Shown here piece after piece: positions 1-63,216 of a DNA stretch of 63,216 bases. Both the position numbers and the translations under genes were made by a program. The stretch's first letter is position 1; each line of letters begins with the position of its first letter. The notes under the pieces are model-generated. The model was given only the letters and a program-made list of their open reading frames with translations, searched no databases and was not told the DNA's origin. This DNA comes from Bacteroidota bacterium (GTDB taxonomy: Bacteria; Bacteroidota; Ignavibacteria; SZUA-365), in contig JAMIQH010000153.1 in NCBI GenBank assembly GCA_035914695.1, forward strand, positions 1 through 63,216. Direction: 5' to 3'.

Positions 1-669
1 GTCGCGATCGATGACGATGGGTTCGCCTTTCATCTGGGGAATGACGACGGGAAGAATCTCCTCCGCCAGTCTGCCATCGGCTTGCGCGGCCGCGGCCTTT
101 TCCTGGCTGCGCAAAGCGAATGCGTCCTGATCCTCACGCGAAATACCGAGTTCGCTTGCCAGATTCTGCGCCGTCTGCATCATCGAGTCGGTGCCGTAGC
201 GCGCGTCCAACGCGGGATTGACGAAGCGCCAGCCCAGCGTGGTGTCGTACATATTCACCGCGCGTGAGAAGGCCTCGGTGGCTTTGCCCAGCACGAAAGG
301 CGCGCGGCTCATGCTCTCGACGCCTCCGGCGAGCACGACATCGGCTTCGCCGCTGCGAATGGCCTGCGCGGCGCGTCCCACCGCATCCATGCCCGACCCG
401 CAGAGGCGGTTCACGGTCATGCCGGATACGGTGTCGGGGAGCCCCGCCAGCAGCAGAGCCATACGTGCAACGTTGCGATTGTCTTCGCCGGCCTGATTGG
501 CGCAGCCGAGTATCACGTCGTCGATGCTCTCGGGAGGGAGGGAGGGGTTCCGTTCCAGCATCGCGCGCAGTACGCCGGCGGCGAGATCGTCGGGTCGCAC
601 CATGGCGAGCGCGCCGCCATGCCTGCCGATGGGGGTGCGTATGGCATCGCAGATATACACGTCGCTCAT
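1..669 (-). CDS. thiolase (acetyl-CoA C-acyl/acetyltransferase), N-terminal part; 3' end runs off the left window edge
   Basis: Absent from the ORF track because it is open at the edge. My reverse translation from ATG at 669 gives MSDVYICDAIRTPIGRHGGALAM..., then GMTVNRLCGSG (thiolase catalytic Cys motif). The upstream gene stops at 672, so it is the same operon. Confidence 0.85.
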   Translation of the reverse strand, partial: MSDVYICDAIRTPIGRHGGALAMVRPDDLAAGVLRAMLERNPSLPPESIDDVILGCANQAGEDNRNVARMALLLAGLPDTVSGMTVNRLCGSGMDAVGRAAQAIRSGEADVVLAGGVESMSRAPFVLGKATEAFSRAVNMYDTTLGWRFVNPALDARYGTDSMMQTAQNLASELGISREDQDAFALRSQEKAAAAQADGRLAEEILPVVIPQMKGEPIVIDRD

Positions 670-671
670 GG

Positions 672-2015
672 TCACATCGCTCCTTCGCGTCGCGCCACGG
701 TGTCGATACGCGGCTTGAGCGTGCGGAAGGCGTGGAGCAGGCCGTCGGCGAGGCGGTCTACCTCGGCGGCGCCGAGCGCGGTGGAGAACATGCAGGCGAA
801 GGTGTTGATCATGAGAATGTGCTCCTCGGTGTACATGTACTCCAGCAACTCATTGATCACCTGCTGCGTCTCCTTTGGTTGCCAGGCCTCGCGATAGGTG
901 GCGGGTGGAGTTTCGGACAGATGCATGCGGAACATCGACCCCGCGCCGGTGATGGAAACCGGTACATCGGCAACGCGCGCGGCTTCCTCGATGCGCGCGA
1001 TGGCCTGCGCGGTGAGCGCGTTGAGTCGTGTCACGGCATCGCGGTCGAATAGCGCCATGGCGGTGTAGCCCGCCGTCATGGTGATGGGATTGGCCGAAAA
1101 GGTCCCGGAGTGGGGGAAGGGAACGTTCGGTTGCCGGGGATCCAACACCTGCATCACTTCCGCGCGACCCGCGAGCGCGCCCACGGGGAAGCCGCCGCCG
1201 ATGATTTTGCCCAGCGCGGTGAGATCGGGCGCCACACTGTAGCGCTCCTGCGCTCCGCCATAGCCGACGCGGAAGGTCACCACCTCGTCGAAGCACAACA
1301 GCGCCCCGTTGCGCCGCGTCCAAGCATGCAGGGCTTCCACAAATTCGGCACTGCCCGGCACCAGTCCCACGCGATGGGGCACGGGATCGATGAGCACGCA
1401 GGCGAGTTCCGACGCGTGACGGTCGAGAATGGCGAGCGTGCGCTCAATGTCGTTGTAGGGAAAAATGATGACGTCCTCCAGCACGCCACGCGGGGTGCCG
1501 TGGGCGAGCGGAACGCTGTTGGGGCTGTCGATGTCGCCCCAGTTGGAGGGATTGGCCACCTGACTGACTTCCGCGAAATCATACGTGCCGTGATAGGCGC
1601 CCTCGGCCTTGGCCATTTTCGGTCGGCCGGTGAAGGCGCGCGCGGCCTTGATCATGGCCATCACGGCCTCGGTGCCGGAATTCACGAAGCGCAGCATCTC
1701 GAAACCGGGGACGCGGTCGCGCAGCAATTCCGCAAACACGACTTCTATTTCCGATGCCATGGTAAATGCGCTGCCGCGGCGGAGTTGTTCGGTGACGGCT
1801 TCGACGATGGAGGGATGCGCGTGTCCGTGGATGAGCGCGGCCATGTTGTTCGCGAAATCGATGCGCGTCACGCCTTCGATATCGGTGATCAGGCAACCCG
1901 CCGCCTTTTCCACATAATGCGGATGGGGACGGCGGAAGACGGTGTTGCGGCTCACACCGCCGGGGAGCACGGTGCAGGCCTTGGTGTAAATCGCTTCGCT
2001 TTTGTCGCTTGTCAT
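672..2015 (-). CDS. class-III PLP aminotransferase (glutamate-1-semialdehyde aminomutase-like / beta-transaminase-like)
   Basis: ORF 672..2045. The N-terminus MTSDKSEAIYTKACTVLPGGVSRNT and FDEVVTFR are typical of the GSAM-like fold-type I class III family. ATG at 2015 preferred over GTG at 2045. Confidence 0.85.
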   Translation of the reverse strand: MTSDKSEAIYTKACTVLPGGVSRNTVFRRPHPHYVEKAAGCLITDIEGVTRIDFANNMAALIHGHAHPSIVEAVTEQLRRGSAFTMASEIEVVFAELLRDRVPGFEMLRFVNSGTEAVMAMIKAARAFTGRPKMAKAEGAYHGTYDFAEVSQVANPSNWGDIDSPNSVPLAHGTPRGVLEDVIIFPYNDIERTLAILDRHASELACVLIDPVPHRVGLVPGSAEFVEALHAWTRRNGALLCFDEVVTFRVGYGGAQERYSVAPDLTALGKIIGGGFPVGALAGRAEVMQVLDPRQPNVPFPHSGTFSANPITMTAGYTAMALFDRDAVTRLNALTAQAIARIEEAARVADVPVSITGAGSMFRMHLSETPPATYREAWQPKETQQVINELLEYMYTEEHILMINTFACMFSTALGAAEVDRLADGLLHAFRTLKPRIDTVARREGAM

Positions 2016-2041
2016 GATGATAGTCCGTGTATTTGCCGAGG

Positions 2042-2704
2042 TCACAGGGTGCTGTCGATGTGCAGGTCCGCCGCGGTGACGCTGCGGAGGAAGTCCATAT
2101 CCACGCCGGGCGCGAGTTCGCGCACGTATAGCATTTTATCGCGCACATCCAGTGTGGCGTAGTTGGTGTAAATGCGTGTCACCACATTTTTCCCGGTGAG
2201 CGGATAGGTGCAGGAGCGCACGATTTTGGATTCGCCGGACTTGGTGCAATGCTGCGTGATGACGAAGATGTTGCGCACGCCCGCCACGAGATCCATCGCG
2301 CCACCCACTGCGGGCACGGCGCCGGGTTCACCCGTGGACCAGTTGGCGAGATCGCCTTCCTGCGAAACCTGATACGCGCCGAGCACGCAGTAATCGATAT
2401 GTCCGCCGCGAATCATCATGAAGCTGTCCGCGTGATGGAAGTAGCAGGCGCCGGGCAGGGCGGTCACGCATTTCTTGCCCGCATTGATGAGTTCGGGATC
2501 CTCCTTGCCGGCTTCCGGTACGGGGCCCATACCGAGCAGACCGTTCTCGGTGTGGTAAAGCAATTCGCGTCCCTCGGGTACGAAACCGGCGACGAGTTCG
2601 GGAATGCCAATGCCGAGATTCACATACGAGCCATCGGGAATATCGTTGGCCACGTTGCGCGCGACCTCGCGAATATCCCAACCGCGATTGTCCGTGCCGC
2701 TCAT
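2042..2704 (-). CDS. 3-oxoacid CoA-transferase subunit B
   Basis: ORF 220 aa. The HTENGLLGMGP motif (catalytic Glu of family I CoA-transferases) is present. Its ATG overlaps the subunit A stop (ATGA). Confidence 0.9.
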   Translation of the reverse strand: MSGTDNRGWDIREVARNVANDIPDGSYVNLGIGIPELVAGFVPEGRELLYHTENGLLGMGPVPEAGKEDPELINAGKKCVTALPGACYFHHADSFMMIRGGHIDYCVLGAYQVSQEGDLANWSTGEPGAVPAVGGAMDLVAGVRNIFVITQHCTKSGESKIVRSCTYPLTGKNVVTRIYTNYATLDVRDKMLYVRELAPGVDMDFLRSVTAADLHIDSTL

Positions 2705-3411
2705 GGGTACCTCCTGCCTTCGGCGACGAGAGTGGATTCATCCTGCGGAAGCGCGACATGCACGACGCGCTGCACGAAGATGCCGGGGGTGACCACGCAT
2801 TCCGGATCGATACCTCCGACATCAAGCAGCTCGCGCGACTGCGCGATGGTGACGCGCGCGGCGGTGCACATCACCGGTCCGAAATTCCGCGCCGTTTTAT
2901 TGTACACGAGATTGCCGTAACGATCGGCGCGATGGCATTTCACCAGGGCGAAATCGGCGCGGATGGCATGCTCGAGCACATGCGTGACACCGTTGAAGTC
3001 GCGCGTTTCCTTCCCCTCGGCCAGAGGCGTGTTCACCGATGTGGGTGTGTAAAAGGCGGGAATGCCCGCGCCGCCGCAGCGGATGCGCTCGGCCATGGTG
3101 CCTTGCGGTACCAGCTCGAGTTCGATTTCTCCACGCTCGTACAGCTCGGGGAAGACCACCGAGTTGGCGGTTTTCGGAAAGGAGCAGATCATTTTCCGCA
3201 CGCGGCCCTGCTCGATGAGCGAGGCCAGGCCCACGTGCCCGCTGCCGGTATTGTTGCTGACGATGGTGAGTTCGCGCGCGCCTTGATCCACCAGCGCGTG
3301 TATCAGTTCGATGGGGCTGCCCGCCTCGCCGAAGCCGCTGATGAGCACCGTGGCGCCGTCGAACACGTCGGCCACGGCCTCCGCGGCCGAAGGAACGATT
3401 TTATTGATCAT
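2701..3411 (-). CDS. 3-oxoacid CoA-transferase subunit A
   Basis: ORF 2701..3471. Start taken at MINKIVPSAAEAVADVFDGATVLISGFG (ATG 3411), a typical subunit A N-terminus. Confidence 0.9.
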   Translation of the reverse strand: MINKIVPSAAEAVADVFDGATVLISGFGEAGSPIELIHALVDQGARELTIVSNNTGSGHVGLASLIEQGRVRKMICSFPKTANSVVFPELYERGEIELELVPQGTMAERIRCGGAGIPAFYTPTSVNTPLAEGKETRDFNGVTHVLEHAIRADFALVKCHRADRYGNLVYNKTARNFGPVMCTAARVTIAQSRELLDVGGIDPECVVTPGIFVQRVVHVALPQDESTLVAEGRRYP

Positions 3412-4978
3412 GGCTTTCCGCCTTGTCCAATTCGCGCTGCAGCGCCGCGGCGAGCCGCTGCTCGATGGCAATGCATTCGTCCTCGTAGAAATGCTTCTCG
3501 CCCTGATACGGCAGCAGCTTCTCGATGGTGTTCTCCGTTTCGTCGTAGCGCGCGAGATACACGCGGTCCATCCAGTCCATGTTGCGGCCTTCGTTGAATT
3601 TCAGCGCGAACACGGTTTCGCCATTCACCTCGGCGGTGCCGAGCAGGGAAATCTTGCCCGCGGACGAGGTCATGGTGATGTAGCGCGAAGGACGATTGAC
3701 CGAGGAGAGCGACTTGTACACCTTGCTGAAAATCTTTTGGATGTCGGCCAGCGGCGCGGTGAAGTAATGATGCTCGCCGGTGGGACGCGCGCAATACATG
3801 GAGTGGAAACCCACGCCGAGCATGCCGAGCAGATTGCCGAGATCGATCCAGTTTTGCGCCGAGCGCTCGATGTCCACCGCACCATCGGGATGGGTGAACA
3901 AGCTGATGTGCTTCATGATCGGACTCTGGCTTTTAATCGCCACGCCGTGCGCCTTCAAACGACGAATGGCGGCGATGGTGCCGGGATTGAGGATGTCGCG
4001 CGGCGTCGAGAGATGCGCCACCCAGATCACCTGCACGCCACTGTCCACGCACTGGCGCAACAGGGCGAGAATGTTCTCGAATTCATCGGTGAGTAACAGC
4101 TCCGGGTGGAAGGTCAACGCGCGCGAGCCGAAGCGCAGCGTGCGCACATGCGCCAGCGTCGGATCGGACAGCAGCGGCAGCACGTACTCGGCGAGGCGGT
4201 CGTAATGAATGAAGCCGCCGTCGCCGCCCGTGATCAAGATGTCGGTGATCTCTTTGTGGCGGCGCAGGTAGTGGTGCAACTGCGCAACGTCGTCCTGCAC
4301 GAACATATCCTCGTCGCCACGCACCTGCGCATGACGGAAGCAGTACGTGCAGAAAGCGAAGCAATTCTGCGTGAAGCGGTCGAAGATCAGGGCGATGGGT
4401 GGATACTTGTGCTGGCAGCCCTGGAGAATTTCCAGATGGCCGTCGTCGTTGAGAAACCACGGCTTGTTCAGCATCTGCTTGCCGTCGTGCGGATTGGTCT
4501 TGCGCGTGTATTCCTCGACCACGAGGCGGCGATCGTCGTCCGTCGCGGCGTCGAGGTAGCGCTGCACGTCATCGTGCGGAATCATGCCCGGCTGCGGGAA
4601 TACGAGCTGATACATGGTATCCTGCTCGTAGTTGGTCCAGTCGATGGAATTCAGCACGTGCTTGGTGGCGAGGAAGCGATAGACCTCGATGAAGAATTCG
4701 CGCTCCTTGATGTCACCGAGTTCGATGCCGTTGCTTGCGAGCACGGCCACAATTTCCCGAAAACCTGCAAGACCGTTGTAGTAGGTTTTCCCGGAAAAAT
4801 AGTAGTCATCGGTGCGGAAAAAGCGCGAGTGTTGCGGGAAATTCAGATGCAGGCGATGCATCAGCGCAGGAGGGAGCAGATGCTCGTCCTGAATAATGCG
4901 GCGGGTTTCATCGCTGAAGTGGTAGCGCGTGAGCATGGCGTCGACATCGCGGGCGTGAATGGCTGGGCTTTCAATCAT
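3401..4978 (-). CDS. KamA-family radical SAM amino-acid 2,3-aminomutase-like protein (about 525 aa)
   Basis: ORF 3401..5071. Contains the CFAFCTYCFR CxxxCxxC cluster and ITGGDGG. Start taken at MIESPAIHARD (ATG 4978). Its 3' end overlaps the ctfA-like start by 11 nt. Confidence 0.8.
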   Translation of the reverse strand: MIESPAIHARDVDAMLTRYHFSDETRRIIQDEHLLPPALMHRLHLNFPQHSRFFRTDDYYFSGKTYYNGLAGFREIVAVLASNGIELGDIKEREFFIEVYRFLATKHVLNSIDWTNYEQDTMYQLVFPQPGMIPHDDVQRYLDAATDDDRRLVVEEYTRKTNPHDGKQMLNKPWFLNDDGHLEILQGCQHKYPPIALIFDRFTQNCFAFCTYCFRHAQVRGDEDMFVQDDVAQLHHYLRRHKEITDILITGGDGGFIHYDRLAEYVLPLLSDPTLAHVRTLRFGSRALTFHPELLLTDEFENILALLRQCVDSGVQVIWVAHLSTPRDILNPGTIAAIRRLKAHGVAIKSQSPIMKHISLFTHPDGAVDIERSAQNWIDLGNLLGMLGVGFHSMYCARPTGEHHYFTAPLADIQKIFSKVYKSLSSVNRPSRYITMTSSAGKISLLGTAEVNGETVFALKFNEGRNMDWMDRVYLARYDETENTIEKLLPYQGEKHFYEDECIAIEQRLAAALQRELDKAESHDQ

Positions 4979-5616
4979 GGTGTCGCAATTATTGTTGTGA
5001 GAAAACGTAGTAGTCGTGTTGAGTCGGCGCCGCACCGCGCAGGCGGCCTGGACGCAGCTTGTGTTGCACACGGCCGGAGGCGCTGTGCGCTTCCGGAGGA
5101 GGGGTCAATGCCGCGTTCATCGTTCAGTGCTTTCCGCGCCGCGGCTGAAAGCTGGTGGAGGAGTTCATGCCCGGGGGAATGGGAGTCGGGCACAGGAAAA
5201 CGCGTGCGATTCGCTGGGTGTCGGTAACGTTGTCGTCGTTGAAGCGCATGATCCTTTCATCGGGTCGGTGGTGCTCCTGGCGGTCGGTTGCCGCGGATCG
5301 CGTGGCATGGGGAATGCCGCTCGCGTTTCCATGATATAAATATACGAAAGTCGCTTGAAAAACAGACCGCGAAGGATGTAACCGCGCAAGACGCGAAAGA
5401 ATTGTGTGATGGCGGTGTCTGCGTTGTTGTTGCTGTGCGACACGGGGACAGCGGGTCGATGACGAGGGTGGGGCAGGGGGCAGGTCAGCGGATGCAGGGG
5501 CGCGCCGGAGCTATCGCACCTTCGAGCGTGATACCGGCGCATGAATGCAAGGCAGCGCCGAGCCGGTGTGGTGGCGGTGATTCACGGTCCGGAACTGGCG
5601 ACGGTGTGTTGTGCTA

Positions 5617-6693
5617 CTAGCGCAGTTCGGTGGAGAGCACGAAACGCAGGATGCGGTTGTTGCCGGTGTCGGCCACGTAGAGGATGCGGTCGAACCAGGC
5701 GATGCCCTCGGGGCGTGAGAATACCGTGGGTCCTCCGAAGGCCTGCGTGATGAAGCCCGATGGATTGAAGGTGAAGACACTGTCGCGTCCGGCATCCACC
5801 ACGAAGACGGTGCCCGTGGCGTTCACGCTCACATCTTCGGGTTGATGGAACAAGCTCACGCGGAGAAAGTCCACCGCGCCGTCGCGCGCCGGGGTGAACC
5901 ACGATTCCCACTGCGTGATGTCTCCGAGAGTGCGTTGCGTGAGCCACTGCATGCGGAACAGCGATTTCTCGCCGCGCTGCGTGAACAGCACGTCATTGCT
6001 GCGCCGTGGCAGCGTGGCGAGCGAGCTGGGCTGCGTGAGCGTCGCCAATCCCGTGCCGTCCACACTGACAGTGGGCCACTCCACGCGAGGGCGCGGCTGA
6101 TCGTCGCTGCCGAAGAGCATGATGGCGTCGTCGGGATCGACGATGCTGCTGTTGTTCGGTCCCGTGCGCGCCACGTAGTACGAATTGTCCGCCAGCACCG
6201 CAATGCCGGTGTAGCGGCGGTTGGTGTTCAACGGGTCGAAATACACGCGGCGCACACCGGCCGTGGCAATGTTGTGTCCGGCGGCAACCATGTCGATGCG
6301 GTACACCGCGCCGTAGGTGACAGTGCTCCCGCCTATCGTGGTATCGAATTCTCCACACACCAACAGCTGCAAGCGGTAATCCTGCGCTATCGCGGTGGGG
6401 CGCGGAATGCGTGCGGATGATCCCACAATGCTCCCCGCCAGATCGAGCATGGTCACGCGATCGGCACCGCGTTCGCTCACATAGAGGAACGGTTCAAAAC
6501 CGACATGCACATCCGATGGCTCGCTGAAGCCCGTCCAGATCGGCTGCTGCAACACGTAACTCGTATCGCCGAAACTGTCCGGTGGAGCGGTGGCTCCGAG
6601 ATTGGCGGTGTCGAAGGTGTCGCCGCAGCGCGCGAAAAGTATGACGGCACCGAAAGCAAGGGCTGCGCGGGTGAGCGTGCTGATGATGTTCAT
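5617..6693 (-). CDS. NHL/beta-propeller-like lipoprotein, function unknown
   Basis: ORF 358 aa. Signal peptide with lipobox-like AVILFARCGD. C-terminal ILYVADTGNNRILRF is an NHL-repeat-like motif. Starts 2 nt after the PorV-like stop. Confidence 0.6.
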   Translation of the reverse strand: MNIISTLTRAALAFGAVILFARCGDTFDTANLGATAPPDSFGDTSYVLQQPIWTGFSEPSDVHVGFEPFLYVSERGADRVTMLDLAGSIVGSSARIPRPTAIAQDYRLQLLVCGEFDTTIGGSTVTYGAVYRIDMVAAGHNIATAGVRRVYFDPLNTNRRYTGIAVLADNSYYVARTGPNNSSIVDPDDAIMLFGSDDQPRPRVEWPTVSVDGTGLATLTQPSSLATLPRRSNDVLFTQRGEKSLFRMQWLTQRTLGDITQWESWFTPARDGAVDFLRVSLFHQPEDVSVNATGTVFVVDAGRDSVFTFNPSGFITQAFGGPTVFSRPEGIAWFDRILYVADTGNNRILRFVLSTELR

Positions 6694-6694
6694 G

Positions 6695-7696
6695 TTACAG
6701 TCCCAATCTCACTGTGATGCGATGCACGCCACCGAGGCGTCCGAAATCCGCGAAGGCGTAATCCACGCCCGCACGCGCCGTGGCAATGGGCGCCCAGATG
6801 CCCGCACCGGCGGTGAGGCCTTCCTCGTCCACATTCAGTTTGTATCCGGTGCGCAGAAAGAAGGTCTCGTTCCACGCGTACTCGGCGCCGAGGACGAGAT
6901 TCTCGCTGTTGTCGTTTGGATGGTTGAGCTGAATGGATGTGGTGATGCGATTCGTTTCATCCTGCAGCGGCTCGAAGGCGAAGCCGATGCGGAACATGGT
7001 GGGCGGAGAAAATTCCTGGAAATCCTTCACTACCCCGATGCGCGGCAGCGTCACTTCGCCTTCAGGCGATACGTTGTTGCCGAAGTTGGACACGGCCACG
7101 GAGAAGCGCGTGCTGCCCAGGCCGGTGCGGTAATGCGTGCCGAGGTCGATCATGACGGCCCGCGTTTTCAGCACGTCGATGGTCTCCTCCACATAGCGCA
7201 CGGTGGCGCCGAAGGAAAATTGCTCGGTGAGCTTGCGTGCGTAACTCAGCCCCAGCGCCACATCGCCATAGGAAAAGTAGCGTCCCGTGCCGAAGGGCTG
7301 CGTTTCGGTGGTCACTTCCATATCGTCGGTGTGCAGGGAGACGAAGGACACACCGATCGCGTCGCCGGGCGAAAGCCGATACACCACGCCCACGAATTCA
7401 TGCTGCAATTCCACCAGCCAGCTCGTGTGTGAGAACATCGCCTGATGGCCCTCGAATTGCACAAGGCCTGCGGGATTGTATTGCAGGGCCGAGGCATCAT
7501 CCGCCACGGCCACGAAGGCCTCGCCCATGCCCACGGCGCGCGCGCCCGCACCGATTTTGAGGAATTGCAGCGAACTGATGCCCGCGCGTTGTCCGCCCAG
7601 CAAGGGCATGAGCTGCGCCTGCGCCGCTACGGGCAGGGCGGCGAGCACGAGGAGAAGCGGCAACAGCCGCGAACGGAAGAGCGTCATGCGTGTCAT
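6695..7696 (-). CDS. PorV/PorQ-family outer-membrane beta-barrel protein
   Basis: ORF 6695..7807. Start taken at MTRMTLFRSRLLPLLLVLAALPVAAQA (ATG 7696). GAGARAVGMGEAFVAVADDASALQYNPAGL is the hallmark N-terminal motif of PorV/PorQ-like barrels. Its ATG overlaps the upstream TBDR stop (ATGA). Confidence 0.75.
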   Translation of the reverse strand: MTRMTLFRSRLLPLLLVLAALPVAAQAQLMPLLGGQRAGISSLQFLKIGAGARAVGMGEAFVAVADDASALQYNPAGLVQFEGHQAMFSHTSWLVELQHEFVGVVYRLSPGDAIGVSFVSLHTDDMEVTTETQPFGTGRYFSYGDVALGLSYARKLTEQFSFGATVRYVEETIDVLKTRAVMIDLGTHYRTGLGSTRFSVAVSNFGNNVSPEGEVTLPRIGVVKDFQEFSPPTMFRIGFAFEPLQDETNRITTSIQLNHPNDNSENLVLGAEYAWNETFFLRTGYKLNVDEEGLTAGAGIWAPIATARAGVDYAFADFGRLGGVHRITVRLGL

Positions 7697-10539
7697 AGCG
7701 ATACCGATACTCCTGCGCGAATCGTGCGCGGCGAGAGGTAGCGCGCGGGATTGTAAGGATAGGGATTGAGCGGCGCCTGCAAGTCGGGATACAGTGGATC
7801 GTTCCATCCGGTGGGCGTGGGATCGCCGTATTCATAGGCCTTGCCGGTGACGGGGTTGATGATGGTGGGATTGAGATTGTCGAAGAGATTCATCACCTCG
7901 AGCGAAATTCCCATATCCACACCACCGAGCTGAAAACGCCGCTCGATGTTCAGGTCGGCGGTGAACCACGACTCGCCCAGCGCGCCGTAAATGTTGTCGC
8001 GGTCGCGGTCGTAAATCGGACGTCCGCTCACCGGATCGTAGCCCAGCAACAACTGCGGGGTGTAGCGCTTGCCGGATTGCCAGAACAGGCGCAGGTACAC
8101 GCTCAGATCTTCAAAGACGCCGATGCCCAGGGGATCCTTGCCGCGGGGAATGTACACGCTGCCCGACAGCGAGGCCTGCAGCGGCCGGTCCCACACGAGA
8201 TAGGTTTCGGCGATGCTTTCCTCGAGATCGCCGCGTTGCACCAGAGCGCCGTCGTCGGCCGAGCTGCTTTTTCCCGTGGCAATGGAATAGGCGATGCTGG
8301 CCGTGCCGCGGAACCACTGCCCGATGCGCTTCTTGTATTCCACCTCCACGCCGCGGGTGCGGGCATAGTCCTGATTGACGTAGGTGATGTACGAACCACC
8401 GGAAAAACGCGCACTGCTGATCTTGGCCGATCGCGTGCTCACGTAATCGAAAATGTCCTTGTAATACGCGGTGAGCGTCAGCACATCGTCTTCGGTGAAC
8501 TGGTTGCGCAGGCCGAGTTCGTAGGCGACAGTGGTCTCGGGATCCAGATCGGGATTGCCGAATTTCTGGAAGGTGGATTTCGCGCTCACGGGATTGAGCT
8601 TCGCGTACACGAACTGCGGCCGCGGGCGCTTGCTGAAATGCCCGTAGGAGAAAAACAGCGTTTGATTGTCCGAAATCGGGTGTGAAATGCCGAGGCGCGG
8701 ACTGATGCGCGCCTTGAAGCGGCGGCCAAAGAGCCCGAAGGTGTTGTCCATGTAGGACTGCCGCAACTCGTCGGGGATGGTCACGACGTCGGGATTGTTC
8801 ACCGCGTCGTCCACGAATTTTCCCGGCATCCACCAATCGAGGCGGAGACCCACATTCAGAATCATGCCGCTGAAATTGATGTTGTTCTGCGCGTACATGG
8901 CGCCGTAGGCGGGATGCACGGTGTAAATGTCGTTGTTCAATCCCAGATCGCCGAGCCAGGGTTTGTAAATGTCGATCACCTGCATTTCACCGAAGGTGCC
9001 CTCCAGGCCCGCCTTGAATTTACTGCGCTCGCTGAGACTGCTGGTGTAATCGGCCTTGATGGTGGTGTTCACCACGTGATGATCATGCCAGGTGAAGCCG
9101 TTGCCCGTGTCCCAGAAACCGTCGCCCGGAATCACCCCGATGCTGTCGCGCTCGAGGTTGTAGTACTCCACGGGAAAGGTGATCAAATCCTTCGGCTCCT
9201 TGTACTCGCGCCAGTCCTTGCCATTCGCATCGGCGCGGAGGTTGGTGTAGAAACGGCTGAGCTTGATTTCGTAAAACGAACTGTTGCTCACCGTATGCGT
9301 CCAACTCAGCGTGTGGAATATCGTGTTGTGCGTGTAGGTGTTGGCCTGATCGAGAATGTTTTGAAATTCGTACTGATAGCCGGGACTCGGTTCCACATAC
9401 TCCAGATTTGTCTGCAACGACTGCGAATTCTGATTGATGCTCACGGACTGATTGTAGGAGTAACGCAGCTTCATCGTGGGTGAAAATGCCCAGGTGACTT
9501 TGCCCAGCCAGAACCAGTTGTTGTCCTGCCGCGGCGCGAAGCGCGTGCCGCCGAAGGTGCTGCTGTACAATTGACGCGCTGTGACCTCGCGGTACTCGCC
9601 CGTGGGCTGTCCGTTGCGGATCACCGGCGCGAGCCGTGTGAATGCATCGGAAAGGCCGGCGTAGAAATTACCGAACACGGAGATTTTTCCCGGGATGCCA
9701 ATGCCGAACGCTGGCAGCAGATACGTGCTTATCGGTTCGGGACCGCCGAGGGATCCCTCGGTGATGTCGGTGTTCCAATTGGAACGCTCGTCCCTGTTGT
9801 AGCCCAGATTGTCGCGCTTGTAGCCGAAGGTGATGGCGTAGCGGTCGCTGGCCTCGCGCGTGGTGACGTTCACGATACCGGAGGTGGCCTGTCCGTATTC
9901 GGCGTTGAAGCCGCCGGTGATCACTTCCAGTTCCTGAATGGATGCGGCGCTGAGTTGCAGGCCGAAGCCCGTGCCCGCAAGCGGATCCTGCACGGAGATG
10001 CCGTCGAGCAAGTAGGCGTTTTCATGCGTGCGCCCGCCGCGGATATGAATGCCCTCGTCGGACTTCACCACGCCGGTTTGCTGCGACACCACGTCTTTCA
10101 CGTTCTCAATGACCGCAACCTTGATGTCCTCGGCGGTGACGGTGCGCGAGCTGGAGGTTTGCTCGATGTCCAGCAGCGGCTTCTGCCCGATAATGACCAC
10201 TTCCTCGTCGAGGGCGAGAATGGTTTCCTCGAGTTTGAAATTCAGTTCCACCCGCTGTCCGGCGCGTACCGCCACACCTGTTTGTTGCACCTTTTTGTAG
10301 CCGATGAGGGAAATGACCAGCGTGTATTCGCCGGGATTCATATCGCGAATGGTGAATTTCCCGTTGATGTCGGTGGCGGCGCCGTAGTAGGTTCCTTTTA
10401 CCATCACGTTCACACCCACCAGTGTTTCGCCGCTGCGCGCATCGGTGATGACGCCGGTGATGGTGGCCTTTTGCTGCGCCGTCGCGGTGCCGAGGAAGAG
10501 GAGCAGCAGCAGGGGGAGAAGTACGCGTTGCCTGTTCAT
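7693..10539 (-). CDS. TonB-dependent receptor with N-terminal carboxypeptidase-regulatory-like domain
   Basis: ORF 7693..10740. Start taken at MNRQRVLLPLLLLLFLGTATAQQ (ATG 10539). ITGVITDARSGETLVGVNVMVKG...GKFTIRDMNPGEYTLVISLIGYK is a CarboxypepD_reg-like domain, followed by plug and barrel-like sequence. Confidence 0.85.
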   Translation of the reverse strand: MNRQRVLLPLLLLLFLGTATAQQKATITGVITDARSGETLVGVNVMVKGTYYGAATDINGKFTIRDMNPGEYTLVISLIGYKKVQQTGVAVRAGQRVELNFKLEETILALDEEVVIIGQKPLLDIEQTSSSRTVTAEDIKVAVIENVKDVVSQQTGVVKSDEGIHIRGGRTHENAYLLDGISVQDPLAGTGFGLQLSAASIQELEVITGGFNAEYGQATSGIVNVTTREASDRYAITFGYKRDNLGYNRDERSNWNTDITEGSLGGPEPISTYLLPAFGIGIPGKISVFGNFYAGLSDAFTRLAPVIRNGQPTGEYREVTARQLYSSTFGGTRFAPRQDNNWFWLGKVTWAFSPTMKLRYSYNQSVSINQNSQSLQTNLEYVEPSPGYQYEFQNILDQANTYTHNTIFHTLSWTHTVSNSSFYEIKLSRFYTNLRADANGKDWREYKEPKDLITFPVEYYNLERDSIGVIPGDGFWDTGNGFTWHDHHVVNTTIKADYTSSLSERSKFKAGLEGTFGEMQVIDIYKPWLGDLGLNNDIYTVHPAYGAMYAQNNINFSGMILNVGLRLDWWMPGKFVDDAVNNPDVVTIPDELRQSYMDNTFGLFGRRFKARISPRLGISHPISDNQTLFFSYGHFSKRPRPQFVYAKLNPVSAKSTFQKFGNPDLDPETTVAYELGLRNQFTEDDVLTLTAYYKDIFDYVSTRSAKISSARFSGGSYITYVNQDYARTRGVEVEYKKRIGQWFRGTASIAYSIATGKSSSADDGALVQRGDLEESIAETYLVWDRPLQASLSGSVYIPRGKDPLGIGVFEDLSVYLRLFWQSGKRYTPQLLLGYDPVSGRPIYDRDRDNIYGALGESWFTADLNIERRFQLGGVDMGISLEVMNLFDNLNPTIINPVTGKAYEYGDPTPTGWNDPLYPDLQAPLNPYPYNPARYLSPRTIRAGVSVSL

Positions 10540-10540
10540 G

Positions 10541-12010
10541 TCAGCGCACTCCGAACTCGTTGTGGAACACGGTGCGCAACACGGGGCCGGCACCTTCGAA
10601 GCGGTGCAGGGGAATGCCGAACAGCACGAAGCGGCTGTCGCCACTGCGCACGGCCACCACGGGCTGGCCTTCCCAGCGCGACGAGGCCTCGAAGCGGTAC
10701 AGGTTGCGTGCGTTGATTTTCCGGAAGAGGTTGCGCACAAACGCCACGGGCGTGCCCTGCGTGTCGCGCGTCAGCAGCGGATAGCCCGGCGACTCCGGAT
10801 CGGCTTCGGCCTTGGTGCCCGCGGGCACGAAGGTGATGGGCGCGGGACTCAGACTGTCGATGGGCGCGTAATCGGTGATGCCGCCGCGCGGATCGATGGC
10901 ACTTTCGGGGAAGGAGGCGGTGTAGAGAATGAAGCCGCCCCAGCGCTGGAATTCCGGCAGAGATAATTGCGCCACATCCACCGTGGGACGATTGTCGCAA
11001 TACCAGATGACGTAGCGGAACAGCTTCAGCGTTTCGATGAAGGTCGGATTGATGTAGGGCGGCAACAACTTGCCCCGCGTGGTGGAGGATGCGCCGCTCC
11101 GAATATCATACACGTCGGCGTTGCGGAAACGGCCGCCGAACATGCTATCGGTCACCGCCGCGTAAAATGCCGAAGAGGCGTCGGCGGGGCCGTAATCGTC
11201 CACGATGAGCAGTTCGCCCTTGGGCTTGCGTACATGCCAGCTGCGGCTGCTGTCGGGCATGCGCACGATGCGGCTCTCGGCGCCGGCGATGTCCACGGCT
11301 TTGAGGAAGAAGACATTGTTGCCTTCGCGCAAACCATCGGCTTCTTTCAAGGTCAGGAAGGTGGTCGAACGCGACAGACGCTTCCATGCGCCGGGATTGG
11401 TGGTGTCGTTGAGCGCGTAGAGATATTCGCTGATGGTTTCATCGCCATCGAGATCGCTGCCCTGCCAGGCGAAGGTGGCCACGGTGAAGGTGCTGTCGGG
11501 CACGTCCGAGCCCTGCACGAAACGCACAACGGGAGGAGAGTTGCGAATCGGATAGCGAATGTCCGCCGGTGTGGGATCCACCGCGCCGAGATCCGTGAAT
11601 GCTTCGCCCTCGTCGTAGCGTCGGTTGCCGTTGACATCAACATAGGGCTCGGCACCGAAGGCGCCGTCCGCATCCCACATGCCATTGCCCTGATCGTCCA
11701 CGGCGCGGACCCAGAACGCATACGTCGTGTCGCTGCCCGAGAGCGTGAGAGCGAAGACGCTGTCGTTGCGCGTGGTGAAGGTCCAGTTCCGATTGTCGAA
11801 ACTGATGTAGTAGCCGGCGACAAAACCGTCCGGATCGTCGCCCCACCAATGCACGTGCTGGCGGCTCGTGGTGGTGCGCAATTCTCCGTCGGGATGCAGC
11901 GACAACCAGGTCTCGGGTGCTTGATTCGGATGCGGTGTATCCGTGATCGACTCCGAGCAGGCGGCGGCGAACAGAAGGAGCAACAGGGAGAGTCGTGGCA
12001 ATGCGTTCAT
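10541..12010 (-). CDS. lipoprotein, function unknown
   Basis: ORF 489 aa. MNALPRLSLLLLLFAAACSE is a signal peptide plus lipobox. Its stop abuts the TBDR start. Confidence 0.6.
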   Translation of the reverse strand: MNALPRLSLLLLLFAAACSESITDTPHPNQAPETWLSLHPDGELRTTTSRQHVHWWGDDPDGFVAGYYISFDNRNWTFTTRNDSVFALTLSGSDTTYAFWVRAVDDQGNGMWDADGAFGAEPYVDVNGNRRYDEGEAFTDLGAVDPTPADIRYPIRNSPPVVRFVQGSDVPDSTFTVATFAWQGSDLDGDETISEYLYALNDTTNPGAWKRLSRSTTFLTLKEADGLREGNNVFFLKAVDIAGAESRIVRMPDSSRSWHVRKPKGELLIVDDYGPADASSAFYAAVTDSMFGGRFRNADVYDIRSGASSTTRGKLLPPYINPTFIETLKLFRYVIWYCDNRPTVDVAQLSLPEFQRWGGFILYTASFPESAIDPRGGITDYAPIDSLSPAPITFVPAGTKAEADPESPGYPLLTRDTQGTPVAFVRNLFRKINARNLYRFEASSRWEGQPVVAVRSGDSRFVLFGIPLHRFEGAGPVLRTVFHNEFGVR

Positions 12011-12058
12011 GGACAGCGACGATTGTGCGATGATGCGTGATAGCGCGAAAAAAACGAA

Positions 12059-12520
12059 TTACTCGTAGCTGCGCAGTTCCTTTACCGTGCCGAGAATCAC
12101 GTCGCGCAACGGACGAAGTTCAGGAGGTACGGGTGTGGAATCTTCGATAATGCCCGGCCAGGAAAAACGGTACACGACCTCGTCTTCCACGATTTCCAGC
12201 ATGGTGGTCATGTTGCCCGTTTCCGTGGCCATGATGGTGGAGAGCGGCGTCGCGTACACGTGCCGCAGCACGGCCCGCAGCTGCGCAGTTCCCACGGTAC
12301 CGAGAGTGTCGGTGCGCTCGCGCATGCCGGCCTTGCCCACCCAGTAGGTTACCAATCCATCGGGATGCAGCGTGTACCCGGTCTGCATTCCGGATACGCC
12401 TCCTCCGTTGGACAGCGTGATGCGCGTGGGCGGCCAGTGCTCTTCGGCCGTGCGGCCGCAGGTGCAGCAGGACGAAAGGAAGAGCGCCAGAGGCAGAAGC
12501 AGGAGTGCGACGCGTGTCAT
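12059..12520 (-). CDS. small lipoprotein, function unknown
   Basis: ORF 12059..12580. Start taken at MTRVALLLLPLALFLSSCC (ATG 12520), with a GAGG upstream. Confidence 0.5.
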   Translation of the reverse strand: MTRVALLLLPLALFLSSCCTCGRTAEEHWPPTRITLSNGGGVSGMQTGYTLHPDGLVTYWVGKAGMRERTDTLGTVGTAQLRAVLRHVYATPLSTIMATETGNMTTMLEIVEDEVVYRFSWPGIIEDSTPVPPELRPLRDVILGTVKELRSYE

Positions 12521-12532
12521 AGTGCCTCGATA

Positions 12533-12569
12533 GAAAAAGGGGGACGGCGGCTCGGCGCCGCCGTCCCCC
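12533..12569 (-). terminator. rho-independent terminator-like hairpin after the 706-aa cargo gene
   Basis: On the minus strand: GGGGGACGGCGG-cgccgag-CCGCCGTCCCCC followed by TTTTT. It lies 8 nt after the stop at 12577 and just upstream of the next start. Confidence 0.75.
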
Positions 12570-12576
12570 GGTGAAA

Positions 12577-14697
12577 TCAACGGGTGATGAGCATACGTCC
12601 CACCATGGGCGTGCCGTCCACGGTGAGCGTGTAGGTGTAGATGCCCGAGGGCAGTGTGGGGGCGGTGAAACGCACCGTCACCGTGCCCGCGTCCATCGTG
12701 CCGTCGGCAAGCGTGGCAACGACGCGACCGAGCATGTCGTGCACGCGCAGCGTCACCGCCGACTGACGCGGCAGATCGAAGCGGATGCTGGTGCCCTGCG
12801 CGGCGGTGAAGGGATTGGGATAATTCTGCTCAAGGGTGAGCGCGGCCGGCATGCCGGGCACATGCTCGATGGCGGTCACCACATCGGTGAAATCATCCTC
12901 GTCGCGCGGCAACAGCTTCCAGTTGCTGAAGGAGAAATACACTATGCCGCGCAGCGCGCTGATGGTGGCGCTCGGACGCAGGTAAATCAGATTGGTGTCG
13001 GTGGAATCCAATGTGTACACATTGTCCCAGGTGCCGGCATCGTCGGCGCGCATGTCGCCCGAGCCGTCGGTGAAAAGGAATTCGCCGAAATTGCCCGTGG
13101 GCGCGTCGGCATTGGTGCTGGTCACGGTGAGATTGCGGAATATCGCCAGCATGCCTTCCCATTGCTCGGCGTTCGGATCGCCGTCTTTCACCACGCCGGT
13201 CTTGAACGTGCCGGTGGTCGACTCGATGGGGGTGGGCAGATCGGCGGTGCCGTGCACGGTCGTTGCTGTGGCAGTACCCACGGTGGTCACGTTGAAGCGC
13301 TCTTCCACAACGCCGGTCACCGTCACATCCTGTCCGATGACGAGATTGCGGATGCTTTCATCGCCACGCAGCATGATGCCGCTCCAAGGATCGTTGCTGT
13401 CCTGCATGTACACCATGCCCAGATCGGCGTTGCCTGCGGTCACCACGCCGCGCAGTGTCACCTGCCCGCCGACGGCGCCGGAGTTGCCATTGCGGAACGG
13501 CGTGTACTGCACGTCGCGGATGCGCAACACGCCGTCGCGCACGATGAAGAAGGGCTTGCCGGTGGTCATGTCGCCCGGGAAAATCGCCATCTCGTTGTCG
13601 TTGTCCGTGGCTTCGATGTAGTACCAGACGATGCTGCCGTCGGCCTGCGCGGGGATGCTGCCCGAGGCCAGCTTGCTGTCGGGATTGTAGTTCATCGGGA
13701 GGCGGCCGAGTTCTGTCTCGCCAGTGCCGTAAATGAGTTCGACGCCGCTGATGGTGCCGCCGGGATTGCTGTCCTGCACGTCACAACTGACAATCACTTC
13801 CTGCGAGGAGGTGGGGATGGCCACGTTGCGTCCGAGATTGGCGATGATCGGCGGGAAGGAGCCCAGCTGAATGTCGCCCGGATAGAGCGGAGCGATTACG
13901 ATGCCCTGTCCCGACGAGGTGATCACGCCGCGGATGGAGGTGATGGTCGTGCCCGGCGTGGGCGGCGCCCAGTTGGGATCGAAGCCCTGCGAACCGCCAC
14001 GGAAGTAAATGCTCTGATCGTACACGCCGATGGAATTGCCGAGATTGTCCACCACCGTCCAGGTGTAGCGGCCGGTGGAGCTGTTCTTGCTAACGGTGCC
14101 AACCTTGAGGTCCTTGATCAGCACATACGCGCCTTCCCACTGCTGCGCCGAGGGAATGCCGTTCTGCGGTCCGCCCTGCACGAGATCGGGCAGGGTGATT
14201 TCCGTCGGATCGGGACGCTTGCCGAGATCGTCGAGAATTTCCACCATCACATCCGCATTCCATTTACCCGACACCACACCCACGTCGAACTGTGTGGTGC
14301 TGAAATACTGTGTCACCACCCCGGTGACACGCACCACATAGCCCGTGTCGATGGCGGTGACCAGCGTGGCTTCGCTGGCGGTGGAATCGGAGGCGCGCAT
14401 GTTGATGCCGCTCCAGGCGCCACCGGCGGGATCGGTGATATAGAAAGTGAAGGCGTTGCTGAGGGCGAACAGCGTGGGTCCGCCCGGTGTGATGCGCGGC
14501 GCGGCGTACACCACACCCGTGACGGTGATGGTGTCGCCCAGGCGCGGGGAGGCCTGATTTCCGGCCGCGAGCGTGTCGGGATGGACGAATTGGATTTCCT
14601 GAATGGTCAGCGTGTCGCTGCGAATTTGCGCCTCGGCGGAAATTCCCAGCAACACGGTGAGCAGGAAGAGGGCGGTGAATCGGGACAACATTTTCAT
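12577..14697 (-). CDS. secreted repeat protein with T9SS C-terminal sorting domain
   Basis: ORF 12577..14751. Start taken at MKMLSRFTALFLLTVLLGISAEAQ. There are about five internal modules with the V.VTGVV pattern. The C-terminus LEQNYPNPF...YTYTLTVDGTPMVGRMLITR is a T9SS CTD. Confidence 0.75.
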   Translation of the reverse strand: MKMLSRFTALFLLTVLLGISAEAQIRSDTLTIQEIQFVHPDTLAAGNQASPRLGDTITVTGVVYAAPRITPGGPTLFALSNAFTFYITDPAGGAWSGINMRASDSTASEATLVTAIDTGYVVRVTGVVTQYFSTTQFDVGVVSGKWNADVMVEILDDLGKRPDPTEITLPDLVQGGPQNGIPSAQQWEGAYVLIKDLKVGTVSKNSSTGRYTWTVVDNLGNSIGVYDQSIYFRGGSQGFDPNWAPPTPGTTITSIRGVITSSGQGIVIAPLYPGDIQLGSFPPIIANLGRNVAIPTSSQEVIVSCDVQDSNPGGTISGVELIYGTGETELGRLPMNYNPDSKLASGSIPAQADGSIVWYYIEATDNDNEMAIFPGDMTTGKPFFIVRDGVLRIRDVQYTPFRNGNSGAVGGQVTLRGVVTAGNADLGMVYMQDSNDPWSGIMLRGDESIRNLVIGQDVTVTGVVEERFNVTTVGTATATTVHGTADLPTPIESTTGTFKTGVVKDGDPNAEQWEGMLAIFRNLTVTSTNADAPTGNFGEFLFTDGSGDMRADDAGTWDNVYTLDSTDTNLIYLRPSATISALRGIVYFSFSNWKLLPRDEDDFTDVVTAIEHVPGMPAALTLEQNYPNPFTAAQGTSIRFDLPRQSAVTLRVHDMLGRVVATLADGTMDAGTVTVRFTAPTLPSGIYTYTLTVDGTPMVGRMLITR

Positions 14698-14713
14698 GAA
14701 ACGAACTCCTCGT

Positions 14714-16795
14714 TTATTTGACGATGAGGAATTTTCCTCGTTTGATATCACCCGTGTCGAGATTTTCCACGGTGAACAGATACAATCCTGTGGCGATGGC
14801 CTGATCGCTGTCGCTGATCAAATCCCAGGCATGCTCGCCGCCCGACATCACCTGCGTGCCGTCGGCGTAGCGTGAAAACCATTGAATATCGGAGCCGTTG
14901 CTCGTGGCCGCATCGTGTTGCATGCTGCGCACAAGGTCGCCCGCCATGGTGTACACGCGGATTTCGGCGCGCTCGGGCAGATTGCAGAAGTACAGCTTGC
15001 GCTCGCGTTCGCCCGTGCCATCCCACTGCGCCTGCGTGTAATAGGGATTGGGATACACGCAGGGCTCGCTGCTCGCCGCCGCATCCGGGGTGCTGCCGGG
15101 AAGCACGCGCCGCGCATTCTGCAGGCGGCTGCTTTCCAGACTTTCCACATTGTTCTCCGGATCACCGCCGTCGAACGCGGTGACGGTATACACGTATTGC
15201 CAGCCGTTGAGCTGATTCGGCACGCGCAGGTGGTAGCGGTACTCGGTGGCATCGCCTTCGAAGCGCATGGGCGTGGCCAGACGCACAGCGCCGAAGCCCG
15301 TGTTGTAAAACAGGGCATTATCGGGGCGATCGTATTCTCCCACCAGCACGAAGCTGCCCGACAGCGCCGTGCCCTGACGCAGATCGGCACCGGCATTGCT
15401 GCGGTACACGCGATATCCTTCGAAATCCTGCCGCCCGGAAATGGGATCGATGGAAGTCTCGGCGCGATTGTCCCAGTACACATCCACCAGCTGATTGCCG
15501 GGAATGATGCGCACCCGCGGCGCGGTGGGAGGCGCGGGCAGCACATAGCGCGTCAGCGCTCCATCGCCGTTGAGATCCTCGCCGGGATCGAGCGTGTTGT
15601 TGCGATTCTTGTCCTCGCCGTCGTAGGCCTGTTGGGCGAAGCGCAGTCCGCGGTAGAGATTCGCGCGCGAGGCCTCGGTGTCGTCGGCTGTGGGATCGTT
15701 GCCGTATTTCTTTGCCGCCACAAGCGCGAAGACCACATTCACCGAAGCACCCGGTTGCAGGGCGCGAAACGGACCGGTGCTGAGCAGCGTCGAACGATTG
15801 GACGGCGATTTCAGCGTGGGATACTCGGTGGCGGGCAGGCCGGAGGACATTTTCTCATAGCGCTCGCGGTCATTCTCGGGAGAAAAATACACGGGATCGG
15901 TGGTGTTGCGGAATTGCCACGGATTGTACACCACGCGTGCGCCCAGCGAATCGCCGCCCGCGGGCTTGGGTCCGAAATACTGCAACGGCGTACTGCCCAG
16001 CACGGCCAGTCCGATGTAACTGTCGGTGAAGCCCGGATCGCCGTCCACATCGAATTCGTAGGCCATGCGCAGCGAATCCACGAAGCCATTGCCGCCGCGC
16101 GCGTAAAAGGCCGAACCGCGCGGCGGACTGATATTCGTGTTGCGCACCACCATGTCGAGCCACACGCCCACGTACACGCTGTCGAGCACATCGGGGCTGC
16201 TGTTGGTGATGGTGTAATTGAGAATGACGAAATTCTCGGCGAAGGAGAAATTCCACGCGTAGCTTTCGAGACGCACGCTCACGCCGAGCGGGAAGGTATG
16301 CTCGGGAATGGTGACGCTGCTGCCGGGCACGACTTTGTTGGAATCGGTGAAATCCGCCACAAAATCCTGATGACTCACCGCGTCGGGACTGAAGAAGCGC
16401 GAATCCGCCAGCGTGGAGCGCTCGCCCGTGCGTGTTCCCTGCGCGTTGGTGAATTCGAAGCCCGCCGCCACATCGCGCACGGAACTGACGTCCACGGCGC
16501 CCGTGGTGACGTTCGGACCCTGTCCGCCGCGGAACGCGCCGATCCACAACCCACCCTCGAAAATATGCTCGATGCCCGATCCCGCGGGATACTCGCAGTT
16601 CGGCTGAGCGGGCCATTTATTGAAGCCGTGCCCGAGCGTACCGAAATTCGATACCGTCAGCCGCAGACTTCCGACATTGGTGAATTTGCTCTCATCATCA
16701 TCCAGCGCTTTGCGGAAGCGACCGGGGCCGCCATCCTGCTGCTGGCTGTGGGCGACGCTGCCCAGCAGGAGCAGCACCATCAACATACGTTTCAC
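14714..16795 (-). CDS. secreted protein with T9SS C-terminal sorting domain, function unknown
   Basis: ORF 693 aa. Signal peptide MKRMLMVLLLLGSVAHSQ. C-terminus VYPNPY...GLYLFTVENLDTGDIKRGKFLIVK. GTG at 16795 or ATG at 16786. Confidence 0.75.
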   Translation of the reverse strand: MKRMLMVLLLLGSVAHSQQQDGGPGRFRKALDDDESKFTNVGSLRLTVSNFGTLGHGFNKWPAQPNCEYPAGSGIEHIFEGGLWIGAFRGGQGPNVTTGAVDVSSVRDVAAGFEFTNAQGTRTGERSTLADSRFFSPDAVSHQDFVADFTDSNKVVPGSSVTIPEHTFPLGVSVRLESYAWNFSFAENFVILNYTITNSSPDVLDSVYVGVWLDMVVRNTNISPPRGSAFYARGGNGFVDSLRMAYEFDVDGDPGFTDSYIGLAVLGSTPLQYFGPKPAGGDSLGARVVYNPWQFRNTTDPVYFSPENDRERYEKMSSGLPATEYPTLKSPSNRSTLLSTGPFRALQPGASVNVVFALVAAKKYGNDPTADDTEASRANLYRGLRFAQQAYDGEDKNRNNTLDPGEDLNGDGALTRYVLPAPPTAPRVRIIPGNQLVDVYWDNRAETSIDPISGRQDFEGYRVYRSNAGADLRQGTALSGSFVLVGEYDRPDNALFYNTGFGAVRLATPMRFEGDATEYRYHLRVPNQLNGWQYVYTVTAFDGGDPENNVESLESSRLQNARRVLPGSTPDAAASSEPCVYPNPYYTQAQWDGTGERERKLYFCNLPERAEIRVYTMAGDLVRSMQHDAATSNGSDIQWFSRYADGTQVMSGGEHAWDLISDSDQAIATGLYLFTVENLDTGDIKRGKFLIVK

Positions 16796-16942
16796 GTGTT
16801 ACCACACGGCTGTTACGAGGGAAAGAGGAGTGTGCCTCACACCACTGCTTGTCTCATAAGGTAGAAACGCCCCCAGTGAAATGCAACGCCGTATCGGGCG
16901 TGATCGTTATATTACCAGCATGAGCCAAGGAGAATCGAACCC

Positions 16943-17611
16943 ATGACCACTGTGAACCTGCTGCCCGAGGGACAGGCCGTGCCTGTCAGCACCATTTATT
17001 GTATTGGCCGGAATTACATCAAGCACATTCAGGAACTTGAGAACGAGGTCAATGCCGAGCCGGTGCTGTTTCTCAAGCCCGCGGCGTCACTGATTCGCGA
17101 AGGGCGGGACATCGAGCTGCCGTCGTTCAGTGTCGATGTGCATCATGAAACAGAACTCGTGTTGCTGGTGGGTTCGTGCGGCAGACATATCGCCGAGAGC
17201 GATGCGCTGGCACATCTGGCCGGAGCGGGAGTGGGGCTGGATCTCACCGCGCGCGACACGCAGCAGGCCTTGCGGGATAAAGGACTGCCGTGGACGATTT
17301 CCAAGGGTTTCGCCACCGCCGCTTGCGTCTCGGATTTCCATCCGCTGCACAGCTTCCCCCCACTCGATGCGTTGCACTTCACACTTACGGTGAATGGTGA
17401 GCGTCGTCAGGTGGGCGACACTTCGCTGATGATCTTTTCCGTGCCCCGCATCGTGGCGTTTATCAGCGCATTGGTGGAATTGCATCCGGGTGATATTATT
17501 TTCACGGGCACACCACACGGCGTGGCGGCGATTCACGAAGGGGATGTGCTCGACCTGTCCATGCATCACGTGCATGCGCGTTTTGTCGTGGGTGGGAGGG
17601 AGCAGCGGTGA
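16943..17611 (+). CDS. fumarylacetoacetate hydrolase (FAH) family protein
   Basis: ORF 222 aa. IYCIGRNYIKHIQEL...PVLFLKP and the later GDIIFTGTPHGV are typical of the FAH/YcgM family. AAGGAG sits upstream of the ATG. Confidence 0.85.
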   Translation: MTTVNLLPEGQAVPVSTIYCIGRNYIKHIQELENEVNAEPVLFLKPAASLIREGRDIELPSFSVDVHHETELVLLVGSCGRHIAESDALAHLAGAGVGLDLTARDTQQALRDKGLPWTISKGFATAACVSDFHPLHSFPPLDALHFTLTVNGERRQVGDTSLMIFSVPRIVAFISALVELHPGDIIFTGTPHGVAAIHEGDVLDLSMHHVHARFVVGGREQR

Positions 17612-19875
17612 TGGCGTTGACGCTCTCTCCCGTGGCGCTGCGTTCGGGGTTGGTGGCGCTGCTGGCTGTGCTGGGGCTCGGACTGCTGCTGTTGCTCCGG
17701 CCGGGTACCTCCGCCGAGGCCGACACCCCGCGCGAGGTCGCTGTGGTGTACGATTCATCCGAAACGGATTGGAACGATTACATGTGGCCCACGGACGCGG
17801 GCAGCATTCGCACGTCGGATTTCGCCGAATTCCGCAAAACGCATTTTCACGCCGGACTCGATGTGAGCACGGGTGGGAGAATCGGCTTCAAGGTATTCGC
17901 CATGCGCGACGGCTGGGTGCACAGCATGTACTTCGAGCCCGGCGGCTACGGCTGGTTTCTGGCGTTGCGGCATCGCGACGGCTATTACACCACCTACGCG
18001 CATCTCGATCGTCCGAACGACAGCATTCTCCTCGCCTGGCAGCAGGCATTGGTGGCGCGCGGCGCTTCCTTCGGCAATGTGGAGTGGAAGGAAGGCGAAC
18101 TGCCGGTGAAAAAAGGCGACATTATCGCTTATACCGGAGATACTGGAGCGGGACCGGCGCATCTGCATTTCGAAATCCGCGACCGCAACTTCAATCCGGT
18201 GAATCCCGGTCTCGCACGCGCGCTGCGTCCGGTGGACTCGCTCGCGCCGGAACTGCGCGGCATACTGCTGCAGCCGCTCGACGCCGCCAGCAGCATCGAC
18301 GGCGCATTGGCCGCCAAGCCGTTGACGCCCGTGGGCGCGCCCGGCGGCATGATGAGCGTCAAGGCCGTTCCGCGCTTGCGCGGACGCATCGGGCTGCTGC
18401 TGCGCGCGCATGATCGCGCGAACGGCGCCACCGACTATCCCACGCCGTACCGGCTGCGCATGCAGGTGGACGGCAAGGACGTGTTCGAATCCACCGCCAT
18501 GCGCTTCGCCGACACGCTCGGTTTTCACATCCGCATCGACCGGGACCATGCGCTGATGCAGGCCATGAAAGGGGAGTTTCGCAAGCTGTACCGCGACGAA
18601 GGCAATCTCCTGGAATTCTACCTGCCGCAATCGCGCGATGCCGGCGTGCTCTCGGCCGAGCGGCTCGGCGTGGGACTCAAGACCGTCACTGTCATTGCGG
18701 AAGATCTCGCCGGCAACCGCAGCAGCGCGCGCATGGTGGTGGAGTTGGCGCGTGATCTTCGTGTACGGCAGACCATGCGCGACGGTGTGTTGGAAGCGCA
18801 ACTGCTCACGGCCGAGGGCTGCGAAGCATTGCGCCTCGAAGTTGCGGATGATGCGCGTGCGGCCGCTGTCGGCAGCTGGACCGCCGCCGAAGCGCGCGCC
18901 GGCGTCAGTGTGGATATCAAACGGTACCGCGACAAACAACTGCGTCTCGTCACCGTGGACGATGCGGGGTATGAGCAGCAGCACGCGCTGTTCGTGCCGG
19001 GTGGCGCTTCGCGCGCAACGGGACGTCTGTACGCCCATCGCGAGATTCATTTCGATGAAATCGTGTACGATTTGCGTCTGGCCACGACCTTCGCCTCCGC
19101 GCCCGAGGTGCGCATCACGCAGGGCGCGCGCAGCGAAGCGGGACGCGTGCATGCCATCGACGCGTCGCGCTACCGCGCCGTGCTGCCCACCTGGGAGGGA
19201 CTCTCGGGTATGGCCACGGTGGAGGTGCGCTACACCGTGGGTGCGAAGGAGATTCTTTGGACCGACAGTGTGCGCGGTACGCATATCAGCGCGTCCGCTG
19301 GCGGTCAGTTGCGATCGGAAGACGGGCGCTTCGTGCTGAGTTTTGCGCCCGGTGATGTGTATCGCTCGCTGTTCTGCACGCTGGAAAATATTGGCGGCGA
19401 TTCCTTGCTCGCCTGGCGTGTCGGTCCCGCCGATGTGCCGCTCGCGGGGCGTCCCGTGTTGAGCATACTCGCGAAAGACGTGGGCGAAGGGGCCTATCTG
19501 TCGATGGACGCGGGCATGCGCAAATACGGCGAAGCGCGGCAACCCCTAACCGGCGTACTCACGGCGCGTGTCGCGCGTTTTCTCGGAGCGTACGCAGTGC
19601 GCCGCGACCAGGCGGGTCCGGTCATTGCCGTGGACATCGCTCCCCGCAGCAGCGAGGCGCTGCGCATCACGGTGCGGGATTCGCTGTCGGGTGTGGACAT
19701 GCGATCAGTGGTGGCCCGCATCGACGACACGGTTGTGCCGCTGTTGTATCACGAGGGCCGCGGCCAGTTGTATGTGCCGCACGCGGTGTACAAGGCCGCG
19801 AACGGCAAGGAAGTGGTGGTCAGCGCCCGCGATTTCGCGGGGAATACGTCGGTGGTGAAAAAAGCGCTGCGGTGA
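17608..19875 (+). CDS. M23-family metallopeptidase domain protein
   Basis: ORF 755 aa. HFHAGLDVS (HxxxD) and GAGPAHLHFEIR (HxH) are the M23 motifs. There is an N-terminal TM/signal segment. The start overlaps the FAH stop. Confidence 0.8.
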   Translation: MMALTLSPVALRSGLVALLAVLGLGLLLLLRPGTSAEADTPREVAVVYDSSETDWNDYMWPTDAGSIRTSDFAEFRKTHFHAGLDVSTGGRIGFKVFAMRDGWVHSMYFEPGGYGWFLALRHRDGYYTTYAHLDRPNDSILLAWQQALVARGASFGNVEWKEGELPVKKGDIIAYTGDTGAGPAHLHFEIRDRNFNPVNPGLARALRPVDSLAPELRGILLQPLDAASSIDGALAAKPLTPVGAPGGMMSVKAVPRLRGRIGLLLRAHDRANGATDYPTPYRLRMQVDGKDVFESTAMRFADTLGFHIRIDRDHALMQAMKGEFRKLYRDEGNLLEFYLPQSRDAGVLSAERLGVGLKTVTVIAEDLAGNRSSARMVVELARDLRVRQTMRDGVLEAQLLTAEGCEALRLEVADDARAAAVGSWTAAEARAGVSVDIKRYRDKQLRLVTVDDAGYEQQHALFVPGGASRATGRLYAHREIHFDEIVYDLRLATTFASAPEVRITQGARSEAGRVHAIDASRYRAVLPTWEGLSGMATVEVRYTVGAKEILWTDSVRGTHISASAGGQLRSEDGRFVLSFAPGDVYRSLFCTLENIGGDSLLAWRVGPADVPLAGRPVLSILAKDVGEGAYLSMDAGMRKYGEARQPLTGVLTARVARFLGAYAVRRDQAGPVIAVDIAPRSSEALRITVRDSLSGVDMRSVVARIDDTVVPLLYHEGRGQLYVPHAVYKAANGKEVVVSARDFAGNTSVVKKALR

Positions 19876-19886
19876 TCGGGGCGAGT

Positions 19887-20137
19887 TGGCTGAGTACGTG
19901 ATACATTTGAAGAGATGAAAGAGAGCGGAGAGAGCGGGGAGGAAGTGTTGAGGTTGCTTCCCGCTCGAATCCTGCTAGCTGGCCGAGTACGTGATACATT
20001 TGAAGAGATGAAAGAGAGCGGAGAGAGCGGAGAGGAAGTGTTGAGGTTGCTTCCCGCTCGAATCCTGCTGGCCTGCTGAGTGCGTGATACATTCGAAGAG
20101 CGCGGAGGATGGGTTGAGGGTGCCTTCCGCTCGAATC
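19887..20137. repeat. tandem 93-bp repeat, two near-identical copies plus one degenerate copy
   Basis: Copies at 19887-19979 and 19980-20072 differ at only a few positions (tgg[ct]cgagtacgtgatacatttgaagagatgaaagagagcggagagagcgg.gaggaagtgttgaggttgcttcccgctcgaatcctgct). The third copy, 20074-20137, has an internal deletion. Confidence 0.9.
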
Positions 20138-20339
20138 GTGCGCGCCGCCGCAATCGAGTCAACGCAAGGGCGCAGAGACGCAAAGCCGCGATAGCTCCGG
20201 GCCCTCTGTGTTCCCCAATCCCTCCTTACCCTTTCTTCACTGTATTACACGAATCATCTCCACGAATATTATCCGGATGATATTGCTTTTTGAATATTAT
20301 CCGGGTATATTTGGACATCATTCACAAGGAGCATGGCTC

Positions 20340-20960
20340 ATGTATACACAGATTGCTGAACGTTGTATTGCCTTCGATGGGATGCGTTGCATTGCCGAAG
20401 GCGATCTGTTGTCCGTTGCGCGCAAGGTCAAGGAATGGGTGGACGCGCATGACGAGGCCTCGGTGCTGGTGTTCGACGCGGAGTCGTCGTATATCGTGGA
20501 ACTGGATTTGCGGGGCTCGATGCGCGAGGTGCTGCATGTGGTGGAGAAGCGCATGCGCGAGGGCGATATGCCTCTGCCGGTGGAGCGCGGGGTGCGCAAA
20601 GGTCCCGGTCGTCCGAAAATGGGTGTGGTGCCGCGCGAGGTGACGCTGCTTCCCCGTCACTGGGAGTGGCTGGAACGGCAGCCGGGCGGGGCCTCGGTGA
20701 CGCTGCGCAAATTGGTGGAAGAAGCCCGCAAGGATGTGCACGGTACGGAACGTCGGCGCGCGGCGCAGGAGGCATGCTACCGCTTCATGAATGCGGTGGC
20801 GGGCGATCTGCCGGGATTTCAGGAGGCCTTGCGCGCACTGTACGCCAACGACCGCGCGCGCTTCGAGCAGTTCACCGAGTCCTGGCCCGCGGATGTGCGG
20901 CGGCATGTGCACGGCTACGCCGAGCGCAGTTGGAGCGAGGCCGCTGTAGCGAGGAAATAA
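20340..20960 (+). CDS. conserved hypothetical protein (resembles DUF2239 family from memory)
   Basis: ORF 20208..20960. Start taken at MYTQIAERC (ATG 20340, AAGGAG 9 nt upstream). The GRPKMGVVPREVTLLPRHWEWLERQPGGASVTLRKLVEEAR motif is what I recall for DUF2239. Confidence 0.55.
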   Translation: MYTQIAERCIAFDGMRCIAEGDLLSVARKVKEWVDAHDEASVLVFDAESSYIVELDLRGSMREVLHVVEKRMREGDMPLPVERGVRKGPGRPKMGVVPREVTLLPRHWEWLERQPGGASVTLRKLVEEARKDVHGTERRRAAQEACYRFMNAVAGDLPGFQEALRALYANDRARFEQFTESWPADVRRHVHGYAERSWSEAAVARK

Positions 20961-21059
20961 CACGCATGCCTTCGCGCCCGTCCTCGGATGGGCGCGACGG
21001 CATTGACGGAGGGCGTGGAGGGGCTGTATATTGCGCGGCACCATCAATCGAGGAGAACT

Positions 21060-21395
21060 ATGCGATTCCCCATATATTCCGCGCGACAGCGCGCCTTCCT
21101 GCTCGCATTGGCCGTGTTCGGTGCGGTCGTGCCCAATGGACTGTTTCTCTACTACGCCGCGCTGCATCGGCAACTGCTGTTCGATGCCCTGAGCAATCCC
21201 GTGGCGCTGGTCTTCATTTGCGAAGCCTTCGCGCTGATGCTGCTTTTCGCCTGGCTGCTGCACCGATCAGGCGCGCGCAATCCCTCGTCGTGGCGCTTCA
21301 TTCTGTTCTCCCTGCTGGGCAGCATGCTCTTCTCCGTACCCTATGCTCTGTACCGCCTCGGCGGCGAGGAGCAGGCGGAGCCAGGGCATGAGTGA
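21060..21395 (+). CDS. small integral membrane protein (DUF2834-like, tentative)
   Basis: ORF 20988..21395. Start taken at MRFPIYSARQRAFLLALAVFGAVVPNG (ATG 21060, AGGAGA upstream). Three hydrophobic segments. Confidence 0.45.
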   Translation: MRFPIYSARQRAFLLALAVFGAVVPNGLFLYYAALHRQLLFDALSNPVALVFICEAFALMLLFAWLLHRSGARNPSSWRFILFSLLGSMLFSVPYALYRLGGEEQAEPGHE

Positions 21396-21597
21396 TCCAC
21401 GATGGCGCCTTCGGGTATCGTCAGGCTGAGCGCAGCGCCGAGCAGGTATGTTCGGAATGGTACAATAATAATACGGCGCGGAGTGGAAGGGTCGCGCACG
21501 TTTCCGATCCCATCGACACAGATCGTACAATGAGGTTTCGACTCCGCACCGACCTGAGATCGCGTCTTACCTAACCATCATCTCGCGGTGCGTCGCT

Positions 21598-21696
21598 CAA
21601 CTCGAAGACCCGCCGCGGCGGGGTGACGAAAGCTGGGCATTGTGCAGGAAACCATGTCATGTGCAACTCGGAGACCCGCCGCGGCGGAGTGACGAA
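21598..21696. repeat. two 33-bp direct repeats with a palindromic GC core, spaced 66 bp
   Basis: caactcgaagacccgccgcggcggggtgacgaa at 21598-21630 and caactcggagacccgccgcggcggagtgacgaa at 21664-21696. The core cccgccgcggcggg is self-complementary. Confidence 0.85.
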
Positions 21697-21759
21697 TGTA
21701 CGGAGGCCGTCCGGCGGCAGGTTTCGATTTCAGCGAAAATTTCCTTTTTTTACCATGCT

Positions 21760-23112
21760 ATGAAACGCGTCGCTTTCCATACCCTGGGCTGCAAGCTCAA
21801 TTTTGCCGAGACCGCCACCTTTCAGCGACAGTTCGCCGAGCGGGGCTTCGCCACGGTGGATTTCACCGAACACGCCGACGTGGTGCTGATCAACACCTGT
21901 TCGGTGACGGAGAATGCCGACCGCGACGCGCGCAAGGCCGTGCGGCAGGCCCTGCGCCGCTCGCCCGACGCCTACGTGATCGTGTTGGGCTGCTACGCGC
22001 AGTTGCGTCCCGACGAACTCGCGGCCATCGACGGCGTGGATCTGGTGCTGGGCGCGGAAGAGAAATTCCACATCATGGAACATGCCGATCCCGCCTGGCG
22101 CAAGGATCAGGTGCGCGTGGTGGTGGGCGACGTGCACGATGCGGCGAGCTTCGGCGTGGCGTATTCGGCCGAAGGCGCGGCGCGGACACGCGCCTTTCTC
22201 AAAGTGCAGGACGGCTGCGACTACAACTGCTCGTATTGCACCATTCCCATGGCGCGCGGCGCCAGCCGCAGCGAGAGCATGGAGCGCTCGGTGCGACACG
22301 CGCGGGATATTCTCGCCGCGGGTTTTCGAGAGATTGTGCTCAGCGGCGTGAACGTGGGGGATTACGGTGCCGGGGGCGAGGTCGGCCTGTACGATTTGCT
22401 GCGCGCGCTGCTCGCCATTGACGGGGATTTCCGCCTGCGCATCAGCTCCATCGAACCGAATTTGCTGAACGACGACATTATCGCGCTGGCGGCGGCGGAG
22501 CCGCGTCTCGTGCCGCATTTTCACATTCCCCTGCAGAGCGGCAGCGATGCGGTGCTGCGCCTGATGCGACGGCGGTACAACACGCGCATGTTCCGCGATC
22601 GCGTGCAGGCCGTACTTGCGGCGTTGCCCGAGGCCGGTATCGGTGTGGATGTGATTGTGGGCATGCCCGGCGAAACCGAGGAACTGTTTCGCGAGGCGTA
22701 TGAGTTTCTCGTCGACCTGCCTTTTACCTACCTGCATGTGTTCAACTACAGCGAACGTCCCGGCACCGAAGCGGTGGGCTTCGCTGGCAAGGTGCCGCCG
22801 GCGGAACGCGCGCGCCGCAGTTCCATGCTGCGCACGTTGAGCATGCGCAAGCGCCGCCTGCATCAGGAGCGGCAAATCGGACGCACGCTTTCGGTATTGT
22901 TCGAGCACGGCGACGGCAGTCACGCCGAGGGATATGCGGAGAATTACGTCCGCGTCCAGGTGCCCTGGCAGCCGGGTCTCGAACACCGCATCGCCAATGT
23001 GCGCATCGACGCCATCGAGGGAGAGCTGGTGACGGGCACGGTGCTGGATGCCGCTGCGCAGAACCGCTGGATTCCCTTGCCCGTGCTGGCGGACGGCGCA
23101 ACACGGATCTGA
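21760..23112 (+). CDS. mtaB: tRNA (t6A37) methylthiotransferase MtaB
   Basis: ORF 21640..23112. Start taken at MKRVAFHTLGCKLNFAETATF (ATG 21760). Radical SAM cluster CDYNCSYCTIP. MTTase N-domain plus a TRAM-like C-terminus. Confidence 0.85.
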   Translation: MKRVAFHTLGCKLNFAETATFQRQFAERGFATVDFTEHADVVLINTCSVTENADRDARKAVRQALRRSPDAYVIVLGCYAQLRPDELAAIDGVDLVLGAEEKFHIMEHADPAWRKDQVRVVVGDVHDAASFGVAYSAEGAARTRAFLKVQDGCDYNCSYCTIPMARGASRSESMERSVRHARDILAAGFREIVLSGVNVGDYGAGGEVGLYDLLRALLAIDGDFRLRISSIEPNLLNDDIIALAAAEPRLVPHFHIPLQSGSDAVLRLMRRRYNTRMFRDRVQAVLAALPEAGIGVDVIVGMPGETEELFREAYEFLVDLPFTYLHVFNYSERPGTEAVGFAGKVPPAERARRSSMLRTLSMRKRRLHQERQIGRTLSVLFEHGDGSHAEGYAENYVRVQVPWQPGLEHRIANVRIDAIEGELVTGTVLDAAAQNRWIPLPVLADGATRI

Positions 23113-23296
23113 TCATCCTTTTTACCACACGTTCCCCGCTCTTCTCCTTCGCGCGGCATCGCGCATTCCCAACCCCTTCCTTTCCTTGCGAGACGCGCCT
23201 GCGTTCGGAACTTCGCTTCCCGCCTTGCGTGTTGCACAGCAACATGGCGCGCGCCAGACAGTGGCGCCAACGACCAGGCACAGCACATGAAGCACA

Positions 23297-24226
23297 ATGG
23301 AGGATACGATGAAGGAAGCAGGGAAGTGGACGACACAGGACATCCCCGATCAACAGGGTAAGATCATCATGGTTACCGGAGCGAGTTCGGGCATCGGCTT
23401 TGTGGCGGCGCGCGAACTCGCGGGGCGCGGGGCCCACGTCATACTCGCTGTGCGCGACGAGCGCAAGGGGGAAGCGGCCATGCGGCGCATTCGCGAAGCG
23501 CATGCGGACGCCTCGCTGGAATTGCAACTTCTGGATCTGGCCGACCTGCGCTCGGTGCGCGATGCGGCAGCGAATGTGCGCGCGCGGCATCCGCGTCTGG
23601 ACGTGCTGCTGAACAATGCCGGTGTGATGATCCCGCCGCTGACGCGCACCGCGCAGGGCTTTGAATTGCAGATGGGCGTGAATCACTTCGGACATTTCGC
23701 CTTGACACAGGCATTGCTCGATACGCTTGAAGCGGCGCACGCTGCGCGCGTGGTGACGGTGAGCAGCGGCATGCATAAAATGGGCCGCGTCAATCTCGAG
23801 GACATCCACTGGACGCGCCGCCGCTACAGTCCCTGGCGGGCCTACGGCGACAGCAAGCAGGCGAATCTTCTGTTCACGCTGGAACTGCAACGCCGCCTCG
23901 CCGCGAGCGCCTCGCGCTGCATCGCCGTGGCGGCGCATCCGGGGGTGAGCATGACCGAGCTGCAGCGGCATTCCTCCACGCTCGTGTGGATGAGCAAACT
24001 CATCGCGCACGATGTGGAAATCGCCGCGCTGCCCTCGTTGCGCGCGGCCACCGATCCCGGCGTACGCGGCGGTGATTATTATGGTCCGGGTAAAATGTTC
24101 GAGTTGCGGGGCACACCGGAGCGTGTGCGTCCCATGGCGCATGCGCGCGACGAGGCGCTAGCCGCGCGTCTTTGGCAGTTGTCGGAAGAGGCCACGGAGC
24201 GTATGGAAGCGCTGGCCGCGCACTGA
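23297..24226 (+). CDS. short-chain dehydrogenase/reductase (SDR) family oxidoreductase
   Basis: ORF 309 aa. VTGASSGIG nucleotide-binding motif and YGDSK (YxxxK) catalytic motif. Confidence 0.85.
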   Translation: MEDTMKEAGKWTTQDIPDQQGKIIMVTGASSGIGFVAARELAGRGAHVILAVRDERKGEAAMRRIREAHADASLELQLLDLADLRSVRDAAANVRARHPRLDVLLNNAGVMIPPLTRTAQGFELQMGVNHFGHFALTQALLDTLEAAHAARVVTVSSGMHKMGRVNLEDIHWTRRRYSPWRAYGDSKQANLLFTLELQRRLAASASRCIAVAAHPGVSMTELQRHSSTLVWMSKLIAHDVEIAALPSLRAATDPGVRGGDYYGPGKMFELRGTPERVRPMAHARDEALAARLWQLSEEATERMEALAAH

Positions 24227-24339
24227 TATCGGATACGGCGGTTGGCAATCTCGCCGCCCCGTTGTACCTTACCCTGATGAACACCGGGAGAGTAAATTCC
24301 CCGCGGTATACAGGGTTGTACAGTGGAGCATCAGGCTGC

Positions 24340-25653
24340 ATGTTGCATTGCATCGGAATTCGCAAAGAAACCAAAGACCACACCGAACGCCGCGTCCCGC
24401 TCGTGCCCGAGCAGGTGGCGCGCCTGCATCGGGATCACGGATTGCGCATACTCGTCGAGCCGATGGCGCATCGCATTTTCAGCGACGAGGAATTTCGCGC
24501 GGCGGGAGCCGAATTGACGGAGGATCTCTCCGACGCCAACATCATTATCGGCGTCAAGGAGATTCATCCCCGTTACATGCTGGACGACAAGGCCTATCTG
24601 TTTTTTTCCCACACCATCAAAGCGCAGCCCTACAACATGGGCATGTTGCGCTCCATGCTTGAGCACCGGCAGACACTGCTCGATTACGAACTCATCCGCG
24701 ACGAACGGAATCGCCGTCTGGTCTTTTTCGGCAACTTCGCCGGTCTGGCCGGCATGATCGACACGCTGTGGGCCCTGGGCAAGCGTCTCGACGCGCAGGG
24801 CATCGCTTCGCCGTTCTCGCGCATTCGCTACGCATCGGAGTATGGTTTGCTGGAGCACGCGGAGCAGGGTATACGCGAGGTGGGCGAAGTGATACGCCGC
24901 GATGGACTGCCTTCCGCGCTGGTGCCTTTCGTCACCGGCTTCACCGGCTATGGCAATGTGTCGAAAGGCGCGCAGTCGCTGTACGAGTTGCTGCCCGTCG
25001 AGCATATCGCCGCCGGCGATCTCGAGGCGTTCATGCGGGGCGGACGTTTTTCCGATCGCGTGGTGTACAGTGTGGAGTTCCGCGAGGAGGATTTGGTCGC
25101 ACGCATCGACGACTCAGCCGCGTTCGATCTGCAGGAGTACTACACGCATCCCGAGCGCTATCGCGGGGTGTTCGACGCCTATCTTCCGCATCTCAGCGTA
25201 CTCATCAACGGCATTTACTGGGACGAGCACTTTCCGCGCTTGCTTTCGCTGGACACGGCGCGCGCGCTGTGGGCGCAGGGCACGCCGCGGCTGCGCGCCA
25301 TCGGCGACATCAGTTGCGATATCGACGGCTCGGTGCAGCTCACCGTGAAGGGCACCACCTCCGACAATCCGGTGTACGTGCACGATCCGCTGACGGGCGT
25401 GGTGACGGACGGTTGGGAAGGGGAGCGTGGTCCGGTGATACTCGCCGTGGACAAATTGCCCACCGAACTGCCGCGCGAGGCGTCCATCGCCTTTGGCATG
25501 TCGCTCGAGCCCTTCATCCCCGCCCTTGCGCGCGCGGACTTCAGCCACACACTTGACGATATCGTATTGCCACCCGAGCTGCGCCGCGCATTGATCGCGC
25601 ACAGGGGAGTACTGACGCCGGATCATGCGCATTTGCAGGGGCATTTGCCTTGA
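24340..25653 (+). CDS. lysine-ketoglutarate reductase / saccharopine dehydrogenase-like (alanine dehydrogenase/PNT-fold) protein
   Basis: ORF 24172..25653. Start taken at MLHCIGIRKETKDHTERRVPLVPEQV (ATG 24340). The N-terminal pattern is typical of LKR/SDH-like enzymes. Confidence 0.65.
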   Translation: MLHCIGIRKETKDHTERRVPLVPEQVARLHRDHGLRILVEPMAHRIFSDEEFRAAGAELTEDLSDANIIIGVKEIHPRYMLDDKAYLFFSHTIKAQPYNMGMLRSMLEHRQTLLDYELIRDERNRRLVFFGNFAGLAGMIDTLWALGKRLDAQGIASPFSRIRYASEYGLLEHAEQGIREVGEVIRRDGLPSALVPFVTGFTGYGNVSKGAQSLYELLPVEHIAAGDLEAFMRGGRFSDRVVYSVEFREEDLVARIDDSAAFDLQEYYTHPERYRGVFDAYLPHLSVLINGIYWDEHFPRLLSLDTARALWAQGTPRLRAIGDISCDIDGSVQLTVKGTTSDNPVYVHDPLTGVVTDGWEGERGPVILAVDKLPTELPREASIAFGMSLEPFIPALARADFSHTLDDIVLPPELRRALIAHRGVLTPDHAHLQGHLP

Positions 25654-25680
25654 TCACTGTGTGAGTCCATCCGTGTGAAT

Positions 25681-25855
25681 ATCACAGTGCGAACGGCAGG
25701 GTTTTAAAACCACAGATTGCACAGATTTCACACAGATTAGCACGGATGGATCGTGGAAGGCTGCGGGGATCGGAGCGATACATAACAGCCGGGGAGAAAT
25801 CGCACGCTCGTTGTCGACAATCCAGCGTCTTATGCACCCTTGCGTCTTCGCGTTG
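25681..25855. repeat. dispersed intergenic repeat, family CACAGAT (copy R1)
   Basis: gttttaaaaccacagattgcacagatttcacacagattagcacggatggatcgtggaagg...gcgtcttatgcacccttgcgtc. Colinear with copies at 27385-27530 and 36205-36403. Confidence 0.85.
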
Positions 25856-25866
25856 TTCCCGCGCGA

Positions 25867-26568
25867 TCAACCGCGCAACACTTTCTTGTATTTCAGGAAA
25901 TAGCGCTTGAGGATATTCACAAGCGGCCGGGCCAGGCCAAGGGGTTGCAACACCACCATGCTCGCATGAAAGATGATGCCTGAGAGTGTTCTCAGCGTGG
26001 ACTCCGCGGGTTTGGGTGCGGTATCAATGTGCACATACATAATGGTCCAGTAGCTACCCTTTATGATGTGTTTCTCGCCCCAGTTGTATCGATCGAAAAA
26101 GTTGCTCGTGATATAGGTTTGATGAATTTCCAGCGGATTGCCGTAGGTTTCCTCCTGGAAAATATCATGAAGTGGACAAATGATAATGATGTGTTTGAAG
26201 GTGCGATGACACTGCTGTATTACCGCGTGGATATCGGAGGGCTTCAAATGTTCCAGAACGTCGCCGAAGATTGCCACATCATACATCTGCGCGTTCTTGC
26301 GCACCCAGTCCTGAAGCAGCGCATGGTGCACTTCATCATACGGGCCTTCATTGCGGAGCATGTTGGCTGTGTTTTCCGAGCCCTCCACGGCCACGAGACG
26401 GACGTCGCTTTGAAGCAGCTCCCGTGCTATTCTCCCGTTTTTCCCGCCTCCGGCGCCAAAATCGACGATGCGAGCAGGCCGCAATGCCTCAAGTTGCTGA
26501 GCGAGAATGTAGTCGCAATACGACACACTGCTTCCGAATTGCTGTTCCACGGTATCCTGGTCTGACAT
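25867..26568 (-). CDS. class I SAM-dependent methyltransferase
   Basis: ORF 233 aa. IVDFGAGGGKNG (motif I) and VAIFGDVLEHLKP. Visibly lower GC than the surrounding core genes. Confidence 0.75.
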   Translation of the reverse strand: MSDQDTVEQQFGSSVSYCDYILAQQLEALRPARIVDFGAGGGKNGRIARELLQSDVRLVAVEGSENTANMLRNEGPYDEVHHALLQDWVRKNAQMYDVAIFGDVLEHLKPSDIHAVIQQCHRTFKHIIIICPLHDIFQEETYGNPLEIHQTYITSNFFDRYNWGEKHIIKGSYWTIMYVHIDTAPKPAESTLRTLSGIIFHASMVVLQPLGLARPLVNILKRYFLKYKKVLRG

Positions 26569-26704
26569 CGGCTGCTTTCTCCATGATGGGGGGACGTTTG
26601 AACCTGGCGGTCCCGATCGCCTTGGGCGGCTGTTGGATGGCGTGTTGCTTTCCCGCTGTCATCACCCTGGCCCGATTGCGATGCGGTGCATTGGTCCACG
26701 GGTA

Positions 26705-26847
26705 CTTGTCCGCATACTATTGGCGAATCGGGTAATATTGTGCGCAATATATCGCTTCCTTTGCAGGGGAGCAAACAGAGCATCAAGACATAGTTTCAAA
26801 ACCACAGATAGCACAGATATCACACAGATTAGCACAGATGGATCGTG
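26705..26847. repeat. 143-bp direct repeat, left copy (contains a CACAGAT module; copy R2)
   Basis: cttgtccgcatactattggcgaatcgggtaatattgtgcgcaatatatcgcttc...gtttcaaaaccacagatagcacagatatcacacagattagcacagatggatcgtg. Near-identical to 36120-36262. Confidence 0.9.
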
Positions 26848-26892
26848 GAAATCCACGATGATCCGATGAAGAAGCCACGAAGTGTCCTTGTG

Positions 26893-27324
26893 TTACGCCA
26901 CCGAGGTCGAGCCATAGCGCCGCAGCGCCTCTGTGGCCGCCAGAGAGATGAGCGCTTCGAGGACATGGACGTCGATGTCTGCGAGGCGCTTGAAGTAGAG
27001 GCAGGACTTGCTCATCTTGTGCTTTCCGAGCGTGGACAGGAGTTCCGCTTGTCCGGGATCGTCCACGCCGAGGTAGACCACGAGTTCCCTGCCGCGGATG
27101 GCGAAAGCCGCGAGTGGCGCCTCGCCCGAGTGTCCGCTCGCATATCTGTAGGTGTAGGAGCCGAAGCCCACGATGCTCGGTCCCCACATGTGCGGCTGTT
27201 GTCCCGTCACACGCTCGCATATCGTCATGATGGTTCTGCAATCCTCGATTTGCCCGGCGGTGCCTCTTGCCGCGAGGTACTCCTCGACACTCGCGCCGGT
27301 GGGTTGGGTTTTTGGAGTTGGCAT
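26893..27324 (-). CDS. DUF1801 (YdhG-like) domain protein
   Basis: ORF 143 aa. GASVEEYLAA...MWGPSIVGFGSYTYRYASGHSGEAPLAAFAIRGRELVVYL is the typical DUF1801 pattern. Confidence 0.75.
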   Translation of the reverse strand: MPTPKTQPTGASVEEYLAARGTAGQIEDCRTIMTICERVTGQQPHMWGPSIVGFGSYTYRYASGHSGEAPLAAFAIRGRELVVYLGVDDPGQAELLSTLGKHKMSKSCLYFKRLADIDVHVLEALISLAATEALRRYGSTSVA

Positions 27325-27384
27325 GGGGGCCTCTCTGAATTGGAATGCTGTGCTACAGAGCGCAGTATGCGTGTGAACGACAAC

Positions 27385-27530
27385 GTTTCAAAACCAGGGT
27401 GCGAACAATGTAGTTTCAAAACCACAGTGCGAACAATGTAGTTTCAAAACCACAGATAGCACAGATATCACACAGATTAGCACAGATGGATCGTGGAAGG
27501 GTGCGGGGAGCGGAGCGAATACCTGTCTCT
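27385..27530. repeat. dispersed intergenic repeat, family CACAGAT (copy R3), with internal 28-bp duplication
   Basis: gtttcaaaacc starts at 27385, 27413 and 27441. The last is followed by cacagatagcacagatatcacacagattagcacagatggatcgtggaagggtgcgggg, as in R1. Confidence 0.85.
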
Positions 27531-27561
27531 CTGTTGGGTTCGTTTTTGGGCGAATGATGCT

Positions 27562-30500
27562 TTACACCGCTCCGCCCACACCTTTGAATTTCTCCACGAA
27601 TGCGGTGATTTTCTGGAAGACGGTCTGCTTCGTGATCAAGTATTGCGGGTTCAGCGGGCTCATGCGGGGCAGGATGGCGTTGAGTTCGGTGCCGCTGTCG
27701 CTCGCGAATTCGCGTTTTAATGAGGCGGTGATATAGCGCCTGGCAGCTTCCGCATTCAGGTTCTCGGCGGTGATCAACTCTTGCGCTTCCCGCTGCTGTT
27801 CGGCCCGGGCAAAGGTGAAAAAGGCATCAATCACACTGGCCTTGTCGCCAATGTTATCGAGATCGGTCTGGTTGATGAAATCGACGAGCAGGCTTTCCTT
27901 GGCTCGGTTGCCAAGACTGGCGCGAATGACGCGTCGTACTTCGTCAACCAGCCCCGACTTGGTCCTGATGTTCTTGTTGTGCTCGAAGATCAGTTCCAAT
28001 ATGTAGTCGAGATTGATTTCCTGAGACTTCAGGAGGTCGACCTCGAATACCACGTCATCCCAGTCGATGCTGGATGTATCCTTGTCATCGGAGGATTTCT
28101 GGCGGCGCAGCCATTCGCGCACGTCGTTGTAGGTGGAGCGGTAATCCTGGATGATTCGTTCCGACGGTATCGTTATCGCCTGCAGTTCGGCAAGGTCTTC
28201 ATCGCTCAGATAATGCTGCGTCTTGAATGCCTCCACCGCCGCAGGGTCGTTCATGTCAACGCTTTGAAGTGCTTTCAGACTGGCAAATTCATCGAAATGC
28301 TGTAGCACATTCTCGATGCGTAAATATTCTCCGAAGAGCTTCACAAACGCCTTCTTGTCCGCTTCCTTCTCGATGGCGGTGGGATCGGGAAAGCGCTGCT
28401 CCAACTCCCGCACCACATCCATATAACCGCGCCGCGCTTCACCGGTCAGTACATCGGTAAAGCCGTCCATGTATTCCTTGTAGCTCTTCTCCAGCACCAC
28501 GTTCTTTGTGTTCCTGTCGCCAAACAATGTGATGGCGTCGATGGTGGCTTGCTCGAGGTCACGGAAGGTGACGATGTTGCCAAAGGTTTTCGTGGCGTCA
28601 AAAATGCGGTTGGTGCGCGAATATGCCTGCAGAAGGCCGTGGTAACGCAGGTTTTTGTCGACGAACAAGGTGTTCAGCGCCGGCGCATCAAAGCCGGTCA
28701 GGAACATGCCCACCACGATCAGCAGGTCGATTTCCTTGGCCTTCACCTGCTTGGCGAGATCACGGTAGTAATTCTGGAAGCCGTTGCTGTCCACGCTGAA
28801 ATTGGTTTTGAACAGCGTGTTGTAATCCGCTATGGCCGCGCTCAAGAACTCCTTGGCGCTGCTGTCCATGGCGGAGACTTCGAAACTTTCGTCCTGTATG
28901 TCGCCGACAGCATCCTGTTCCTCGTTCGCGGCAAACGAGAAGATGGTGGCTACCTTCAACGGCTTGTCGCTGCCCTTCTGCAATTCCCGGAAGGACTCGT
29001 AGTACAGCTTGGCGGCGTCGACGCTGCTGACCGCGAACATGGCATTGAACCCTTGATTACCAGCCTGGAGGCGGCGTGTTTTCTGTCGATAGTGTTTCAG
29101 GATGTACTGTGTGATTTCGCGTATGCGGTCGGGGTGCAACAGCGCCTGCTTGTTTTCCGCCGCGCTGAGCGTTTTCTCGTTGGACTCGCTCTCAATCGCC
29201 TTGAACTGTGGACGTACATCGTTGTAGTCCACCTTGAACTTCAGCACCTTCTCATCGCGTATGGCGTCGGTGATCACGTAGGAATGAAGTTCGTTGCCAA
29301 ACACGCTGGCTGTGGTTTCGGCGCCCAACGCGTTCTGCGGGAAAATGGGTGTACCGGTGAAGCCGAACTGATAGAACTTCTTGAACTTCTTTTTGAGGTT
29401 TCTCTGCGCTTCGCCAAACTGGCTGCGGTGACATTCATCAAAAATGAACACCACCTGCTTGCCGTAAATGGGCAGATCGCCTTCGCTCTTCATCAGGTTG
29501 TTGAGCTTCTGGATGGTGGTGACGATGATCTTGTTGTCGTCCTTGTCCAGATTGCGCTTGAGACCGGCGGTGCTGTCCGAACCATTGACGCTGTCCGGTG
29601 AGAATCGCTGGTATTCCTTCATGGTTTGGTAATCAAGATCCTTGCGGTCGACCACGAAAAACACTTTGTCGATGAAGTCCAGCTCGGTGGCCACACGCGC
29701 CGCCTTGAAGCTGGTCAGGGTTTTGCCCGAACCGGTGGTGTGCCAGATATAACCGCCGCTTTCCGTTTTGCTCCAGTTTTTCGTCTGCCATGCGCTGTTG
29801 ATTTTCCACAGAATGCGCTCGGTGGCGGCAATCTGATAGGGACGCATGACCAACAGGGTGTTGCTGACATCGAATACCGAATAGTGCAGCAGTACGCTGA
29901 GCAGCGTCCTTTTCTGGAAAAAGGTGGCGGTGAAGTCCTTCAGGTCCTTGATCAGCGAGTTATCCGATTTCGCCCAATTCATGGTGAAGTCGAAGCTGTT
30001 CTTGCCGCGCTGCGTGGTGTTGGCGAAATACCGACTGTCGGTGCCGTTGGAGATCACGAACAGTTGCAGATACTTGAACAGGGAATGCTCGCTGTTGAAG
30101 CTCTCCTTGCTGTAGCGATGCACCTGATTGAAGGCCTCACGAATCGCCACGCCGCGTTTTTTCAGTTCCACCTGCACAAGAGGCAGACCGTTGACAAGAA
30201 TCGTCACGTCGTAGCGATTGGCGTGGCTGCCCGTCTGCTCGAACTGCTTGATCACCTGCAGCCGGTTTCGGGCAATGTTCTTCTTGTCCAGCAGATAGAT
30301 GTTCTGTATATGGCCATCGTCAAAGACAAAGTCGTGAATGTAATCGTCGTGAATCTTGCGGGTTTTTTCCACGATGCCATCACTGGGCTTGTCCAGCCAG
30401 GTTTCCACAAAGCGCAGCCACTCGCCGTCGGAGAATTGCATCTTGTTCAGCGTCTGCAACGCGTTGCGCACATTGGCCAGCAACTTTTCCGGCGTGTTGA

Positions 30501-30660
30501 GGTCGGGCGCGTATTCGTAGCCCTGATTCTTCAAGTCCTGAATGAACTCCCGCTCCAGATCCGATTCGCTCTGGTAACGCTCGTTGGCTTTCCATTCCCT
30601 GACGTATTTGTCCAGGACAATGAAGTGTTTCGATTCGGCAATGGCCTTGTAGTCGCTCAT
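27562..30660 (-). CDS. hsdR: type I restriction endonuclease subunit R
   Basis: ORF 1032 aa. HTTGSGKT Walker A and [13 protein letters not shown] box. N-terminal nuclease-region and C-terminal sequences are typical of HsdR. Confidence 0.95.
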
Positions 30661-30760
30661 TCTTCGGGGTCCTTGCTTTGCAGCTCGTTTTTAGAGTCCG
30701 GTCCAAATCGGCTTCGATGCGTTGCTGCCTGTTGAACGTTTCACCTCAGTCAGCGGCGTT

Positions 30761-31111
30761 TCATGCAGTCGGCATTCGGCGGATTGAGCCGTAATCCAAC
30801 GGGATCACCGCGTCCAGGTTGTAGTACTTGACCTGCTGGGTCTGGGTGAGGCCTACCACGGCGCCGTGCTCAGTGCTTGTTTCCAAAATGGAAACAACCA
30901 CTTCTTCCACCAATTCGCCACTGTCGAAGATGTTCTTCAGATGCCTGGAAATGGCCGGGACGCCCACACCAAACAACTCCGCCATGCGCTTTTGGGTCAG
31001 CCAGATGCTCTCATTGCTGAGCAGGACTTCGACTTTGACTGCGCCGTTGGGCGCGGTGTGGAGCAGGAATTCGGTGCTTTGATCGCGTAATGTGATATTT
31101 GGTCGGGGCAT
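30761..31111 (-). pseudogene. rhuM-family (virulence protein RhuM-like) gene remnant, frameshifted and truncated
   Basis: MPRPNITLRDQSTEFLLHTAPNGAVKVEVLLSNESIWLTQKRMAELFGVGVPAISRHLKNIF...KYYNLDAVI matches the N-terminal third of RhuM-type proteins, which are usually about 330 aa. Near 30803 the expected ISVGYRLN continues in another frame (..VGLRLNP..) and stops. Only about 100 bp remain before hsdR. Confidence 0.65.
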
Positions 31112-31305
31112 AGTTCGATCCCTCAATTTTGAGTATCCAGGGATTGTTTCCCCATAGGTGTGGTACTGGTAGTTGCTAGATTCAACTGATTGGTGACATG
31201 AACTATTTCACTCTCGTCTTGCTTCAGATTGTCTCAAATATCCATGTTTCTGGGTAGGAATGATCGTCAATGCACATTGACTCAAATTGCGGGAGTATGG
31301 CGTAA

Positions 31306-32538
31306 TCATCCAGTTATTACTTCCGGTTGCCTGAAATGATAGGTCTTGATCAAATGGTCTACCAATTCGCTTAGTCTAGCTTTGTCATTGTCCTCGATTT
31401 CAGCCATTTCTTCGCCTGCATGGGCTGAGTGACTGGATAGGTTTAGGAGTCTGTTTCCAAATGGGTCAGGGTTCCCATTGCTGGTTTGTGGAAGAAGAGC
31501 CGACCAGTTGTTGTAGCCTAGGAACGTAGCCATCTTCTCCAAAATGTTTCGTGTGAAATTAAAATGGTACTTCCTGATTTGCCCATTATTAAGTGCAACT
31601 TGGAGTTCGGATAAGAGAAACAGGTGGTACGAGAATGGCGAGTCGGTTGGCTGTGTTGCCAGATTAAACAGACCGTCTTCATTTTTTTCTAATCGATATT
31701 TCTGAAAAGCTTTTTTTGGGCTATATGTCTTCGTCCGTGTGCCATCCTTCTGTGTTTTGTAGGCCGGGTTGCTAAACTCGTTGCAGAGGATATTGTAAAA
31801 AAGCGGGCTGTGTGTTGTGATTACAAAATTAAGCTTGGAATTGCTCGACTTAACCAGCGTCGCCAGGTCGATGGCTAGGTCAATTAAATGATTGTCGTCG
31901 AGCGAACTAACGGGGTCGTCAATAAACACGTATTCTAGAAGATCAAAGTCGTTGCTTCCGTGTTCATTCTTGTCGGATTCCTCAAGAACAGACACCACCT
32001 CTTGAATAAGTGTAAAAAAAATGCTCCATATAAAACTCCTCTCCTCGCTTTTAGATACTTTTAAATTGCCTGTTCGTTCAGTGCCAGTGTCAAGAGAGAA
32101 AATTACTTCCGGGTAGGTTTTTTCACCTGTCCTCTTCGTACCTACAACTACATCTTTCTCTTGAAATCGTGCAGATAGTTTGTCGTTTGTATAACGCTGA
32201 AATGTGTTAACGATATCTATTTCGCCGCGTACACGCAAAATCCAGTCAGTGAATGAATTCGGTTGGATTTTTAATTTTGGCTCGATGTCTTGCTCCAAGT
32301 CGTTATCCCAGTAGAACAAGTCTTCGGTAAATGCGTTGTAATAGAGGATGATGTTGCGTGACGACTGGGGAAGATCGGCTGCTTCATCGCCTTCTCCACT
32401 ATCGGCTTTGGAGGCTATCAGTCGCTTGAACTCTCGTGAGAGACGAGTTTTTCCCACGCCATTGAAGGCGTAGATTATCTGCACTTTCTTGTTGGCATCT
32501 TTTAGCTGTTGTGCGATTTCCGGTAGCGTCTTGCCCAT
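31306..32538 (-). CDS. AAA_13-type ABC-like ATPase, PrrC-like anticodon nuclease candidate
   Basis: ORF 410 aa. Walker A AFNGVGKT, signature-like VSKSEER, Walker B/D-loop YVFIDDPVSSLD and H-loop ITTHS. The C-terminal region has RNILE (RxxxE) and SSHS about 36 residues later. The gene sits between hsdS and hsdR as prrC does in E. coli and starts 1 nt after the hsdS stop. It is the most AT-rich gene in the window. Confidence 0.65.
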   Translation of the reverse strand: MGKTLPEIAQQLKDANKKVQIIYAFNGVGKTRLSREFKRLIASKADSGEGDEAADLPQSSRNIILYYNAFTEDLFYWDNDLEQDIEPKLKIQPNSFTDWILRVRGEIDIVNTFQRYTNDKLSARFQEKDVVVGTKRTGEKTYPEVIFSLDTGTERTGNLKVSKSEERSFIWSIFFTLIQEVVSVLEESDKNEHGSNDFDLLEYVFIDDPVSSLDDNHLIDLAIDLATLVKSSNSKLNFVITTHSPLFYNILCNEFSNPAYKTQKDGTRTKTYSPKKAFQKYRLEKNEDGLFNLATQPTDSPFSYHLFLLSELQVALNNGQIRKYHFNFTRNILEKMATFLGYNNWSALLPQTSNGNPDPFGNRLLNLSSHSAHAGEEMAEIEDNDKARLSELVDHLIKTYHFRQPEVITG

Positions 32539-32539
32539 G

Positions 32540-33787
32540 TTATGTCGTCTCCTCTTCAGGTTTTGGGAAGTTGAACAGCATATCGCGGTAATACTCGTAT
32601 TGCTTTTTGCGCAGTGCGATTTCGCGGGGCAAGCCCTCGGTGAGGGAGTTGGTCAGAGCGTCGAACGTGTCGAGTATGGCGACGATGCGGGCTTGTTCGG
32701 CGAGGGATTTCTGAGGGTCATAGGCATATGGAATCGGGAGCTTGAAGCTCTTTATGATGCTTGAGTTGAGGTCGCCTCTGGGACCCTGTCCTAGTGACTT
32801 AATGTTTTCATAATTAAAACTCACCCAATGAAAAACATAGCGAGATAACGCCTTGGCGCTGTCTACTTCCAGGCAGCCACAGTGCTGATTGGTTGTTAAA
32901 GGAATTTTATTGATCGCTGACCTGCCTGCCGTGGCGCCAGAGATCGCAATTATTACGCAATTCGCAGGAATCCACTTTGCTGCCGACTGCTCCAGGGCTG
33001 CCTGAGTTATTTTTACTTCAGTTCTCTCGATATCGGAAAACTTGACCTCTTGTGTTCTTAGCCATGGAATATCGCCTCCTTCATAGTACTTCGGCTCTCC
33101 GGCTGTAGGGGTTCCGCCTGAATGCCATTTTTTTGTAACATCCCCCAGCGTTTTCCAGGCTACATCTCCTAATTCAAAACTCAACAACCGGTCGCGATAG
33201 TAATTGTATTGTTTTTTACGAGCGGTCAGCTCGGCGGTCAGCTCGGCGGTCAGCTCGGCGGTCAGCTCGGTAAAGGCGTCAAGAATGCGGACGATTTCGG
33301 CCTGGATTTCGAGGGATTTTTTGGGGTTCTCGGGGCAGGGGATGGGGATTCCAAACTTTTCGGTATCAGGGATTGCAATTTGCGGCATTTGCATCTTGCC
33401 GCCAATACTCTGGAAATGGGGTTCGTACAGTTTTAGAAAATGGTAAACATACTTGATATGGATAGCCTCGTTGCTTGAATGGTACGACCACATTTCATTC
33501 TTGTGTGAGAACGGTATGTCGCAATATTCAAATTCAATTACGCCACGAGATTTAACAATAATCGAAGCTTCGCAATTTATATCCTTGGCTGGTATGTCGT
33601 CGAAATCAACAAAGGCGACGGTTTTACCCCCCGCGAAGATTTTTACCGGAGCGCCATCTTTATGAAGCTCTTTCATCTGACCTGCGGTGATTTTTGTGCC
33701 TTTGGTTCGAACAAGCATCTCACCGAGTGGCTTCCATTGAACCTCGACCCCGTCCAACAGCTTCGCCAGAAAAGGAAGTTGACTCAC
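32540..33787 (-). CDS. hsdS: type I restriction-modification specificity subunit S (type IC-like)
   Basis: ORF 415 aa. Two TRDs separated by the central conserved region LDAFTELTAELTAELTAELTARKKQYNYYRDRLLSF. The C-terminal conserved region is LDTFDALTNSLTEGLPREIALRKKQYEYYRDMLFNF. GTG start lies 2 nt after the fic stop. Confidence 0.9.
   Translation of the reverse strand: MSQLPFLAKLLDGVEVQWKPLGEMLVRTKGTKITAGQMKELHKDGAPVKIFAGGKTVAFVDFDDIPAKDINCEASIIVKSRGVIEFEYCDIPFSHKNEMWSYHSSNEAIHIKYVYHFLKLYEPHFQSIGGKMQMPQIAIPDTEKFGIPIPCPENPKKSLEIQAEIVRILDAFTELTAELTAELTAELTARKKQYNYYRDRLLSFELGDVAWKTLGDVTKKWHSGGTPTAGEPKYYEGGDIPWLRTQEVKFSDIERTEVKITQAALEQSAAKWIPANCVIIAISGATAGRSAINKIPLTTNQHCGCLEVDSAKALSRYVFHWVSFNYENIKSLGQGPRGDLNSSIIKSFKLPIPYAYDPQKSLAEQARIVAILDTFDALTNSLTEGLPREIALRKKQYEYYRDMLFNFPKPEEETT
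33222..33269. repeat. 4 perfect tandem copies of the 12-bp unit gcggtcagctcg inside hsdS (encodes the TAEL/ELTA repeat)
   Basis: Directly visible at 33222-33233, 33234-33245, 33246-33257 and 33258-33269. Translated on the minus strand this gives ELTAELTAELTAELTA. Confidence 0.95.
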
Positions 33788-33789
33788 GG

Positions 33790-34395
33790 TTACAACTCCT
33801 CGGTCTTGAATTCGCTGTAGCCTTCGTAGAAATAACTCACGTCGATGCCTTTCATGAACAGGGCGCGGTCGTGGATGCGGTCGGTGAGGGCTTGCTTGAG
33901 CAGGAATTTGATTTCCAGGTCTTTCACCGGACTGCGCCGCATGGCGGAAAGATATTCCTCTTTATCGACGTGATTCCAGTCCACCACCTGCCTGAGTTCC
34001 TTTTTCAGCATGCAATCCAGCCAGATGCGGGTGGCCCGTCCGTTGCCTTCGCGGAAAGGATGGGCGACATTCATTTCCACATATTTTTCCACGATTTGCT
34101 CGAAGTTGCCTTGCGGCATGGCGTCGATATGTTTGAGCGAAGCGTGCAGATACATGACCGGGGCGAAGCGGAAATCACCTTTGGAGATATTCACGTCGCG
34201 GACAATTCCGGCGAAGTGGTAAATCTCGCCAAAAAGATAGGCATGGATGAACGCCAGCCCGGAAAATGTACCCACGTCCACCTTGTGGATGTCGCCCGAG
34301 TCGAAAAGCTGTCTGGCTTTTTGCTTGCTGATTCTTTCCTCGGCCTTGGCCAGCGCGATCTGCTCCGTGATGTTGAGCTTGTTTTCCGGAATCAT
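33790..34395 (-). CDS. fic: Fic-domain protein (AMP-transferase type), class III-like with C-terminal inhibitory motif
   Basis: ORF 201 aa. [12 protein letters not shown] is the canonical Fic motif HxFx(D/E)GNGRxxR. The C-terminal SYFYEG fits the inhibitory (S/T)xxxE(G/N) motif. Its ATG overlaps the hsdM stop (ATGA). Confidence 0.9.
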
Positions 34396-35942
34396 GTGGA
34401 CGCTCCTTCAATCTCGGCTACGATGGCGTCGATTTCCGCGCGCAGCTTGTCGATGTTGGCGACGGTGGTTTTCAGTTCGGCATTCAGTTGGGCAATGTCC
34501 ACGGTCTCACGGGTATCCCGGGCCTCCACATAGCTGCTCACCGACAGATTGTAGTCGTTGGCGGCGATGGCCTCGAAAGGAATGGATTGAGCAAAGTGAT
34601 CCACGTTCGCCTTGCTGTCGAACACGGCGAGGATGCGTTCGATGTGCTCGTCCAGCAGCACATTATTGTTGGTTTCCTTCTTGAACAGACCGCTGGCGTC
34701 GATGAACTGCGTGGTGGTGTCGCTTTTATGTTTGGACAGCACAAGGATATTCACTGCGATGGTGGTGCCATAAAACAGATTGGACGCCAGGGAAATCACC
34801 GTTTCGATGTAGTTGTTGTCGATCAGATATTGGCGGATTTTCTGCTCGGCGCCTCCACGGTAGAAAATGCCGGGGAAGCAGACGATGGCCGCGCGGCCTT
34901 TGCCGGAAAGATAGTGGAGCGCATGCAGCACGAAGGCGAAATCGGCTTTGGATTTGGGCGCGAGCACACCCGCCGGGGCGAAGCGTTCGTCGTTGATCAG
35001 CGTCGGGTCGTCGCTGCCTATCCACTTCACCGAGTAGGGCGGATTGGACACGATGGCGTCGAAGGGTTTGTCCTCGGCGAAATGCGGCTCCGTCAGCGTG
35101 TTGCCCAACTGGATGTTGAATTTGTCGTAGTTGATGTTGTGCAAGAACATGTTCATCCGCGCCAGGTTGTAGGTGGTGTGGTTGATTTCTTGCCCGAAGA
35201 AGCCGTCATCAATCAGATGGTCGTCAAAATGCTTTTTGGCCTGCAGCAGCAAGGAGCCCGAGCCGCAGGCGGGGTCGTAAATCTTGTTGACACCGCTTTG
35301 CGTGTGCATGGCGAGTCGTGCGATCAGCTTGGACACATGCTGCGGCGTGAAGAATTCGCCGCCCGATTTGCCCGCGTTGGCGGCATAGTTGGAGATGAGG
35401 AACTCGTAGGCGTCGCCGAACAGATCGATGTGGCTCGACCCGAAGTCGCCGAAGTCCAGTTCGGCCACGCCTTTGAGCACGGCGGCCAGGCGGGTGTTCT
35501 TGTCCTTGACGGTATTGCCCAGGCGGTTGCTGGTGGTATCGAAGTCGGCGAACAGGCCTTTGATGTCCTGCTCCGACGGGTAGCCGTTGGCGGAAGCTTC
35601 GATGGCGGCGAAAATCGTTGCCAGGTCGGTGTTCAAGCGTTCGTTGCTGTTGGCGTTGGCAGCCACTCTGGCAAAGTGCTGGCTGGGATAGATGAAATAG
35701 CCCTTGGTCTTGATGGCATCATCTTTGATCTCCGGCGTGATGACATTGTCGGCCATCTGAGCATAGCGGATGTTTTCGTCACCGCATTCGAAATACTCCG
35801 CGAAGTTTTCGCTGATGAAGCGATAGAACAGCGCACCGAGCACGTATTGCTTGAAATCCCAGCCATCCACCGCACCGCGGACATCGTTGGCGATTTGCCA
35901 GATCCGGCGTTGCAATTCGGCTCGTTGTTGGCTGCTGGTCAC
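34392..35942 (-). CDS. hsdM: type I restriction-modification DNA methyltransferase subunit M
   Basis: ORF 34392..35972. [10 protein letters not shown] (motif I) and SNPPYS (motif IV) are present. Likely start is GTG at 35942 ([23 protein letters not shown]), with GAGGAGAA upstream; the TTG at 35972 is less likely. Confidence 0.95.
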
Positions 35943-36119
35943 GTGGTTTTCTCCTCGGGACGTGGGTACCAAAGGTACCCGGTTTTTCTATGAAATCAGA
36001 ACTCCCTCATCTCGCACGGGATTGATCCATCAACGGACGCTGGGTGTACGCCTACGCGCAGCAGGTTGCCGGGGTGAAGAGTTCCCACTGTCGCAGCTCC
36101 GCGCCTTGTCTCACTTCCG

Positions 36120-36262
36120 CTTGTCCGCATACTATTGGCGAATCGGGTAATATTGTGCGCAATATATCGCTTCGGCTGCAGGGGTGCAAGCAGAGTATCA
36201 AGATATAGTTTCAAAACCACAGATAGCACAGATATCACACAGATTAGCACAGATGGATCGTG
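36120..36262. repeat. 143-bp direct repeat, right copy (copy R4)
   Basis: Near-identical to 26705-26847, with a handful of substitutions, mostly in the segment cttc[ct]ttt/ggctgcagggg[at]gcaa[ag]cagag[ct]atcaaga[ct]at. Confidence 0.9.
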
Positions 36263-36403
36263 CAAGGCGGCGAGGTTCGGAGTGAATGGATAACGCTCGG
36301 GGGAGAGATCGCACGCACGCTGTCGACGATGTAGCGTCTTATGCATCCTTGCGCCTCTGCGTTATGCGCCCTTGCGTTATGCGCCCTTGCGTTATGCGAC
36401 CTA
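36263..36403. repeat. tail of repeat R4, including a 15-bp tandem repeat (gcgttatgcgccctt, about 3 copies)
   Basis: gatcgcacgcacgctgtcgacgatgtagcgtcttatgcatccttgcgcc parallels R1 (25795-25850). It is followed by gcgttatgcgcccttgcgttatgcgcccttgcgttatgcga at 36359-36400. A related pair, cccttgcgttacgcgcccttgcgttacg, is at 53460-53487. Confidence 0.85.
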
Positions 36404-36474
36404 GCGCTCTGCCTCCAAGGTCGAGTCGGAGCGCCGCATTGTATTCGTACAGGCAGGTTTCCGGCATGCCGCTG

Positions 36475-37233
36475 CTACCGCTGCCGACGGTCGAGCTGGT
36501 AGCGGCCGGCGGGGTCGATGCGGAGGGTGGGGATGCGGTGGGTGCGTTCGAAGCTGTCGTAGCCGGCTTTGAGCTGTGTCCAGAAATCGGCGAGGGTGGG
36601 CTGATCGAGGACGGTGTTGAGCAGACCGGCGAAACGGGCTTCGGTCATGCGTAGGGGAAAAATGTGCACGGGTATGCGTCGCTGGCCGGCGGCGCGGGCG
36701 CGCGCGGCGAGCAGGTAGATTTCGCGGATGGCGTCGTCCTCCACGGAGATGCAGCCGATGCTGACGCAGCGTCCGTGCATGTAAATGTCACCGCCGGGAT
36801 TGCCGCCGCGCGTGTGTATGCGGTCGGCGGCATTGGGATAATCGAGTCCGAGCGAAAGCAGGTAACTGCTCGTGGGATTGAAACGCGTGATGTTGTAGAA
36901 GCCCTCCGGCACTTGCATGTCGCCCTGCGCGCGCTTCGGTCCGAGGGTGCCGGAGTAACCGCAGAAGTCGTAGTCGCGGAACAAGGCCATGGTGTCGGCC
37001 GATCGTACCCAGAGTTCCACGCTGCGCTCGTCCTTGAACACGCGCAGATAGATGGCGCGGGGCGGAAAAACGAGTCCGCGCTCGCGAAAAGCGCGGCGCA
37101 GGGAGGTGTCCTTGTGATCGTGCGCGTATTTTACCCGGGTGAATCCGAGTTGCTGCCGGTAGAAGTCCTGTGCATGGCTTGCGGTGGTGGAGAGGAGGAG
37201 TATGCCCAGGAGGGCGGTGATGATCGGGCGCAT
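36475..37233 (-). CDS. L,D-transpeptidase catalytic-domain family protein
   Basis: ORF 252 aa. Signal peptide MRPIITALLGILLLSTTASHAQ. IYMHGRCVSIGCISVED resembles the YkuD-type HG...GC active site. Confidence 0.7.
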   Translation of the reverse strand: MRPIITALLGILLLSTTASHAQDFYRQQLGFTRVKYAHDHKDTSLRRAFRERGLVFPPRAIYLRVFKDERSVELWVRSADTMALFRDYDFCGYSGTLGPKRAQGDMQVPEGFYNITRFNPTSSYLLSLGLDYPNAADRIHTRGGNPGGDIYMHGRCVSIGCISVEDDAIREIYLLAARARAAGQRRIPVHIFPLRMTEARFAGLLNTVLDQPTLADFWTQLKAGYDSFERTHRIPTLRIDPAGRYQLDRRQR

Positions 37234-37286
37234 GGGGGCTCGATGTTCAATGTTGGAACTGGATTGGTTGTTCTGTGCTGAGGGGG

Positions 37287-37335
37287 AAAACCACGGATTT
37301 CACAGATTATTCACGGATTATCACAGATGAAATGC
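37287..37335. repeat. short CACAGAT-family module (copy R5)
   Basis: aaaaccacggatttcacagattattcacggattatcacagatgaaatgc. Confidence 0.75.
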
Positions 37336-37352
37336 AGTAATTCGCGCATCAT

Positions 37353-40300
37353 TCATCCGGTAACGGTATCGGTTTGTTCGGTCACATCCACGACGGTGTT
37401 GTCGGTGAGGAACCAGAGCAGGGTGCGCGCGGGCTGTCCGCTGAGGTCGCGCCAGGCACGCGCGTAGAGGCGCACCTGCGGGGCGTAATGCGCGGCGTAG
37501 GCGTCGAGGGCCTCGCCGGCGGCATCGGTTTTGTAGTCCACGATGGTCCAGCCGCGCTCGTCGCGGAAGACGAGGTCGATGTCGCCGCGCAGCACGCCGG
37601 GTAACGCCTCGTCCGGCCACGGCTGCGCGAAGGGGATTTCGCAGTGCCGCTGCTCCGCCGCCATGATGCGCTGCCACAGCGGATGCGCGCGCGCGACGCG
37701 CACAAGCTCCAGCAACGCGGGTGCTTCCTCTTCTCCAATGCCCTCGCCGGCGAGCAGCGCCACGGCGATGCTCGCGGGTTCGAGCGCGGGATCGGTGGCC
37801 AGCAACTGCATCATGCGATGCACGGCGGTGCCCCAGCGGGCGCCCCTGCCGCGCGTGGCGCTGCGCGGCGCATCCGGTCCTTTTGCCATAACACTTGCGC
37901 GCAAGCGCTGCCAGGAGGGACGCAGCGCATCCTCGCGATGCCGCTCCAACATGCGGAGCATGTCGTCGGGCGTGTCGGGCAGCGCCGCGCCGCTCGCAGG
38001 GGTGATCGCGCCATCCGCGGTGGTATTGGTTGTGGCGGCTTCAACGGCGCGGGGCAGCGGACGGGCGGCGAAGAGCGCGACTTCGTCGTGTGTGAAATTG
38101 CTCGCGCCCTTGTCATGCCCGAGCAGCAGCAGCGAATTCCCGGCGCGCGTGGCCGCGACATAACGCAGGCGCTCACGTTCGGCTTTGAGATACCGCGACT
38201 CGCTGTCCACGAGTGCTTGCCACTCGCCGGGTATCGCGATGATGCTGCCCGCGTAGGGATTGCCTGTGCTTTTCACAATGGCGCAGTAGCCCGTCCCGAC
38301 ATCGCCGCGGCGGACAATGATGGCTGGCTCGCGCGCTTTCGGGGGAGCCATGTCGCAGAGGACGACGAGCGGCGCCTCGAGGCCTTTGGCGCCGTGCATG
38401 GTCATGAGCCGCACGGCCTGTGTTTCCTCCCGCAGTTGCACCGAGAGTTTCGACGTCTGCCGCATGCGCTCGAGGGTGCGCATGATGTCGTACAGGGCCA
38501 TGCCGCGTGCCGAGGCCCGGCGCAAAAAACCGAGCAGCGTAGCGAAGCCGCCCGCGCGCGCGTCGCCGCGATCCCGCGCCAGCAACCAGGGCGGCATGGC
38601 CCAGCTATCCACCATGGTCGAGGCCACGGTGCCGGGAGGCATGGAGCGCACGAGTCGCATGGAGCTTTTGATGAAATCCAGGGCCTGACGCAGGCGCGGG
38701 TCCATGCCTGGTTTGAACGCCGCGGTGAGCTTGAAGCGCCCGCCCGATTGCCGCCAACGCAGCAGCGCGGCATCGTCCACGCCGCACCAGGCGCTGCGGA
38801 GGAAGGCCACCATCGCCACCTCGTCCTCGGGATCGCCGAGCACGCGCAGGAGCAGCAGGAGAAGGTCGACTTCCTCGCTGTCCAGCATGGGGAGTCCGCC
38901 CGCTGTGCTGTAGGGGATGTCGGCGGCGTCGAGTGCGCGTGCCACGTCCTGCAATTGCTTGATCGTGCGTCCGAGTATGAGTACGTCGCCGTAGCGCAGG
39001 GGGCGTTCGATGGGCGCGCCGGCCGCTGCGGTTTCGGCGATGCGCATGCCCGCATTCACGGCTTCGCGCAGCCAGGCGGCGAGAGCGGCATTGGCATCGG
39101 GTGCGGAGGCCTCGGCGGGAAGCACGTACACGCCCGCGAGCGCGCCCGCTTCCTCGCGCTCGGGCAGCAGCGCTTCGTAGGCGGGTTGCATGTCGCTGCC
39201 GGGCGCGGGGAAGAGCGGAGCGAAGACGCGGTTCACCGCATCGCAGATGGACGGCAGCGAACGGAAGTTGCGCGTGAGCCGCAGCACCTCGCCTCCCGAG
39301 CGCAGCATGATGGCGCGCAGCTCGTTGTACACGCTGATATCGGCGCGGCGGAAGCGATAAATGGCCTGCTTGGGATCGCCCACGACGAAAAGCGCTCCGG
39401 GGCGGAGGCGCGCTTCCCGCCACGAGGCGCCGTCGTCCACATCGCCACAGAGATAGAGCAGAATTTCCGCTTGCAACGGGTCGGTGTCCTGGAACTCATC
39501 CACCAGCACATGGCGCCAACGGCTTGCGAGCGCGTCGCGTACGTCGCGGTGGTCGCGCAGCAGATTGCGCGCGCGCAGGAGCAGATCGGCATTGTCCAGC
39601 GCATTGCGCCGCTGCTTCTCCTCGGCGTAGCGCTTTCGTGCTTCGATGATCAGAGGCAGAAGCCGCGCGTAGTCGTATTGACGCAAGGCCTCGATAGCGG
39701 GCTGCACGTGCGTCTCGTTCACTTCGCTGAGCAGATGATCGCGGAACTCTAACGCCACGTTGGCATCCGTCCAGCGCTTGAGCGTCACGTTTCGGGAGGT
39801 CTTGGTGCGGAACAGCGCCACAATGCGCCGATCCCTCGCCGGCGAGGGCTCCGCTTCCAGCAAGCTCGCGGCTCGCGCCAGATTTTTTTGCGCATCGTCG
39901 CGCTGTTTCGGATCGGGATGGAGATACGCGGCGGAGGAATCGACCAATGTGCGGATTGCGTCGATAGCCGCGGTGAGATCCGGCGCGGTTGCGCTGCCCG
40001 GCGGGAAATCCACCTCCGGGTAGTCGAAGAGCGTCATGCAATTCGCGCGGAGATCCTCGACGGGCAGTTCCAGCTCCTCCAAGGTGGCGAGCAGTTCAGG
40101 ATGTTCAATATCCAGTGTGGCGGTGAATCGCGTCCAGGCCTCGGCGCGCAGGGCGTCGGCATCGGCATCCTCCAACAGGAGGAAGTCCGGTGCGACACCC
40201 GTCTGCACGGGGTATTCGCGCAGCATGGCGGAGCAGAAGGCATGAATGGTTTCAATGAACAGCGCATCGATATTGTCCACCGCCAGCCGCAGGCGTGCGC

Positions 40301-40565
40301 GCGTCGCTTCGTTGTCGGCGCTGCGCGCTGCGCGTTCGAGGCGGTTTTGCATGCGCAGACGCAATTCCAATGTTGCCTTGCGCGTGAAGGTGACGGCGGC
40401 GATGCCATGCACGTCCGTGATGCCATCGCTCAGCAGCGAGAGCATGCGTTCGGTGAGCGCGGTGGTTTTGCCGCTGCCCGCTGCGGCCTCGACGAAGAGG
40501 GTGGCGCGGACATCGGTGCGTATGCGCTCGCGCGCGATGGCGTCGAGATCCCTGTTATTCTCCAT
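37353..40565 (-). CDS. UvrD/Rep-type helicase with C-terminal PD-(D/E)XK nuclease (AddA/RecB-like)
   Basis: ORF 37353..40772. Start taken at MENNRDLDAIARE (ATG 40565). AAAGSGKTTAL Walker A and VDEFQDT are present. The C-terminal GDIDLVFRDERGWTIVDYKTD is a nuclease motif. Confidence 0.8.
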   Translation of the reverse strand: MENNRDLDAIARERIRTDVRATLFVEAAAGSGKTTALTERMLSLLSDGITDVHGIAAVTFTRKATLELRLRMQNRLERAARSADNEATRARLRLAVDNIDALFIETIHAFCSAMLREYPVQTGVAPDFLLLEDADADALRAEAWTRFTATLDIEHPELLATLEELELPVEDLRANCMTLFDYPEVDFPPGSATAPDLTAAIDAIRTLVDSSAAYLHPDPKQRDDAQKNLARAASLLEAEPSPARDRRIVALFRTKTSRNVTLKRWTDANVALEFRDHLLSEVNETHVQPAIEALRQYDYARLLPLIIEARKRYAEEKQRRNALDNADLLLRARNLLRDHRDVRDALASRWRHVLVDEFQDTDPLQAEILLYLCGDVDDGASWREARLRPGALFVVGDPKQAIYRFRRADISVYNELRAIMLRSGGEVLRLTRNFRSLPSICDAVNRVFAPLFPAPGSDMQPAYEALLPEREEAGALAGVYVLPAEASAPDANAALAAWLREAVNAGMRIAETAAAGAPIERPLRYGDVLILGRTIKQLQDVARALDAADIPYSTAGGLPMLDSEEVDLLLLLLRVLGDPEDEVAMVAFLRSAWCGVDDAALLRWRQSGGRFKLTAAFKPGMDPRLRQALDFIKSSMRLVRSMPPGTVASTMVDSWAMPPWLLARDRGDARAGGFATLLGFLRRASARGMALYDIMRTLERMRQTSKLSVQLREETQAVRLMTMHGAKGLEAPLVVLCDMAPPKAREPAIIVRRGDVGTGYCAIVKSTGNPYAGSIIAIPGEWQALVDSESRYLKAERERLRYVAATRAGNSLLLLGHDKGASNFTHDEVALFAARPLPRAVEAATTNTTADGAITPASGAALPDTPDDMLRMLERHREDALRPSWQRLRASVMAKGPDAPRSATRGRGARWGTAVHRMMQLLATDPALEPASIAVALLAGEGIGEEEAPALLELVRVARAHPLWQRIMAAEQRHCEIPFAQPWPDEALPGVLRGDIDLVFRDERGWTIVDYKTDAAGEALDAYAAHYAPQVRLYARAWRDLSGQPARTLLWFLTDNTVVDVTEQTDTVTG

Positions 40566-43482
40566 GCTGCAATTCCCTCCATGCGTCAAGCATGTTGTTG
40601 TCCGCATTGTCCAATTTTTCCAAACTCTCCTCGCAGACGCGCCGCGGCGGACCGCAGAGTTCTCGGAATTCGCAATAGCCGCAAGCGCCGGCGTCGATGG
40701 CATGGGGGAACACGCCGTCGCGCCAGGCGCGCAGCAGGTGGCCGACGGTTTCGGCGAGGCCCGGATCGTCAACGCTGTGCGGCACTTCGACGCCTTGCTC
40801 CTTGTCGGAGATGTGGAGGTAGCTGAAGCGCAGATCGTGCGCCTCGCTGCCGGGCAGCATGGCGCGCAGGGCGGCGGCGTAGAGGCCGGGTTGCAGCGGC
40901 AGTCCGTCTTTCAGCACGCGCGCCTTGTTGGATTTCATGGAGCCGGTTTTGTAATCGACAATGCGAATGTTTCCCTCCGCATTCATGTCCACGCGATCCA
41001 CACGGCCGCGGAGCAGCAGTGTGCCCTCGGGAGTGGGGAAGCGCGGCTGCTGCTGCGGACGCCGCAGCGGTGGCTGTGGCAGCTCGTCGCCATCGATGCG
41101 CAATTCCACGCCGAGGATGCGCAGCTTGGGCTGTTGCCGTTCGTGGCGCAGGAAAATGGAGGCGATACTCCGTAATTTGCCGCGCGCGACTCGCAGCGCG
41201 CTTTCATTCGGCGCTGGATGCTCGTCGATGTAATCGTGCAGCACATCCTCGATGACCGCGTGGGCTTCGGACTCCCACTGCTCCACCGGCCAATGCGTGG
41301 CGGAGCGACGCAGGATGAAGTGCTGAAACACCGCGTGCGCGCAACTGCCGAGGTCGGCGGGATTCATCCATTGCGTGGCGTCGAATTCGGAGGAGGGAGG
41401 CGGCTGCACGCGGAGGAGCTTTTGCAGAAACGCTTTGTACGGGCAGCGCGAGAAGCTCTCCAGCGTGGAAGGCGACAGCGCGAAGCTGCGATCGTCTTCG
41501 CCCATGTGCGGCCCCACGAACCCATCGAAGGCGGTGAAGTTCCGCGACGCGCGCGCCGCGATGGCCTCCTGTCCCGCGTGTTGCAGCGGGAAGTGGGCGA
41601 GCAACGCGGCCATGGCCTCCGCGCGCGGCAGCGGGGCGCCGCGCAGGAGAAAATATTCGGACAAGGACAGCGGCCATTCCGCAGGCACATCGCCTTCGGC
41701 GCGGGGCAGCGCGCGTTCGAGGTCGGAGTAGTCGGCGTCGGGTTGCTCGCGCACGCCGCGGAACAGGGCGAGCACTTCGCGCGACGGAGCGAGGGGATGA
41801 AGTTTGTCGGCTTCCATGCGCGCCCAGGAGACGGTGAGTGTGCCGCGCACGCGCCGCAGCAAGGCGCGGAAATCCTCGCTGCGCCGCCGCACGCGCGCAT
41901 GCGCATCCGGCAGCGCGACAGCGAGCCGACGTGCGAGTTCCGCGCGGTCCTCGTCGAGCAGCACGGGATTGATCTCGGCCTTGCCCGGCATGCTGTCAAC
42001 ATCCATGCCCAGCACGTACACCTGTTCGCGTCCCGACCAGCCCGCGTGCCGGAGGTCGCACACGTACAGATGTCCGGGCAGGGGAGAGCTGCTTTGCTCG
42101 GCCACGCCCCCGACTTCCTTGAGCACCACCGGCATGGACGCGGCGCCAATGCTGTCGGTGAGCATGGCGAGAATGGCGGCGGGTTCGCCGAGCAGCTCGG
42201 GTCCGCGCGCGAGGTTGTGGAGCAAGTCCTGCAACTGCGCCACTGCCTGCGGCTCGCCGGGGAAGGCGGGGCGGCAGAGATCGCGCAGTAGCGTTGCGGT
42301 GTTTTCCACGAGCGTGTGCAACGAGAGGAAGCCATCGTCGCGGCGCTCGGGGAGCAGGGCGGCGAGCGCGGCGATGAATTCGCGGCAGGCGGGCCAGGCG
42401 GGATTGCCTGCGCCTTCGCCACGCGCGAGATAGCGGTCGACACGTTCGACAGTGCGCGACGGATCGGGACCGATTGTCGCCCGGCGGAGCAGGTCGGCGG
42501 CGGGCAGGCGGTTGGCCGACACGCCATTGACGGAGAAGGGTTCGAAGTCGGGAATGCCTTCGTACAGCAGGCGGACGAGGTAATGCGCGTCGCCCCGTTC
42601 GATCCATTGCAGGAAGCGCAGCACGGTGCGAGCGGCTTTGCTGTAATGTAGAGGAATGCCTTCGGCAAAGGTGACGGGAAGGTCGAATTCCTGACACAGT
42701 TCCCAGATCAACGCGCGTTGATAGCTGTCGCAGTACACGATTTCCGCCTGGTCGAGCGGGACACGGCGATGCAGGATATCGCGCAGCGCCGCGCGGGCCT
42801 CGTGTTCGGGGGTCAATGCGGGACGGAATTCCACGCGTGTCGGCGCCGTGGCCCCGTTATCGATGACGGTGAGCGCGTCCGGAGCCAGGGCGTCGAGAAA
42901 GGCGCGTTCGAGTGGCGGGAGCGCATCGAATTCCTCCCGAGCGATCAGCAGTCGCGGTCGGGCGGTGTCGGGCAAGTCCCGGGCTTGCTCGATGGCGCGT
43001 CGCAGCAGCAGGGCGGGAGGCAGCATGCCGCGCTTCCGGGACTCGGCATGCACCTGTTCCCACACCGCGTGCACATCGCGCAGGCGCGGATGCTCCGATT
43101 CGGGCTCGGGCAGGAGTTGCCCGGGCAGCACACCCGCCTGTTCGAGATCGCGGATCGCGCGTTCGAAACAGCGTTGCATGCCCGGTTGGGTGGCCAACGC
43201 GGCGAAGGCGCCGGGTGGACGCAGGCGGTCGATACATGCGGCCGCGACGAAGGATGGCGCGAAGGACTCGCTGCGTTCGCCGGATTGCAGCAGGTCGACG
43301 GCGAGCAGCTCGCGTGCCAGGGAGAGCGGCGTGCCGCGGCGCAGTCCGAGCCAGGCCGTGCCCGAGCGCGCGAGCGCGTCGCGCTGCAATTCGGCGATGA
43401 GCGCCGTGGATGCGACGAGAACGGTGTCGACCGGCGGTCGTTGCTGCTGAAGAATCTTGGAACAGGATGCGGTGAAACTCAT
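40555..43482 (-). CDS. AddB-like PD-(D/E)XK nuclease subunit with Fe-S cysteine cluster
   Basis: ORF 40555..43896. Start taken at MSFTASCSKILQQQ (ATG 43482). RGRVDRVDMNAEGNIRIVDYKTG is the nuclease motif. FSRCPYKAF plus CGYCEFRELCG supply four Cys as in AddB. It overlaps the addA-like start by 11 nt. Confidence 0.75.
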   Translation of the reverse strand: MSFTASCSKILQQQRPPVDTVLVASTALIAELQRDALARSGTAWLGLRRGTPLSLARELLAVDLLQSGERSESFAPSFVAAACIDRLRPPGAFAALATQPGMQRCFERAIRDLEQAGVLPGQLLPEPESEHPRLRDVHAVWEQVHAESRKRGMLPPALLLRRAIEQARDLPDTARPRLLIAREEFDALPPLERAFLDALAPDALTVIDNGATAPTRVEFRPALTPEHEARAALRDILHRRVPLDQAEIVYCDSYQRALIWELCQEFDLPVTFAEGIPLHYSKAARTVLRFLQWIERGDAHYLVRLLYEGIPDFEPFSVNGVSANRLPAADLLRRATIGPDPSRTVERVDRYLARGEGAGNPAWPACREFIAALAALLPERRDDGFLSLHTLVENTATLLRDLCRPAFPGEPQAVAQLQDLLHNLARGPELLGEPAAILAMLTDSIGAASMPVVLKEVGGVAEQSSSPLPGHLYVCDLRHAGWSGREQVYVLGMDVDSMPGKAEINPVLLDEDRAELARRLAVALPDAHARVRRRSEDFRALLRRVRGTLTVSWARMEADKLHPLAPSREVLALFRGVREQPDADYSDLERALPRAEGDVPAEWPLSLSEYFLLRGAPLPRAEAMAALLAHFPLQHAGQEAIAARASRNFTAFDGFVGPHMGEDDRSFALSPSTLESFSRCPYKAFLQKLLRVQPPPSSEFDATQWMNPADLGSCAHAVFQHFILRRSATHWPVEQWESEAHAVIEDVLHDYIDEHPAPNESALRVARGKLRSIASIFLRHERQQPKLRILGVELRIDGDELPQPPLRRPQQQPRFPTPEGTLLLRGRVDRVDMNAEGNIRIVDYKTGSMKSNKARVLKDGLPLQPGLYAAALRAMLPGSEAHDLRFSYLHISDKEQGVEVPHSVDDPGLAETVGHLLRAWRDGVFPHAIDAGACGYCEFRELCGPPRRVCEESLEKLDNADNNMLDAWRELQHGE

Positions 43483-43547
43483 GGCGTTTCCCTTGTGCTG
43501 GGATAGTCTCAAGGTACTATTTCGCGTGGTATTCGCCGAATGCGCTG

Positions 43548-43960
43548 CTTGAAGAGATCGAGCGGAATACATATAAAGAGAGCGCGGAGGGCGCCGAGGG
43601 CGCAGAGGATGGGTTGAGGTCGCTGACCGCTCGAATCCTGGCGACTGGCTGAGTGCGTGATACATTTGAAGAGATGAAAGAGAGCGGAGAGAGCGGAGAG
43701 GAATTGTTGAAGGCGCATCACGCTTGAAATCCGTGCGCCCCGCCGCAATCGGGTCAAAGCAAGGGCGCAGGGACGCCGGCGGCGGTAATCGGTTCAACAC
43801 AACGGCGCAGGGTCGCAGGCCTGAGATCTCCTCTGTGTACTCAGTGTTGGCGAAGCCCTCAGGGTACTCGGTGTTCGCGCAGCGCTCCGGGTTCACGCGC
43901 GTGCTTCCAATTCCTCCTTACCCTCATCTCCTCATTACTCTCTCCTCGAATGGTTTCTCC
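43548..43960. repeat. composite intergenic repeat, second locus of the 19887-20275 family
   Basis: ggctgagtgcgtgatacatttgaagagatgaaagagagcggagagagcggagaggaattgttga at 43647-43710. ggaggatgggttgaggtcgctgaccgctcgaatcctg at 43604-43640. ccgccgcaatcgggtcaaagcaagggcgcagggacgc and ttcctccttaccct also recur, all colinear with the first locus. Confidence 0.85.
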
Positions 43961-44203
43961 ACAAGACAACGACCGCAAAAAAAGGAAAATGATTTTTTTT
44001 GAGCCCATGCATTGACACTCATTGCGGGCTTGAGTATACTTGCTGTGCAACAATCAATTTCTCAGCCAGCTGTGTACCATCATTCCGGGTATGGAATGAC
44101 ATCGCGCTGTGAACGAAGCACCTTAGCCGTGCGGACTATCCGCGACGCGACGATTCGAGTCAATCAATCGCAATTTCACGTTCACCAGCACAAAGGAAAT
44201 GGT

Positions 44204-47200
44204 ATGAAACGTTGCATCCACACTGTGGTGGTGATGCTGTCGTTCCTGGACTTGCATGGCGCGGCCTTCGGGCAGGCGCAGCAGCCGGGGTACGTCCCAC
44301 CGGACGCCGCGGCGTTCGGGCTTGAGGCACACAATCAGCATCTCGCGGTAATTCGCACCTCGTGCAATACCATCGACGAGGCCGTGCAGCTTCGTGATGA
44401 ACTCGTCCGCAAGGGCGCTCTCGTGTCAATTTTCACATCACCACAGATCATGATGGCCTGGGTTCCGCCCGAGGCCAAGAGCGGCGTGCAAAGCACGCAG
44501 CTGGCGACGGCACTCGGCACCATTGGCGTCGAGTCGGTGTCGTACAACAGCGCGGAGTTCAACACGCAGGTGGCGAACCACACCATGGCGGCGCTCAGCG
44601 ATGCCGATCAGGCGCTGCTGGACTATCTGGATTTCATCAAGCGTCCGCTCACCGAGGATGAGCGCGAGCATATCCGCAAGTCCGAGGAGGAAATGGCCGC
44701 GCGCGCGCCCTTCATGCCGGCGCACGATTGCATGCGTTTCCCCACCACCGACGAACCCTCGCCGCGCGAATTGCACAAGGGTATACCCTCGGTGGAAGTG
44801 GGTGATCCTCAGATCATGCACGCCTCGAAAATTCGCGGCTATGTGGTGCATACCAGCTTCTTCGTCGAGAGCAAGAGCGGTACCGGCACATGGAACTGGG
44901 ACGGGACGATTTATGATCGTTACCGCAATTTCTATGTCGCCGCCATCAACTACTGGGCAGGCTTCACCGCCAAGTACGGCCGCACGCTCACCACGTACTG
45001 GCGTTTGTACTCGCCGTACAACACCAACGCGCAGGTGACGGGCGAGCCCACAACGACGGGTGAAAACTCCTTCATTCCCGAGATTGTCAAGAAATTTTAC
45101 ACTCCGAGCGGTTCGAACAAGCCACCCGCATGGGACTGGGCCGACGCGGGCCTGGAGTACTGCTGGTGGTACAATCAGAAAATCCGCGCCGCCTTCGGTT
45201 CCGACGATGCCGTGTGCGGCTTCATCGCCTACAAGCCCTCAGGCAGCGAGGCCATCTGGCCGCACGCAGTGGGAATCATCTGGGGTGGAACGGAACTCGA
45301 AGGCGTGTACTTCGCACTCGACACGCAGTACTGGCAATGCGAACTCGATCCCTTCTCCAAGCCGCGCCGCAATGTGATCGCCCATGAAATGGGGCATCTC
45401 TGGGGCGCGCCGGACGAGTATCGCAACGACAACTGTTCGGATTCCTATCGCGGCATCGCGAACATCAACTGCCAGACCACGCGGCCCGCATACGGTCGCC
45501 CCGGCTTCAACATGCGCGGCTGGGATGGCATCATGGTGGAGAACTACATCTACGGCAACTCGCTCGCCACGCCCGTGCACACCGGAGTGATTCCGGTGGG
45601 CGAGGCGGTGAAAACGCGATTGTTCACCAGCACGCCTTCGGGCGCGCCGTTGACCTTCCGCAACTGCGACGACATCCGCACGCAGAATCTGACCGCGCCC
45701 ATAGCGGTACCAATGGATTTCGACTACTGCTACCGGCTGGTCGTGCCGGCGTCGCGCAATGTCAGCGGCACGATGTACTACTTCGACTATTTCGAAGTGA
45801 AGCGGGCCAGCGGCGCCACCACGAATGTGGATTGGTACGCCAACGAACTGCCGAGCTACGCGGTGACGTCCACCTTCGCCAATCCGGTGACGGATGTGCG
45901 CGTGGTGTACACGAGCAGTCCGCCGGACATTTTCACTGTGAACACGACGGTCACCGCGCATCTCGCTCCGGCGGGATCGAGCGCGAGCCCCAATCCGGGC
46001 GTCGCGGTGAAATGGCGCAACAAATACAACATGAACGAGACGCAAACCTATGTCGAAGTGGAAGTGGCCGCCGGCAACTGGCAGCGCTTGCAGGCCGGCT
46101 CGCACATGCCGCTGGGTCCGTTCAATGTGCCCATCAATCAGTGGACCGGCGTCATCGTGTATTCGATTCCGGGGGTGAGCGGCACGGGCACCAACGCCAT
46201 TCAGTCGAATCGTGAATACAAGTTCCGCGTTGTCGGATACTTCAACACCAACCGCGGCACGCCGTCGCAGGTGGCCTCGGTGACCACGCGTCCGGCCACG
46301 CCGGCCGACACGGTGTATTGCCAGGATCCCAACGAGCCGAACAGCATCAGCAGTCCGAAAGTCCTGACCTCGTCGGGTCCGGGCATGGAGCCGTATCGCG
46401 TCAAGGGCGCGACGGTGATCACGGGCATCGCGGGCGAGTTCTCGTGGTTCATTCCGAAGGGCGATTATTACCGCGTGACGGCGATCAATCTCTCGGGGAC
46501 ATTTTTCGGCGAATACCTGCGTCTGGCGTTGCGCGTCAAGCCGGGGTCGAATTTCGTGCCGAAGTTCCGAGCGCAGCGCGCCGGTAGCGCCACGCATATC
46601 AACGGCTACAAGTCGGGCGACGAGTACATTCTCTCGCTCAACACCGACGGCGAGTACCTGATCAAGGTGGAGCCGGAGATCAGCCAGTCGATCAGCTACG
46701 ATCTGGTGGATCGCACGGGCGGGCATTTCGCCTTCGGCGAATATGAAATCCTGGTCGAGCGCGCGAATTCCTATCCGCCCATCGCGGTGCCGTGCTTCAA
46801 CTGTGTGAAGTATCACTTCCTCAAGCCCTTCCCGGGCGAGATCATTCTCGAACCACATCCGACAGTGGATCTTTTCCGCGGTGGCGTGGACAAAGCCAAG
46901 CCGCTGGCGTTCAAGATGCGCTATCAGGTCCCGCCGGGCTTCAGCTTCCTGGGCTTCGGTGGCGATCTCGGCACACTGCCCGGAAATCCGGTGGACATCA
47001 ACATCGGTCCGAACACCGCGCCGGGCACGTACAACATTTTCCCGATTCTCGAACCCATCGATCCGAAGAATGCGGAACTCGTGATCATCAATCCACAGGG
47101 ACCCGGTGGTCCGCACGACGAGCGCAAGAGCGGTCCGATCGGTTCGACGGTGGTGGCCACGGCCACGGCGCCGACGGGCTACATGTTCGTGGGTTGGGGT

Positions 47201-49252
47201 GGCGACACCACGACGACCACGAATCCGCTGAACGTGACGTTGTGGCGCAGCAAGCGCATCATCGCGTACTTCCGTCCGAAGCCCTGCCAACCCGAGCCCA
47301 TGACGGCGTGGCGGCATTCGCTGGACTTCATCAATGCGCGGCAGACGCAGGTGACGCTCGACTACGCCATGCAGGCGGGCGCGGGTGACGGCCTCGAAGC
47401 CGGACAGACCGATTTGCCGCCCTTCCCGCCGCCCTCGGCCTTCGATATCCGCTTCATTAATATCGCGGGTTCGCAGGGCAGCACCACCGATTGGCGCGCG
47501 GTCAAACCTTCGCACATCTATCAGGGCCGTGTGCAAACCGGACCCACGAATCCGGTGCGCATGAGTTGGCCCGCTCCGCCCGTGTCGCCCAACGCCTCGT
47601 TCACCTTGCGCATTCAGGGTGTGGCGGGCAGCATCGACATGCGGACGACATCGAGCTACACCTTCACCGACGAGGGCACGTACATTTTCACCATCGAGGT
47701 GAAAGAGCCGAGTTGCCCGAAGCCGACGAAGGAGAACGACGTGGTGGTCATCACCAAGGACGTCGACTCCAGGGATTGGCCCTGCGTTAAGTTGACACTC
47801 GACCTGCGCGAGCGTTCCACCGGCAAGCCCTTCCCGTACTACAACCCGTACTTCCTCAATTTCAACGAGAAAATGGGCGATGGTTCGGTGAAGCCGATGC
47901 GTTTGCGTGAAATGAATCAGCTCGACTCCGTGCTGATCGTGTGGCTGTGCTTCGACGACTCGCAGCCCGGCCGTGATCGCGACATCGACATTGTCAACGA
48001 CAACGAGGACGACGATCAGGACAACGACACCACCAAGGTGCGCATTCCGATACCGCTGCCCACCGGAACGGGCGATCCCGTGCGCTTCGCATGGAAGATC
48101 CCGGCCGACTGGCAGATGGTGTCGCTGCCGCTGGACATGAAGGATCCGAATCTGAGTTCGATGTTCAGCAATCCCGGCTTGGTGATGTATCAGTTCAACA
48201 CCACGGCGGGCGCGTACGAACCCATTCTCAACATGGAATTCGGCCGCGGCTACTGGGTGAAGAGTGCCGGACTCGAAGGTATTCTGATCGGTCTCAACCG
48301 TTACGACTTCGAATGGACGGGACTCAACGGCATCGGTCAGCCCTTCGGCTACGGCTGGAATATGATCGGCGCCCTGAGCAAGATTCTCCCCGTGGCAAGC
48401 ATACAGCAGACTCCGGCCGGCAGCATGAAGTCCATTTTCGGATGGAATCCCGCCTCCGGCTACGTGGTGCCCACGAACATCGAACCGGGCAAGGGGTACT
48501 GGGTGCGGGTCGATCCGGGCGCGAAGCTGCGCATGCAGACCACGCCGTTCACCGGCGGTTCCTCCACCACCGCGTACAGCAAGGTTGTGGACAAGCTCGA
48601 CATCGCCGGCATGATCACCGTGTCGGACGAGCAGGGCAGCCGTTCGCTGTACATCACGGGCACCGCGCTGGAGAGCGCCGAGCGTGACGCGCTCATGCTC
48701 CCGCAGTTGCCGCCCGACAACGTTCTCGACGCGCGTACCGGCGAGCAATCGCTGTACGTGTTCGAGGGCACAAACACAGTGCGCATCCGTGCTGCCGGAA
48801 CGGTGACCATCGCCGTGCCGGGCGACATGCCGCGCGCCTCCCTCGAGCTGTGGTCGACGGACGGCACCTTGCTGGCGACCTTCACCGGTCTGGCCGGTGA
48901 GCGTCTGACGCTGGACGTGGCGGGCGAGAAGGAGTTGCTGCTCAAGGCCACCGTGCGTCCCATCGCGGGCGAAGAGGTGCTGGGCATCAACTATCCGAAT
49001 CCCTTCCGCGTGGCGAGCGAAACGTGGATTCCGTACACGCTCGCGCGCGACACGCAAGTGCGCCTGGCGATTTACGACGTCCTGGGTCGTGAACTCCGCA
49101 CACTCGTTTCCTCGCATCAGTCCGCCGGTTCCCGACTCGTGTCGTGGAACGGACGCGACGAGCATGGCGACGCGGTGCCCGCCGGCATGTACATGTACCG
49201 TCTGGAAACCGCCGACGGTGTCGTTTCACGTACCCTCACCATCGTCAAGTAG
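44204..49252 (+). CDS. giant secreted multidomain protein (about 1682 aa) with HExxH metalloprotease-like motif and T9SS C-terminal sorting domain
   Basis: ORF 44012..49252. Start taken at MKRCIHTVVVMLSFLDLHGAAFGQ (ATG 44204, AAAGGA upstream). VIAHEMGHLWGAPDEY contains the HExxH motif. The C-terminus INYPNPF...GMYMYRLETADGVVSRTLTIVK is a T9SS CTD. Confidence 0.8.
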   Translation: MKRCIHTVVVMLSFLDLHGAAFGQAQQPGYVPPDAAAFGLEAHNQHLAVIRTSCNTIDEAVQLRDELVRKGALVSIFTSPQIMMAWVPPEAKSGVQSTQLATALGTIGVESVSYNSAEFNTQVANHTMAALSDADQALLDYLDFIKRPLTEDEREHIRKSEEEMAARAPFMPAHDCMRFPTTDEPSPRELHKGIPSVEVGDPQIMHASKIRGYVVHTSFFVESKSGTGTWNWDGTIYDRYRNFYVAAINYWAGFTAKYGRTLTTYWRLYSPYNTNAQVTGEPTTTGENSFIPEIVKKFYTPSGSNKPPAWDWADAGLEYCWWYNQKIRAAFGSDDAVCGFIAYKPSGSEAIWPHAVGIIWGGTELEGVYFALDTQYWQCELDPFSKPRRNVIAHEMGHLWGAPDEYRNDNCSDSYRGIANINCQTTRPAYGRPGFNMRGWDGIMVENYIYGNSLATPVHTGVIPVGEAVKTRLFTSTPSGAPLTFRNCDDIRTQNLTAPIAVPMDFDYCYRLVVPASRNVSGTMYYFDYFEVKRASGATTNVDWYANELPSYAVTSTFANPVTDVRVVYTSSPPDIFTVNTTVTAHLAPAGSSASPNPGVAVKWRNKYNMNETQTYVEVEVAAGNWQRLQAGSHMPLGPFNVPINQWTGVIVYSIPGVSGTGTNAIQSNREYKFRVVGYFNTNRGTPSQVASVTTRPATPADTVYCQDPNEPNSISSPKVLTSSGPGMEPYRVKGATVITGIAGEFSWFIPKGDYYRVTAINLSGTFFGEYLRLALRVKPGSNFVPKFRAQRAGSATHINGYKSGDEYILSLNTDGEYLIKVEPEISQSISYDLVDRTGGHFAFGEYEILVERANSYPPIAVPCFNCVKYHFLKPFPGEIILEPHPTVDLFRGGVDKAKPLAFKMRYQVPPGFSFLGFGGDLGTLPGNPVDINIGPNTAPGTYNIFPILEPIDPKNAELVIINPQGPGGPHDERKSGPIGSTVVATATAPTGYMFVGWGGDTTTTTNPLNVTLWRSKRIIAYFRPKPCQPEPMTAWRHSLDFINARQTQVTLDYAMQAGAGDGLEAGQTDLPPFPPPSAFDIRFINIAGSQGSTTDWRAVKPSHIYQGRVQTGPTNPVRMSWPAPPVSPNASFTLRIQGVAGSIDMRTTSSYTFTDEGTYIFTIEVKEPSCPKPTKENDVVVITKDVDSRDWPCVKLTLDLRERSTGKPFPYYNPYFLNFNEKMGDGSVKPMRLREMNQLDSVLIVWLCFDDSQPGRDRDIDIVNDNEDDDQDNDTTKVRIPIPLPTGTGDPVRFAWKIPADWQMVSLPLDMKDPNLSSMFSNPGLVMYQFNTTAGAYEPILNMEFGRGYWVKSAGLEGILIGLNRYDFEWTGLNGIGQPFGYGWNMIGALSKILPVASIQQTPAGSMKSIFGWNPASGYVVPTNIEPGKGYWVRVDPGAKLRMQTTPFTGGSSTTAYSKVVDKLDIAGMITVSDEQGSRSLYITGTALESAERDALMLPQLPPDNVLDARTGEQSLYVFEGTNTVRIRAAGTVTIAVPGDMPRASLELWSTDGTLLATFTGLAGERLTLDVAGEKELLLKATVRPIAGEEVLGINYPNPFRVASETWIPYTLARDTQVRLAIYDVLGRELRTLVSSHQSAGSRLVSWNGRDEHGDAVPAGMYMYRLETADGVVSRTLTIVK

Positions 49253-49265
49253 GAGGACGACCATC

Positions 49266-50360
49266 ATGAAATACACCGTCGCAACAATCATCGCACTCCT
49301 CGCGCTCGCCATTCCGGCGGGCGCGCAGGAGCTGCGTGGCGTGCAGTTGGAATTCCTCGTGGCGAACAGTGCGGGACGCGAGCAGACGCTCGCGCTCGGC
49401 ACCTACGAGGGTGCGACCAACGGCCTCGACATGCATCTCGGCGAAGCGGAACTCCCTCCCGCACCGCCGCAGGAAATTTTCGATGCCCGCGTGGCGAGTA
49501 CGCCCGGTGGCTCGCAGCTCGGCACCGGATCGTTCAAGGATTTCCGTGCGCCGTCAGGTTCCGGGAATACCTTTTCCATGACCTACACCATCGCGTATCA
49601 GGCGGGCCTCAACCAGAACGGCGTCACGCTGTCCTGGCCCGAGGAATTGCCCGGACGCATCACCAAGCTCACTGTGGACGGCGAGGACATGGCGGGCAAG
49701 AGCTCGGTGCAATCGCAGTTCGCCACGGGGCAGTTCACCATCGTGCTGTCCTTCGATCTCTCGCCGCTCGGCTTCCTCGTGAATCCGAATCCCATCAACT
49801 TCAACGTGAACAACCGCGACGAGCCGCCCACGCAAACCGTGCGCATCAGCACGCAGGGCGACACGCGTGCCTCGTGGTCGCTGGAGAGCACCGTGGACTG
49901 GATCACCGTGGAACCCTCCACGGGCGAGGGCTCGGGCGACGTGCAGGTGACCGTGAACACGCGTCTCCTGCCCGCCGGAACCTACAACGGCCTGCTGAAA
50001 GTGCGCAGTCCGCTGTATCCGACGCGTCTCGATGTGCCGGTGAACATGACCATGGTCGTCGGGGTGGAGCGCGCGCCGCTGCCGGGTGAAATGTGGATCG
50101 GACAGAACTATCCGAATCCCTTCAATCCGACCAGCGTTGTGGAACTCGACCTCGGCACACCGCGGGCGGGCGCCGTGCCGCGCCTGACCGTGCAGGATAT
50201 GCTCGGGCGCGATGTGCTCGATCTTTCGGCCGACGTCGCACGCGTCGAAGGCCGTCAGAGCATTCGCATCGACGCTTCCGCGCTGCCCGGCGGCAGTTAC
50301 ACCTACACGCTGCGTTACGGCGCTTCGGTGATGACGCGCAGCATGATTGTGTTGAAGTAA
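49266..50360 (+). CDS. secreted protein with T9SS C-terminal sorting domain
   Basis: ORF 49089..50360. Start taken at MKYTVATIIALLALAIPAGAQ (ATG 49266). N-terminal LPPxPP-FDxR module, a BACON/Ig-like middle region and the CTD GQNYPNPFNPTS...YTYTLRYGASVMTRSMIVLK. Confidence 0.75.
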   Translation: MKYTVATIIALLALAIPAGAQELRGVQLEFLVANSAGREQTLALGTYEGATNGLDMHLGEAELPPAPPQEIFDARVASTPGGSQLGTGSFKDFRAPSGSGNTFSMTYTIAYQAGLNQNGVTLSWPEELPGRITKLTVDGEDMAGKSSVQSQFATGQFTIVLSFDLSPLGFLVNPNPINFNVNNRDEPPTQTVRISTQGDTRASWSLESTVDWITVEPSTGEGSGDVQVTVNTRLLPAGTYNGLLKVRSPLYPTRLDVPVNMTMVVGVERAPLPGEMWIGQNYPNPFNPTSVVELDLGTPRAGAVPRLTVQDMLGRDVLDLSADVARVEGRQSIRIDASALPGGSYTYTLRYGASVMTRSMIVLK

Positions 50361-50481
50361 CGCGAGGAAACTGATTCCGATGAACACTGTCGATTCCTTC
50401 ATCTCCGTCGGCCCCGGATTCCGGGGCCGACGGGGAATTCTTCCTGTCAACACCAATCATGAACCTGCGCGGGATACAGCC

Positions 50482-53232
50482 ATGAACATACTTCGCTTCG
50501 CGGTGGTTGCTGTCGCGCTGCTGTTTCCCGTTGCCCTTTCGGCACAGTACAGCGCTTCGAACAGCTACCTCTCCCTGACCGGCTCCGGCTACGTCAGCGT
50601 GCCGAATAACACGGCATTGAATTACGATCTTATCACCAGCGGTCAGATCAGTATCGACGCCTGGGTGCGTCCCACGGCGTCGGGTTCGCAGATGACCATC
50701 GTCGGCAACGATCTGAGTTTCGGCTACTGGTTCGGACTGACGCCGCAGGGCAAGCTGCGTTTCAATCCGAATCCGAACTTGTTCTGGGAGAGCAACGCCA
50801 GCATTCCCGGAAACACCTGGACGCATGTGGCGGTGAGCTTCAACGCACAGCAGAACAGTCTGGTCTTCTATATCAACGGCGCGGTGGATCGCACCGTGAG
50901 CACGCAGCAGACCTATCTCGGCTATGCGTACTTCGATTTGCGCATCGGTGCGGATCGCACGCCGAATGGTCCGGCGTATTACTGGACCGGCGGTATCGAC
51001 GAGGTGCGCATCTGGAATTCCGTCATCAACTTCAGCACCGCGCTGGGATTGCTGTACCGCATTCCCCACGGCGTGACCGGCGGCTTGCACGGCCGCTATC
51101 TCAAAGGTGGCTGGCGTTTGAACGGCGATGCGCAATCCATCGGCGGCAATGTCAATGGTTCGACGGTGGGCGCGGTGAGCTATTTGATCGATCCCGATCC
51201 CCCGCATTATCCGCGCATTTCACTGGTACTGAGCAATGGACCGAACGACAATGACTGGCTGGCCGTGGCGCCGAACAACGCCTTCAGTTTCCCGCAGCAG
51301 TACACGGTGGAATGCTGGGTGCGGCCGGTGGCAGGAGGCAACAGTCAGTTTCAGACCTTTGTCACCATTGGCAACAATCTAAAAAACAACTGGCAGTTCT
51401 GGCTTGGACTGAATAAATCCAACGGTCGCGTGCGCTTCATGCCTGCGGGCAACTGGAGTCAGGCCACGGAGAGCAACAGCACCCTGCCGCTGAACACTTG
51501 GACGCATGTGGCCGCGCGCTACCAGCAAGGCGTGACCGGCGGCTACACCGCGGTGATTTTCCTCAATGGTGTTGAAGCCGGCAGAGGTACGTTCTCCACG
51601 CCGAGCAACAGCGTATCCGAACCGTTGTTCTTCGGCGCGGCGGACACGCGCGGCGGCTATGGATTGGCGGGCTCGCTGGATGAAGTGCGCATCTGGAACG
51701 TGGCGCGCAGCGAAGAACAGATCGCCGACCACCATCGCATGGAACTCGATGGTCCGTTGTCTGGGCTTGTCGCTTCGTATCATTTCGACGGCGATGTATT
51801 GGATGAAAGCGGCAACGGCCTCAACGGCGTGCCGCAGTTCCCCTCCGCATCCTCGGGCTACTTCGCGGACGCCAGTTCGCTGCCCTCGCTCGCTTCGCTT
51901 GCGCTTCTCAGGCCTTTGGGAGGTGAGCGTTGGGAAATCGGCACGACGCAGCGGATCCGCTGGAGTGCCGAGGGTCTGGTGAATGTGCGCATCGAACTCT
52001 CGCGCGATGGTGGCAACACCTTCAACGAAGTGTTGACTCCGGGCACGCCGGCATCGGCGGGGCAGTTCGACTGGCTGGTGTCCGGTCCGAGCACGCTCAC
52101 GGCCGTGGTGCGTGTGCGCCCGCCCTCGACCAGTCTTCTGGAGCAATCGAGTGGCAATGTGGTTATCGAGGATCCGGTTCCCTTGCTCGACGTGAACCCG
52201 CGGCAGCTCGTGTTCAACGCCACGGCCAACGGTCCCTTGCCGCCATCGCAGAAGGTGGAGATCAAGAACATCGGTGGCGCGCAGCTCAACTGGGATGCCA
52301 CGCCGATGCAGGGCATCTGGATGTCGGTGGATCCGACCTCCGGTGTTCTGAACGATGACTCGCTCACGGTGCGCATGCTGAGCACGCAGCTTCCGGTGGG
52401 GCAGTACAGCGACCGCATCACCATCGGCGGCAACGCGGTGAATGCCGGTATACAGATCAACGTGATCTACAACATTTCGCCGGCCATTTCCTACGACCTC
52501 TCCGGTTCCGTGACCTATCCAACGGGCGCGCCCATTGAAGGCGTGTTGATGAAGTTGGAAGGAACGGAGAATCGCTCGACGCACACCGACGCGAACGGCA
52601 AGTATTCCTTTATCGGACTGGGACCGGGGGATTACACCGTGATTCCCTCCGATCCGCTGTACGATTTCCAACCGATTTCGCGCATGTTTGCTCCATTGAC
52701 CTCTACGCAAACCGGCGTGAATTTCTCCGGCATCATCAAGCAAGGTGTGGTGAAAATCCGCTACAAGCAGGGCTGGAATCTGATTTCGCTGCCGCTGGTG
52801 CTGCCCGGTGCCACGGCGGCCTCGCTGTTCCCGCATGCCACGAGTCCGGCCTACGAATACTTACCCGAGGCCGGGTATGTGGAAGCCCCGTTGCTGGAAT
52901 TCGGCAAGGGGTATTGGCTCAAGTTCTCGAAAGCGGACAGCATCGTGTTGAACCGACCATTCTCGCCGATCCTGGAGGTCTCACTCCCGGGCTCCTTCGG
53001 CGGCTGGGCGCTGATCGGCGTGCCGAGCGGACCGGTGCATATCGCGGACATTCTCCAGAATCCCGCTGGTGCGCTGCTGGCCGTCTACGGCTACGATCCG
53101 GACTCGGGGTACTTCATCCCGCCGGACGGCGTGTTGCGTCCCGGACGCGCGTACTTCGTGAAGGTGAACACCGCCGCGGTGCTCAAGCTCATTTCCGCGG
53201 TGTTGATCAATCCCGTGTGGAGACCATACTGA
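50482..53232 (+). CDS. secreted protein with three LamG/concanavalin-A-like lectin domains; no T9SS CTD seen
   Basis: ORF 50380..53232. Start taken at MNILRFAVVAVALLFPVALSAQ (ATG 50482). Contains three copies of the W.HVA...NG...(I/L)DEVRIWN pattern. The C-terminus carries the GWNLISLPL...GKGYWLK module. Confidence 0.75.
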   Translation: MNILRFAVVAVALLFPVALSAQYSASNSYLSLTGSGYVSVPNNTALNYDLITSGQISIDAWVRPTASGSQMTIVGNDLSFGYWFGLTPQGKLRFNPNPNLFWESNASIPGNTWTHVAVSFNAQQNSLVFYINGAVDRTVSTQQTYLGYAYFDLRIGADRTPNGPAYYWTGGIDEVRIWNSVINFSTALGLLYRIPHGVTGGLHGRYLKGGWRLNGDAQSIGGNVNGSTVGAVSYLIDPDPPHYPRISLVLSNGPNDNDWLAVAPNNAFSFPQQYTVECWVRPVAGGNSQFQTFVTIGNNLKNNWQFWLGLNKSNGRVRFMPAGNWSQATESNSTLPLNTWTHVAARYQQGVTGGYTAVIFLNGVEAGRGTFSTPSNSVSEPLFFGAADTRGGYGLAGSLDEVRIWNVARSEEQIADHHRMELDGPLSGLVASYHFDGDVLDESGNGLNGVPQFPSASSGYFADASSLPSLASLALLRPLGGERWEIGTTQRIRWSAEGLVNVRIELSRDGGNTFNEVLTPGTPASAGQFDWLVSGPSTLTAVVRVRPPSTSLLEQSSGNVVIEDPVPLLDVNPRQLVFNATANGPLPPSQKVEIKNIGGAQLNWDATPMQGIWMSVDPTSGVLNDDSLTVRMLSTQLPVGQYSDRITIGGNAVNAGIQINVIYNISPAISYDLSGSVTYPTGAPIEGVLMKLEGTENRSTHTDANGKYSFIGLGPGDYTVIPSDPLYDFQPISRMFAPLTSTQTGVNFSGIIKQGVVKIRYKQGWNLISLPLVLPGATAASLFPHATSPAYEYLPEAGYVEAPLLEFGKGYWLKFSKADSIVLNRPFSPILEVSLPGSFGGWALIGVPSGPVHIADILQNPAGALLAVYGYDPDSGYFIPPDGVLRPGRAYFVKVNTAAVLKLISAVLINPVWRPY

Positions 53233-53268
53233 CCGATTACCAACGGATAGCATGCTCCGAATAATATC

Positions 53269-53301
53269 GCACCGCCCACGGCCCCACGTCGTGGGCGGTG
53301 C
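53269..53301 (+). terminator. GC-rich hairpin after the LamG protein gene
   Basis: gcaccgcccacg (53269-53280) pairs with cgtgggcggtgc (53290-53301), leaving a 9-nt loop. There is no clear U-tract. Confidence 0.55.
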
Positions 53302-53349
53302 GGCGTTAAGGGGAGAAGAGCGCGTGTTTGCCGGTAGGAGCGGGTTCGG

Positions 53350-53490
53350 CACAGGGGGAGAAGCACAGAGGACGCAGATTTCACACGGATTTTCACAGAG
53401 GATAACGTTTCCGACAGACGTTCCGAAACCCTGCTCACCGAACTCTTGCGTCGTATGTACCCTTGCGTTACGCGCCCTTGCGTTACGTGT
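53350..53490. repeat. degenerate CACAGAT-family repeat (copy R6)
   Basis: gcacagaggacgcagatttcacacggattttcacagaggataacg ... cccttgcgttacgcgcccttgcgttacg. Confidence 0.7.
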
Positions 53491-53523
53491 ATTTGCCGGA
53501 GGGGAGAGTGTGAAGAGAGGGGC

Positions 53524-53571
53524 GGTGTTGACGCACCGCCCCGGGCAAACGAGTGAGAACCTGGTGATCTC
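53524..53571 (+). promoter_or_regulatory. conserved box pair GGTGTTGACGCA ... AACCTGGTGATCTC (copy 1)
   Basis: Both boxes recur at 56931-56974, and in looser form at 53828-53861. All copies lie in 5' regions of plus-strand outer-membrane or secreted genes. Confidence 0.4.
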
Positions 53572-53827
53572 CGCAGGCAGTGCCTGCCGTTTGCATGGGA
53601 AATATAGACATTGCATGTCTTGGATTCAACCACACGATGAAGCGTCCGGGCGTAAGTTGTTTGAAGCATGTGCAGCGGGTCCCAGCGCCGGAAAACGGTG
53701 CTGTGAAAAACGAGCGGTCGGCGGTACGCAATTTTCACAACAGCCAAACACAGCGCTAACAGTGGCGATGCTACATTGAGATACGTCTTCGATGTGGAGG
53801 ATGCGTGCGTCCGAAGTATCGGGACGT

Positions 53828-53861
53828 GGTTTTGACGGACCACGACAACAACCTGGTGATC
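53828..53861 (+). promoter_or_regulatory. conserved box pair, degenerate copy (GGTTTTGACGGA ... AACCTGGTGATC)
   Basis: Lies 185 bp upstream of the TBDR start at 54045. Confidence 0.35.
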
Positions 53862-54044
53862 GATGTATTCAACAAGGACGGAATCATTGGCCGTTTTCAT
53901 AACGGACGCTGATCTGCGCGCACGCGCCTGTGCCTCGCATGGGCGCGTGTGTTTGTTTCCTTGCTTCGCTCCCGCCGGGTACGTGGTTCGATGACAGTAG
54001 CGCGCAAGCCGCGCGGCACTACGATCACAATATCCCGTGAAATC

Positions 54045-56762
54045 ATGAAGCGTATTTTCCTTTTCCTCTCCACACTGTTTCTGTGCTTGAACGCGCCGCT
54101 CCTCGCGCAGAAGGGCGGACTCTACGGCACCATTCGCGACGCGGACACCGGCGAGCCGCTGGTGGGCGCCAGCGTGCTGGTGGCTGGAACGTCGTTGGGC
54201 TCGTCCACCGACCTCGACGGCAAGTACAGCATTCGCGGCCTTGATGCAGGTACGGTCACGCTGCGTGTCTCCTATGTGGGCTACGCCGCCAAGGCGGTGA
54301 CCGGCGTCACCATCACTGCGCAAGAGAATCGGAAAGTGGATGTGGCATTGAAACCGGACGTGTACACCACCGAGGCGGTGGAGGTGTCGGCCGACCGCGA
54401 GCTTTCCACCGAGAGCGCGCTCTTGGCGGCGCGCAAGGCCGAGTCCACCATCGGCGACGGCTTCAGCGCCGAGCAGGTGAAGCTCTCGCCCGCGGCCACC
54501 ACCAGCGACGCGCTCAAGCGCGTGACCGGCGTCACCATTTACAATGACAAATTCGTGTACGTGCGCGGTGTGACCGACCGCTACAACGCCACACAGCTCA
54601 ACGGCGTGACGGTGACGAGCACCGATACGGATGTGGACAAGAAGAGCTTCGCTTTCGACCTCATTCCCGCCAACATGGTGGAAAACACCGTGGTCACGAA
54701 AACCGCCACGCCGGATTTGCCCGGCGATTTCACCGGCGGACTCGTGCGCATGAACACGCTGGATTTTCCAGATCAGCCGATGCTCAAACTCGGCATCTCC
54801 ACTTCGTACAATACCGACATCACCGGGAAGGACGCGTTGAAGTCGCAGGGCGGCGGCCGCGATTGGCTCGGCGTGGACGATGGCATCCGCAATATTCCCG
54901 ACATGACGCTGAATCAATACGAGATCGGGAAGACCCTGCCGAATTCCTGGAAGCAGCAGACCGGCAAAGCCCCGTGGAATGGCGCATTCGATCTGTCCTT
55001 CGGCGACCGCATGTTCGTGGGCGAAAATCAGATTGGTGCTATCGGCGCATTGACCTATCGCAACGGCTACAGCCGCGACGAGACGCAGTACTCGAACATC
55101 GAAGGCGGTACTGTGATCATCTCCGGTCCCGGTGTGCGCGACAAGTACAGCGTGCTCTGGGGCGGCTTGCTGAATCTCAGCGCGAAGTTGGGCGGGAATC
55201 ACAAGTTGAGCTGGAAGAACAGTTACAATCAGTCCGCCGAGGACAAGTTGACGAAGTTGGACGTGCGCGGCGACAATCTTCTTCCTTCGGACATTCGCAT
55301 CACCGAATGGGATCAACGCGCGGTGTTGGTCTCGCAGCTCTCGGGCGAACATCGCTTGGCATCGCTCGGCGGGGCGACGGTGGAATGGCGCGCGGCGTAT
55401 TCGCAGAGCATTGCCGACGAACCGGATCGCAAGCAGTCGATTTTCCAGGAAGTGGATCAAGACGTGTGGGCTCTGTCGGTGGCGGATCGCTCGTGGTCGA
55501 ATCTCGATGAATACTCCCGCACGCTGGGCGGCGACTTCACGCTGCCGCTGGGGCAGTCGAGCAAATTCAAAGTGGGTGGATTGTTCGAAAAGCGCGAGCG
55601 CTATTACGACATCAAATTTTTCCTTACCGAACTCGAGCGCGGCAGCCGGCGCTTCGATTTGCTGCTGCTGCCCATGGACAGCATTTTCGTGCCGTCGAAT
55701 TACGGACGCGACATGTTCGTGATGTCGGTGCTCTCCAACGCGCGCGACACGTACTGGGGCGAGCACACGAACATCGCCTACTACGCCATGGTGGATTTGC
55801 CGTTCAGCGTGCTCGATCAGCGTTTCCGTATCACCGGTGGAGCGCGTGTGGAAAATTCCGAGCAGCTCGTGTATACACTGAGTCCGTTCGCCACGAACGA
55901 GGAATATCGCGCCGAGGTGCGCAATGTGGACGTGTTGCCGTCGGCGAACTTCACCTGGCAGGCGACGGAGGATATCAACATTCGACTCGCGTACAGTCAT
56001 TCGGTGAACCGGCCGGAATTCCGTGAACTCGCTTCGTTCTATTTTTACGACTACAGCATTTACGAAGGCACCTTCGGCAATCCGCTGCTGCGCAGGGCGT
56101 TGTCGAAGAACTACGATGTGCGCGCCGAGCTGTTCCCTGGATTGGGAGAAGTGCTGGCGGTGAGTTGGTTCCGCAAGGAAATCACCGATCCCATCGAGAT
56201 GCGCATTCTGCCTTCCTCCAATCCCGAGCGCACCTGGTTCAACTCTCCCAACGGCATCAACAGTGGATGGGAGTTTGAGTTGCGCTCGTCGCTCCGTCTT
56301 CTGGGTGACTACGGGGAGAACTTCGTGCTCGGTGGGAATTACACGCGCGTATTTTCGGAAATCGAGTATCAGCAGGGGTACAAGGTGGACATGGGCGGCG
56401 GCGTGTATGTGGACGAGTTTCGCACCGAGTATCGTGAAATGCAGGGGCAGTCGCCGTACATGGTCAATCTGTATCTCACCTTCCGCGAGCCGACGCTCGG
56501 CACCTCGATCAATGTGCAGTACAACGCCTTCGGCAGTCGTCTCAACGCGGTGGGTGATGTGCGCGAATCGGATGTGTACGAGGTCGAGCGCGGCGTGACC
56601 GACATCACCGTGACACAATCGGTGACAGAGGCCTTGGAAGTCAAATTCACCGCGCACGACATCACTCCCGAGGACCAGGTGTACGAGACGCGGAGCAAGG
56701 ATCCGTATCGCGTGATTCGCAACGGATCGGTGTATTCGTTCAAGCTTTCGTACGCTTTCTAA
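54045..56762 (+). CDS. TonB-dependent receptor with carboxypeptidase-regulatory-like domain
   Basis: ORF 53949..56762. Start taken at MKRIFLFLSTLFLCLNAPLLAQ (ATG 54045). LYGTIRDADTGEPLVGASVLVAG...GKYSIRGLDAGTVTLRVSYVGYA is a CarboxypepD_reg-like domain. The C-terminal ...SFKLSYAF ends in an aromatic residue. Confidence 0.85.
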   Translation: MKRIFLFLSTLFLCLNAPLLAQKGGLYGTIRDADTGEPLVGASVLVAGTSLGSSTDLDGKYSIRGLDAGTVTLRVSYVGYAAKAVTGVTITAQENRKVDVALKPDVYTTEAVEVSADRELSTESALLAARKAESTIGDGFSAEQVKLSPAATTSDALKRVTGVTIYNDKFVYVRGVTDRYNATQLNGVTVTSTDTDVDKKSFAFDLIPANMVENTVVTKTATPDLPGDFTGGLVRMNTLDFPDQPMLKLGISTSYNTDITGKDALKSQGGGRDWLGVDDGIRNIPDMTLNQYEIGKTLPNSWKQQTGKAPWNGAFDLSFGDRMFVGENQIGAIGALTYRNGYSRDETQYSNIEGGTVIISGPGVRDKYSVLWGGLLNLSAKLGGNHKLSWKNSYNQSAEDKLTKLDVRGDNLLPSDIRITEWDQRAVLVSQLSGEHRLASLGGATVEWRAAYSQSIADEPDRKQSIFQEVDQDVWALSVADRSWSNLDEYSRTLGGDFTLPLGQSSKFKVGGLFEKRERYYDIKFFLTELERGSRRFDLLLLPMDSIFVPSNYGRDMFVMSVLSNARDTYWGEHTNIAYYAMVDLPFSVLDQRFRITGGARVENSEQLVYTLSPFATNEEYRAEVRNVDVLPSANFTWQATEDINIRLAYSHSVNRPEFRELASFYFYDYSIYEGTFGNPLLRRALSKNYDVRAELFPGLGEVLAVSWFRKEITDPIEMRILPSSNPERTWFNSPNGINSGWEFELRSSLRLLGDYGENFVLGGNYTRVFSEIEYQQGYKVDMGGGVYVDEFRTEYREMQGQSPYMVNLYLTFREPTLGTSINVQYNAFGSRLNAVGDVRESDVYEVERGVTDITVTQSVTEALEVKFTAHDITPEDQVYETRSKDPYRVIRNGSVYSFKLSYAF

Positions 56763-56930
56763 CATTGACGTCCTGTCACCATCGGGTTATAAAATGGTGT
56801 TGAAGCGGCAATCGAGAATTAACACAGCGTTGACCGCGTGCGAACACAGCGGGACTAGATTGGACGTTGTGATGAAACGCGGTACTCCCGCACGCTGAAG
56901 TCGGATGCGCCACTCCGTTATGTGGCGCCC

Positions 56931-56974
56931 GGTGTTGACGCATCGGCACAGCTTCGTGAAAACCTGGTGATCTC
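56931..56974 (+). promoter_or_regulatory. conserved box pair GGTGTTGACGCA ... AACCTGGTGATCTC (copy 2)
   Basis: Lies 165 bp upstream of the ATG at 57139. Both boxes are identical to copy 1, but the spacer differs in length (18 vs 22 nt). Confidence 0.4.
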
Positions 56975-57138
56975 TGTGGTGTGTGTTTGGCCGGATTTCT
57001 CCGGAATGATGGACTCCACAGGTCAATGCGGATGTGGCAACGGGCAAACTGCCCACCATGTGCGCGCGATGGACAAGGAGGTACATCGTCCCGCACATCG
57101 ATCCAGACTGAAACAGTTCTGTCATTCATGGAGAAATC

Positions 57139-59055
57139 ATGAAACGTCATTTGTTCACTGTCCTCGCTATCGCTCTGCTGCTCGTCGCACAGGACGCGTT
57201 TGCGCAGAAGCCGACGAAGGTGATCGGCCCGGGCGTTGGTTCGGGTCGTACCGTGTACCATCAGACCAGCAACGTGTTGCTGGATCGCGATACCGTGTAC
57301 ATTCTCACCGGTATTTATTTCGTTGACTCCACCAAAACCCTGACCATCGAGTCGGGTACCACCATTCTGGGCGACTCGGCAGCGGTGCTGACGATTTCCC
57401 GCGGTGGAACTATCATCGCCAACGGTACGGCTTCCGAGCCGATCGTCATGACCAGCGCTCGTCCCGTCGGTTCCCGCAAGCCGGGTGACTGGGGTGGCGT
57501 GGTGGTGCTCGGCAACGCCCCGACCAATCAGGTCAATCCGCTCATCGAAGGCGGCATCGTGCCGGGTTCCTATGGCGGTCCGAATCCCAACGACAACAGC
57601 GGTATCATCCGCTACGTGCGCATCGAGTATCCGGGCTATCGCTTCCAGCTCAACAACGAGACCAACGGTTTGACCATGGGCGGCGTCGGCAACGGTACCA
57701 CCATTGAATACGTGCAGGTCAGCTATTCTTTCGATGACGGCTTCGAGTGGTTCGGCGGCACGGTCAACTGCAAGTACCTCGTGACCGTGGGCGAGACCGA
57801 CGACGGTTTCGATACCGATTTCGGTTTCCAGGGCAAGGTGCAGTTCGGTTTGGGCACGAAGGATCCGGATTGGTGGGATCCGACGGACAACTCGCGTGCC
57901 ATCGAGACCGACAATGCCGGCAACGCCGCGCAGTACGCCTCGAACCCGCGCACGAATCCCATTTTCTCGAACATGACCCTCATTGGTCCGAAGCGCACCG
58001 ACGGCACGACCGTGCCCGCGGGCGAGCGTTTCGACTACGCGTTGATGTTCCGCCGCGGTACGCAGCAGAACCTGTTCAACAGCGCCGTGGTGGGCTACGA
58101 GCGCACCATGTCCTTCCGTGATCTTGAGACCTATCAGTCGATCGACCATCCCACGTACACGAACGAGCTGATCCGTGTGCGCAACACCAGCTTCGCTTCC
58201 TACGTCGGTTCCGTCGATTCCGTCGAGACTTCGGGTACGGGTGTGGTGAAAGCGGATGTCGGCACCTGGCTGAATCGCAACGGCAACAGCTGGGGCGGAA
58301 CGGCGTTCACCTCGCGTCAGCCGAGTTCGCTCGCGCTCGTGAACATGTCGTCCCTGACCAATCCCGATCCGCGTCCGGGCGTGGGTACCGAACTTGCCAC
58401 GGCGGGCACGGACTTCACGTTGCTCAACACACTTGCTCCGGGCTACTTCACCTCGACTTCGTATCGTGGTGCCTTCGATCCCTCCGTTGCGATGTCGTCG
58501 CAGTGGACTGCCGGTTGGACGAACTTCGACCCGCAGAACACGCCGTACAACATTCCGAGCAATGGTACATACAATCTGATGAACGCCGGCTGGAACATCG
58601 TGTCCGTGCCGCGCTTCGTTGCTTCCGATTCCTCCGTCAACACCGTGTTCCCGGGCACGCTCGGTTCCACCGTGTACGCGTACAACGGTTCCTCGTACAA
58701 CTCCATCAGCGGTGCGGGCGTGGTCAGCGCCGGTCCGGGTTACTGGGCCTACTTCCCCGCGAGCCGCACGACGGCCGTGGTGGGCACCAGCGTCGACAGC
58801 TACAAGATCACCGTCAACCAGAATGGCTGGGTGCTGATCGGTGGTGTGAACGGCTATGTCGAGGACAAGACCCTGCCGCTCGACGGTGACGCCGATGTTG
58901 TGACCGTTCCCGCCGGCAAGATTCTCGCTGGCGACGTGTGGGGTTACAACGGTACGTCGTACGAGACCGTGAACCGCATGGTGCCTGGTCGCGGATACTG
59001 GGTGTACGTCAGCTCCACGACCTTCCCCGTGGACATCATCGTGACCCGCAACTGA
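57139..59055 (+). CDS. secreted beta-helix-like protein, function unknown
   Basis: ORF 638 aa. Signal peptide MKRHLFTVLAIALLLVAQDAFAQ. The conserved SFDDGFEWFGGTVN / DDGFDTDFGFQG motifs are ones I recall in hypothetical proteins encoded next to TonB-dependent receptors. The C-terminal GWNIVSVP...GRGYWVY module is present. Confidence 0.65.
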   Translation: MKRHLFTVLAIALLLVAQDAFAQKPTKVIGPGVGSGRTVYHQTSNVLLDRDTVYILTGIYFVDSTKTLTIESGTTILGDSAAVLTISRGGTIIANGTASEPIVMTSARPVGSRKPGDWGGVVVLGNAPTNQVNPLIEGGIVPGSYGGPNPNDNSGIIRYVRIEYPGYRFQLNNETNGLTMGGVGNGTTIEYVQVSYSFDDGFEWFGGTVNCKYLVTVGETDDGFDTDFGFQGKVQFGLGTKDPDWWDPTDNSRAIETDNAGNAAQYASNPRTNPIFSNMTLIGPKRTDGTTVPAGERFDYALMFRRGTQQNLFNSAVVGYERTMSFRDLETYQSIDHPTYTNELIRVRNTSFASYVGSVDSVETSGTGVVKADVGTWLNRNGNSWGGTAFTSRQPSSLALVNMSSLTNPDPRPGVGTELATAGTDFTLLNTLAPGYFTSTSYRGAFDPSVAMSSQWTAGWTNFDPQNTPYNIPSNGTYNLMNAGWNIVSVPRFVASDSSVNTVFPGTLGSTVYAYNGSSYNSISGAGVVSAGPGYWAYFPASRTTAVVGTSVDSYKITVNQNGWVLIGGVNGYVEDKTLPLDGDADVVTVPAGKILAGDVWGYNGTSYETVNRMVPGRGYWVYVSSTTFPVDIIVTRN

Positions 59056-59105
59056 TTTCCCGAGCTGTAATAACAAAAATCAGATATCAACGGAGTACAG
59101 AAGCA

Positions 59106-61349
59106 ATGAAAACGAAATTTCTCACACTGATCGTCATGCTGTTGCTTGCGGCGCCGAGTGTGTTTGCGCAGAGCGTCAGCTTCAGCAAGCAGATCACCGT
59201 TACCGCGGGTCCGAATACGCAGAATCTCTTCATCGGCGTGAACGGCGACGGCGCCGGTCCGAATCTCGACAACAGCGTGGGTCTCGATACGGACGCCGGT
59301 CTCGGCGCCTATCAGGAAGCCCCCGCGCCCCCCGCGCCCCCCGCGCCTTTCGATTTCGACTGCCGTATCGTGACCGTCCCCGGCCGCACGACCGGTATCC
59401 CGAACGGTCTCGGTGGCGGTGTGTACAAGGATTACCGCGCCTCTTTCAACTCGACGCGGGTGGACTCCTTCATGGTCCGCATTCAGGGTGATTACTGCGA
59501 CGTCAACGGCGCCACGATCAGCTGGCCCGCCGGTCTCGCGACCAACGGCACCTCCTGGATCATCAAGCCGCGCAGCGGTTCTGCCTTTGCCACGACGGAC
59601 ATGACCACCGCGACCTCCGTGGTTGTGCCCGCTCCGAGCACCGGCGCTCCGTTCGATGTGATCATCATCAAGACGGGCGCCTTCGTGCCTGCCGCGGTGA
59701 ATTTCAGCGCCTCCCCGAATCCGCTCGCGTTCGGTATTGTCAACACCGGCAACACCGCCACGCAGACCCTGACCATCACCAACACCGGTACGTCGGCCGC
59801 GCTGAATATCACCGCGATCAGCACGACCTTTGCCGGCACCGATTTCTCCTTCGTCACCACTCCGACCACGCCGATCAACCTGAACGCCGGTCAGAGCACG
59901 ACCATTCAGGTGCAGTTTGCTCCGATCGCCGGTGGCGCGCAGAGCGCCGCCATCACGTTCACGCACAACGCGGCCGGTTCGCCGACCACGATCAACGTGA
60001 CGGGTACGGGCAATGCGCAGGGTGGCACGCTGTGCTTCCGTTCGGCTGGCCAGAATGTGGGCGACGCCCTCACCGGTCTGCGCGACACCGTGCAGCTCTC
60101 GAACTACGCGGGCAAGGCCCTCCGCGCCCTGCAGTTCCGCATCATCAACGGCTCGAACAGCCGCCTCAACAGCGTCGAGCGCGGCGCCCGCATTGCGGAT
60201 CCCGCAAAGTGGATCTTCCAGTATGAAATCGGTCGCGGTCCGGTGAATCCCTCGACCTTCGCGGCGATCGACACCATCCGCCTCGTCATCCTCGGCGTTT
60301 CGGATTCCATCGACGCCGGCGTCGGTCCGCACGACCTCGCCTATTTCACCTACTCGACGACCAACACTCCGCTCGACACGACCACCACCATGTCCCTCGC
60401 CGAAATCGTCGGTTCGACCTCGCTTGGCGGCAACGCCCAGGTGACGAGCTGCGCCGGTGTGCAGAACATCCGCATCACGGATCTCGGTATCGGTCAGAAG
60501 GGTGACTCCAATGCCGATGGTTTCATCGACATTCTTGATCTCCTTCAGGTCATCGATCATATCCTCGGTCGCATCACTCTGCAAGGTTCGGCCTTCACGC
60601 GCTCGGATGTGTCGCCCTGGCCCGCCGGCAACGGCACGCTGGACGCCACCGACGTTGCTCTCCTGCAGCAGATGATTCTCGACGGCGAATTCCCCGATGG
60701 CACGCCCCTTCCGTTCGCCGGCAAGGGTTCGTCCGTGACGAAGTCCGCCTCGCGCGCCACGCTGTACCTGCATGTGAACGACAACGTCATCAACGCCCGC
60801 CTCGACGCTCCTGTGTCGGTGAAGGGTGTGCAGATGGACGTTCGTGGTGCCGCGATCAGCGCCGCGCCGACGTCGAACAACGGTACCGTGCTCGCCGGCC
60901 GTTCGGGTCGCGTGCTGTTCTACAACGCCGACGGTGTGCAGTCCGGCGATCTGTTCACGCTGCCTGTGAACGGTATGGGCAATGTGGACGCCGCGAATGT
61001 GATCGTGGCCGACGAGAACAACAACGCCATGGATGTGAATGTGGTGATGGTCAAGCAGGGTGCCGCTCCGGCCGCCTTCACGCTTGAGCAGAACTACCCG
61101 AATCCCTTCAACCCCTCGACCACGATCAGCTTCAGCGTTCCCGAGACCATGCCTGTGCGCGTGAGCGTGTACAACAGTCTTGGCAACGAGGTGCGCGCGC
61201 TGTTCAACGGCGTTGCCGAAGCCGGCACGCACAGCATCAGCTGGAATGGCACCGACGCCAATGGCGCGGCCGTCACTTCCGGCATGTACTTCTACCGCCT
61301 GAGCGCCGACGGTTTCTCCGCCGTGCGTAGCATGACGCTGTCGAAGTAA
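59106..61349 (+). CDS. secreted multidomain protein: LPPxPP-FDxR module, Ig-like (choice-of-anchor-D-like) domain, cohesin-like region, dockerin-like repeats, T9SS CTD
   Basis: ORF 58938..61349. Start taken at MKTKFLTLIVMLLLAAPSVFAQ (ATG 59106). GDSNADGFIDILDLLQVIDHILG and GNGTLDATDVALLQQMIL are dockerin-like. The CTD is LEQNYPNPFNPSTTISF...GMYFYRLSADGFSAVRSMTLSK. Confidence 0.75.
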   Translation: MKTKFLTLIVMLLLAAPSVFAQSVSFSKQITVTAGPNTQNLFIGVNGDGAGPNLDNSVGLDTDAGLGAYQEAPAPPAPPAPFDFDCRIVTVPGRTTGIPNGLGGGVYKDYRASFNSTRVDSFMVRIQGDYCDVNGATISWPAGLATNGTSWIIKPRSGSAFATTDMTTATSVVVPAPSTGAPFDVIIIKTGAFVPAAVNFSASPNPLAFGIVNTGNTATQTLTITNTGTSAALNITAISTTFAGTDFSFVTTPTTPINLNAGQSTTIQVQFAPIAGGAQSAAITFTHNAAGSPTTINVTGTGNAQGGTLCFRSAGQNVGDALTGLRDTVQLSNYAGKALRALQFRIINGSNSRLNSVERGARIADPAKWIFQYEIGRGPVNPSTFAAIDTIRLVILGVSDSIDAGVGPHDLAYFTYSTTNTPLDTTTTMSLAEIVGSTSLGGNAQVTSCAGVQNIRITDLGIGQKGDSNADGFIDILDLLQVIDHILGRITLQGSAFTRSDVSPWPAGNGTLDATDVALLQQMILDGEFPDGTPLPFAGKGSSVTKSASRATLYLHVNDNVINARLDAPVSVKGVQMDVRGAAISAAPTSNNGTVLAGRSGRVLFYNADGVQSGDLFTLPVNGMGNVDAANVIVADENNNAMDVNVVMVKQGAAPAAFTLEQNYPNPFNPSTTISFSVPETMPVRVSVYNSLGNEVRALFNGVAEAGTHSISWNGTDANGAAVTSGMYFYRLSADGFSAVRSMTLSK

Positions 61350-61368
61350 GCTCCGTAACGCAACCGAG

Positions 61369-61404
61369 CGTCTGTCCCGCGCGCTGCATCGCGCGGGACA
61401 GACG
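61369..61404 (+). terminator. strong GC hairpin after the 748-aa gene
   Basis: cgtctgtcccgcgcg-ctgcat-cgcgcgggacagacg, a 15-bp perfect stem, lies 20 nt after the stop at 61349. No clear U-tract. Confidence 0.6.
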
Positions 61405-61445
61405 CACGATAACAGGAACATCAAACGCTCACATACGAGGAATTC

Positions 61446-62279
61446 ATGCGACGCACGATTACCGTTTTTCTCCTGCTGCTTCTCGCCACTGCCGCTCAGG
61501 CACAGGTCTCGTTCAAGATTCCCATTTTTGTGCGCATCGGTGAGGTCGGGGACACCTTGTACCTCGGCGTCAATCCGGGCAACACCATCGGCATCGACGG
61601 GGATGGCTCTTTCGGGGAGTTTCAGGAATCGATGATGCCGCCGCTTCCGCCGCCGCCTTTTCCCTACGACGCGCGTTTCATCACCCTGCCAGGCCGCGTG
61701 ACGGAGTTTCCCACCGGTTTGGGAACGGGAACCAACCGTGACTTCCGTCCCTACATCGATGCCGCGCAGATTGATTCCTTCCGCATCCGCGTTTCCGGTG
61801 AATTAATGGAAACGTTGCCCATCGTGCTGTCCTGGCCCGACAATCTCGCCAACTATGCCGAGGGATGGACCATCAAACCGCAGGCCGGAACGGATTGGCC
61901 GCTGACCAACATGCTGACCGATACCACCGTCACCATCCCGCCTTTGGGTGTGCCGACGATTATCATCATCAAACAAGGAGCGCGGGTCGTGAACGTGGAA
62001 TCCTTCCCGACACCCGGAGCATTGGCCCTGCATCAGAATTATCCCAACCCCTTCAATCCTTCCACCTGTATCGCCTTCACCGTACCCGAGCGCATGACCG
62101 TGTCGCTGGACGTGTACGACGTGCTGGGCAGGCATGTGCGCATGGTCGCGCAGGGAAGTTTTGAAGCGGGACGGCATGTGGCGACCTTCGACGCGTCGGG
62201 CATGGCCAGCGGGAATTACTTCTTCGTGCTGCGTTCGGGTGAGCGCGCGCTTTCACGCACCTTCACCGTGCTGCGATAA
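61446..62279 (+). CDS. secreted protein: LPPxPP-FDxR module plus T9SS CTD
   Basis: ORF 277 aa. Signal peptide MRRTITVFLLLLLATAAQAQ. The CTD is LHQNYPNPFNPSTCIAF...GNYFFVLRSGERALSRTFTVLR. Confidence 0.75.
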   Translation: MRRTITVFLLLLLATAAQAQVSFKIPIFVRIGEVGDTLYLGVNPGNTIGIDGDGSFGEFQESMMPPLPPPPFPYDARFITLPGRVTEFPTGLGTGTNRDFRPYIDAAQIDSFRIRVSGELMETLPIVLSWPDNLANYAEGWTIKPQAGTDWPLTNMLTDTTVTIPPLGVPTIIIIKQGARVVNVESFPTPGALALHQNYPNPFNPSTCIAFTVPERMTVSLDVYDVLGRHVRMVAQGSFEAGRHVATFDASGMASGNYFFVLRSGERALSRTFTVLR

Positions 62280-62282
62280 GCG

Positions 62283-62807
62283 ATGGGCAGGCGTGGAAGG
62301 ACGCTTACGGGCGTTGTGCTGTTGTTTCTTTGTATCACCGCGGCGGGACAGGGACAGGTCCCGCTGCGGGATTCGTTGCGCGTGTTCGTAACGGATGCGG
62401 CGGGCAGCGCGCATGTGATTCTGTTCGGTCATCATGATGATGCGAGTGATGATTTCGACATCGCGTTGGGCGAGTCACCGGTTCCGCCCGTGCCCTTCGA
62501 TCTCGTGTTCGACGCACGCTTCGTGGATCGTCCCGGCGTGCCGCGCGTGCCCGAAACCGGTGCCTACCGCGACATCCGAAAGCCGGGCGAAGCGCGGATC
62601 GACACCTTTCTCATTCGCGTGCAGCCGGTGAACAACGCGTGGCCGATGGAATTGCGCTGGCGGGAAGACGAAGCACAGCAATTCATGCAATTGCTGCTGC
62701 GACCGCGGGACTCCGAGGGCGCGTTCATCGATATGCAATCCCAGAGCCGTTACGTGCTTGCGCATGACACGAGGCAGCCCATTCTCATTCTTGTGCGCAG
62801 ACATTGA
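62283..62807 (+). CDS. small secreted protein consisting of one LPPxPP-FDxR-type module
   Basis: ORF 174 aa. Signal peptide-like MGRRGRTLTGVVLLFLCITAAGQG. GESPVPPVPFDLVFDARFVDRPG...IDTFLIRVQ aligns with the N-termini of the neighbouring proteins. Confidence 0.6.
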   Translation: MGRRGRTLTGVVLLFLCITAAGQGQVPLRDSLRVFVTDAAGSAHVILFGHHDDASDDFDIALGESPVPPVPFDLVFDARFVDRPGVPRVPETGAYRDIRKPGEARIDTFLIRVQPVNNAWPMELRWREDEAQQFMQLLLRPRDSEGAFIDMQSQSRYVLAHDTRQPILILVRRH

Positions 62808-62835
62808 ACAACGCGGAATAATCAAGAGGATTTCC

Positions 62836-63216
62836 ATGCGGCACGTTTTTCCATCATCACACTCGCCACATCCGACGCGTACGCTGCTCGCGCTCGTCGT
62901 GTTCATTTCCGCCTTCGCATTCCCGGAGATGAACGCGATCGCGGACTGGTTGACGCCCGCGCAGGGTGGAGTGCTGCGCTTCGCCGACGCACTGCGCACG
63001 CAACCCGACGACACCAAGGGGCTGCGGGACAGTATTGTGCTTGCCAACTACGATGGGCTCCCCCTCAAGGCACTGCAATTTCGTTTCAGGAACACCAGCA
63101 GCAGGGTGCGCATCGCCTCGGTGGAGCTTGCGCCCTCGCTGCGCAACGACCCGCGCTGGCTGTTCATGTCGGACATTCGCCGCAGCGTTGTGCAACCGGA
63201 CCTTGGCAGCAACGAC
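62836..63216 (+). CDS. secreted protein, 5' part (runs off the right edge); paralog of the cohesin-like region of the 59106-61349 protein
   Basis: Absent from the ORF track because it is open at the edge. My translation from ATG 62836 is MRHVFPSSHSPHPTRTLLALVVFISAFAFPE...GVLRFADALRTQPDDTKGLRDSIVLANYDGLPLKALQFRFRNTSSRVRIASVE.... Compare GTLCFRSAGQNVGDALTGLRDTVQLSNYAGKALRALQFRIINGSNSRLNSVE in the 748-aa protein. Confidence 0.6.
   Translation, partial: MRHVFPSSHSPHPTRTLLALVVFISAFAFPEMNAIADWLTPAQGGVLRFADALRTQPDDTKGLRDSIVLANYDGLPLKALQFRFRNTSSRVRIASVELAPSLRNDPRWLFMSDIRRSVVQPDLGSND

Follow-up and report, generated by a model that had tools for sequence, protein, structure and literature searches.

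Class III Fic proteins are structurally among the best-understood AMPylases and are still without an agreed biological role. They bring along their own inhibitor, to which NmFic from Neisseria meningitidis adds its own oligomerisation and an auto-AMPylation switch: its tetramer is inactive and its monomer is active, auto-AMPylates Y183 and Y188 and AMPylates GyrB at Y109 (PMC6408439, PMC12894286). The titles of the PDB entries ('E102R/E156R in dimeric form') agree with this scheme. NmFic has been interpreted as regulating growth and cell division, and its gene sits on a separate small genomic island, outside a type I locus (PMC8627216). In EfFic from Enterococcus faecalis a salt bridge connects E190 and R122, the glutamic acid blocks productive ATP binding and the exchange E190G boosts AMPylation; the protein is a metal-controlled bifunctional enzyme, which acts as a deAMPylase with Ca2+, has no known physiological target, shows no clear functional tetramer and varies in its oligomer state among crystal forms (PMC6408439).

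Neighbourhoods that combine restriction-modification (R-M) genes with Fic have been described as well. A 2011 map of Histophilus somni shows M, Fic, S, Abi and R as neighbours (PMC3339403), and in 2013 Anantharaman et al. proposed a 'three-level' model of neighbourhoods with R-M, PrrC/RloC (HEPN), DOC and RhuM, a comparative scheme without experimental test (PMC3710099). As in the locus described here, these neighbourhoods unite type I R-M genes, an ABC-HEPN nuclease, a Fic/Doc toxin and a RhuM-like gene in one operon, but the description stays at the superfamily and neighbourhood level and singles out neither class III Fic nor the slot between hsdM and hsdS (M|S) nor an ATGA coupling. Payne et al. 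derived the PDC families from genes located inside loci of BREX, DISARM or type I R-M systems (10.1101/2024.01.29.577857). One of them, the candidate PDC-S04 of PADLOC, has a single reported deletion test, in E. coli NILS69, which revealed no defence and might have concerned a gene of another sub-model (PMC12409345). A validated defence gene is the class II Fic SoFic (10.1101/2022.05.11.491447, PMC12249575), which is toxic once de-repressed and for which abortive infection has been proposed (PMC12249575). PrrC of EcoprrI is an anticodon nuclease encoded inside a type IC hsd operon and masked by the R-M enzyme, and PrrC proteins are reported to be almost exclusively embedded (10.1101/2024.01.29.577857).

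The locus analysed here lies in a stretch of 63,216 nt (the window) of contig JAMIQH010000153.1 from a Bacteroidota bacterium and comprises six genes, all on the minus strand, in the order hsdM-fic-hsdS-prrC-(RhuM fragment)-hsdR. Its features are the following.

36120..36363, plus strand: direct-repeat element, right copy, upstream of hsdM
34392..35972, minus strand: hsdM, type I methyltransferase subunit (Pfam N6_Mtase, E=7e-118, and HsdM_N; TIGR00497, 643 bits)
34403..34407, minus strand: Shine-Dalgarno sequence AGGAG of fic within the 3' end of hsdM, 7 nt 5' of the ATG (read from the sequence)
33790..34395, minus strand: fic, class III (NmFic/EfFic-type) Fic AMP-transferase, 201 aa (Pfam, NCBIfam, PADLOC, PDB, AF2, Foldseek)
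32540..33787, minus strand: hsdS, specificity subunit with two target-recognition domains (Pfam Methylase_S in two stretches; PADLOC Specificity_I, E=4e-122)
33222..33270: perfect 12-bp tandem repeat, 4.1 copies, in the centre of hsdS and encoding TAEL repeats (TRF)
31306..32538, minus strand: prrC, homologue of the PrrC-type ABC-ATPase/HEPN anticodon nuclease, 410 aa (PADLOC PrrC, E=2e-131; Pfam AAA_13)
30761..31126, minus strand: RhuM-like N-terminal fragment, 121 aa (PADLOC PDC-S05, only the first ~95-100 positions of models 330-346 long)
27562..30660, minus strand: hsdR, type I restriction subunit (Pfam HSDR_N, SWI2_SNF2, T1R_D3-like and EcoR124_C; TIGR00348, 692 bits)
27385..27518, plus strand: direct-repeat element, left copy, a 28-mer array plus CACAGAT 9-mer arrays flanking the hsd operon
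25673-25854 and 26705-26870: further copies of the direct-repeat element

With HsdM and HsdS encoded in the same operon and the EcoR124_C domain of HsdR (PF12008) matched at E=7e-70, the host operon belongs to the type IC (EcoR124-like) R-M systems. The repeat in HsdS is translated as TELTAELTAELTAELTAR and resembles the repeats of EcoR124I/II. The TTG listed as start of hsdM is probably about ten codons too early, as homologues align from residue ~11 in tblastn. Downstream of hsdS, the ATG of prrC (32538) begins 1 nt after the hsdS stop, and the encoded protein carries a Walker A motif (FNGxGKTRLS), YVFIDDPVSSLD, TTHS and the HEPN-type motif RNxxEK…SHS, all of them invariant in four homologues; a sequence search of the PDB with this PrrC homologue gave no match. 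PrrC, which the initial annotation had used as an analogy without mentioning this gene, is thus physically present in the operon. The 121-aa RhuM-like fragment had no match in a Pfam scan, and since complete RhuM-family reading frames of related loci are ~330-345 aa long it looks like the remnant of another embedded cargo gene. A PADLOC scan of the downstream neighbours was dominated by redundant specificity-subunit models.

The junctions of fic were read base by base. Its ATG (34395-34393) overlaps the TGA of hsdM (34394-34392), resulting in ATGA at 34392-34395, and after its TAA (33792-33790) come two nucleotides, CC, and then the GTG of hsdS (33787-33785), so that the overlap, the 2-nt spacing and the tight coupling between hsdM and hsdS claimed in the initial annotation are all borne out. 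Although equipped with a Shine-Dalgarno sequence of its own, fic is read together with hsdM via the ATGA overlap. There is no separate small antitoxin gene beside fic, nor is there space for one, because hsdM overlaps fic by 4 nt and hsdS starts 2 nt downstream. Promoters and terminators predicted along the operon were no more numerous than in shuffled sequence, which neither supports nor opposes an internal fic promoter.

In order to classify the Fic protein we compared profiles, structures and single residues. Fic (Pfam, E=1e-11) is the sole Pfam domain in the 201 residues, and the NCBIfam equivalog NF046029 'ProtAdlyltaseNmFic' is matched over model positions 2-177 of 177 with 305.9 bits (cutoff 230). 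The only PADLOC models matched were PDC-S04 and PDC-S72; membership in PDC-S04 is assigned by the profile match, in which residues 1-200 align to model positions 1-200 of 202 of PDLC04842 (E=1.4e-102), and PDC-S04 itself is a candidate only. The best PDB match in phmmer was EfFic (5nv5, E=8e-93), with NmFic at about 5e-67. The catalytic loop is complete, residues 112-123 (H112-R123) agreeing with HxFx(D/E)GNGRxxR both in the translation and in the PDB alignment, just as the initial annotation had stated. Its inhibitory motif SYFYEG is also present (S187-YFY-E191-G192, residues 187-192), while the distance of 13 residues from the C-terminus was inexact, with E191 located 10 and G192 9 residues from the end. 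Upon reading residues 1-40 for (S/T)xxxE(G/N) we found no such motif. Class I Fic, class II Fic and Doc were rejected on architecture.

An AF2 model calculated from a diverse alignment reached a pLDDT of 96.6 (35 near-identical homologues as input gave 42). According to Foldseek it superimposes on EfFic with a TM score of 0.98-0.99 and an rmsd of 0.7 Å over 200 residues (5nv5) and on NmFic with 0.6-0.8 Å, in both cases including the last helix (177-190 in the AF2 model) with the inhibitory glutamic acid. From the superposition of the whole chain on EfFic this residue is predicted to sit at the active-site arginine and the site of the ATP gamma-phosphate, in line with the structural arrangement that the initial annotation had suggested to verify. 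The E190/R122 pair of EfFic corresponds to E191/R123, and in the alignment H107, E186, Y183 and Y188 of NmFic correspond to H112, E191, Y188 and Y193 and its tetramer-interface residues E102 and E156 to E107 and E161. Among 81 sequences H112, R120, R123, S187, E191, G192 and E107 are conserved to 100%, Y188 is found in 79, Y193 in 80 and E161 in 77. EfFic (5nv5, 6ep0) is a single-domain protein of equal length with 67-70% identity over residues 4-201, an identical catalytic loop and the same C-terminal SY(Y/F)YEGY helix, but the published work concerns the isolated enzyme, and both plasmid copies from Enterococcus that we inspected stand alone among IS, recombinase and resistance genes and not in an hsd operon. 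NmFic (2g03, 3s6a, 5cgl, 5ckl) is about 57% identical and shares the catalytic histidine, the inhibitory serine and glutamic acid, both auto-AMPylated tyrosines and both interface glutamic acids; its chain is shorter, with the N-terminal extension of ~20 residues and the final seven residues missing. SoFic also has the AMPylase fold with an inhibitory glutamic acid helix, but it has ~370 aa, bears this helix at the N-terminus, continues into a further domain at the C-terminus and is accompanied downstream by a small partner, AS1 (PMC12249575), an architecture that is absent from the 201-aa protein with its C-terminal inhibitory helix. Because profile, structure and residue matches to EfFic and NmFic coincide with the published work on these homologues, the assignment as a class III, NmFic-type Fic with a C-terminal SxxxEG motif, already made in the initial annotation, is solid, and the protein is a genuine class III orthologue of NmFic and EfFic.

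To see how often such a Fic lies in a type I locus we scanned one genome per species, obtained 575 relatives and kept the nearest 80, which show 70-95% identity and come from many phyla. Their context was determined by tblastn with the Hsd and PrrC proteins of the window and by Pfam scans of the flanking reading frames. The initial annotation had raised the case that Fic genes at this position might be phylogenetically unlinked to type I loci; type I R-M genes lie beside Fic in 35 of the 80 loci. Among the 52 loci that extend for 2 kb or more to either side of Fic the number is 26, a rate of ~50% that is probably inflated because all 80 were chosen for their closeness to an embedded copy. The link between Fic and type I loci is thus real, recurrent and statistically strong, which speaks against the unlinked case. 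In 16 of the 22 related loci with HsdM as upstream gene the junction AGGAG-N7-ATGA with its 4-nt overlap is identical, and in several hsdS begins 1-2 nt after fic. This recurrence together with the Pfam, NF046029 and 5nv5 matches shows that the fic reading frame did not arise by chance.

Joined in this way, the Fic cassette is found again and again in the type I operons of many phyla, next to other cargo such as PrrC, RhuM and YhcG-like nucleases. In some loci the slot of Fic additionally contains a RhuM-like gene, in others a nuclease of the YhcG/DUF1016 kind. RefSeq annotates a Cetobacterium plasmid as M-Fic-S-…-AAA ATPase-R, and in locus L070 the genes are arranged as M-S-Fic-R. Across the loci Fic is 74-95% identical to the window copy and the HsdM partners range from 70-93% down to 52-55% (25-39% if not directly adjacent), with Fic remaining at 78-80% while the HsdM partners drop from 86% to 52-55%. 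When compared with its relative L001, M, Fic and R of the window are 93-95% identical, S is only 45% identical and the presence of PrrC differs.

The initial annotation had further proposed that the R-M complex restrains Fic or that Fic senses its integrity, as known for PrrC. Fic would then be latent on an HsdM/HsdS(/HsdR) complex and be released by a phage anti-restriction protein or by breakdown of the complex. Such a guard would fit the embedding and the coupling to hsdM and hsdS, by which Fic is made where and when the methyltransferase core is made, and it has a precedent in PrrC of EcoprrI (PMC3710099; 10.1101/2024.01.29.577857). However, no type I gene lies within 8 kb of the other 26 close homologues among the 52 with sufficient flanks. 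These free-standing copies are 72-85% identical to the window Fic, about as similar as the embedded ones, and both kinds are interleaved throughout a neighbour-joining tree, so that the near-exclusive association typical for PrrC is not seen in this family. Moreover, the Fic family occurs in 977 plasmid records, most of which are mobilisable or conjugative and 797 of which come from Enterococcus, and in the four Firmicute records that we inspected (Enterococcus, Bacillus, Lactococcus) Fic stands alone among IS, mobilisation, replication, partition or resistance genes. Of the 150 cluster representatives listed (out of 3,737 matches), the ten longest included RloB-, Bro-N- and HTH-Fic fusions but no fusion of HsdM or HsdS with Fic. 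The lasting similarity of Fic next to HsdM partners of 52-55% identity fits poorly with a co-evolved interface, the protein contains its own inhibitor and every residue of NmFic self-regulation, and the guard position in the operon is already held by a real PrrC, which weakens the analogy further. The proposed restraint by the R-M complex is consequently unsupported, and we consider it distinctly improbable and the least likely of the three alternatives discussed here. A subclade in which the target-docking flap FRFAP is changed to TAFAR, and whose context-resolved members are all associated with R-M, hints at specialised embedded lineages; the window Fic has the canonical flap and lies outside of it.

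Two further explanations were considered. Once the operon, island or plasmid is lost or silenced, growth might dilute a Fic tetramer that is inert at the level maintained by operon expression to active monomers, which would auto-AMPylate, poison gyrase and arrest cells that have lost the locus, thereby stabilising the R-M island as an antitoxin-free addiction module. The concentration-dependent activity of NmFic, which is opposed by tetramer formation (PMC6408439, PMC12894286), the 'dimeric' PDB mutants E102R and E156R with their conserved equivalents E107 and E161, and the strict co-translation with hsdM, which links the Fic dose to operon expression, are all in its favour, as is the abundance of the family on plasmids; in the four Firmicute records inspected, its neighbours are IS elements or genes for replication, partition or mobilisation. 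A location on plasmids does not discriminate, though, because defence genes are enriched there as well. EfFic has no clear functional tetramer (PMC6408439) and post-segregational killing has been reported for no class III Fic; we regard this explanation as unlikely. The other possibility is that the M|S junction is merely a permissive landing site and that Fic is functionally unconnected with restriction and phage defence. It would then be either cargo, selfish or neutral, or an enzyme that reversibly AMPylates and deAMPylates gyrase or some other host protein and thereby tunes it. A regulatory instead of a toxic role is conceivable because EfFic is bifunctional, with deAMPylase activity in the presence of Ca2+ and no known target (PMC6408439). 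The cargo of the two slots in this operon family is highly variable (combinations of Fic, YhcG/DUF1016, RhuM and PrrC), the differences in S and PrrC between the window and L001 point in the same direction, many homologues lie outside recognisable defence contexts and adjoin rsmB, uvrA or metabolic genes, and the only defence test of PDC-S04 was negative (PMC12409345). Against this stand an enrichment in type I loci that is very large compared to any random expectation, the exact conservation of the junction, the RloB and Bro-N fusions and a co-cargo that is consistently defence- or toxin-like, and a passenger or housekeeping regulator appears doubtful to us.

On balance we favour an autonomous, self-inhibited class III Fic of the toxin type that is carried as cargo in the M|S slot of a type IC operon and probably represents its protein-targeting arm. 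Its control is most likely intrinsic to the protein, and the simplest reading is a self-contained module for which the M|S junction serves as landing site and which relies on transcription and translation of hsdM. As deduced from the solved homologues, Glu191 on the last helix would pair with Arg123 and block productive ATP binding, and the internal control would consist of auto-AMPylation of Tyr188 and Tyr193, tetramerisation via Glu107 and Glu161 and possibly a metal switch, but not of HsdM or HsdS. Once unleashed, Fic may AMPylate a target of the GyrB/ParE type and halt DNA replication and growth. Its most likely role would be that of an abortive back-up in a layered island, in which R-M attacks incoming DNA, PrrC the tRNA and Fic a host protein. 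This role is favoured because of PrrC and the RhuM remnant in the same operon, the nucleases in other loci, the RloB-Fic fusion and SoFic as a defence gene, and it coincides with the 'three-level' scheme of Anantharaman et al. (PMC3710099). A variant with some features of the addiction module would make the embedded Fic an antitoxin-free 'dose-sensing' guard, which is an inert tetramer only as long as it is co-translated with HsdM. A stop of the operon output by loss of the island or plasmid, by silencing or by phage shut-off with dilution would then give monomers that auto-AMPylate and poison gyrase and topoisomerase IV. We give this variant little chance; if true, it would provide an addiction or abortive back-up function that type I systems otherwise lack.

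The layout of R-M, PrrC, Fic/Doc and RhuM has been known since 2013 and the family is already catalogued as PADLOC PDC-S04, so the window adds no new kind of system, and its Fic is a near-orthologue of solved structures. What remains of interest is the biology of the embedded class III Fic, for which the operon would be a good experimental model. The recurrent lodging of these proteins in type I loci with a nucleotide-exact junction is the strongest contextual clue to the role of class III Fic. The R-M/PrrC/Fic stack might serve as a compact test bed for the question of whether embedded toxins provide layered back-up immunity, and it also suits the question of the physiological meaning of an NmFic-style concentration control. 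To our knowledge, anti-phage activity has been shown experimentally for no class III Fic.

With respect to its distribution, a low-stringency DNA search of complete E. coli genomes with fic gave no match, and as a search of phage genomes returned only three weak or unannotated records this is not a phage-borne family. The residue that best separates embedded from free-standing Fic is position 168, with p≈0.003 against label shuffles in a test that ignores phylogeny, and the clearest context-specific signal comes from positions 75 and 79 of one subclade that does not include the window copy. No tRNA-linked integration site is apparent at the island, since a tRNA scan of the window found none. 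The direct-repeat element flanking the operon has five matches in the window compared to 0.05 expected by chance, and the GC content of the island is low, at 43-57% compared to 61-70% in the flanks, with a minimum over prrC and hsdS.

The entire hsd operon is one of three minus-strand units of the window that are bounded by copies of a direct-repeat element. This element is 60–190 nt long and is built from arrays of CACAGAT(A/T)G 9-mers together with a 28-mer.

Repeats, units and embedded genes in and around the low-GC island
25673–25854, plus strand, direct-repeat element
25867–26568, minus strand, unit 1, methyltransferase-like gene
26705–26870, plus strand, direct-repeat element
26893–27324, minus strand, unit 2, DUF1801 gene
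27385–27518, plus strand, direct-repeat element
27562–35972, minus strand, unit 3, entire hsd operon
30761–31126, minus strand, RhuM-like ORF of 121 aa (PADLOC PDC-S05)
31306–32538, minus strand, full-length prrC homologue, PrrC-type anticodon nuclease (PADLOC, E=2e-131)
33222–33270, perfect 12-bp tandem repeat, 4.1 copies, central region of hsdS
36120–36363, plus strand, direct-repeat element
36350–36406, 15-bp tandem repeat TGCGCCCTTGCGTTA, 3.8 copies, upstream of hsdM

Within the window the direct-repeat element is confined to the surroundings of the low-GC island (5 matches vs 0.05 expected), and its right-hand copy is adjoined by the 15-bp tandem repeat. The surroundings of the copies in the window showed no integrase, no tRNA gene and no inverted repeat, and the copies may represent att-like scars of islands that were added in tandem. 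One copy of the element is also found in the nearest relative locus L001, immediately past hsdR. This locus originates from a MAG labelled Bacteroidota, a label that is unexpected for an island which in the window lies in a genome of 61–70% GC.

A comparison of L001 with 27562–35972 revealed 93–95% identity for HsdM, Fic and HsdR but only 45% for HsdS, and PrrC is present in the window but absent from L001. This shows that the S-to-R segment was swapped recently. In the window, a single nt (1 nt) separates the hsdS stop from the start of prrC, and this gene is the segment of lowest GC in the island (43–45%). Both its NTPase and its HEPN motifs are complete, and the homologues in the related loci L009, L019 and L034 preserve them. 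The RhuM-like ORF aligns to RhuM-like proteins only over their first ~100 residues (PDC-S05 models, length 330–346), and related loci carry a full-length RhuM at the equivalent position, so that a third cargo gene was probably embedded between prrC and hsdR, of which this ORF is the truncated leftover. The 12-bp tandem repeat of hsdS encodes TAEL repeats. In EcoR124I/II a changed copy number of such repeats alters the spacer of the recognition site, and by analogy slippage could serve as a specificity switch here.

In one class III Fic subclade among the related loci (L014, L027, L028, L034, L036, L047, L055, L061, L064 and L072), the target-docking flap (residues 74–79) reads GT(T/I)AFAR in place of G(N/D)FRFAP; L072 has GNTGFAR. 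Wherever the context of a member is resolved, type I R-M genes accompany it, and a YhcG/DUF1016 nuclease often follows downstream. In three Marinomonas copies (L046, L051, L060) the flap is instead lengthened by an insertion of 5 residues, and either change could reflect a different target.

At L063, L065 and L068 an ORF of 434–435 aa lies immediately upstream of Fic and ends at its start; the overlap is 1 nt in L068 and 4 nt in the other two. The three ORFs are probably those that match the 16S rRNA methyltransferase RsmB/F, of which the flanks hold three, a tally made per family and not per locus; if so, the coupled-junction design extends beyond hsdM. In the plasmid collection 977 records carry class III Fic genes (797 Enterococcus, 100 Lactococcus). 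A role in plasmid maintenance is a possibility, since in the four Firmicute records that were inspected the neighbours of Fic are genes for IS1216, a recombinase, mobilisation or replication. In three cluster representatives the class III Fic domain is fused to an N-terminal RloB-like domain (P0239, 370 aa), a Bro-N domain (P0154, 293 aa) or an XRE-type HTH (P0123, 267 aa).
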